Assembly: GCA_048882325.1 (NCBI GenBank)
Contig: JBHLRS010000063.1
Location: 1-13,128, forward strand
Source of the DNA: Candidatus Thorarchaeota archaeon
GTDB taxonomy: Archaea; Asgardarchaeota; Thorarchaeia; Thorarchaeales; Thorarchaeaceae
Reading direction: 5' to 3'
Length of the DNA stretch: 13,128 bases
In this document: in pieces, positions 1 to 13,128 of the stretch
Position numbering within the stretch: position 1 is the first letter of the stretch
Layout of the letters: each line of letters opens with the position of its first letter
Translations under genes and position numbers: made by a program
The notes under the pieces: model-generated
The model's input: only the letters and a program-made list of their open reading frames with translations
The model's database searches: none
Told to the model about the DNA's origin: nothing

Positions 1-151
1 AACAAACCGTTATTGTGCCAAGTGGCTTCAAACCTACGACCTCATTTACAGGACTACAAATCAACAGGGTTTAACTATTACTCTAAGTTAACAAACGTTA
101 ACTATCTACTTCAATGTTTTGGGGAGTTCTGCTTGTAATATGTTGTCGTAT

Positions 152-186
152 CTGAGAAACTGAAGATAGAAGTGCGCCACTGGTAG
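152..186 (-). repeat. Degenerate copy of tRNA-Asn 3' end plus trailing sequence (att-like site)
   Basis: Minus strand CTACCAGTGGCGC-AC versus tRNA CTACCGGCGGCGCCA. The trailing CTTC..TTCA..TTCTCAG is shared with the copy at 1042-1071. It directly abuts the YkgJ stop codon. Confidence 0.6.
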
Positions 187-999
187 TCATTGAGATGAGT
201 TTTCGAGCCAATATTCAACTAGTTTTGGTTTCAATCTCTCTACCCGATCTAACCAAGTGGAAGTTTCTTGTTCAACTTTTTTACTTGTTGCAATAGATGT
301 AAGTCTGACAATATCCTCGTCACCGATTGGTTTCGAGTAATCTAGTATTTCGTCAGGAATCATACTCGGGTCATCAAATTGGATCCCAAAATGTTTCAAA
401 ATGGCGTATGTGATCTCATTCGCAGTTGGAGTGTTACTCGATAGAGTTACTGCATCCTCTCCCCTCTTTCTTTTCTGTCCAAAGAGGTATCCGAATACAC
501 TCTCATCAATGTATCTTGCCGCAAAGAACTGCAGGATCTCATTCAAAAACTCCAGTCCTTTCTCGTAGACACTCTCACTCACTTTGATCATTTCATCACA
601 TGATCCACGACAGGCATAGGACTCGGGAAACCTTTCTATCTCGAGATACGCTGTCCTGAAACCACTGTTTGATTCATCGATAAATCCAATCAGGTTGAGG
701 GGAAACAACTGGCATGCAAGAGGTCTCTTGGAATAAATCAAACACTTATCGTCGATGTGAAAGGGTCAATATTCGTCGAAATTCAATACATACCGGTGCC
801 ATAGATTGAAGACTGTCGAGTTGATACTCATATACTCCTTTGCGAACGATGTTCCACCCAATTCTATCAATGACTGAGCTATGATTGGTGCCTCGACATC
901 TGTGAGGAATACTGCTTGTTTCTTACAGCATTCACCACAATGCACACAAAGAGAATCCATGATTTCTTTGAGCTCTTCTACGACTTTTTCAATCAGCAT
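187..999 (-). CDS. YkgJ-family (CxxCxxCC) cysteine-cluster protein interrupted by one in-frame TGA at 766-768 (pseudogene or UGA-recoded; 270 aa if read through)
   Basis: ORFs 766..999 and 187..741 share a frame. The junction reads F-D-E-Y-(TGA)-P-F-H-I-D-D-K-C-L-I-Y-S-K-R-P-L-A-C-Q-L-F-P. CVHCGECC plus [C]PF..CxIYxxRPxxCxxFP is the YkgJ/FliB-like signature. Confidence 0.8.
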
Positions 1000-1041
1000 T
1001 GGTTTCGTAGATGAAGAGGTCTTCTCTGGGTATTAAGACTA

Positions 1042-1071
1042 CTGAGAATGAAGAAGTGGCGCCGCCGGTAG
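1042..1071 (-). repeat. Exact copy of the last 15 nt of tRNA-Asn (1057-1071) plus trailing sequence (att-like site)
   Basis: The reverse complement of 1057-1071 is CTACCGGCGGCGCCA, identical to 3845-3859. Confidence 0.85.
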
Positions 1072-1200
1072 TATTTCCTGTTCCAATTGTTTTGATGTCT
1101 TCAGCTCATTTTTTAATCTACAACAACTCCCAAAATTGTAACCGCATGACATAAATACTATTACGTCTATTATGTATTATAATTGAGGGGATTGTAATAC

Positions 1201-2382
1201 ATGCCTTGGGACTACGAAGGAATAGCATTCTACATGTGCACAACAGCATGTCCGAATCACGTTCCATTATATAGAGCGTGGAATGGTTCAGATCATTTCT
1301 ACACCACGAGTGTAACGGAATACAATGGACTACCTAGTTCATACTCTCGTGAGGGAATTGCTGGTTATATTGCAAACTCAGCACTACCTGGTCATGTGCC
1401 TCTGTATAGGCTTTACGGGCCTCATATTGATGACCACATGTACACTGCAAGTAAGAGTGAACATGATAACGCAGCCCATCCATGGGTTAGTGAAGGAATC
1501 CAAGGGTATGTTATACCTGGCGGCGCTTCAATACCATCAAATCACGTACCTGTATATCGATCATATAATTCTGAAATTGGAGACCATTTCCTTACTACTA
1601 GTGCAGATGAAATCGTGTCTGCAGGTGGCATTCTATTCCGATATTCAACAGGTTGCGTTTCAGATTATGGTGGGTGTCCGGGAAACAATTTACCTTTGTG
1701 TGTCCCAGAGGGTGAAATATTTCGCTTCTGGTATGATTTAGCAGGATTCCAAAGGTTCTCTCGGTGGGATGATGGTAATGTTTGGGGTTCTGATTTTCGA
1801 GATGCGGCCAACGGTGACCTCGAACCCCAGGGAGGAAGTGATATCCCCGACATCTACCTATTCGCTGGTCATGGTACTTGCCAGAATCCTCCAGTGGCTA
1901 CATCTCCTGACTTTATCAACACTTGTGGCAACTTCGGTACACCGGATGCAACAAGAATAGGAACTCAGTCTCGATGGGGCAACGGAATAGGTAATCTCAA
2001 GTTTGCCTTTATTGATGCCAGCTGTCCCATGGATTTGGTATCTATCAGAAATGAATGGTTCCCTGTATTCCAGGGACTTCATGTAGCTGTAGGTCATTCG
2101 GGTACTACAACTCAGGATTGTCTTGACAGTACGGGTCGAGGAGCACTGTTAGCCGCATACACTTCAGGAGCGTTACCTTATTTTATTCCTCATCTAAGTG
2201 TTGGAGATGCATGGATGATTGCTGGAATAATAGACATTCAGAGAGGGTGCTGCGCTGTTGCCTTGGCCGCAGGTAATGATCGCGCGGATGCTATCGACAG
2301 ACGTGAGAATGAGAAAGTGCGAGAACATAGATCCGATCCAACACCCAACTGGTTTGCTTGGAAATGGATGTGTCGTACATGA
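1201..2382 (+). CDS. DUF5648-like repeat N-terminus fused to a DUF6345-like (putative caspase/clan-CD fold, His-Cys dyad) domain
   Basis: Three HVP(L/V)YRxxxx..DH(F/M)xT(T/A)S repeats. C-terminal IYLFAGHG, RWGNG.NLKFAFIDASC and FQGLH motifs. Purine-rich RBS GAGGGG upstream. Family names recognised from memory. Confidence 0.7.
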   Translation: MPWDYEGIAFYMCTTACPNHVPLYRAWNGSDHFYTTSVTEYNGLPSSYSREGIAGYIANSALPGHVPLYRLYGPHIDDHMYTASKSEHDNAAHPWVSEGIQGYVIPGGASIPSNHVPVYRSYNSEIGDHFLTTSADEIVSAGGILFRYSTGCVSDYGGCPGNNLPLCVPEGEIFRFWYDLAGFQRFSRWDDGNVWGSDFRDAANGDLEPQGGSDIPDIYLFAGHGTCQNPPVATSPDFINTCGNFGTPDATRIGTQSRWGNGIGNLKFAFIDASCPMDLVSIRNEWFPVFQGLHVAVGHSGTTTQDCLDSTGRGALLAAYTSGALPYFIPHLSVGDAWMIAGIIDIQRGCCAVALAAGNDRADAIDRRENEKVREHRSDPTPNWFAWKWMCRT

Positions 2383-2403
2383 TTGAAGGAGAAGGGAATA
2401 CTG

Positions 2404-3297
2404 ATGAATAAAGAAGACAACACATTCAATGCTGAAATGGAACAATTTGCAAAGCTTGCACAAACTCTTGGTCTGACATTGGAGAAAGTCATTAGCAGAG
2501 GATCTGAACGAAATTTGTTAGGCATAAAGTCAGAGTATGTACTGTTCAGCCGGCGACTAGATAGTCGTACATACTTTGTTCAGGACACGAGATATGGAAA
2601 TGGACTTGAAGGTGGGATCTTCCGGGGAACAAAAGAAGAACAATATGAGTCTGCTCGATTTATCTTTAAGCATTTGAATATCCCATTAAATGAGATTGCA
2701 GAAGAAGTCCTGCAAACGGAAATGACTCAGGAAGCGTACGTTCATCAAGAATCCGGAGAGGTCAAACTGGAAGAAGTCCAAGAAGGGAAGAGTTTTGTCT
2801 ATTTTACTCGCCAAATCCAAGACATTCCTGTATGGTCTTCAAATCTAACGTTGGGATTAATGAAGGAAAAGCAAATTGGGTTCATGCAGCTTCATTGGCC
2901 AGAAATCCCTCGTCATGTAATTGAGGAAGCACATAAACTCGCACAAAAAATAGAAGCTGGATGGCGGCCTGATGAACAGAAAGGTGCAATAATCGAGTCA
3001 GTAGAAGCAGGCATTATCCATTCACCAGCTATTGGGTTTGTCATGGATATCTTACCAGTTATTCGTGTTGTCTCTGCGTCAGTTGACAAGAACTTTTCAA
3101 GAAAACAGGTCCTGTATCTAGACCGACACGGTATAGACGTACCACTCCCTCGACATGCTATAATGCCATTTGAGCCAAAACAACAGGAAAGGACTCTAGC
3201 AAAACGTGGTGGCATCTCATTAAGAAATCTGGTTATTGTTGCAGTAATAGTTATAGCTGCCATCATCATATCAATTTACTATGTTCTCTTTGGTTAA
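2404..3297 (+). CDS. Membrane-anchored protein with peptidase-propeptide (FTP/PepSY/YcdB)-like segments
   Basis: Long ORF (track starts it at TTG 2383; ATG 2404 follows AAGGAGAAGGGA). Contains the VYFTRQIQDIPVWSSNLTLGL motif and a C-terminal hydrophobic helix LVIVAVIVIAAIIISIYYVLF. Confidence 0.65.
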   Translation: MNKEDNTFNAEMEQFAKLAQTLGLTLEKVISRGSERNLLGIKSEYVLFSRRLDSRTYFVQDTRYGNGLEGGIFRGTKEEQYESARFIFKHLNIPLNEIAEEVLQTEMTQEAYVHQESGEVKLEEVQEGKSFVYFTRQIQDIPVWSSNLTLGLMKEKQIGFMQLHWPEIPRHVIEEAHKLAQKIEAGWRPDEQKGAIIESVEAGIIHSPAIGFVMDILPVIRVVSASVDKNFSRKQVLYLDRHGIDVPLPRHAIMPFEPKQQERTLAKRGGISLRNLVIVAVIVIAAIIISIYYVLFG

Positions 3298-3308
3298 TAT
3301 TATGAAAA

Positions 3309-3323
3309 TGGCGTCGTCGATAG
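3309..3323 (-). repeat. Degenerate copy of tRNA-Asn 3' end (att-like site)
   Basis: Minus strand CTATCGACGACGCCA versus CTACCGGCGGCGCCA: 12/15, all three differences are transitions. Lies 11 bp after the stop at 3297. Confidence 0.55.
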
Positions 3324-3616
3324 ACCCTTCAAATGAGGAATTAATATGGCAATAATTACACATGACGAAAAATGTAAGCAAGGAGTGAGCATTGTTCTGG
3401 GACATTTTTATTACGAAGTAGCATGAAGGATTACGTTTGGGAAGAATCTTGCAGTGAGGTGCGCAAGCTACAAACCAACAGTATAGAATGGACGTGGCGT
3501 TTAACTATTCCCAAGGATTTACCATCTAAAATCAATCCAAATTGGACTGGACCTAATATTACGATTGATCCCTACGATATTACATTCATCGAAAATTTGA
3601 CTTTATATTTCAACCA

Positions 3617-3634
3617 AACAGCAATGTTAATATT
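3617..3634 (+). promoter_or_regulatory. tRNA-Asn promoter (BRE/TATA)
   Basis: AACAGCAATGTTAATATT with TTAATA starting 35 nt upstream of the tRNA. Same spacing at tRNA-Glu; a related GCAACGTTAATAT precedes tRNA(CAT). Confidence 0.7.
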
Positions 3635-3661
3635 CGAATCCTCAGTCCGACCCCGATACAA

Positions 3662-3859
3662 GCCGCCGTGGCTCAGTAGGTAGCGTGATGTTCCTTTGGG
3701 AACTTCGCACCTAAAGCGACAGCTTTTAGGCGCGATTCGCGTCATGCCGCTTAAGCCTGTTACCTCTCAGTAGGTAGCTGAGAGCCAGACAGTTGTTGGT
3801 CGTAGGTTCGAGAATCGATCTCCTTGCGAGGTCGATCGGTGACCCTACCGGCGGCGCCA
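3662..3859 (+). tRNA. tRNA-Asn: tRNA-Asn(GTT) with four introns (3684-3714, 3721-3753, 3763-3790, 3813-3842)
   Basis: Removing the four segments at BHB-type cut sites gives GCCGCCG TG GCTC AGTAGGTA GAGC G ACAGC CTGTTAA GTTGT TGGTC GTAGG TTCGAGC CCTAC CGGCGGC GCCA: 76 nt, all stems pair, anticodon GTT, discriminator G73, encoded CCA. Confidence 0.93.
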
Positions 3860-3907
3860 TCTACACTATAGTTAACTCATAACATTTCCTTATTCCTGAT
3901 TATCTAT

Positions 3908-6349
3908 CTAGCTTTCGATTGTTTCTCTAAACCATGACTCAGCTTTACTTCGTTTTCGTTCATCATTTGGAGGACAGATTTTCACCCATTGAACGGTGTC
4001 CTCCTTTGAAGATGTAGTAGCCCTCCAACGAACTGATACTTTCTCACCAGTAGGATAATATCTGATTAAATCTGGTCTAACGGTGATTTTGATACCCAGA
4101 CTTTCTGCAACAGCACTCTCATCGTCAACAAGATTACTTCTATTTGCATCCACGGCTGAAACCAGATTCTTCGCTGCACTCGCAACCTCCGAATTGTCAC
4201 TTTTTTGGAGTTGCGATAATGCCGTATAAGATATCCAACTCTGTTTAACCAGATCCTCGGTTTGTCCACCGGATTCTTTTACTAAGGAAATCTCAGACGC
4301 TCCTACTTTGGATTGAAAACCAAACTTGTTCTGTTCATCCTTGATGTACAGAGCTACATTTCTACTCCAGTAAAAGTATCCTGTTGAATCAAATCCCCCA
4401 TCTTCAGGAATTAACTCCTCCAAGTACGCACATCGAGCTTCCTCTGACCAGTTGAGATATCCCTCAGGAAGACTTGGATTTGTAATGGTCTTGTTTCCAG
4501 GAGTCATTCCTTCATGAATCATGATTAGTCCTATCTGATTCTGAATGTGAACCTCGTATGACCCTGGACGAAGTTTCGGTCTGAGTGTGATATCACCAAA
4601 GTTGCTGAGAATGTCCTGAACGCGATCTATACGTTCGAGATGTTCTTCGTTGTAGGTTATCCTCCCCGACTCTCGTAAATGACAATCACTTACAATAATG
4701 GCTGCAAGACGAGCCTTCAAGACTTCTAATTCCTCTCCCTCTGGAAATCGCGGGTTCTCGATTCCCGCCTGACCATTTACTCCAGTGACCTTGGTCACAC
4801 GCCCCTCCAAATTGGAAAGTTTTCTATCCGTTGAATCAAGATAGAATCTAACAATTTTCCCTTCCAATCGCGTACTCTTCTCACTTATTGGTCTCTTCCT
4901 TGCTGAAGTTCCATCATCTCCTGCATGAAACTGCTTCACAACCTCATTCATGTGTTTCAATGACTTGTGAGGGCTCTCCTCCAGTCCAAATTGCCTCTGA
5001 AGTTCATTGACAATACAGGTGATCTCTTTGTTGTCCCTGAAGTAGTAGAACTCTGTTTCATAGGCGCTGACAAGTTCATCAGACCTGTTCTTCGGAATCC
5101 AAGTGTACATTCTATCATCAACATATGCAACACGGGCTCGATTGTGCTCAAGACCAAGTTTTTGGGTTAGGGATTCCTCAATCTCCTGTCTGTTTGAATC
5201 AATAAACCGTTTCAGTTCAGTATTTTGCTTAGAATCAATCTCTGACTTGAAGTCTGCATACCGAACAGGATGTTTCTCACTTGATTCATCCCTGAGCATA
5301 TGCTCAACAGCTGAAGCTACTCTTTCGGAAGAGAGCCTGTCAGACTCCCACATCTTTTCGATAGACTCTCGAACCTTATGAGGCTCTATCTGCTTGATCG
5401 CTTCTTCCCTATCCCCAACCTCCTGTGTTACACTCTTCCTGATCCTCTCGATGTCTTCAATCTGTGGAGAGTCCTTGGTCCATTCCTCCATTATTCTCTC
5501 TTCTTCATGCTCGCGCAGTCTTTTGATTAGATTAGGCTCAATACCGTTCCTACAATATCCAATGAAGGTGTGACTCACATCGTGCTGTTCAGCAAGATCA
5601 TCCCTCTTTGTAGAATGTTCATCCCTGACTTCATAATAGACCTCACACCGTCTATAATTCTCATCAAAGCCCGCTCGTTCTCGCTCCTCAGGATACTTCT
5701 CTAGTAAATCATCAACATCCTTCATTGATTCAATTTGAGCCTCAGGTAGACCATCATGAACTGACTCGTACATTCGTCTGAGTTCACGGCTCTCGACCTC
5801 TTCTACAATACTTGGTTTTTCAACATCCTCACCGCGGTCGAGCTTTTCGAAATACTCTGATGCCTCAGTTTCATCCTTTTCATAGCTCTTACGCAGTTTC
5901 ATTTCAGAGTGATTCTCAACAGCATTGTCATATTCTTCCTTTGTAGAAATCTCTCCAAAACGAGATTCCTTTTGTTCATACTGTTCCTCAGATGAGTCGT
6001 CTATGACCTCCCTCCTCTCCTGGTCATCAAGTTCCTCCAGAGCTTTCCTGAGTTTTTCCTCAGTGGACTCGTTAGACTTCTCCATCTTCTCTAGGTCCTC
6101 AAGAACCTCGTCAAGCTTTTGGGATATTTCCTCCTCCCTTTCTCTCTCCTCATTCACCTCCTTGACTACCTGCTCGACAATCTCCCTAGCGGAAACCTCA
6201 GCTACTTGATCGGTTTCAGAAGCATCGAGAGCGAGTTCACGAGCACGCATCAATTCAACAGATTCCAAGTCCTCGACCTTGGTTTCATCAACCTCTTCAC
6301 GGTACTCCCTGCGATGACGCTTGATTCCCTCTCCGGACACGCCCTCCAT
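3908..6349 (-). CDS. Free-standing protein with acidic coiled-coil N-terminus, HTH and C-terminal double-motif LAGLIDADG (DOD-type) endonuclease-like domain
   Basis: Motif 1 ARLAAIIVSDCHL and motif 2 AYLEELIPEDGGF, about 95 aa apart. HTH-like RDDLAEQHDVSHTFIGYCRNG. Strong SD AGGAGGT at 6356-6362. No intein splice-junction motifs seen. Confidence 0.7.
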   Translation of the reverse strand: MEGVSGEGIKRHRREYREEVDETKVEDLESVELMRARELALDASETDQVAEVSAREIVEQVVKEVNEEREREEEISQKLDEVLEDLEKMEKSNESTEEKLRKALEELDDQERREVIDDSSEEQYEQKESRFGEISTKEEYDNAVENHSEMKLRKSYEKDETEASEYFEKLDRGEDVEKPSIVEEVESRELRRMYESVHDGLPEAQIESMKDVDDLLEKYPEERERAGFDENYRRCEVYYEVRDEHSTKRDDLAEQHDVSHTFIGYCRNGIEPNLIKRLREHEEERIMEEWTKDSPQIEDIERIRKSVTQEVGDREEAIKQIEPHKVRESIEKMWESDRLSSERVASAVEHMLRDESSEKHPVRYADFKSEIDSKQNTELKRFIDSNRQEIEESLTQKLGLEHNRARVAYVDDRMYTWIPKNRSDELVSAYETEFYYFRDNKEITCIVNELQRQFGLEESPHKSLKHMNEVVKQFHAGDDGTSARKRPISEKSTRLEGKIVRFYLDSTDRKLSNLEGRVTKVTGVNGQAGIENPRFPEGEELEVLKARLAAIIVSDCHLRESGRITYNEEHLERIDRVQDILSNFGDITLRPKLRPGSYEVHIQNQIGLIMIHEGMTPGNKTITNPSLPEGYLNWSEEARCAYLEELIPEDGGFDSTGYFYWSRNVALYIKDEQNKFGFQSKVGASEISLVKESGGQTEDLVKQSWISYTALSQLQKSDNSEVASAAKNLVSAVDANRSNLVDDESAVAESLGIKITVRPDLIRYYPTGEKVSVRWRATTSSKEDTVQWVKICPPNDERKRSKAESWFRETIES

Positions 6350-6424
6350 TTAGAAACCTCCTACAAACATGACTTGACCTTCTTCAGACTATATCGATAG
6401 TATAGTTCATAGAAATCCAAAGGG

Positions 6425-6490
6425 TTTTGCATGCAGATGATTACGGGAAATTCTCTGTCTGTCTCCAGAAATATTGTTTTTTGCATGCAG
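6425..6490. repeat. 12-bp direct repeat TTTTGCATGCAG (palindromic core TGCATGCA)
   Basis: Copies at 6425-6436 and 6479-6490, upstream of the 813-aa ORF. Confidence 0.6.
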
Positions 6491-6609
6491 CGGTCGGATT
6501 TTGGGCTGTTTTGATGGAGAATTTGCTGTATTGAGAGTTATGGGCCCTATTTCAAGGGCTCTTTTGGTAAATTCTGCAATCAGATTTCAACAAAACCAGA
6601 AAACTAGTC

Positions 6610-6629
6610 ACCTACTGAGCCACGGCGGC
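6610..6629 (-). pseudogene. Truncated tRNA-Asn 5' fragment (nt 1-20)
   Basis: 6610-6633 is the exact reverse complement of 3658-3681 (ACAAGCCGCCGTGGCTCAGTAGGT). Identity stops in the D-loop. Confidence 0.85.
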
Positions 6630-6657
6630 TTGTTCTCGGTGTGTCGCTTCTGAATGC

Positions 6658-6675
6658 AATATTAACATTGCTGTT
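6658..6675 (-). promoter_or_regulatory. Second copy of the tRNA-Asn promoter
   Basis: Exact reverse complement of 3617-3634 (18/18), spaced from the tRNA start within 1 nt of the plus-strand copy. Confidence 0.75.
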
Positions 6676-6682
6676 GGTTTGT

Positions 6683-7339
6683 TCATGACACAGTTGCTTT
6701 ATTCTTACTCATAAATATCAACACGATAACGATGACGATCGCAATGACGCTCCCGATTGAGACCATCTGTAGTATGAGCGTACTCGGTACCGATTGAAGA
6801 CCTGACCTGGTAACTTCCATCATTGTTACAGTTGGCCCCTCCGTTGAGTCTTCGACAATACGATAGTATGTCATTACACCATCAGTCTTGGAGAACTTGA
6901 TAGTTGAAGTTCTAGTCACTGTACTATACTGTTCCACGATTATGGCGCCCCATTCTGATAACGTGTTGATCCATTGCATGTTATTCGGTGAGGTTTCATT
7001 CACGAAATCTTGGACAAGTTGCCAATTTCCAATGGGAACAGCTGCCCAGGGTAACGACATAAGCATCTCAGTCCCATTCTCGTAGTAACATGTATAGTAG
7101 AGTGATGAGATCATAATATCAAAATATGAAACCACATCGCTGGGGATGACTGGAAGCGAATCTATTTCTACGAAGAACTCAATGACTTCATTCCCGCCGT
7201 TCCCTGAGTATCTATAGTGAAACCGATCTCCAACTTCACATCCCCACTCTAAATTGTGATTAGTGACTGCTACTACTGAAGAAGCAGAACCCACTATCAA
7301 GGCACACATAACGAGTAATATGGATAGTTTCATTTTCAT
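6683..7339 (-). CDS. Secreted/surface protein with signal peptide and C-terminal TM anchor
   Basis: MKMKLSILLVMCALIVGSASSVVA signal-like N-terminus and hydrophobic C-terminal helix followed by basic residues. Confidence 0.8.
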   Translation of the reverse strand: MKMKLSILLVMCALIVGSASSVVAVTNHNLEWGCEVGDRFHYRYSGNGGNEVIEFFVEIDSLPVIPSDVVSYFDIMISSLYYTCYYENGTEMLMSLPWAAVPIGNWQLVQDFVNETSPNNMQWINTLSEWGAIIVEQYSTVTRTSTIKFSKTDGVMTYYRIVEDSTEGPTVTMMEVTRSGLQSVPSTLILQMVSIGSVIAIVIVIVLIFMSKNKATVS

Positions 7340-7409
7340 TGACCCTTAACCCCTCAAAAATTAGAGAAATCAGACTAGGATTTATCTATTTGGATTTCCA
7401 GCAGCGTGT

Positions 7410-7883
7410 CTACTTCTTTCGCGCTGCCATGAGTCTGGGTCCATACTTGGTGAGTATCACAATCACAACAAACGAGAGGATACCGATTGTGAATAAGGTG
7501 CTTGCTATCCCTCCGAGGAAGGTGACATGGCGACTTGCAACATAAGTACCCCCAGCATCATCCACACCAAAGAGTGTGATGTTCATAGCTCCGCTTGGAT
7601 AGTCTTTGGTATCGAATTGCCATGATATGGTGTTTCCAGTGACAAAATGAACCTGCCTACCGTTGAAAAACACTGTCAGATTCTGTATATTCTCAGGACC
7701 GCTCCCCCGCAGTGTGAATGAACCTTGAATCAAAGACCCAAGAGCCGTCCCGATGTTTCGATTCAAATTCAGGTTCAAAGACCCTTGACCAACTGCATTC
7801 AGTGGCGTTGCAAACACGAGTCCACAGACTAGTAGGAATACTCCTACATCCGTCAAAGAAAACCTCACCAATCTATTTCTCAC
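7410..7883 (-). CDS. Membrane protein with a small Ig-like beta domain
   Basis: Hydrophobic helices at both ends flanking a beta-rich segment (WQFDTKDYPSG); 8 bp downstream of the ZIP gene. Confidence 0.7.
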   Translation of the reverse strand: MRNRLVRFSLTDVGVFLLVCGLVFATPLNAVGQGSLNLNLNRNIGTALGSLIQGSFTLRGSGPENIQNLTVFFNGRQVHFVTGNTISWQFDTKDYPSGAMNITLFGVDDAGGTYVASRHVTFLGGIASTLFTIGILSFVVIVILTKYGPRLMAARKK

Positions 7884-7891
7884 TTGGCGAG

Positions 7892-8716
7892 TCAGCCTCC
7901 AAATATGTAAGTAAAGACATTATCGAGGGTCATCATTATGAGGAATCCAATCATCAGGCCCCATGTTGCTAAACGAGCATTACCACCTGAATGACTCTCA
8001 GGGACCATCTCATCTCCTACAACGAACACCATTGCGCCTGCTGCGAAAGCCAGTCCATATGGGAGGAGACCGATTGCAACAGTGACGATTGATACTCCAA
8101 GTAAACCACCAATTGGTTCAACAAGCCCTGTTGATAATGCGAGGATGGCTGCATATTTTCTAGAATATCCTTCCCGCACGAGAGGAGCCGCTACCGCAAG
8201 ACCCTCTGGAATATTCTGCAATCCTATTGCAACTGCTACAGAAACTCCAGTAGCAATGTTCTCTACACCAAAAGATACTCCAACAGCCATGCCCTCAGGA
8301 AAATTGTGAATAGTTATTGCTATGACAAGGAGCCAGACTCTTGCTAATCTAGATGCAGGACCCTCATGTCCCTTCTCAAAGTGCTCGTGCGGGAGATACT
8401 TATCAGCAATATGAACAAAGACACCTCCAAGCGCAAACCCAAGCCCAACTACTGTCACGACCCCCGCTGCACCTATTGCCCAAGCTGGAGCAGCAGCAAG
8501 CCATTCAGGAGTTCCTAGATGCTCAAACGAAGGTACTAGAAGACTGAACGCTGAGGCTGCAAGCATAACTCCTGCTGCGAAACCAAGCATCACGTCAAGA
8601 CTTCTCCTATCGAAATTTTTCTTGACGAAAATGGGAATGGCGCCCAATCCAGTAGCAGTTCCTGCCAATAGACTGGCCAGTAATCCCAATGAGAATGGAT
8701 CTGAAAACAGTTGCAT
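7892..8716 (-). CDS. zupT: ZIP family divalent metal transporter (GufA/ZupT type)
   Basis: LGFAAGVML, ITIHNFPEGMAVGV, QNIPEGLAVA, VEPIG and EMVPESH motifs; His-rich loop. Confidence 0.93.
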   Translation of the reverse strand: MQLFSDPFSLGLLASLLAGTATGLGAIPIFVKKNFDRRSLDVMLGFAAGVMLAASAFSLLVPSFEHLGTPEWLAAAPAWAIGAAGVVTVVGLGFALGGVFVHIADKYLPHEHFEKGHEGPASRLARVWLLVIAITIHNFPEGMAVGVSFGVENIATGVSVAVAIGLQNIPEGLAVAAPLVREGYSRKYAAILALSTGLVEPIGGLLGVSIVTVAIGLLPYGLAFAAGAMVFVVGDEMVPESHSGGNARLATWGLMIGFLIMMTLDNVFTYIFGG

Positions 8717-8911
8717 GAAATTCTCCTCGACTTCAGAATCCTAACTGATTCTGGTATAAGGCAATTACTGTTGTTTTACGAAATTCTGGTTGTTAAGACT
8801 GGTTCATCTTGATTTTGGAAAAATCTGATCTTATTCAAAAGCAGGAACCCACTCGTTCCTCCTTGATACCTCTTCTACTAAAGCACATAAGAACGGGACT
8901 GCAAGACTGAA

Positions 8912-9018
8912 TGGTGGGCCCGAGGGGATTTGAACCCCTGACCGATCCCCTATCTGGACGAAATGTCCAGATATACAGGTTATGAGCCTGCTGCTCTACC
9001 AAGCTGAGCTACGGGCCC
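8912..9018 (-). tRNA. tRNA with CAT anticodon, probably Ile2, with a 30-nt intron at 43/44 (8945-8974)
   Basis: GGGCCCG TA GCTC AGCTTGGTA GAGC A GCAGG CTCATAA CCTGT [intron] CGGTC AGGGG TTCAAAT CCCCT CGGGCCC ACCA. The GGGCCC acceptor stem is typical of archaeal Ile tRNAs rather than Met. Confidence 0.9.
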
Positions 9019-9029
9019 TGATTAAGGAA

Positions 9030-9051
9030 CAAAGCATTTGCAAGTGCTTTG
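9030..9051. promoter_or_regulatory. 22-bp near-perfect palindrome between the tRNA(CAT) TATA box and gene
   Basis: CAAAGCATTTGCAAGTGCTTTG (one mismatched pair); minus-strand TTAATAT at 9054-9060. Confidence 0.5.
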
Positions 9052-9215
9052 CGATATTAACGTTGCGAATGGTTTCCAAATCAGGTTTTTACAGGAACGA
9101 CTTGAGGCGGCTAGAATGTCAAGAATCTGTTCTTGTTGGCTGATTTTACGCTGAACTTTTTCGGACTTTAAATTCAATCACAGTAACTACGAGGCAACTT
9201 CAAGGTGCGGATACC

Positions 9216-9569
9216 ATGATTCTAATGTTCACATCAGATCACTGTGTATGGTGTGGCGTACTCAAGTCTATGTTAGAAGAGGAGAGTGAGGCTCTTGGTA
9301 CCGAACATCAGGTCTATGAGGTCAATGTAGAACGTCAGTACCGTATCGCTGAGGCATATGACATCCTAGTTGTTCCAACACTTGTCGCTGGTTCTTTCAA
9401 GATCTCAGGAGTCCCGGAAGCTAGCGATTTACGTACATTCTTGCTTCAGGCTGTATCTAGAGGATTTCTCAGGTCCGGGAAAAAGAGTGTCAAATCTGTT
9501 CTTCGTGAGGTCCATCAACTTCGAGCATCTGGTTCCTCCAAAGACCCCATTATACGAACAGCATCCTGA
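9216..9569 (+). CDS. Thioredoxin-family protein
   Basis: FTSDHCVWC active-site motif, YEVNVE, and AEAYDILVVPT cis-Pro loop. Confidence 0.85.
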   Translation: MILMFTSDHCVWCGVLKSMLEEESEALGTEHQVYEVNVERQYRIAEAYDILVVPTLVAGSFKISGVPEASDLRTFLLQAVSRGFLRSGKKSVKSVLREVHQLRASGSSKDPIIRTAS

Positions 9570-9628
9570 GTTAATCGTGTCCTCTACATAATCTTAATAA
9601 CCGCTTGACAAAGTTCTCGGTGCTACAG

Positions 9629-9706
9629 GCCCCGATAGTGTAGCCCGGCCCAGCATCTAGGCCTTTCGAGTCTAAGACCCGGGTTCGAATCCCGGTCGGG
9701 GCACCA
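9629..9706 (+). tRNA. tRNA-Glu: tRNA-Glu(TTC), intronless
   Basis: GCCCCGA/TCGGGGC acceptor stem, TAGGC-CTTTCGA-GTCTA anticodon arm, CCGGG-TTCGAAT-CCCGG T arm, ACCA end; TTAATAA at 9594-9600. Confidence 0.96.
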
Positions 9707-9894
9707 TTTTCTTTATTCCATAACATGAATCATATGATTCTGCGCCTATGAAGCTCTCATCACGTTGTAGGAAATGCAGGATGAAGCTAGAAAGAGAGAG
9801 ATAGTCCCATTTCCAGATTCTTGACAAGATTCTAATACTTGGCAATGCTAATTGTGTTTACCGTGTTTGCTGGAAACATCGGAGGCTATGAGTA

Positions 9895-10782
9895 ATGAGC
9901 GGATTTGGAACCGTGCGGGTTACATGTCCCAATTGTAATGCCACTTATGGGTACAATATAACCGATTCAAAAAACCTGACTGTAACCTGCCAGAACTGTG
10001 GAAGGTCATTAGAGGTTGAGCTTGTGCCTACGTCTCACCAAGGTTTTGCTGGGGATGGTATGAATGTTGCATGGCCAAAAGTTTGTATGGGCTGTGGAAT
10101 GCAGGAGAATCTGACGACCATCGATGAGCCCTTCAACCGTAAGATGGCCATAAGTAGTACGAAACTTGGAATGCAGACGACAACTAGAATAAGTAGTTTC
10201 AGTGGGGTAGCTAGAATCTCCCTATGTCCAAACTGCAAAAAAGAGGGAGATAGAGATGTCACTTTGCAGCGATTACCTGGCACAATTGCGGTTCTTGCTT
10301 CCTTTTTGGTTTTAGTATTTCTCTGGTTGCCATATGGAGGGATTACAATGCTCTATGGCATTCTCTCCGGGCTATGGATTCCAGTCATTTTTCTCGGATT
10401 GGGTCCGCTTAGATCTACCAGCCTTCTCGATTCATTCGGAAGAATAAATATTCAATACAGGACCGGAAATATTGGATTCTCCTTTAGGAATGCGTTATAC
10501 CACTCTGCATTCAGTGGTATGAACTCTCATTTACAATCTTGGACCTGGGAACAAGACACGCCTCAAGGCTATTCTGATACAAAGGTTGGAGTCAATGTCG
10601 ATGCCGGTTTCAGAATCATATCTATTCTAATGTGTCCAGCATTTCTATTCGGTCTTGTACTTGTTAGCGTTGCTGGATTTGTGGGTGTGGGAATGTCAAT
10701 GGGCATTCCCCTTATTATAGGACTAGTCATCATGGTGCTTCTTCAATTAATGGGGAAAATGAGCAGTGACAAGTCTACTTAG
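9895..10782 (+). CDS. Zinc-ribbon-containing membrane protein
   Basis: CPNC/CQNC and CMGC/CPNC pairs, about four hydrophobic helices, GGAGG at 9881-9885. Confidence 0.8.
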   Translation: MSGFGTVRVTCPNCNATYGYNITDSKNLTVTCQNCGRSLEVELVPTSHQGFAGDGMNVAWPKVCMGCGMQENLTTIDEPFNRKMAISSTKLGMQTTTRISSFSGVARISLCPNCKKEGDRDVTLQRLPGTIAVLASFLVLVFLWLPYGGITMLYGILSGLWIPVIFLGLGPLRSTSLLDSFGRINIQYRTGNIGFSFRNALYHSAFSGMNSHLQSWTWEQDTPQGYSDTKVGVNVDAGFRIISILMCPAFLFGLVLVSVAGFVGVGMSMGIPLIIGLVIMVLLQLMGKMSSDKST

Positions 10783-10833
10783 AGATAGAACCAAAGCGCT
10801 ATAGAATGATTAGACATCCTAGTACCGGATAAG

Positions 10834-10865
10834 GACCCGAGTTTGAATCCCGGTCGGGGCACCAT
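10834..10865 (+). repeat. Copy of tRNA-Glu 3' end (attR-like)
   Basis: GACCCGAGTTTGAATCCCGGTCGGGGCACCAT, 30/32 identical to 9676-9707. Confidence 0.9.
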
Positions 10866-10942
10866 CTCCATCTAGAGTTTAGGTCTTTTGGAAAAACATA
10901 AACAGCAACCAATACAACTGTATTGCTAGTTGGAGATACTAG

Positions 10943-11242
10943 ATGAACCAGGTTGATTATGTACTCGTGACTCTCTCCTTGATTGTAGTTTCAGCATCTA
11001 TTTTGTATACTCACTTCTTAGCTATTCAAGTGGTCTGGGCCGTAATGATTTGCAGTCTCTGTGTATATGGTGGATCCATGACATTCGCACTCATCGCTAG
11101 CATAAGAATATTTGAAAAACCGAACCAGATACATTCCCTTAATGTCTTGACTGTCCCAATAATCTACATCATCCGTTCAAAGTTTGCGATTATTGTAAGT
11201 CGAACAAAAAGACTTCAATCTCACAAAAGAGATAATATCTAA
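10943..11242 (+). CDS. Small hydrophobic membrane protein
   Basis: 99-aa ORF with 2-3 hydrophobic stretches and GGAGA upstream; its stop codon lies inside the next tRNA-Glu repeat. Confidence 0.5.
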   Translation: MNQVDYVLVTLSLIVVSASILYTHFLAIQVVWAVMICSLCVYGGSMTFALIASIRIFEKPNQIHSLNVLTVPIIYIIRSKFAIIVSRTKRLQSHKRDNI

Positions 11243-11275
11243 ACCTGGGTTCGAATCCCAATCAGGGCACCATTT
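11238..11275 (+). repeat. Second, more degenerate copy of tRNA-Glu 3' end
   Basis: TCTAA-ACCTGGGTTCGAATCCCAATCAGGGCACCATTT versus 9671-9709: 4 mismatches and 1 gap in 39. Confidence 0.85.
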
Positions 11276-11354
11276 ACTCTAAAATTCTCATTCTATCTGC
11301 TCACATCAAAATTCGCTCTTTGCAATGATCGTACAATAGTTTTTAGAATTTGAA

Positions 11355-12521
11355 TCATCGCAGTAGGCTAATTATATTATTAGCAACTTGACGTTGGAGT
11401 TTTTCACCATTTTCAAACCATTCTTGAAGAATTGCATCAAGCGTGTTTTTCAGATTCGGATCGTCTTCATCCATCATATTGTTTGATTCAATCTTGTCTT
11501 CAATTACCTCTTTGAGTGCCTGTTCTACAATATTCCGAGCCCTTTCTCCTATTTCCACGTGCCCCAACCATTCTGAGAGTATGGCAAGACTATCAAAAGG
11601 AGACGCACCAACAATCTGAGCTATTACATGTTTCGTTATCCAATCGATATCTTTGCTATCAATTAATAGAACCGGATTGAGGAACTGTAAAGCCTTTGCA
11701 GGTTGGAATCTTCCTGGTACTTCAACTCCATGTATTAGCCAATCTACGAGATAGGCATCTCCACTTTGGACCCATTCCTGCGTTAGGATGAACATTTCAT
11801 CAGAATAAGTTCTCCAAGATGAGTAGATGATGAAATCAATGGTGCTTGTCAGAGTTTCATGCTTCTTTAGTAGTAGTTTCTTAAAGACAGAGATTCTCTT
11901 TCTATTGGGTTTGGAGTCATAATAGTAATTGACAAGCAAAATGAAACGACAGACATCTATTGGTAAATCGGTCCAATCTTCAAGACTGAGTTCTGGAAGA
12001 GAAAGGTCCTTTGCCTTTAGTGCATCGGATATAATAGATGCACTGACTTTCATGGCTGGAAAGTGATTTGCACGCGACCAGTTCGCATAAGTAATCTCGA
12101 AGTCCCTGTACTCAGCATTTCGAACGAGTGGAACAAATTCTCTAGTTTCTTCTTCAATCGTCTCCTTGACTTCTTCAGACACACTTGTGAGTTCGTGAAA
12201 GAGGTCAGTGTCATCCTCTACTGCATAGTTTGGTATCTCAATATAATCTGTCTTTGCTAGGATGCTCAAAATCTCTCTTCTAAGCTCAGTATTATTTCTC
12301 TCAGCATCTTCGATATTCCTTTGAAGTATCTTTTCAACACGATCGATATCTTTGACGGTCAATTTCCACCGTTTCTTCTCCTCATCTGAGAGTTGAAGAT
12401 GGACAAATCCCTTTGCTAGTAGAATGTCTAGTTTTCCTTCCCAGTACAAAGATTGGAGAAAGGGAATCCATGTTGGGTGAATTGTCTGAGTCTTGACAAC
12501 GTTGTGGTCTGATTGCGACAT
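11355..12521 (-). CDS. Hypothetical alpha-helical protein, C-terminal HEAT/ARM-like
   Basis: 388-aa ORF with recurring LxEW helices; 10 bp downstream of the wHTH gene. Confidence 0.7.
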   Translation of the reverse strand: MSQSDHNVVKTQTIHPTWIPFLQSLYWEGKLDILLAKGFVHLQLSDEEKKRWKLTVKDIDRVEKILQRNIEDAERNNTELRREILSILAKTDYIEIPNYAVEDDTDLFHELTSVSEEVKETIEEETREFVPLVRNAEYRDFEITYANWSRANHFPAMKVSASIISDALKAKDLSLPELSLEDWTDLPIDVCRFILLVNYYYDSKPNRKRISVFKKLLLKKHETLTSTIDFIIYSSWRTYSDEMFILTQEWVQSGDAYLVDWLIHGVEVPGRFQPAKALQFLNPVLLIDSKDIDWITKHVIAQIVGASPFDSLAILSEWLGHVEIGERARNIVEQALKEVIEDKIESNNMMDEDDPNLKNTLDAILQEWFENGEKLQRQVANNIISLLR

Positions 12522-12531
12522 GGCTCTAAGA

Positions 12532-12939
12532 TTAATCCATATTGAGTGTGATCTTCATGAAGATTGATTTCTTGAGTTTTTTGACAAATGCGTCTTTATC
12601 TTCTTGAGACATTGTAGATTTGATCACACCCTCTCCTTCAAGTTGAGCTATAGTCCTTGTTACTATCTCATCAACTATGTCTTCCACGTCTTGCGTCTTC
12701 TTCATTGTAGTTAGTAAAGCTCTCTGTCCTTTTTCCGTTATAGAAAACACACTGTACCTCCCTTTCTTGGTTCTTCTTACCAGACCCTCTCTCTCAAGAT
12801 CAGACAGAGTAAGGTATAGAGTCCTCTTCGACACCTTCAATTCAGCTTGCAGCTCCCCAAAGTGCGTTTCCTCCTCTTGCATCAGATATGCTAGAATGGG
12901 CATGCTGAATGAACGTCTTTCAAACACTTCGGATGACAT
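12532..12939 (-). CDS. Winged helix-turn-helix transcriptional regulator (HxlR/ArsR/MarR-like)
   Basis: HFGELQAELKVSKRTLYLTLSDLEREGLVRR..FSITEKG. Confidence 0.88.
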   Translation of the reverse strand: MSSEVFERRSFSMPILAYLMQEEETHFGELQAELKVSKRTLYLTLSDLEREGLVRRTKKGRYSVFSITEKGQRALLTTMKKTQDVEDIVDEIVTRTIAQLEGEGVIKSTMSQEDKDAFVKKLKKSIFMKITLNMD

Positions 12940-12972
12940 TGGCTCCCAGCCTAAGGTAAGAGAATGACCCTC

Positions 12973-13128
12973 TTACACTTGAATTGTTTTGATTTCTGAC
13001 ATGAAATACTCCTTATCTTCTTTCTTCTTTATCCTCTCACCAGCCTCTTTACCTAACTGCAGAAACTTGTTCGTTTCTTCCTTGTTCTTTGCGATTGAGT
13101 GGGCTCGTGCCATTGCTTCGTATGCAAA
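12973..13128 (-). CDS. Partial CDS (C-terminal 51 aa), helical hypothetical protein
   Basis: Open frame from the window edge: FAYEAMARAHSIAKNKEETNKFLQLGKEAGERIKEEKEDKEYFMSEIKTIQV*. Confidence 0.7.
   Translation of the reverse strand, partial: FAYEAMARAHSIAKNKEETNKFLQLGKEAGERIKKKEDKEYFMSEIKTIQV

Follow-up and report, generated by a model that had tools for sequence, protein, structure and literature searches.

Compact integrase-less gene cassettes stacked behind tRNA-Asn in a Thorarchaeota genome and its relatives

Integrons combine the integrase IntI, an attI site and attC cassettes. The imperfect inverted repeats of an attC site fold up into a hairpin, and the cassettes are mostly co-oriented, promoterless and read from Pc. 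Archaeal integrons were reportedly found in 2022. Streptococcal ICE sites show cis-mobilisable elements and site-specific accretion; the units there are derived from recognisable ICEs and are larger than those described here. A casposon has a Cas1 casposase, is framed by terminal inverted repeats and duplicates 14-15 bp of its target. Free-standing homing endonucleases that carry a copy of a gene end are marked by an endonuclease gene found together with the duplicated end.

Additive tRNA-linked flexible islands (PMC7771536) and islands seeded by tycheposons (bioRxiv 10.1101/2020.12.28.424599) are closer analogues of the locus reported here than integrons are. The additive islands, seen in Alteromonas and as fGI1 in "Ca. 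Actinomarinales," are bacterial and consist of small cassettes inserted at a tRNA gene (PMC7771536). In Prochlorococcus, tycheposons come with replication genes and with tyrosine or serine recombinases, and circular forms of them have been proven by PCR (Hackl et al., bioRxiv 10.1101/2020.12.28.424599). The integrated elements that archaea carry at tRNA genes are 2.6-98 kb long and encode an integrase by definition (Thaumarchaeota, PMC6563490; Thermococcales, PMC5495485). Their sites normally measure 8-26 bp, and the att sites of elements integrated at tRNA genes in Thaumarchaeota have a median of 17 bp (PMC6563490).

We analyzed the whole of contig JBHLRS010000063.1 (13,128 nt, "the window"), which belongs to the 3.6-Mb genome of a Candidatus Thorarchaeota archaeon, and compared it with 28 genomes of the genus (labelled G0xx, their loci L0xx). 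One- or two-gene modules are stacked behind tRNA-Asn with tail copies of the tRNA between them (Table 1). The initial annotation had described compact, integrase-less cassettes bounded by tRNA-Asn tails, and this description was borne out. The coordinates and strands that it gave for the tail copies are correct, and its placement of gene ends 0 and 11 bp from the sites agrees with the gene coordinates.

Table 1. Features of the array and of the tRNA-Asn region in the window
Feature	Position	Strand	Basis
TPR-protein-type cassette start, cut by contig end	1..171	-	78% DNA identity to L020, L029
Degenerate site copy 3, tail with 1-nt deletion, then CTTCT	172..186	-	Orthologous sites in G018, G019
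Cassette B, YkgJ-like gene 187-999	187..1056	-	Pfam PF03692; orthologues in G016, G022
Site copy 2, exact 15-nt tRNA-Asn tail + CTTCTT	1051..1071	-	Unique in genome; fits genus consensus
Cassette A, two genes antisense to array	1072..3308	+	Pfam; pair adjacent in Pyrinomonadaceae MAG
Possible decayed tail of broken resident tRNA, 12/15	3309..3323	-	Chance-level match
Spacer without genes, without tRNA remnant	3324..3610	.	Remnant search
Promoter + functional tRNA-Asn(GUU), four introns	3611..3859	+	Alignment to intron-less congener gene
813-aa LAGLIDADG-fold protein gene	3908..6349	-	AlphaFold/Foldseek
Orphan promoter + nt 1-20 of resident tRNA-Asn, array parent	6610..6681	-	Inverted repeat with 3611-3681; ancestral position

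The tail copy at 1057-1071 on the minus strand was confirmed as exact. It matches the tRNA-Asn 3' end at 15/15 positions, against 0.03 matches expected from shuffles of the window, and is the sole other exact copy in the genome. The 21-mer formed with CTTCTT (1051-1071) has a single genomic occurrence, as does the 18-mer that includes CTTCTT. The copy at 172-186, on the same strand, is real but degenerate; its orthologous sites in two congeners (L020 6956-6970 in G018 and L029 624-638 in G019) carry 1-2 mismatches. The cassette start beyond it is orthologous in the same two genomes over about 90 nt, and pieces related to this TPR cassette are present in G013. The minus-strand copy at 3309-3323 could not be upheld as a site. 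With 27 matches at ≤3 mismatches in the genome and about 0.09 expected per window, it does no better than chance in the background-frequency test set beforehand, and we consider it unproven because its alignment score lies inside the shuffle range and CTTCTT is absent.

Across the genus, a site of about 18-21 nt, (CTA)CCGGCGGCGCCA followed by CTTCTT, flanks cassettes of 0.3-2.4 kb directly behind tRNA-Asn in 19/28 genomes. Searching with a 20-mer of the site recovered up to 5 clustered, co-oriented copies per genome in these 19/28, while the reversed control gave at most one. The orphan copies (n = 42, from >15 genomes) share a conserved block with sharp edges at -3 and +17, six nucleotides of which (CTTCTT) are neither tRNA nor native flank; the native flank of the functional tRNA-Asn is ACTATAGTTAA (3865-3875). 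Sequence shared beyond the CCA, which the initial annotation had reported for two copies, is real, and as a general feature amounts to these 6 nt only. Conservation is confined to one side of each unit. Chance is refuted as a reading of the site copies and of the genus-wide arrays, with 3309-3323 alone at chance level.

The cassettes differ in content and order from genome to genome. Cassette B consists of a single reading frame, which follows a 57-nt leader and contains a TGA in frame (766-768); its Pfam match is to a YkgJ-like protein with a CxxCxxCC motif. In G016 (L023 777-1643, 71% at the amino acid level) and in G022, orthologues are enclosed by the same sites, and the homology to the G016 DNA (82%) sets in precisely with the site's first base. 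Cassette A encodes a protein with DUF5648 and DUF6345 (1201-2382, Pfam) and a 297-aa protein with a C-terminal membrane helix (2404-3297). The Pyrinomonadaceae pair matches these at 63% and 47% on the amino acid level, and a search of 300 other Asgard genomes gave no match to the second gene. Cassette A is a two-gene module of bacterial type and thus foreign cargo. The Zn-ribbon cassette has the same 10 nt at its site-side end in 8 genomes, and its neighbors differ among them. The MTase cassette comes before Zn-ribbon and Zn-ribbon before TPR in G013, while TPR comes before MTase in G018 and G019; these orders form a cycle, which loss alone cannot explain. Orientations are mixed, with cassette A, Zn-ribbon and APH antisense and FAM0, MTase and YkgJ sense, and the sense genes have leaders of about 57-80 nt. 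On the side away from tRNA-Asn, the arrays are bordered by conserved genes (cupin, metallophosphoesterase, MutS-like), to which tRNA-Asn is joined directly in array-less genomes. In the host genome, the island's far flank is on a separate contig, C38. Since cassette content varies between relatives, the test proposed earlier, in which syntenic and invariant cassette genes would count against the cassette reading, does not refute it.

The comparison with integrons, made in the initial annotation, holds as an analogy only. As in integrons, the cassettes are compact and mostly single genes, the site follows right after the gene, and genes from another domain are possible. In contrast to integrons, the site is a linear tRNA tail rather than a folded attC, the genes run both ways with their own leaders instead of being mostly co-oriented and promoterless, and no IntI-type gene was found beside the array. 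A complementary 8-mer within 150 nt of orphan sites was present in 0/33 cases upstream and 1/33 downstream, and folding around the site gave a mean z-score of 0.08, with no hairpin or tRNA-like minihelix. We rejected a casposon, as no Cas1 was found in the host genome and the units have no terminal inverted repeats, only one side of each being conserved. The units resemble cis-mobilisable elements in being integrase-less, in lying between att sites and in possibly being moved in trans by the integrase of a related element. However, the known examples are ICE-derived and larger, and no helper element is known for the Thorarchaeota cassettes.

Conserved flanks enclose small, variable cassettes at a single tRNA gene, which gives the locus the makeup of an additive island; there too, close relatives have different cassettes, and rearrangements sometimes occur (PMC7771536). 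The locus differs in its Asgard host, in the 6-nt non-tRNA extension, in units that mostly hold one gene whose stop codon abuts the site and in the lack of a detectable integrase in most genomes of the genus. Islands seeded by tycheposons are likewise tRNA-linked, with newcomers pushing older units inward, partial tRNAs between units and cargo modules; unlike tycheposons, the Thorarchaeota units lack recombinase and replication genes and are known from assembled sequence alone. Short att sites, tandem arrays and rearrangements between tRNA fragment copies are shared with archaeal integrated elements (PMC6563490; PMC5495485). The locus shows tRNA-anchored cassette stacking in an Asgard archaeon, with none of the usual recombinases found and with one cassette of bacterial type.

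The tail copies appear inverted and upstream of the tRNA because the resident tRNA-Asn broke and a foreign unit facing the opposite way now supplies the tRNA. Neither ARAGORN nor Rfam called a tRNA-Asn; alignment identified 3662-3859(+) as the intron-less tRNA-Asn(GUU) of G018 (76/76 exon bases) with four inserts. The orphan promoter keeps the ancestral position and orientation beside a ZIP gene, and G013, G005, G018 and G041 have the direct order of ZIP gene, promoter-tRNA and array beside the same gene. As proposed earlier, the parent tRNA did begin on the minus strand at 6629. G014 and G004 have the same arrangement as the window, and G008 shares the part with orphan promoter, LAGLIDADG gene and inverted tRNA. 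The spacer of the orphan promoter is 71% identical to the resident promoter of G018 versus 54% to the functional copy in the window; the two promoters are different alleles. A simple in situ inversion between the 70-nt inverted arms is less likely, since the arms carry these different alleles. Searches for a remnant of the tRNA body gave none in the spacer at 3324-3610 or in the region 6350-6609, and beyond the weak 12/15 copy nothing supported a decayed resident tRNA body.

We searched for an enzyme that could act on the site. Tyrosine recombinases (PF00589) were not found in the host genome or in 20/28 congeners, among them the two with the largest arrays (G013 and G014); the other 8/28 have them on small contigs. 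No SSV-type recombinase, serine recombinase or reverse transcriptase (RVT_1) was found in the host genome, and among the MAGs of this set no array locus contained an integrase or integrase fragment. Virus contigs gave 0 matches to the site 20-mer, and a 17-mer scan of metagenomes returned mostly chance matches in GC-rich contigs plus three short Thorarchaeota-like pieces. Three further candidates were rejected. The conserved flank genes (ZIP, cupin, phosphoesterase, MutS-like) are no hidden recombinases according to Pfam. FAM0, a common 215-aa cassette protein, is not a split SSV-type integrase, having two membrane helices and a stop codon before the site. Priming of reverse transcription by the tRNA was set aside given the lack of RVT_1 in the host genome and the sense orientation of most genes. 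The trans-acting recombinase of the initial annotation was thus found in no genome or array searched.

The reading that we favor, at about even chances, is that of an additive island anchored on a tRNA gene, with recombination of the cassettes at the site. Positions 1-3323 would be the tRNA-proximal portion of a genus-wide hypervariable island on tRNA-Asn, made of modular 0.3-2.4-kb cassettes with one or two intact genes each and delimited by a site of about 18-21 bp, in which CTTCTT follows the final 12-15 nt of the tRNA. Recombination at the sites would add, lose and reorder cassettes, with gain probably by Campbell-type insertion of a one-site circle and loss probably by deletion between direct sites. 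The island itself encodes no recombinase; we infer that the most likely agent would be a site-specific one, provided in trans by an element unbinned with these genomes. Later, the parent tRNA gene of the array was broken in the host genome, and the foreign unit of promoter, four-intron tRNA-Asn and LAGLIDADG gene now lies in the opposite direction between 6610-6681 and the array. The length of the site has precedents among archaeal integrated elements (PMC6563490). Weighing against this reading are the recombinase searches that found nothing, the lack of the site on virus contigs and the extent of the duplication in G006 described below.

Accretion without a dedicated recombinase is an alternative that we hold to be possible, if rather unlikely. 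Host homologous recombination or double-strand-break repair would act at short tails and conserved flanks, with breaks possibly due to selfish endonucleases, for which the neighboring LAGLIDADG protein is a candidate, and the incoming tRNA end would displace the old one. The failure to find a recombinase fits this route, as does the LAGLIDADG gene 48 bp from tRNA-Asn. Its 813-aa product is predicted to have an acidic N-terminal half and a C-terminal double-motif endonuclease fold (AlphaFold pLDDT 90; Foldseek matches to I-Tsp061I, I-DmoI and PI-SceI at probability 1.0). Duplication length also varies. In G006, the duplication around the Zn-ribbon cassette comprises the core and reaches about 22 nt into the native flank with G006's own resident tRNA variant, a pattern more like target copying or homologous recombination than fixed-core exchange; at tRNA-Glu, the duplication is 39 nt. 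Copies of the promoter and exon 1 also accumulate 5' in G014, G018 and G020. Against accretion, the LAGLIDADG family is patchy (0-8 copies per genome) and was not found in array-bearing G013, G018, G005, G016, G019 and G022. The predicted endonuclease beside the tRNA here would fit the broken resident tRNA better than the cassettes. Furthermore, the sharp, uniform boundary and the non-tRNA CTTCTT in 42 copies are unexpected for displaced tails of arbitrary length, the arrays show no decay gradient, and 18-21 bp is short for efficient homologous recombination.

It is improbable that the copies are ordinary remains, i.e., att sites of tandem integrase-bearing viruses or plasmids eroded to a few genes. 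It is well known that tRNA sites are re-used in tandem and that eroded remnants occur (PMC6563490; bioRxiv 10.1101/2020.12.28.424599), and the congeners with tyrosine recombinases on small contigs would be in keeping with such a source. However, >50 site-bounded units in >15 genomes have intact genes and no integrase or fragment thereof, unit borders are identical from genome to genome, stop codons abut the sites, and the site is missing from all six congener integrase loci (L035-L040, 2.4-3.5 kb each). That the locus is a true integron, or that the matches arose by chance and reflect no feature at all, is scarcely credible despite the superficial resemblance to a cassette array and the chance-level copy at 3309-3323, given the missing IntI and hairpin, the two gene orientations and the other two copies and genus arrays far beyond chance.

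If the additive-island reading is correct and recombination is site specific, the crossover would be fixed inside CCGGCGGCGCCACTTCTT, whereas a homologous or repair route would leave variable junctions. Some enzyme would then have to work on the 21-bp tRNA-tail site in genomes seemingly without any tyrosine recombinase. Tentatively, and with considerable doubt, Thorarchaeota may have a gene-capture platform at several tRNA genes that does an integron-like job through an undescribed recombinase family or none dedicated to it. Such a platform would stack and shuffle single-gene cassettes, some of them bacterial, at a short linear site made of a tRNA tail and a pyrimidine motif. A defined chromosomal site for stacking and exchanging compact foreign cassettes would be a concrete, testable route of gene flow.

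The MAG is 3.6 Mb (44% GC, 93% complete), and the window spans its whole 13,128-bp contig C63. Many tRNA genes of this MAG contain introns, and the tRNA-Asn in the window was called by neither ARAGORN nor Rfam. By alignment, its exons equal base for base the tRNA-Asn(GUU) of the congener G018, a 76-nt intron-less gene accepted by ARAGORN, and are interrupted by four inserts of ~28 to 33 nt each. Since the 5' 20-mer occurs just twice in the genome, at the start of this gene and at 6610-6629 (-), this gene is the sole functional tRNA-Asn that we found. The gene ranged from 76 nt (G018, no intron) up to 198 nt (the window) in the congeners inspected, which suggests that intron number differs among them. 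Another intron-bearing tRNA of the window has a CAU anticodon in the Rfam alignment versus Val(CAC) by ARAGORN, which placed the intron differently.

Features of the tRNA-Asn locus and its surroundings in the window
Feature	Position	Strand	Description
Tail copy	172-186	-	Match requires a 1-nt deletion
Cassette B	187-1056		YkgJ-like gene with in-frame TGA
Tail copy	1057-1071	-	Exact 15-mer of the tRNA-Asn tail
Cassette A	1072-3308		Two genes
Putative tail copy	3309-3323	-	12/15 matches; lacks CTTCTT
Promoter box plus tRNA nt 1-20	3611-3681	+	Arm at the functional tRNA-Asn
tRNA-Asn(GUU)	3662-3859	+	Starts GCCGCCGTGGCTCAGTAGGT, terminates CTACCGGCGGCGCCA
Native flank	3865-3875		ACTATAGTTAA
Free-standing 813-aa protein	3908-6349	-	Glu-rich N-terminal half; double-motif LAGLIDADG fold, confidently predicted
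Orphan promoter plus tRNA nt 1-20	6610-6681	-	Inverted copy of the arm at 3611-3681
Intron-bearing tRNA	8915-9018	-	CAU or Val(CAC)
Second array	9629-11281		tRNA-Glu 3' 39 nt repeated at 10835-10873 (82%) and 11243-11281 (85%)

The initial annotation had proposed three tRNA-Asn tail copies, of which two held. Window shuffles gave 0.03 expected matches to the exact 15-mer; beyond this copy and the tRNA itself, there is no further exact copy in the genome, and the copy remains unique when extended by CTTCTT. The degenerate copy beside cassette B is genuine because it and the ~90 nt after it are orthologous to a site and cassette start in G018 and G019. The 12/15 match is within background, with 27 genome hits at ≤3 mismatches (~0.09 expected per window) and an alignment score inside the shuffle range. 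Possibly it is a decayed remnant of the tail that belonged to the broken resident tRNA gene.

For that resident gene the initial annotation had required a start at 6629 on the minus strand, and the orphan promoter indeed occupies the position of the whole gene in congeners, adjoining the ZIP gene and pointing at the array. Within the two arms, only the spacer from promoter box to +1 evolves freely. The orphan spacer is 71% like the G018 resident promoter versus 54% like the functional copy of the window, which is 74% like that of G013. Thus, the two arms are different alleles. A foreign unit, made up of the functional tRNA with its native flank plus the 813-aa gene that converges on it, lies in reverse over the resident gene body, which is why the tail copies look inverted. 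The window arrangement is also found in G014 and G004. In G008 the orphan promoter, the LAGLIDADG gene and the inverted tRNA are likewise present, with no clear array beside them on its contig, and G001 has the unit in ancestral orientation without arms. The locus is rearranged in another way at L025 of G042 (8613-11072), where the tRNA faces the ZIP gene and is flanked on either side by oppositely oriented tail copies.

The C-terminal 414 residues of the 813-aa protein gave a structure model of pLDDT 90 that matched archaeal intron and intein LAGLIDADG endonucleases (probability 1.0). Across the genus this multi-copy family is patchy (0 to 8 copies per genome), and homologues are recorded as Candidatus Thorarchaeota. 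The gene and the 3' end of tRNA-Asn are 48 bp apart; the orphan promoter, located 260 nt upstream of the gene on its strand, might drive it.

Across the genus, a 20-mer (tail plus CTTCT, ≤3 mismatches) was present in 19 of 28 genomes, in clusters of up to five co-oriented copies, against at most one for the reversed control. In G013, G005, G018 and G041, the ZIP transporter gene is followed by the promoter and tRNA-Asn pointing away, and then by copies in direct orientation, often 0.7 kb apart. The logo of 42 orphan copies is sharp, reading (CTA)CCGGCGGCGCCA and then CTTCTT, and its information drops to background beyond -3 to +17. CTTCTT is neither tRNA sequence nor the native flank, which lies 3' of the tRNA in array-less genomes. 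No complementary partner or excess folding was detected at the site.

The arrays are bordered on one side by the tRNA and on the other by a conserved block (cupin, phosphoesterase and MutS-like genes), to which the tRNA is directly joined in array-less genomes; in this genome the far flank is the start of contig C38. A unit comprises one or two intact genes, which may face either way, and stop codons frequently abut the next site. A 215-aa two-helix membrane protein and a ~90-aa zinc-ribbon protein recur, alongside a methyltransferase, TPR proteins, a kinase-like protein, an M1 peptidase and others. In eight genomes the zinc-ribbon cassette meets the site through the same final 10 nt, with varying neighbors. 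Invariant cassettes, which the initial annotation had set against its own reading, were not what we found, as neighbors and order differ between genomes. G013 has methyltransferase, zinc-ribbon and TPR in that order, while G018 and G019 have TPR ahead of methyltransferase. Because of this precedence cycle, the arrays cannot be accounted for by differential loss from a single ancestral row.

Cassette B has orthologues with the same bounding sites in G016 and G022. Homology to G016 (82% in DNA) sets in at the site's first base, and G016 has a different neighbor upstream. The TGA at 766-768 (minus strand) falls where both orthologues have Cys and is either a selenocysteine codon or a fresh nonsense mutation; ARAGORN called a tRNA-SeC on contig C26. 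Cassette A had no counterpart in relatives' loci, and its second gene was not found among 300 other Asgard genomes. Its first gene is 60 to 76% identical to hundreds of metagenome DUF6345 proteins, and both genes are adjacent in one Pyrinomonadaceae (Acidobacteriota) MAG, marking cassette A as a bacterial-type module.

Behind other tRNAs of this genome there are tail copies as well. The tRNA-Glu repeats close genes for a 295-aa zinc-ribbon protein and a 99-aa product. Contig C20 has further short-spaced repeats (40006-40678 and 43514-44694): tRNA-Thr has an exact copy of 29 nt after it, while after another tRNA come two copies of 19 nt, these again followed by TCTTCTTT (TCTTCTTTG). The tRNA-Asn promoter with nt 1-20 is also repeated on the 5' side in L015 of G014 (16006-17857), L020 of G018 (3866-5125) and G020 (C12, 287-2133). 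These directly oriented copies are spaced at 1.2 to 1.8 kb, as though cassettes had been stacked on that side too.

The uniform site boundary, conserved non-tRNA extension, lack of a decay gradient and homology starting at the site argue that cassettes would be exchanged at a defined site, most likely by a recombinase supplied in trans. Within the limits of MAG incompleteness and unbinned elements, we found no PF00589 tyrosine recombinase here, nor in 20 of 28 congeners; those 20 include G013 and G014, with the largest arrays, and one genome that is 97% complete. These genomes may therefore have no Xer-type recombinase, or one too diverged for detection. Under the same limits, this genome yielded no member of the SSV-type integrase, serine recombinase, Cas1 or reverse transcriptase families, and the arrays yielded no integrase fragments. 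Two observations speak against exchange at a defined site and fit homologous or repair-based routes: a G006 duplication around the zinc-ribbon cassette extends ~22 nt into native flank and has the tRNA variant peculiar to G006, and repeat length varies between tRNAs, up to 39 nt at tRNA-Glu. The LAGLIDADG gene accounts better for the broken tRNA than for the cassettes; no member of its family was found in six of the array-bearing genomes. The locus lacks every integron hallmark tested for, and "integron-like" holds as no more than an analogy.

Among described systems, additive flexible islands linked to tRNA genes have the same arrangement (PMC7771536), and islands seeded by tycheposons are similar (bioRxiv 10.1101/2020.12.28.424599). 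Archaea are known to have tandem arrays and short attachment sites, but in elements that bear an integrase (PMC6563490). The portions of PMC8813620 and PMC11529989 consulted report larger integrase-bearing elements, aloposons and viruses as Asgard mobile elements and do not describe tRNA-tail cassette arrays among them. Taken together, the array is real and its kind of island is known, but an Asgard lineage with no enzyme found is an unexpected combination.

Follow-up and report, generated by a model that had tools for sequence, protein, structure and literature searches.

A candidate tRNA-Asn replacement cassette in Thorarchaeota: a LAGLIDADG-like gene paired with a four-intron tRNA gene

A long-standing question concerns the multiple introns at odd positions in archaeal tRNA genes and the very existence of tRNA fragments and split tRNA genes. 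One proposal holds that the disruption of tRNA genes protects against integrating elements. In a 2026 census of Asgard tRNA introns several arrival routes were tested, none of which explained the pattern, and the origin of the heavily interrupted Asgard tRNA genes was called open (bioRxiv 10.64898/2026.10.13.758758). Here, we describe a locus of a Candidatus Thorarchaeota archaeon that, together with its relatives, presents a testable route of intron arrival, in which a nuclease gene is coupled to an intron-rich tRNA gene and broken, intron-poor genes adjoin the pair. The sequence studied (the window) is the whole 13,128-nt contig JBHLRS010000063.1 of GCA_048882325.1, a MAG of 89 contigs, and metagenome assemblies are the data basis throughout. 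Its features are as follows.

173..186, minus strand: older, decayed 3' stub, with a flank orthologous to the last stub of relative G018
1046..1071, minus strand: native tRNA-Asn 3' stub, nt 62-76 (1057-1071, 15/15), with native-type downstream flank CTTCTTCATTC
1201..3297, plus strand: two cargo-like genes, for a DUF5648/DUF6345 protein (Pfam) and an unknown 304-aa protein
3309..3323, minus strand: doubtful putative 3' remnant (12/15)
3611..3661, plus strand: the replacement tRNA's own promoter box (3611-3634) and diverged spacer
3662..3859, plus strand: complete replacement tRNA-Asn(GUU), CCA encoded (by spliced alignment and intron geometry)
3662-3683, 3715-3720, 3754-3762, 3791-3812 and 3843-3859, plus strand: tRNA-Asn exons
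3684-3714, plus strand: intron I1, site 22/23
3721-3753, plus strand: intron I2, site 28/29
3763-3790, plus strand: intron I3, site 37/38
3813-3842, plus strand: intron I4, site 59/60
3860..3907, no strand: spacer separating the convergent tRNA and nuclease genes, containing the motif ACTATAGTTAA
3908..6349, minus strand: free-standing gene for an 813-aa putative nuclease (C-terminal double-LAGLIDADG region by model)
6350..6609, minus strand: conserved leader from the stub to the nuclease start codon, beginning with GACTAG and an oligo-T run
6610..6633, minus strand: native tRNA-Asn 5' stub, 4 leader nt and tRNA nt 1-20 (nt 1 = 6629)
6658..6681, minus strand: BRE/TATA-like promoter box of the broken native tRNA-Asn, AACAGCAATGTTAATATT, 22/24 inverted match to 3611-3634

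A broken tRNA-Asn gene and a complete one

The complete plus-strand tRNA-Asn and the minus-strand stub are joined by an inverted repeat and a common promoter box. The repeat (3658-3681 and 6610-6633, 24/24 identical) is the longest in the window, where about 3e-7 such repeats would be expected by chance, and forms the perfect part of a 71-nt imperfect inverted repeat. The promoter boxes are identical at 18/18 positions, while the spacers between box and tRNA have diverged, just as the first-pass annotation had stated. Its claim of a complete tRNA-Asn with its own promoter on the opposite strand was likewise borne out: once spliced, 3662-3859 is identical at all 76 positions to the intronless tRNA-Asn of relative G018. 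All four introns have bulge-helix-bulge (BHB) geometry, with central helices of 4/4, 4/4, 3/4 and 3/4 base pairs. Both ARAGORN and Rfam failed to detect this gene, and no other complete tRNA-Asn turned up in the 3.6-Mb assembly. The type of spacer following its promoter box is also seen as a truncated stub in relative L083, and the motif ACTATAGTTAA comes after cassette-type tRNA-Asn genes in relatives, CTTCTT being found after native-type ends instead.

By sequence comparison, the minus-strand stub is what remains of the native tRNA-Asn gene, since its position, orientation and promoter-spacer type match those of the intact gene in nuclease-free relatives; the earlier annotation had reached the same view. 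The promoter box at 6658..6681 adjoins the conserved 218-aa/Zip gene cluster, and the spacer that follows it is of the type of the relatives' native genes. The stub breaks after nt 20, 2 nt short of the intron-1 site 22/23 as first noted, and, though dispensable, is still identical to the 5' end of the working gene. The junction at 6610 recurs in the same orientation in three independent assemblies of close relatives, and the leader shows a mean identity of 79% over the full 413-column alignment with L085, L082 and L083. The oligo-T run in this leader is likely a stop for the stub transcript. The orphan promoter does face the 813-aa ORF, as first noted, but the oligo-T run comes after the stub, and the distance from stub to nuclease gene is 0.3 to 8.7 kb in relatives. 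A split (trans-spliced) tRNA gene, which would call for a separate 3' half whose leader pairs with the trailer of the 5' half, was rejected: apart from the complete gene the genome contains nothing but 15-nt ends, a piece spanning nt 21-76 is lacking, and the 5' stub is directly followed by GACTAG and an oligo-T run.

The left bracket of the insert had been placed at a degenerate 3' end (3309-3323), which must now be considered doubtful. About 0.3 matches as good as this one (12/15) are expected by chance in the window, the CTTCTT flank common to the other 3' stubs is missing, and the 287 nt between it and the replacement promoter match no relative sequence compared. Two 3' stubs absent from the first-pass annotation lie further to the left. 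The one at 1046..1071 gives a 26-nt match to the tRNA end and flank in L026, with similar matches in other relatives, and the region of the one at 173-186 gives a 107-nt match (78.5%) to L020 6956-7061. The cargo-like genes separate the replacement tRNA from the perfect 3' stub, and the relatives' orthologous loci contain no homologues of them. An array of 3' ends similar to that of tRNA-Asn also follows the tRNA-Glu in the window.

The 813-aa protein and its recurrence beside tRNA genes

The 813-aa ORF had been described as LAGLIDADG-like, and structure models agree with this. The protein consists of an acidic N-terminus, a helical, HTH-like middle without a clear known fold and a double-LAGLIDADG region at about aa 535-813, with motifs at 548-558 and 643-653. 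In the AlphaFold2 model (pLDDT 91.8) the C-terminal ~280 aa reach a VIA Z of 18.7 to PI-PfuI (rmsd 2.7 over 187 residues), 18.0 to I-Tsp061I and 15.6 to I-DmoI, and Foldseek gives a probability of 1.0 for the LAGLIDADG fold. The modelled region shows the two alpha-beta-beta-alpha-beta-beta-alpha repeats of the double-motif fold. Judged by its predicted fold the protein is thus a LAGLIDADG protein. Sequence searches gave no match in Pfam (E <= 0.01), NCBIfam (E <= 0.1), PHROG or PADLOC, and none in PDB. The fold as such can be non-catalytic, as is the case for WhiA, which shares it according to structure comparison. The catalytic acids at the ends of the LAGLIDADG helices are conserved: D555 is Asp in 37/38 family members, and position 650 is acidic in 38/38 (Asp in 26, Glu in 12).

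The family comprises 310 clusters. Within the genus it is patchy and multicopy (16/28 genomes, up to 9 copies), and about half of these members have no detectable tRNA neighbour. Its tree holds separate Asn, Asn, Phe and Asp clades, and its homologues co-occur with tRNA genes and fragments. A nuclease gene converging on an intron-bearing tRNA gene, which depending on the clade is tRNA-Asn, Phe or Asp, was found in more than 20 Thorarchaeota assemblies. In the window, 48 nt separate the tRNA end at 3859 from the ORF stop at 3908, and the converging tRNA-Asn follows at 55-95 nt in the rest of the window's nuclease clade, as far as the sequence extends past the gene (10/10 further species-level loci). 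The full layout, in which a 5' stub precedes the nuclease gene and the converging tRNA and a 3' stub follows, is seen in independent assemblies, at L085, L082/L083, L017, L018, L019, L028, G015 (L025 plus L024) and L089, and for tRNA-Phe in L062; the 3' stub lies 14-24 nt from the promoter of the cassette tRNA in L085 and L018. These recurrence counts are not independent, because the genomes are related. The family, a large one for which Pfam and NCBIfam have no model, consists of ~800-aa LAGLIDADG proteins that seem to be specific for tRNA genes.

In congeneric genomes the nuclease gene is either present or absent at one and the same Zip-linked tRNA-Asn locus. Comparison of this zupT-tRNA-Asn locus (Trx-tRNAMet-Zip) revealed an empty state in G018, with an intronless native tRNA-Asn and no nuclease, and invaded states, with a direct-orientation cassette in G001 and inverted cassettes in other relatives. 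G024, G005 and G013 have intron-bearing tRNA genes and no nuclease. A single orthologous locus accordingly displays every stage: empty, invaded, and intron-bearing with the nuclease gone.

Across loci the stubs break off at nt 20-22 or 53-55 and resume at nt 62, and these breakpoints adjoin the intron sites 22/23 and 59/60. Among nuclease-linked tRNA-Asn alleles 21/22 possess a T-arm intron, versus 3/6 among nuclease-free ones, and the two longer victim stubs (L028, L025) lack it, being truncated exactly there, at nt 53-55. Intron 1 is absent from about half of the nuclease-linked alleles, including that of the closest relative, L085, and in L026 an intact nuclease gene adjoins a tRNA-Asn with only the canonical intron. 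In many relatives a HerA-like ATPase gene lies directly upstream of the nuclease gene, and its product in L017, L018, L028, L068 and L081 matches PADLOC HerA models and Pfam DUF87; the window and its closest relatives keep the nuclease-tRNA pair and lack the ATPase. A TIR-domain gene is found among the cargo beside a related cassette. Domain searches of the insert gave no integrase or transposase, and none of the window's ORFs showed a tyrosine or serine recombinase domain.

How the arrangement may have arisen

The proposal of the first-pass annotation that an element broke the host tRNA gene and supplied a replacement is largely supported, the insert carrying the genome's only complete tRNA-Asn along with the LAGLIDADG gene. 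We consider it probable that a selfish homing-endonuclease cassette destroys the native tRNA-Asn gene and provides an intron-shielded substitute. The core of such a cassette would be the free-standing LAGLIDADG gene converging on a complete, promoter-bearing, intron-rich tRNA-Asn, inside the native gene. As read from the scars left in the stubs, the nuclease would cut within the T-arm (around nt 54-61) of tRNA-Asn genes poor in introns, and the cassette would serve as the template mending the break and spread in this way. A second recurrent break falls in the D-arm, at nt 20-22, and calls for a second specificity or a secondary deletion. The cassette here runs opposite to the native gene, an orientation that may keep the native promoter with nt 1-20 at one end, and nt 62-76 at the other, from recombining away, so that they persist as stubs. 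In direct orientation, 5' stub and new gene would form direct repeats and collapse, leaving only displaced 3' ends. The cassette tRNA would itself be protected because the target is split by its BHB introns, chiefly the one in the T-loop at 59/60, and the host could not lose the cassette, since it holds the sole tRNA-Asn gene. That the introns interrupt the nuclease target, as initially suggested, is consistent with the T-arm distribution but not with that of intron 1; given L026 and L085, shielding would not be universal and intron 1 is left unexplained by this nuclease.

The stubs could instead be footprints of integrase-type elements that target tRNA-Asn, with the 813-aa protein a passenger (a WhiA-like regulator or a plasmid or virus replication protein) and the inverted tRNA mere cargo. 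Direct arrays of 15-nt 3' ends with their common CTTCTT flank do resemble att sites, they occur also in G018, a genome without a nuclease homologue, the tRNA-Glu mentioned above is followed by a similar array, and both the frequent HerA/FtsK-like ATPase neighbour and the shared fold of WhiA would fit. Yet searches gave no integrase in the insert, nor beside the cassettes examined, and insertion by one would rebuild the tRNA and leave direct repeats rather than a cut at nt 20 or 53 and an inverted full copy. Here the native gene is not rebuilt, its stub ends at nt 20, the functional copy lies on the other strand, and a direct array is seen for the older 3' stubs alone. Both catalytic acids are kept family-wide, unlike in WhiA, and a passenger role is disfavoured because the 55-95 nt spacing and the clade-specific tRNA type are too tight, so that we regard this origin as unlikely. 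We also think it quite improbable that the tRNA debris is incidental to a two-gene defence or DNA-processing module (HerA-like ATPase and LAGLIDADG nuclease) in a tRNA-linked variable island. The HerA/DUF87 partners and the TIR-domain gene point that way, but the pair is kept without the ATPase in the window and its closest relatives, the nuclease matches no PADLOC model, and neither the clade-specific tRNA partner nor the truncated native genes would be explained.

The earlier suggestion that 3682-6609 flips through the 24-bp repeat and so changes the promoter of the tRNA body draws on the perfect repeat within its imperfect 71-nt surroundings, on the unneeded stub having stayed identical to the working gene, and on the nuclease-tRNA unit facing either way relative to the Zip gene in different species. 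It appears very unlikely, given that no invertase or recombinase gene is present, that junction and orientation are the same in the three independent close-relative assemblies and that the flipped state was seen nowhere; in relatives the stub can moreover comprise nt 1-53 or be as far as 8.7 kb away, and the duplicate promoter and 5' end and the 3' stubs would be left without an origin. Finally, a window that makes up an entire 13-kb contig of an 89-contig MAG might harbour a false join at the 24-nt repeat. Such a misassembly is unlikely in the extreme, as the stub-to-leader junction occurs, with diverged sequence, in an NCBI assembly and two JGI metagenomes, and the same architecture in at least five further assemblies.

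Known systems and implications

The probable replacement cassette has parallels in several known systems. In the collaborative homing of phages (F-CphI at cyanophage psbA, PMC6083498; MobE/I-TevIII in T4, PMC2790892; reviewed in PMC3984707), too, a free-standing nuclease gene adjoins a gene with an ORF-less intron; as proposed for the cassette, nuclease and intron move jointly, and the intron shields from a nuclease that presumably cuts alleles lacking it. The cassette differs in that its introns are archaeal, protein-spliced BHB introns in a cellular tRNA gene rather than group I introns in a phage protein gene, in that it brings a whole replacement gene with its own promoter and can sit inverted inside the destroyed target, and in that its cleavage is predicted. 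Fungal mitochondria harbour mobile endonuclease ORFs (mORFs) that provide the invaded gene with a new end (Allomyces/Glomus atp6 and others; PMC3630166), and like them the putative cassette would invade a host gene without splicing and substitute the displaced part, the old part remaining as a stub and displaced ends stacking up; it supplies a whole tRNA-Asn, and the native promoter with nt 1-20 and nt 62-76 remain. mORFs replace the 3' end of a protein gene in the same orientation, whereas the cassette targets a tRNA gene, supplies a whole gene, leaves both 5' and 3' stubs and encodes a multidomain nuclease of ~800 aa.

With I-Tsp061I, I-DmoI and the endonuclease domain of PI-PfuI the 813-aa protein shares the double-motif fold (Z 15.6-18.7), conserved catalytic acids and archaeal hosts with BHB introns. 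Those enzymes reside within rRNA introns or inteins and measure about 170-200 aa, whereas the present protein is free-standing, has ~530 extra N-terminal residues, no Pfam LAGLIDADG match and a tie to tRNA genes. In Caldiarchaeum subterraneum a natural population polymorphism of tRNA-Thr(GGU) (Sugahara et al. 2012, PMC3293823) likewise consists of a one-ORF insertion leaving a tRNA 5' fragment and an extra intron near 24/25. That case differs in its direct repeat and in its ORF (813 bp), which was read as a recombinase of pNOB8-type plasmids, and a homing endonuclease, an inverted replacement gene or recurrence are not described there (PMC3293823). SegB of phage T4, a free-standing endonuclease in a tRNA gene cluster (PMC13096335, PMC2988022), has in common with the present, putative homing endonuclease that it is free-standing and inherited in connection with tRNA genes; it is a GIY-YIG enzyme of a phage, with no broken host tRNA, replacement gene or introns. 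No published description of a LAGLIDADG-tRNA replacement cassette of the present kind was found in the literature.

The HerA-like ATPase upstream of the nuclease gene in relatives may hint at a defence module or at a mobile element of larger size. Members of the ~800-aa family could serve as long-site nucleases, and the supply of a whole, inverted gene as 'rescue' has its parallel in synthetic cleave-and-rescue drives. More tentatively, the Asgard archaea may possess a natural 'cleave-and-rescue' drive, in which a nuclease destroys the single essential tRNA-Asn gene in naive genomes and its cassette brings the intron-shielded rescue, and repeated rounds by paralogues (the Asn, Phe and Asp clades) might conceivably have been a main force installing and fixing BHB introns in the D-arm and T-arm and scattering tRNA stubs. 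If true, this would show in concrete terms how introns could have reached the heavily interrupted tRNA genes of Asgard archaea, and the layout described here may explain how archaeal tRNA genes gather introns and fragments.

The tRNA-Asn gene and the broken native copy

The window is an entire contig (13,128 nt) of a 3.6-Mb metagenome-assembled genome in 89 contigs, and the names of homologous proteins place it in Candidatus Thorarchaeota of the Asgard lineage. A complete, intron-bearing tRNA-Asn gene and the gene of a predicted 813-aa LAGLIDADG nuclease converge in it, a unit referred to here as the cassette, and pieces of the native minus-strand tRNA-Asn gene (stubs) lie to either side.

Features of the tRNA-Asn locus in the window
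3662-3859, plus strand: complete tRNA-Asn gene with four introns
3908-6349, minus strand: nuclease gene
3658-3681 and 6610-6633: perfect 24-mer, the longest inverted repeat of the contig
3611-3634 and 6658-6681: second inverted repeat (22/24), just outside the 24-mer
1057-1071, minus strand: perfect 15-nt tRNA-Asn 3' end (nt 62-76)
173-186: third 3' stub, decayed

The four-intron gene was not detected by ARAGORN (intron options on) or Rfam and was defined by spliced alignment to the intronless tRNA-Asn(GUU) of a relative (locus L020 of genome G018), to which it is identical at 76/76 positions apart from four insertions. All four introns obey the bulge-helix-bulge rule of a 4-bp helix between two 3-nt bulges; their central helices pair at 4/4, 4/4, 3/4 and 3/4 positions, respectively, and the inner helices span 2 to 9 bp.

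Introns of the window's tRNA-Asn, from the spliced alignment
I1: 31 nt, site 22/23
I2: 33 nt, site 28/29
I3: 28 nt, site 37/38
I4: 30 nt, site 59/60

Pattern searches of the whole assembly gave no tRNA-Asn 5' or 3' end beyond the pieces on this contig, and this gene is therefore the only tRNA-Asn recovered from a genome estimated to be 93% complete; judged by its sequence, the plus-strand copy is a working-looking gene. A split-tRNA reading was rejected as the 3' half is absent. A partly palindromic motif (core ACTATAGT, often TTAACTATAGTTAA) lies directly 3' of cassette-type tRNA-Asn genes, at 3860-3880 in the window and at the corresponding position in L017, L019, L022, L081, L082 and L084; native-type ends have CTTCTT there. 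The motif may serve as a terminator in both directions or be bound by a protein.

Perfect inverted repeats of 24 nt are expected by chance about 3e-7 times in a sequence of this length. When aligned, the two copies agree fully in an 18-nt promoter box, differ in the spacer that follows and agree again over 24 bases (4 of leader and tRNA nt 1-20), and the minus-strand copy ends after nt 20, followed by GACTAG and an oligo-T run. The first-pass annotation had taken this minus-strand copy as native, which is borne out, since the stub promoters and the intact native genes of relatives have one spacer type. In minus-strand order, the native locus consists of promoter, nt 1-20, a 5.5-kb insert and a stack of old 3' ends. 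The perfect 3' stub and 11 more bases match the tRNA end and flank of several relatives, and the 107-nt flank of the decayed stub is 78.5% identical to that of the last stub in G018. A further 3' remnant, claimed earlier at 3309-3323, is unproven: 12/15 bases match, with about 0.3 such matches expected by chance, and the CTTCTT flank found after every other stub is missing. Within the insert, 1201-2382 encodes a protein with DUF5648 (E 3.5e-37) and DUF6345 that is missing from the orthologous locus of relatives.

The contig holds a second stack of displaced tRNA ends at tRNA-Glu(UUC) (9629-9706), downstream of which its 3' half occurs twice more in direct orientation, in decayed form (82% and 85% identity; repeats at 9677-9715, 10835-10873 and 11243-11281). 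A zinc-ribbon gene (9895-10782) and a 99-aa ORF lie between these repeats, and no nuclease or integrase was seen in the array. A CAU-anticodon tRNA on the minus strand (8915-9018), with a 31-nt insertion that the Rfam alignment (63.5 bits) puts between anticodon arm and T-arm, was not reported by ARAGORN.

States of the locus among relatives

The neighbours of tRNA-Asn (thioredoxin, tRNA-Met and Zip genes) are constant in all genomes compared. In G018 the intronless tRNA-Asn reads in the Zip direction and the genome is without any nuclease. Three genomes (G024, G005 and G013) have an intron-bearing tRNA-Asn at the locus and no nuclease linked to it, family members being absent from G005 and G013 and present as four paralogues elsewhere in G024. 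In G001 a nuclease converges on a tRNA-Asn in the Zip direction, and in the window and many other loci the nuclease-tRNA unit is reversed and the stubs keep the native direction. Loci L088 and L089 have direct-orientation 5' stubs that end at nt 20 and are closely followed by a new promoter and a gene with intron 1; these stubs precede the working tRNA-Asn by about 125 nt and point to separate replacements of the 5' end at the D-arm.

The layout of 5' stub with promoter, nuclease gene, complete intron-bearing tRNA-Asn in the opposite direction and 3' stub recurs in L017 (genome G014), L018 (G004), L019 (G008), L028 (an ENA scaffold), G015 (across two contigs, L025 and L024), L089 and, among the closest relatives of the window, L085 (nuclease 82% identical) and L082/L083. 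The 260-nt leader from stub to start codon, junction included, aligns in the window, L085, L082 and L083 with a mean column identity of 79% over the full aligned stretch; as the sequences come from two JGI metagenomes and one NCBI assembly, a misassembly of this contig is very unlikely to have produced the junction. The cassette limit on the tRNA side is marked in L085 and L018 by the 3' stub, 14-24 nt away from the promoter box that precedes the cassette's tRNA. A species-level scan (one genome each) found a converging tRNA-Asn 55-95 nt past the nuclease gene at 10/10 further loci, these being the loci of the window's nuclease clade that show sequence downstream of the gene.

Beside the related cassettes in L082 (8555-10399) and L083 (3775-5617), dCMP-deaminase-like and TIR-domain (ThsB-like) genes lie between the working tRNA-Asn and another truncated 5' stub, whose promoter spacer is of the type found in the window's working gene. 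By this arrangement they look like defence-type cargo brought to the locus through 5'-end replacement.

The nuclease family and its tRNA partners

Searches with the 813-aa protein against Pfam, NCBIfam, PHROGs, PADLOC and the sequences in PDB gave no match, and its family, clustered at 50% identity, comprises 310 clusters. Residues 400-813, modelled from 38 homologues (pLDDT 91.8), are predicted to contain a double-LAGLIDADG domain from about residue 535 onward (Foldseek probability 1.0), which resembles the endonuclease domain of PI-PfuI (Z 18.7, rmsd 2.7, 187 residues), I-Tsp061I (Z 18.0), I-DmoI (Z 15.6) and the non-catalytic WhiA (Z 16.7). Unlike WhiA, the family retains the acid that ends each of the two motif helices (D555, Asp in 37/38; position 650, Asp or Glu in 38/38). 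Residues 170-545 were modelled with confidence (pLDDT 86.7) and gave no clear structural match (best Z 4.5, small HTH-like pieces; Foldseek E at least 0.057); no recombinase fold was recognised in them by structure comparison. The idea that the ORF at 187-741 is a nuclease remnant was rejected (hhalign probability 1.4%).

The family has a patchy, multicopy distribution in the genus, occurring in 16/28 genomes with up to 9 copies. Converging paralogues accompany tRNA-Phe(GAA) at four loci, tRNA-Asp(GUC) at one and one further tRNA. Of the tRNA-Phe loci, L062 has the same inverted layout with 5' and 3' stubs, and L065 the direct layout of tRNA, nuclease and two displaced 3' ends (nt 52-76). In a tree of the C-terminal domain, the nucleases linked to tRNA-Asn form two clades, those linked to tRNA-Phe a third and the one linked to tRNA-Asp a branch of its own; in the deeper branches no tRNA neighbour was detected, and since Rfam at permissive thresholds over 17 family loci in the genus added just one tRNA, these deeper clades are, as far as detectable, not tRNA-linked.

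Two other genes accompany the nuclease gene in relatives. Directly upstream on the same strand, many have a HerA/FtsK-like P-loop ATPase gene (500-1057 aa; weak DUF87 and weak PADLOC HerA matches), which neither the window nor its closest relatives have. In the second tRNA-Asn-linked clade a conserved 185-197-aa protein without significant Pfam match (best E about 0.02) is encoded between nuclease gene and tRNA.

Genes accompanying the nuclease gene in relatives
HerA/FtsK-like ATPase: L028 6513-9686; L017 8730-11462; L018 7894-10200; L068 13287-16112; L081 8459-9988
185-197-aa protein: L017 6098-6691; L018 12203-12793; L019 3541-4098; L031 12244-12813

Break points, introns and the origin of the arrangement

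In at least 8 cases a 5' stub breaks off at nt 20-22, and in L028 and L025 at nt 53-55; 3' stubs begin at nt 62 for tRNA-Asn and at nt 52-57 for tRNA-Phe and tRNA-Asp. These ends flank the intron sites 22/23 and 59/60. The T-arm intron is present in 21/22 nuclease-linked tRNA-Asn alleles versus 3/6 nuclease-free ones, a suggestive association that, being counted among related genomes, is not statistical proof; the two long stubs of broken genes (L028 and L025) are without this intron and terminate exactly at its site. Intron 1 is missing in about half of the nuclease-linked alleles, and its role as a shield against the window's nuclease is not supported.

A homing-endonuclease cassette is a reasonably likely reading of the locus: it would target the tRNA-Asn gene, mainly within the T-arm, and bring a resistant replacement with it. 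In the orientation opposite to the native gene, the cassette would leave stubs that recombination could not remove; in the same orientation, the new gene could collapse with the 5' stub and displaced 3' ends alone would remain, a pattern seen in G001 and L065. As the sole tRNA-Asn gene sits in the cassette, the cassette could not be lost. Cleavage, its exact target, protection by introns and the origin of the first inverted insertion are what we infer from the sequences compared. Against this reading stand L026, where an intact nuclease lies beside a tRNA with the canonical intron alone, the break at nt 20-22, for which it does not account, the HerA-like ATPase that lies upstream of the nuclease in many relatives and is absent from the window, and the lack of a detected tRNA neighbour for about half of the family members in the genus.

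Ordinary integrase-type elements are an unlikely source of the stubs, as they would rebuild the tRNA and require a recombinase, which is absent from the window. That the nuclease belongs to a defence module with incidental tRNA debris appears less likely still, since the clade-specific tRNA partner would be left unexplained. An invertible switch, proposed in the first-pass annotation as a flip of 3682-6609 through the 24-bp inverted repeat, is improbable and found no support: an invertase is absent and the flipped state was nowhere seen among assemblies, those of close relatives included. Misassembly, contradicted by independent assemblies, is the most improbable of these. A terminal-inverted-repeat transposon with promoter and nt 1-20 as its ends was rejected because the stubs in L028 and G015 are real truncated genes (nt 1-53/55, with introns) and because stubs have the native promoter type and position.

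The logic of a homing cassette with a resistant replacement matches collaborative homing in phages (PMC6083498, PMC2790892, PMC3984707) and the gene-end-replacing mORFs of fungal mitochondria (PMC3630166). In Caldiarchaeum, a single insertion at tRNA-Thr that left a 5' fragment stranded was read as plasmid-derived recombination (Sugahara et al. 2012, PMC3293823). A recent census of Asgard tRNA introns does not mention homing (bioRxiv 10.64898/2026.10.13.758758), and our literature search gave no account of a coupling between free-standing LAGLIDADG genes and archaeal tRNA genes. Particular to this locus are the inverse-orientation, whole-gene rescue copy, the large multidomain nuclease family and the fact that a single orthologous locus shows the complete series of states.

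Follow-up and report, generated by a model that had tools for sequence, protein, structure and literature searches.

A tRNA-Asn(GUU) gene interrupted by four introns in a Thor-type Asgard archaeon

The segment at positions 3662-3859 of the forward strand of the window (the whole 13,128-nt stretch of DNA that was analysed) is a tRNA-Asn(GTT) gene of five exons and four introns. It is very probably the functional, and apparently the only, tRNA-Asn(GUU) gene of a Thor-type Asgard archaeon, with splicing by the route proposed below. The host genome is metagenome-assembled and comprises 89 contigs (3.6 Mb, 44% G+C, 93% complete), of which the window is contig 63; the DNA runs that contain the stretch are metagenomes from sediment, marine sediment and estuary. 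Two congeners of the host were deposited as 'Candidatus Thorarchaeota archaeon'. The original prediction had set the gene against the multi-intron tRNAs of the Thermoproteales; the host is an Asgard archaeon labelled Thorarchaeota and does not belong to that group.

Gene structure and spliced product

The five exons are 22, 6, 9, 22 and 17 nt long, and all features of the gene lie on the plus strand. Exon 1 (3662-3683) supplies mature nucleotides 1-22, that is the 5' strand of the acceptor stem, U8, the 5' strand of the D-stem, the D-loop and G22. It is followed by intron 1 (3684-3714, 31 nt), at site 22/23 in the D-arm, and by exon 2 (3715-3720), a micro-exon of 6 nt holding nucleotides 23-28. 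Intron 2 (3721-3753, 33 nt) lies in the anticodon stem at site 28/29, which can equally be written as 29/30, its boundary sliding by 1 nt with the product unchanged; the boundaries of introns 1, 3 and 4 are fixed. Exon 3 (3754-3762, nucleotides 29-37) carries the anticodon GTT at 3759-3761, and intron 3 (3763-3790, 28 nt) occupies the canonical 37/38 site. Exon 4 (3791-3812) provides nucleotides 38-59, intron 4 (3813-3842, 30 nt) lies in the T-loop at site 59/60, and exon 5 (3843-3859) provides nucleotides 60-76, with the discriminator G73 at 3856 and an encoded CCA at 3857-3859. When the sequence was re-read and passed to ARAGORN, the coordinates, intron lengths and boundaries of the original prediction all stood as given.

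Joined, the exons form a 76-nt product. ARAGORN identifies it as tRNA-Asn(gtt) and folds it into a full cloverleaf whose acceptor stem has 7 bp; the discriminator is G, CCA is encoded, and all 21 of the 21 stem pairs are made. An encoded CCA is present in 26 of the 27 genes of this genome with a full acceptor 3' end called by ARAGORN. The anticodon GUU and the discriminator G73 are the Asn identity elements in recognition by AsnRS, and the four-intron gene, as far as its sequence can tell, has both (GTT anticodon, G73). The spliced product is identical at 76 of 76 positions to an uninterrupted congener gene, L015:1491-1566. The covariance-model check of the mature sequence was run on this identical gene, which scored 71.2 bits on RF00005 (cut-off 29), more than every tRNA detected in the genome carrying the four-intron gene. 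Both the cloverleaf and the identity to the congener gene confirm that the predicted cuts would yield an exact 76-nt tRNA.

A blind search was made across the 3.6-Mb genome. All 7-bp acceptor pairings with NCCA were used as anchors, and relaxed bulge-helix-bulge candidates were then removed in all combinations under cloverleaf constraints. From 5162 anchors the search returned precisely the four cuts described above, with no stem mismatch. ARAGORN rejected the remaining solutions with at least three introns, apart from those that spuriously extended an intron-less tRNA-Glu at 9629-9706. Because the product matches the intron-less gene throughout and the cuts were recovered blind, the tRNA-Asn identity and the four cuts are decisively beyond chance, and the four-intron gene is real. 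The argument is drawn from the comparative data, and the splicing motifs are not relied on for it. Relaxed motifs are common by chance, the candidate rule firing about once per two positions, and the same caution is given in a recent preprint (10.64898/2026.10.13.758758). The reading of the inserts as four introns of the archaeal splicing-endonuclease kind is supported. A split or permuted tRNA gene is ruled out, the five exons being colinear within 198 nt. A 5' fragment at 6610-6629 (minus strand) was considered as a split-tRNA half and rejected, as it has no partner in the genome and a complete gene is present in cis.

In its unspliced form the gene was missed by ARAGORN with introns allowed, by Rfam at the gathering threshold and by a whole-genome Infernal search at E<=10. 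A search of 3600-3920 (321 nt) against Rfam at E<=10 gave no tRNA and a single chance match to a microRNA family. The expectation that standard scanners would overlook the gene was therefore borne out for ARAGORN and for Rfam/Infernal, which miss the genomic form even when E<=10 is allowed. None of four methods (ARAGORN, Infernal, BLAST of the mature sequence and the blind search) found a second tRNA-Asn in the 93% complete genome, which answers, for that assembly, the question raised with the original prediction of whether this is the only such gene.

A partial tRNA census of the host genome was compiled with a relaxed motif rule; it covered class I genes only and needed an uninterrupted 7-bp acceptor stem and CCA. 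It gave 21 ARAGORN-confirmed genes, eight without an intron, ten with one, two with two, and tRNA-Asn with four, or 0.86 introns per gene. The tRNA-Asn gene is thus an outlier in its genome, and the most interrupted gene in this 21-gene partial census, as a lower-bound statement. The same class I census did not find tRNAs for Asp, Ile, Val and others. Other tRNAs of the host genome are missed or mis-called by ARAGORN/Infernal (contigs C8, C9, C25, C40, C60 and C76), namely Ala(TGC), Pro(GGG), Pro(CGG), Ala(CGC), Tyr(GTA) and Arg(CCT). Pro(GGG) and Tyr(GTA) have two introns each, and introns in this set lie at positions 15, 20, 54 and 59. Within the window, the minus-strand gene at 8912-9018 is called by ARAGORN as tRNA-Val(cac) with a 17-nt intron in the anticodon loop. 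It fits better as a tRNA with a CAT anticodon (Met or Ile2) and an intron of 30 nt that follows position 44 and so lies in the variable region; spliced in that way it has no stem mismatch and ARAGORN returns Met(cat).

Splicing motifs, machinery and proposed pathway

In each of the four motifs the predicted cut follows the second base of the bulge. The intron 1 motif has a central helix with four of four pairs and an intron helix of 4 bp with a further 5 bp. The central helix of the intron 2 motif is also complete (4/4) and is unchanged across nine orthologues; its intron helix is only 2 bp, followed by an internal loop and a distal stem. In the intron 3 motif three out of four central pairs are formed, the intron helix is 8 bp and the outer helix is the anticodon stem. 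The mismatch in its central helix, T35xC, is kept in all 14 genes having this intron. The intron 4 motif also has three of four central pairs (T54xT mismatch, plus one G-U pair), with an intron helix of 9 bp and the T-stem as outer helix; in three congeners its central helix reaches four of four in the same register. Bulge-helix-bulge geometry had been proposed for every insert. It is found in strict form for introns 1 and 2 and only in relaxed form for introns 3 and 4, and the helices given for the latter two (CTGT/CCAG and TTCG/CGGT) are not fully complementary, each containing the one mismatch. Broad-specificity EndAs do accept relaxed motifs, although taken alone such motifs are weak evidence.

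When the precursor and its partly spliced forms were folded by free energy, the motif conformers did not emerge, and no splicing order gained support. For the naked precursor RNA, the fold containing all motifs has a free energy of -72.8 kcal/mol versus -88.4 kcal/mol for the minimum free-energy (MFE) structure, and the motif pair probabilities are <=0.01.

The micro-exon has a bearing on how the first two introns leave. Exon 2 gives the intron 1 motif its third bulge base and the intron 2 central helix its entire exon strand, and A23 would have to be unpaired in the former and paired in the latter. Because the exon is shared and A23 is needed in two states, the two motifs cannot be canonical simultaneously. 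It is therefore likely that intron 2 leaves before intron 1, or else that the two are removed from alternative folds. Closely spaced introns are known to require removal in turn (tRNAscan-SE 2.0, PMC8450103).

The host genome contains two PF01974 genes (the fold of the EndA catalytic domain). The product of one, 187 aa, has the Tyr/His/Lys triad and gives a gapless alignment to the alpha subunit of Aeropyrum pernix (E 5e-46), spanning the lysine-bearing loop and the His mutated in entry 3ajv. The other is a 233-aa paralogue without the catalytic His. Non-canonical sites can be cut by EndA enzymes that are either epsilon2 or (alpha-beta)2 with the L1/crenarchaeal loop. Asgard EndA is of the (alpha-beta)2 form with an L1 loop (PMC5829648), and the host pair would, from these alignments, match the two-subunit, crenarchaeal-type (alpha-beta)2 class. 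RtcB is also encoded (E 1.9e-178).

Two sediment metatranscriptome runs, from different studies, contain contigs of 229 and 151 nt which cover 3679-3875 and 3683-3830, respectively. They are 93-95% identical to the window, ungapped, and have the unspliced four-intron form, with all listed differences in the introns. The contigs represent the unspliced form of a close relative and offer a weak hint of transcription, DNA carry-over being possible, while they are silent on splicing. No junction-spanning spliced RNA was found in the metatranscriptome libraries, and runs X20 and X18 gave no cover. The ends of the X17 and X19 contigs in or beside exon 1 were considered as RNA ends and rejected, because exon 1 is common to many species and copies and assembly graphs branch.

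The proposed pathway builds on the observed gene structure, intron boundaries, conservation with covariation, and enzyme genes. Transcription would start from the conserved upstream promoter and yield a precursor of at least 198 nt. Each insert, together with neighbouring exon bases, would adopt a bulge-helix-bulge or a relaxed helix-bulge-helix motif, in whose two 3-nt bulges a two-subunit, (alpha-beta)2-type endonuclease would cut. RtcB would then join the five exons to give the 76-nt tRNA with its encoded CCA.

Orthologues, intron copying and flanking sequences

In a search of 40 related genomes the tRNA-Asn gene was present in many congeners. Sixteen congener orthologues were aligned to the intron-less gene, the genus being represented by 28 species genomes. 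Introns occur at six sites (22/23, 28/29, 37/38, 43/44, 50/51 and 59/60). One species has none, two species have one intron, four have two, and four have three, with a fifth (L008) read by eye. Four introns, at the identical four sites, are found in four species (the host genome, G020, G021 and G015), and five in one, G002, at sites 22, 28, 37, 43 and 50. The site of intron 3 is occupied in 14 of the 16 orthologues. Every aligned orthologue splices in silico to a product with 21/21 stem pairs and the identity Asn(gtt).

The differences follow a pattern of selection: compared with the L003 gene, 76 of 76 exon positions are identical versus 81% of intron positions. Where exons differ among the orthologues, the changes compensate one another within the pairs 4:69, 5:68 and 50:64; the other variable positions are R57 and nucleotide 17 of the D-loop. 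Nucleotide 17, which forms the outer pair of the intron 1 central helix, covaries with its intron partner (A-T, T-A or C-G) in six of eight genes, and the intron hairpins vary in sequence among congeners with their pairing kept. Three orthologues (L006, L010 and L011, in G015, G002 and G004) end in GCTT and not GCCA, and so have no encoded CCA, unlike the rest of the genus. A motif with the consensus CTATAGTTAAT lies a few bases 3' of the gene in about half of the orthologues, at 3860-3880 in the window and also in L002, L004, L007, L010, L011 and L030.

Comparison of the introns at different sites revealed a likeness between those at 43/44 and 50/51, whose identity averages 0.71 and reaches 0.83 at most, compared to 0.44-0.57 in the other cross-site pairs; none of 500 shuffles reached the observed value. 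The introns at these two sites are copies of one another (L010 of G002, L012, L011, L016 and L030), and G002 has both. The likeness is evidence for the duplication of an intron 7 nt apart inside one gene. Within intron 3 of the host gene, 3766-3778 is an exact 13-nt copy of 3672-3684, that is of the D-arm of exon 1 and the first base of intron 1. The number of such copies expected by chance within the gene is put at about 1e-4. Four close congeners share the copy; more distant ones are without it and have a different intron 3 hairpin. When the four introns were compared with the genome and with each other by BLAST, only chance-level 12-17-mers were obtained, and no intron family was found within the genome.

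A conserved 18-nt block resembling a BRE/TATA element is located at 3617-3634 (plus strand), with its last base 28 nt upstream of the mature 5' end. With one Y position, it is found at the same distance upstream in nearly all 16 orthologues, two of them having one or two base changes. The same block precedes a broken tRNA-Asn copy at 6610-6681 on the minus strand, which consists of the promoter block and nucleotides 1-20, and the sequence further upstream is unrelated between species. The block is a putative promoter, judged by its conservation. Two more broken copies lie on the minus strand, a degenerate 3' end at 3309-3323 and a perfect 15-nt 3' end (mature nucleotides 62-76) at 1057-1071, and several congeners have extra 5' fragments which stop at nucleotides 19-21, beside the site of intron 1. 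The broken copies suggest repeated recombination or integration at the tRNA-Asn gene and, because they lie so near to it, the four-intron gene may itself have arrived with a mobile segment.

An 86-aa open reading frame at 3423-3683 (plus strand) runs into exon 1. It had been described as dubious and is spurious, with no Pfam family and with tblastn matches in relatives that cover only residues ~55-86, the part made of promoter and tRNA DNA. An 813-aa open reading frame at 3908-6349 (minus strand) is convergent with the tRNA-Asn gene and adjoins it in at least six congeners, at 30-63% identity; searches of Pfam, PHROG and PDB gave no match to it.

The range of 0-5 introns at six sites in one gene of nearly unvarying mature sequence, the copies at 43/44 and 50/51, the 13-nt copy in intron 3 and the broken copies ending at nucleotides 20-21 lead us to suggest, tentatively, that the tRNA-Asn locus of this Thor-type genus is a hot spot where introns are actively being gained and lost. 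If so, it would provide a direct handle on the arrival of such introns, which may be copied locally inside a gene, perhaps in connection with recombination at tRNA genes. In the census preprint (10.64898/2026.10.13.758758) the question of intron arrival is explicitly left open.

Alternative explanations and known systems

The gene might be functional with one or two of the imperfect inserts (intron 3, 4 or 2) cut in another register, or dependent on an extra factor or on the prior removal of a neighbouring intron. The three-of-four central helices of introns 3 and 4, the shifted register of their 3' bulges in the MFE folds, the overlap of the first two motifs at exon 2 and the removal of closely spaced introns in turn (PMC8450103) would all be in keeping with this. 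The intron-less orthologue, however, sets what the product must be, and no other pair of cuts for introns 1, 3 or 4 yields it, while intron 4 attains all four central pairs in three congeners without change of register. A different mode of cutting is regarded as very unlikely. Another alternative is that the gene is a decaying, non-functional copy on a mobile segment, its inserts not all removed, with a working tRNA-Asn in the unassembled 7% of the genome. Such a view could draw on the pieces of tRNA-Asn which flank the region, on the sequence upstream of the promoter, which differs between species, and on a genome that is 93% complete. Decay is difficult to reconcile with exons identical to those of the intron-less orthologue and changes in relatives that are compensatory, and with a four-intron layout that recurs in four species, the promoter and the CCA being kept as well; nor did four methods find another Asn gene. 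We consider it highly improbable that the gene is such a relic.

The source is a metagenome-assembled genome in 89 contigs, and an assembly artefact or a chimera of the metagenome bin has also to be weighed. The same architecture was, however, assembled independently in at least three other species, and contigs in two further RNA libraries show it as well. Six DNA runs from two studies contain the stretch at 0.97-1.00 of its words, although these runs are possible sources of this DNA. The probability of an artefact is taken to be negligible, and we retain the reading of a functional, four-intron tRNA-Asn gene.

The Asgard archaea are the archaeal group closest to the eukaryotes. An essential tRNA gene that is invisible to scanners makes related genomes seem to be without tRNA-Asn (in the host genome, other tRNAs, among them those for Asp and Ile, seem to be lacking too). 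The overlapping motifs and the short exons (6 and 9 nt) bring the archaeal machinery of cleavage and joining nearer to its limits and imply that splicing is ordered. The most useful part of these results is the series of 0 to 5 introns within one genus, a natural experiment in how introns are gained, lost and copied.

In 2021 'up to three' was still the standard statement of the maximum number of introns in an archaeal tRNA (PMC8450103), and the original prediction had taken more than three as novel. That claim fails. Valentin-Alvarado 2024 (PMC11291895), in Supplementary Data 4, gives tRNAs with four introns in Freyarchaeia (Arg-TCT, Ile2-CAT and Leu-GAG) and Atabeyarchaeia-2 (Trp), and up to five introns per Asgard tRNA gene are reported in the October 2026 preprint (10.64898/2026.10.13.758758). 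No record is set here, four and five introns per tRNA gene having already been reported in other Asgard lineages.

The tRNAs of Atabeyarchaeia and Freyarchaeia (PMC11291895) and those of the Asgard census preprint are alike in having short, non-canonical introns, many in the D-arm or T-arm, which are missed by standard annotation. The lineage described here (NCBI label Thorarchaeota) is absent by name from the main text of both, and the published Atabeyarchaeia and Freyarchaeia genomes have a tRNA-Asn with two introns, compared to four here. The intron-rich Asgard families of the census have a mean of more than two introns per gene (10.64898/2026.10.13.758758), whereas most of the tRNAs found in the host genome have 0-2 and its partial census gives 0.86 per gene. 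Genes of the Thermoproteales (Pyrobaculum, Thermofilum and Caldivirga; Sugahara et al. 2008, as relayed in PMC8450103) likewise carry several non-canonical bulge-helix-bulge introns each. Their EndA, as is predicted for the host, is an (alpha-beta)2 enzyme that has the crenarchaeal loop; introns in close proximity have to be taken out in sequence, and introns related to one another are found at different positions. They belong to another phylum, and no more than three introns per gene are reported for them (PMC8450103); the gene described here has four and that of a congener five. In the red alga Cyanidioschyzon merolae (PMC3728597), tRNA genes also contain several short non-canonical introns each, with motifs like the bulge-helix-bulge, but it is a eukaryote in which some of the genes are permuted, whereas the tRNA-Asn gene described here is colinear.

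Follow-up and report, generated by a model that had tools for sequence, protein, structure and literature searches.

A tRNA-Glu-anchored array of single-gene units in a Thorarchaeota genome whose assembly contains no match to known recombinase families

Anatomy of the tRNA-Glu locus

The window analyzed here, i.e., the whole stretch of DNA under study, is the entire 13,128-bp contig C63 of a Thorarchaeota MAG (G000) that is 3.6 Mb in size and 93% complete, with a G+C content of 44% and numerous tRNA genes with introns. The comparison set was one genus, represented by 28 species genomes, within a class of 87. The features relevant to the locus are the following.

9216..9569, plus strand: thioredoxin-like gene (Pfam Thioredoxin_3), conserved left flank of the hotspot, with synteny in 18-19 congeneric genomes
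9629-9706, plus strand: tRNA-Glu(UUC), called by ARAGORN and matching Rfam RF00005 (57 bits), intron-less, with CCA encoded; anchor of the array
9707..10798, plus strand: cassette 1, a T/C-rich trailer and a single ORF at 9895-10782 (295 aa)
10799-10864, plus strand: copy 1 of the tRNA end, 66 nt, aligned to the tRNA-Glu alleles of G009 and G014
10865..11237, plus strand: cassette 2, a trailer and a single ORF at 10943-11242 (99 aa) with its stop within copy 2
11238-11272, plus strand: copy 2, 35 nt, 30/35 identical to the tRNA, starting in the 3' strand of the anticodon stem; decayed
11273..13128, minus strand: distal accessory block of three genes, with no bounding tRNA copy
11355-12521, minus strand: 388-aa HEAT/ARM-like gene of the distal block, adjoining copy 2
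12532-12939, minus strand: winged-helix regulator (135 aa) of the distal block
12973-13128, minus strand: 3' end of a 164-aa gene whose start lies past the contig end

The last 24 nt of the tRNA-Glu gene are repeated on the same strand at 10841-10864 (one mismatch) and 11249-11272 (three mismatches), and the same 24-nt end gave 0 matches in 200 dinucleotide shuffles. The two 3'-end copies downstream of the tRNA claimed by the initial annotation were therefore borne out, as was the increase in divergence with distance from the tRNA. The identities it gave (30/32 and 34/39) came close to our recount of 29/32 and 30/35, but copy 1 had been drawn too short, since it extends over ca. 66 nt. Aligned to the alleles of relatives, copy 1 runs from the 3' strand of the anticodon stem through a degenerate variable-loop intron of ca. 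30 nt to the T arm, acceptor, and CCA; because it aligns with intron-bearing alleles, it is the displaced 3' part of an allele other than today's intron-less tRNA. The insert is flanked by direct repeats of the tRNA 3' part, as is typical of tRNA-integrated islands.

Both units, first sized at 1.13 and 0.37 kb and measuring 1128 bp (295-aa gene) and 378 bp (99-aa gene), carry one ORF apiece as had been proposed, and the TAA stop of the second (11240-11242) does fall inside the repeat. The 295-aa protein combines weak zinc-ribbon matches at the N terminus with about four hydrophobic segments, and its gene has just 3 relatives among 5.8 billion proteins; the 99-aa protein is hydrophobic and has no family match.

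The insert can be followed past the end of C63 in L046 (GCA_048881725.1), a 70-kb contig that covers the gap and has 1 base different in 5.2 kb. There the order is a ZIP transporter, an intron-bearing tRNA, thioredoxin, tRNA-Glu, the 295-aa and 99-aa genes, and then, on the reverse strand, the 388-, 135-, and 164-aa genes, after which come nadC and a conserved operon. The whole insert amounts to 4.0 kb and five genes, among which no recombinase was detected by Pfam, PHROGs, or PADLOC. A large integrase-bearing island past the contig end was ruled out, as L046 spans the insert, and a hidden integrase in the 388-aa gene was ruled out by its confident HEAT/ARM-like fold (AlphaFold pLDDT 87, structure matches to alpha-solenoids only) and lack of family matches. 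No degenerate tRNA copy was found before nadC in L046. Beside nadC, a stretch of ca. 150 nt shows homology to the end of an SCP2-like gene; judging from this remnant, the distal 388/135/164-aa block has taken the place of part of an older TPP-enzyme/ADH/SCP2 block that is still present in G013, G022, G008, and L053. The polarized addition at the tRNA that was originally envisaged does not hold strictly, as the distal block lacks a bounding copy and has partly replaced an older one.

The same site in related genomes

Among 19 congeneric genomes in which the thioredoxin/tRNA-Glu locus was found, the site is empty in 10 and occupied by differing cargo in 9. In the empty genomes the end of nadC lies 13-22 nt past the tRNA, and core synteny is kept on both sides (thioredoxin and tRNA to the left, the nadC operon to the right), as in additive flexible islands. 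The cargo at the site includes SnoaL-like, GNAT, SSB-like OB-fold, LRR, and small membrane proteins, as well as the TPP/ADH/SCP2 block, so that the early description of the cargo as membrane proteins suits the two hydrophobic units of G000 but is too narrow for the relatives. Recognizable tRNA copies, of 24-42 nt, accompany five of the nine occupied loci, and none, even degenerate, was found in occupied G004, G009, G013, and G003.

Presence and absence of the units are precise. In G022 the 99-aa unit comes immediately after the tRNA and cassette 1 is precisely absent, with breakpoints within the repeats. The initial reading of the units as discrete modules, too small to encode an integrase as well, is upheld. 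The 99-aa unit occurs in five contexts, always at the same tRNA: alone ahead of nadC (L050), ahead of the TPP block and after a two-intron tRNA (L053), as the first of two units (G022), as the second of two (G000), and after another small gene on a JGI contig. In L050, what comes after the copy is first the ancestral trailer, as found after the tRNA in empty genomes, and then nadC, an arrangement that a displaced original tRNA end should leave. The G017 bin contains two alleles with both flanks ca. 98% identical, one exactly empty and the other occupied by a 1,551-bp LRR unit whose closing copy is a perfect 42-nt repeat. The homologue of the 295-aa gene in L051 is located at the same hotspot. 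Small G020 contigs with pieces of tRNA-Glu were considered as cassette variants and discarded, being tRNA genes of other organisms.

Across the arrays the copies range from 19 to 66 nt, their left boundaries are concentrated at the anticodon loop/stem and the T loop, and unit boundaries are exact at CCA. The orthologues of copy 2 in G022, L050, and L053 have an identical left boundary, and the copy to the right of the 99-aa unit is better kept than the unit (32-33/35 versus 73%, G022 against L050/L053). The tRNA-Glu gene occurs in four intron states within the genus (none, variable-loop, T-loop, and both), displaced copies and resident tRNA differ in intron content, and in G008, L053, and the tRNA-Leu array described below a resident T-loop intron sits at the start point of displaced intron-less copies. 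The displaced copies are a record of earlier intron states of tRNA-Glu.

Exchange of cassette genes between species

We compared the proportion of synonymous differences (pS) of cargo genes with that of the flanking core genes.

99-aa unit, G000 versus L050/L053: cargo pS 0.29-0.31, core pS 0.64-0.72
99-aa unit, G022 versus L050/L053: cargo pS 0.35-0.36, core pS about 0.35
295-aa gene, G000 versus L051: cargo pS 0.44, core pS 0.75-0.81 (nadC 0.81)
SnoaL gene, G008 versus L051: cargo pS 0.57, core pS 0.82
SSB-like gene, G004 versus G010: cargo pS 0.43, core pS 0.67

Four pairs are discordant (the 99-aa unit of G000, the 295-aa gene, the SnoaL gene, and the SSB-like gene), with a gap of about 3.5-8 standard errors by a rough binomial estimate. 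In addition, the cassette tree of the 99-aa unit joins G000 with L050/L053, while core genes put G000 as the outlier. A cargo pS far below that of the core, together with this tree conflict, argues for horizontal movement of cassette genes between species, with the units landing at the same tRNA. The dN/dS values of the cassette genes (0.1-0.6) indicate coding constraint, weak for the 99-aa gene.

We also considered one ancestral pan-array reduced by differential loss. The observed orders are compatible with it, although, as no two units occur together in two genomes, unit order is no test of such an array; the synonymous-site incongruence speaks against pure vertical descent.

The same design at other tRNA genes of the genome

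A survey of the tRNA ends of G000 detected direct downstream copies at tRNA-Glu(UUC), tRNA-Thr(CGT), and a tRNA-Leu with a T-loop intron, with zero upstream or inverted copies and zero with a reversed-sequence control. Two copies were found as well at tRNA-Val(GAC), at the start of contig C20. The Thr array consists of two one-gene units whose reverse-strand genes encode membrane proteins of 207 and 300 aa. The second of its copies shows strong decay, and the site is occupied in G013 and empty in most congeners. The Leu array contains three paralogous membrane genes (30-41% identity) with repeats identical over 19-22 nt, and the last seven codons plus stop of these genes are the reverse complement of the repeat; its tRNA-proximal unit is exactly missing in G013. 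Cassettes are on the same strand as the tRNA at tRNA-Glu in G000 and reversed at tRNA-Thr, tRNA-Leu, and in the G010 and G022 units. Some of the cargo is also found elsewhere: four other genomes have the 207-aa gene at a locus without a tRNA, and the LRR cargo gene occurs away from tRNAs in other genomes. The idea of genome-wide gene capture using tRNA ends, raised from two tRNAs of the window, thus holds as far as the design is concerned, which recurs at tRNA-Thr, -Leu, and -Val, but finds no support as regards a dedicated mechanism, for which the assembly yielded no Xer/Int gene.

Search for a recombinase

Profile searches of the G000 assembly found no match to PF00589 (tyrosine recombinases, not even Xer), PF00239 (serine recombinases), PF16795 (SSV-type integrase), PF01867 (Cas1), PF07282 (TnpB-type), PF00078 (reverse transcriptase), or PF14528 (LAGLIDADG_3), while control genomes gave matches for each of these families. 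The Xer/Int recombinases to which the initial annotation had looked as candidates were accordingly missing from the assembly, which, this being a 93%-complete MAG and mobile elements often going unbinned, is no proof of absence.

Within the genus, PF00589 was matched in 9 of the 28 genomes, for the most part on small contigs, and none of these nine is among the genomes with tRNA-Glu copies (G000, G022, G010, G017, and G008). ARAGORN called no tRNA in any of the genus integrase loci, and a tRNA-3'-end-like motif was seen near the integrase gene in L037 only; with small contigs, no ARAGORN tRNA, and this single motif, the genus integrases were rejected as helpers. As for a viral attP, the 3' 25-mer of tRNA-Glu is on no IMG/VR contig, nor was a helper element (a matching att plus integrase) found in the assembly or in IMG/VR, MAGs often missing extrachromosomal elements. 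At the tRNA-Glu locus itself, neither an integrase nor a fragment of one was present in the 19 genomes and 5 metagenome contigs. Given the lack of a recombinase in the modules, the island, and the assembly, the enzyme would have to act in trans.

How the units may have been assembled

The units are quite probably not debris of decay but separate modules that are exchanged horizontally and were inserted at the 3' half of the tRNA. For the locus as a whole we propose, at what we judge to be even odds, an additive flexible island anchored at the tRNA, to which one recombination event after another within the tRNA 3' half would have contributed, the enzyme being supplied in trans and with a lean toward host recombination. 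A module would combine one gene with a T/C-rich trailer and a tRNA-3'-like segment, and would enter by recombination in the 3' half of tRNA-Glu(UUC). With every event the tRNA would gain a fresh 3' part, and the previous one would be shifted downstream and decay there. Copy 1 would be such a shifted part with its intron still present, and in G000 the 99-aa unit would have entered first and the 295-aa unit later. Serial recombination of this kind would account for the decay gradient, for an ancestral trailer past the last copy, for sites that are exactly empty, and for the intron differences between copies and resident tRNA. Host homologous recombination might operate on 20-66 nt of tRNA identity, either through integration and excision of cassette circles or through allelic exchange with imported DNA of relatives, for which the tRNA and its copies would be the only well-conserved anchors.

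We slightly favor host homologous recombination over a trans-acting integrase, the integrase of an unbinned virus or plasmid being nearly as likely. Points for the host machinery are the absence of recombinases, the copy length of 19-66 nt, the several target tRNAs, and the better conservation of tRNAs than of any other anchor between these genomes, in whose core genes synonymous sites are saturated. The exact CCA boundaries count against this lean, since a site-specific enzyme would give just such ends. The four occupied loci in which a copy is missing (G004, G009, G013, and G003) weigh against the proposal as well. The first joining of a gene to a tRNA-like end is explained by neither of the two.

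The strongest competitor, which we hold possible though clearly short of even odds, is that the units are integrase-less cassettes moved in trans, in the manner of CIMEs or integron cassettes, by a tyrosine or SSV-type recombinase that an unbinned larger element, virus, or plasmid would encode and for which the 3' part of the tRNA would serve as att. The exactness at CCA would suit such an enzyme, and so would identity blocks that start in the anticodon loop/stem or the T loop; Williams is said to have described in 2002 left boundaries at these same two positions for the att sites of classical integrases in tRNA genes. The perfect repeat and exact empty site of G017, ORFs that cross the repeat as att-spanning genes do, the better conservation of the copy beyond the 99-aa unit than of the unit itself, and the PF00589 genes on small contigs in some congeners point the same way. 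However, tyrosine, serine, and SSV-type enzymes are missing from G000 and from the four other genomes with tRNA-Glu copies, the integrase loci of the genus are not beside tRNAs, no IMG/VR contig has the tRNA-Glu 25-mer, and multiple target tRNAs would demand several specificities.

Double-strand breaks in tRNA genes, made for instance by a homing-type endonuclease and repaired from foreign templates, might also copy in a new 3' part with neighboring DNA and leave the old end behind. The targets are highly conserved genes, as is typical for homing endonucleases, the resident intron is often exactly at the start of the displaced copy (at the T loop in G008, L053, and tRNA-Leu), and repair could create new joints between genes and tRNA ends. 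Yet none of the tRNA-Glu cassettes encodes an endonuclease, PF14528 had no match in G000, captured DNA should have ragged ends whereas the units are trimmed to one gene, and the 207-aa and LRR cargo genes also exist away from tRNAs; we consider this route improbable.

Still less probable, and already disfavored, is that the units are what deletions have left of large islands or proviruses that carried an integrase and had integrated at the tRNA. Partial tRNA copies are a classic scar of integration, the distal copies are decayed, and copies are missing at some occupied loci, all of which such remnants could show. The relatives whose sites might have revealed a large integrase-bearing island, and so overturned the initial reading, did not do so in any of the 19 genomes and 5 metagenome contigs, which lack even integrase fragments there. 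Moreover, every unit has an intact gene with minimal flanks and no debris, the 99-aa unit is intact in all five of its contexts, the cargo is ordinary accessory cargo with no virus or plasmid genes, and the dN/dS of the cassettes (see above) is against it as well. Local tandem duplication of a segment including the tRNA end, to which the paralogy of the three tRNA-Leu units might point, is rejected for the tRNA-Glu array, where the cargo of the two units is mutually unrelated and copy 1 comes from a different, intron-bearing allele, and is very improbable overall, given Leu copies that are identical while their genes are just 30-41% alike.

Comparison with known systems

Integrons, archaeal ones included, line up cassettes that mostly contain one gene, are reshuffled between relatives, and end in a repeat resembling a recombination site. 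Unlike them, the locus described here lacks an IntI gene, an attI, and imperfect palindromes of the attC type, its closing repeats being direct copies of tRNA ends, and since cassettes occur in either orientation a shared promoter cannot serve all of them. We would tentatively entertain for Thorarchaeota an integron-like exchange without recombinase, in which tRNA 3' parts might provide universal docking for one-gene modules, the host machinery might do the joining, and insertions, by swapping the 3' half of the tRNA, might drive the rapid turnover of noncanonical tRNA introns observed in the genus. Casposons differ in that Cas1 (PF01867) is not found here and the repeats are variable, of 19-66 nt, versus a fixed target duplication of 14-15 bp. 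Streptococcal CIMEs are ICE-derived, att-flanked, integrase-less elements in tandem at the 3' end of a conserved gene, mobilized with the integrase of a helper ICE; the units here resemble them in accreting in tandem without an integrase, but no helper was found.

The closest layouts are bacterial. In the additive island of "Ca. Methylopumilus," the last 20 bp of tRNA-Lys recur as repeats (PMC10872708). As here, variable cargo with strain-dependent content lies beside one tRNA, starting from 330 bp and with most genes of unknown function (PMC10872708). In contrast to that bacterial island, ours belongs to an Asgard archaeon with strictly one gene per repeat unit, copies of up to 66 nt with intron remnants, several tRNAs per genome, and a tyrosine recombinase absent from the assembly. 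The tycheposons of Prochlorococcus form tandem elements with only a partial tRNA copy between them, and there too newcomers shove older elements deeper, leaving degenerate remnants and extra partial tRNAs (10.1101/2020.12.28.424599). The general layout has, then, already been described for bacterial additive islands (PMC10872708; 10.1101/2020.12.28.424599). Tycheposons, however, measure 4-200 kb and encode a tyrosine or serine recombinase, in many cases along with replication genes, compared with 0.4-1.6 kb and no mobility gene in the units described here.

At this locus single genes pass from one species to another at a tRNA that stays the same, and the known integrase classes were not found in G000. 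If host recombination alone suffices, this would be a simple and general route of gene gain without classical mobile-element enzymes. No organisms known are more closely related to eukaryotes than the Asgard archaea. The Asgard mobile elements described to date are large and carry integrases (PMC8813620).

The locus also connects, in a concrete and testable way, the turnover of introns in archaeal tRNAs, a question of long standing, with insertions at tRNA genes. The protection idea of Randau and Söll is said to bear on it, and so, reportedly, does the model put forward for Caldiarchaeum. In that archaeon a tRNA fragment and intron gain have been tied to a mobile element, a 1.8-kb insert that encodes a recombinase (PMC3293823). 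While the fragment there is a 5' one accompanied by a recombinase and those at our locus are 3' parts without one, both cases have a displaced fragment beside a resident tRNA of different intron content and population heterogeneity at one tRNA locus (PMC3293823).

A tRNA-Leu array and the search for recombinases

Besides the array anchored at tRNA-Glu, three paralogous membrane genes lie on the reverse strand downstream of a tRNA-Leu elsewhere in the same MAG (contig C20, 43385-45137), the products of which all terminate in ...GAEGEI. This ending, together with the stop codon, is coded by the reverse complement of a copy of the tRNA 3' end. The tRNA-Leu itself carries an intron in the T-loop. 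In a whole-genome search of the MAG we found no tyrosine recombinase, not even a XerA-like gene, and these enzymes were likewise missing from 19 of the 28 genomes of the genus. Such an absence is unusual among prokaryotes with circular chromosomes.

Variation at and upstream of the tRNA genes

The tRNA-Glu(UUC) locus (window 9629-9706; relatives L017, L019, L023, L031, L051, and L053) showed four intron states within one genus: none, a variable-loop intron of ca. 30 nt, a T-loop intron of ca. 29 nt, or both, with gene lengths of 78, 107 to 108, and 136 to 137 nt. Another tRNA of the window has an intron:

8915-9018, reverse strand: intron-bearing tRNA, anticodon loop CAT (Met) by eye

ARAGORN, with introns allowed, called this gene Val(CAC), differing from the assignment by eye, while its homologue in the relative L051 was called Met.

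Some relatives have an additional 1.4 kb between the thioredoxin-like gene and tRNA-Glu (L021 of genome G010; L051, 891-1523, where the reverse strand encodes a PEMT-like protein), and therefore the upstream side of the tRNA also receives insertions.

At the same tRNA-Glu locus, genome G017 contained two strains ca. 98% identical (L030 on contig C113 and L059 on C43), so this bin is a mixture. In the MAG studied here, many contig ends fall within ca. 1 kb of a tRNA gene (C6, C20, C30, C52, C58, C75, and C77), which suggests that its assembly was broken by strain heterogeneity at tRNA-adjacent sites.

The distal block of the insert

One gene of the distal block belongs to a family with only 11 representatives among 1.84 billion:

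11355-12521, reverse strand: gene of the 388-aa protein, very rare family

Its product is confidently predicted to fold as an alpha-solenoid, preceded at the N-terminus by a small alpha/beta domain. Just past the window end, in the near-identical contig L046 (5650-5720), four intergenic GTATCC boxes were located upstream of the operon coding for the 164-, 135-, and 388-aa proteins; they may serve as an operator for the operon's winged-helix regulator.
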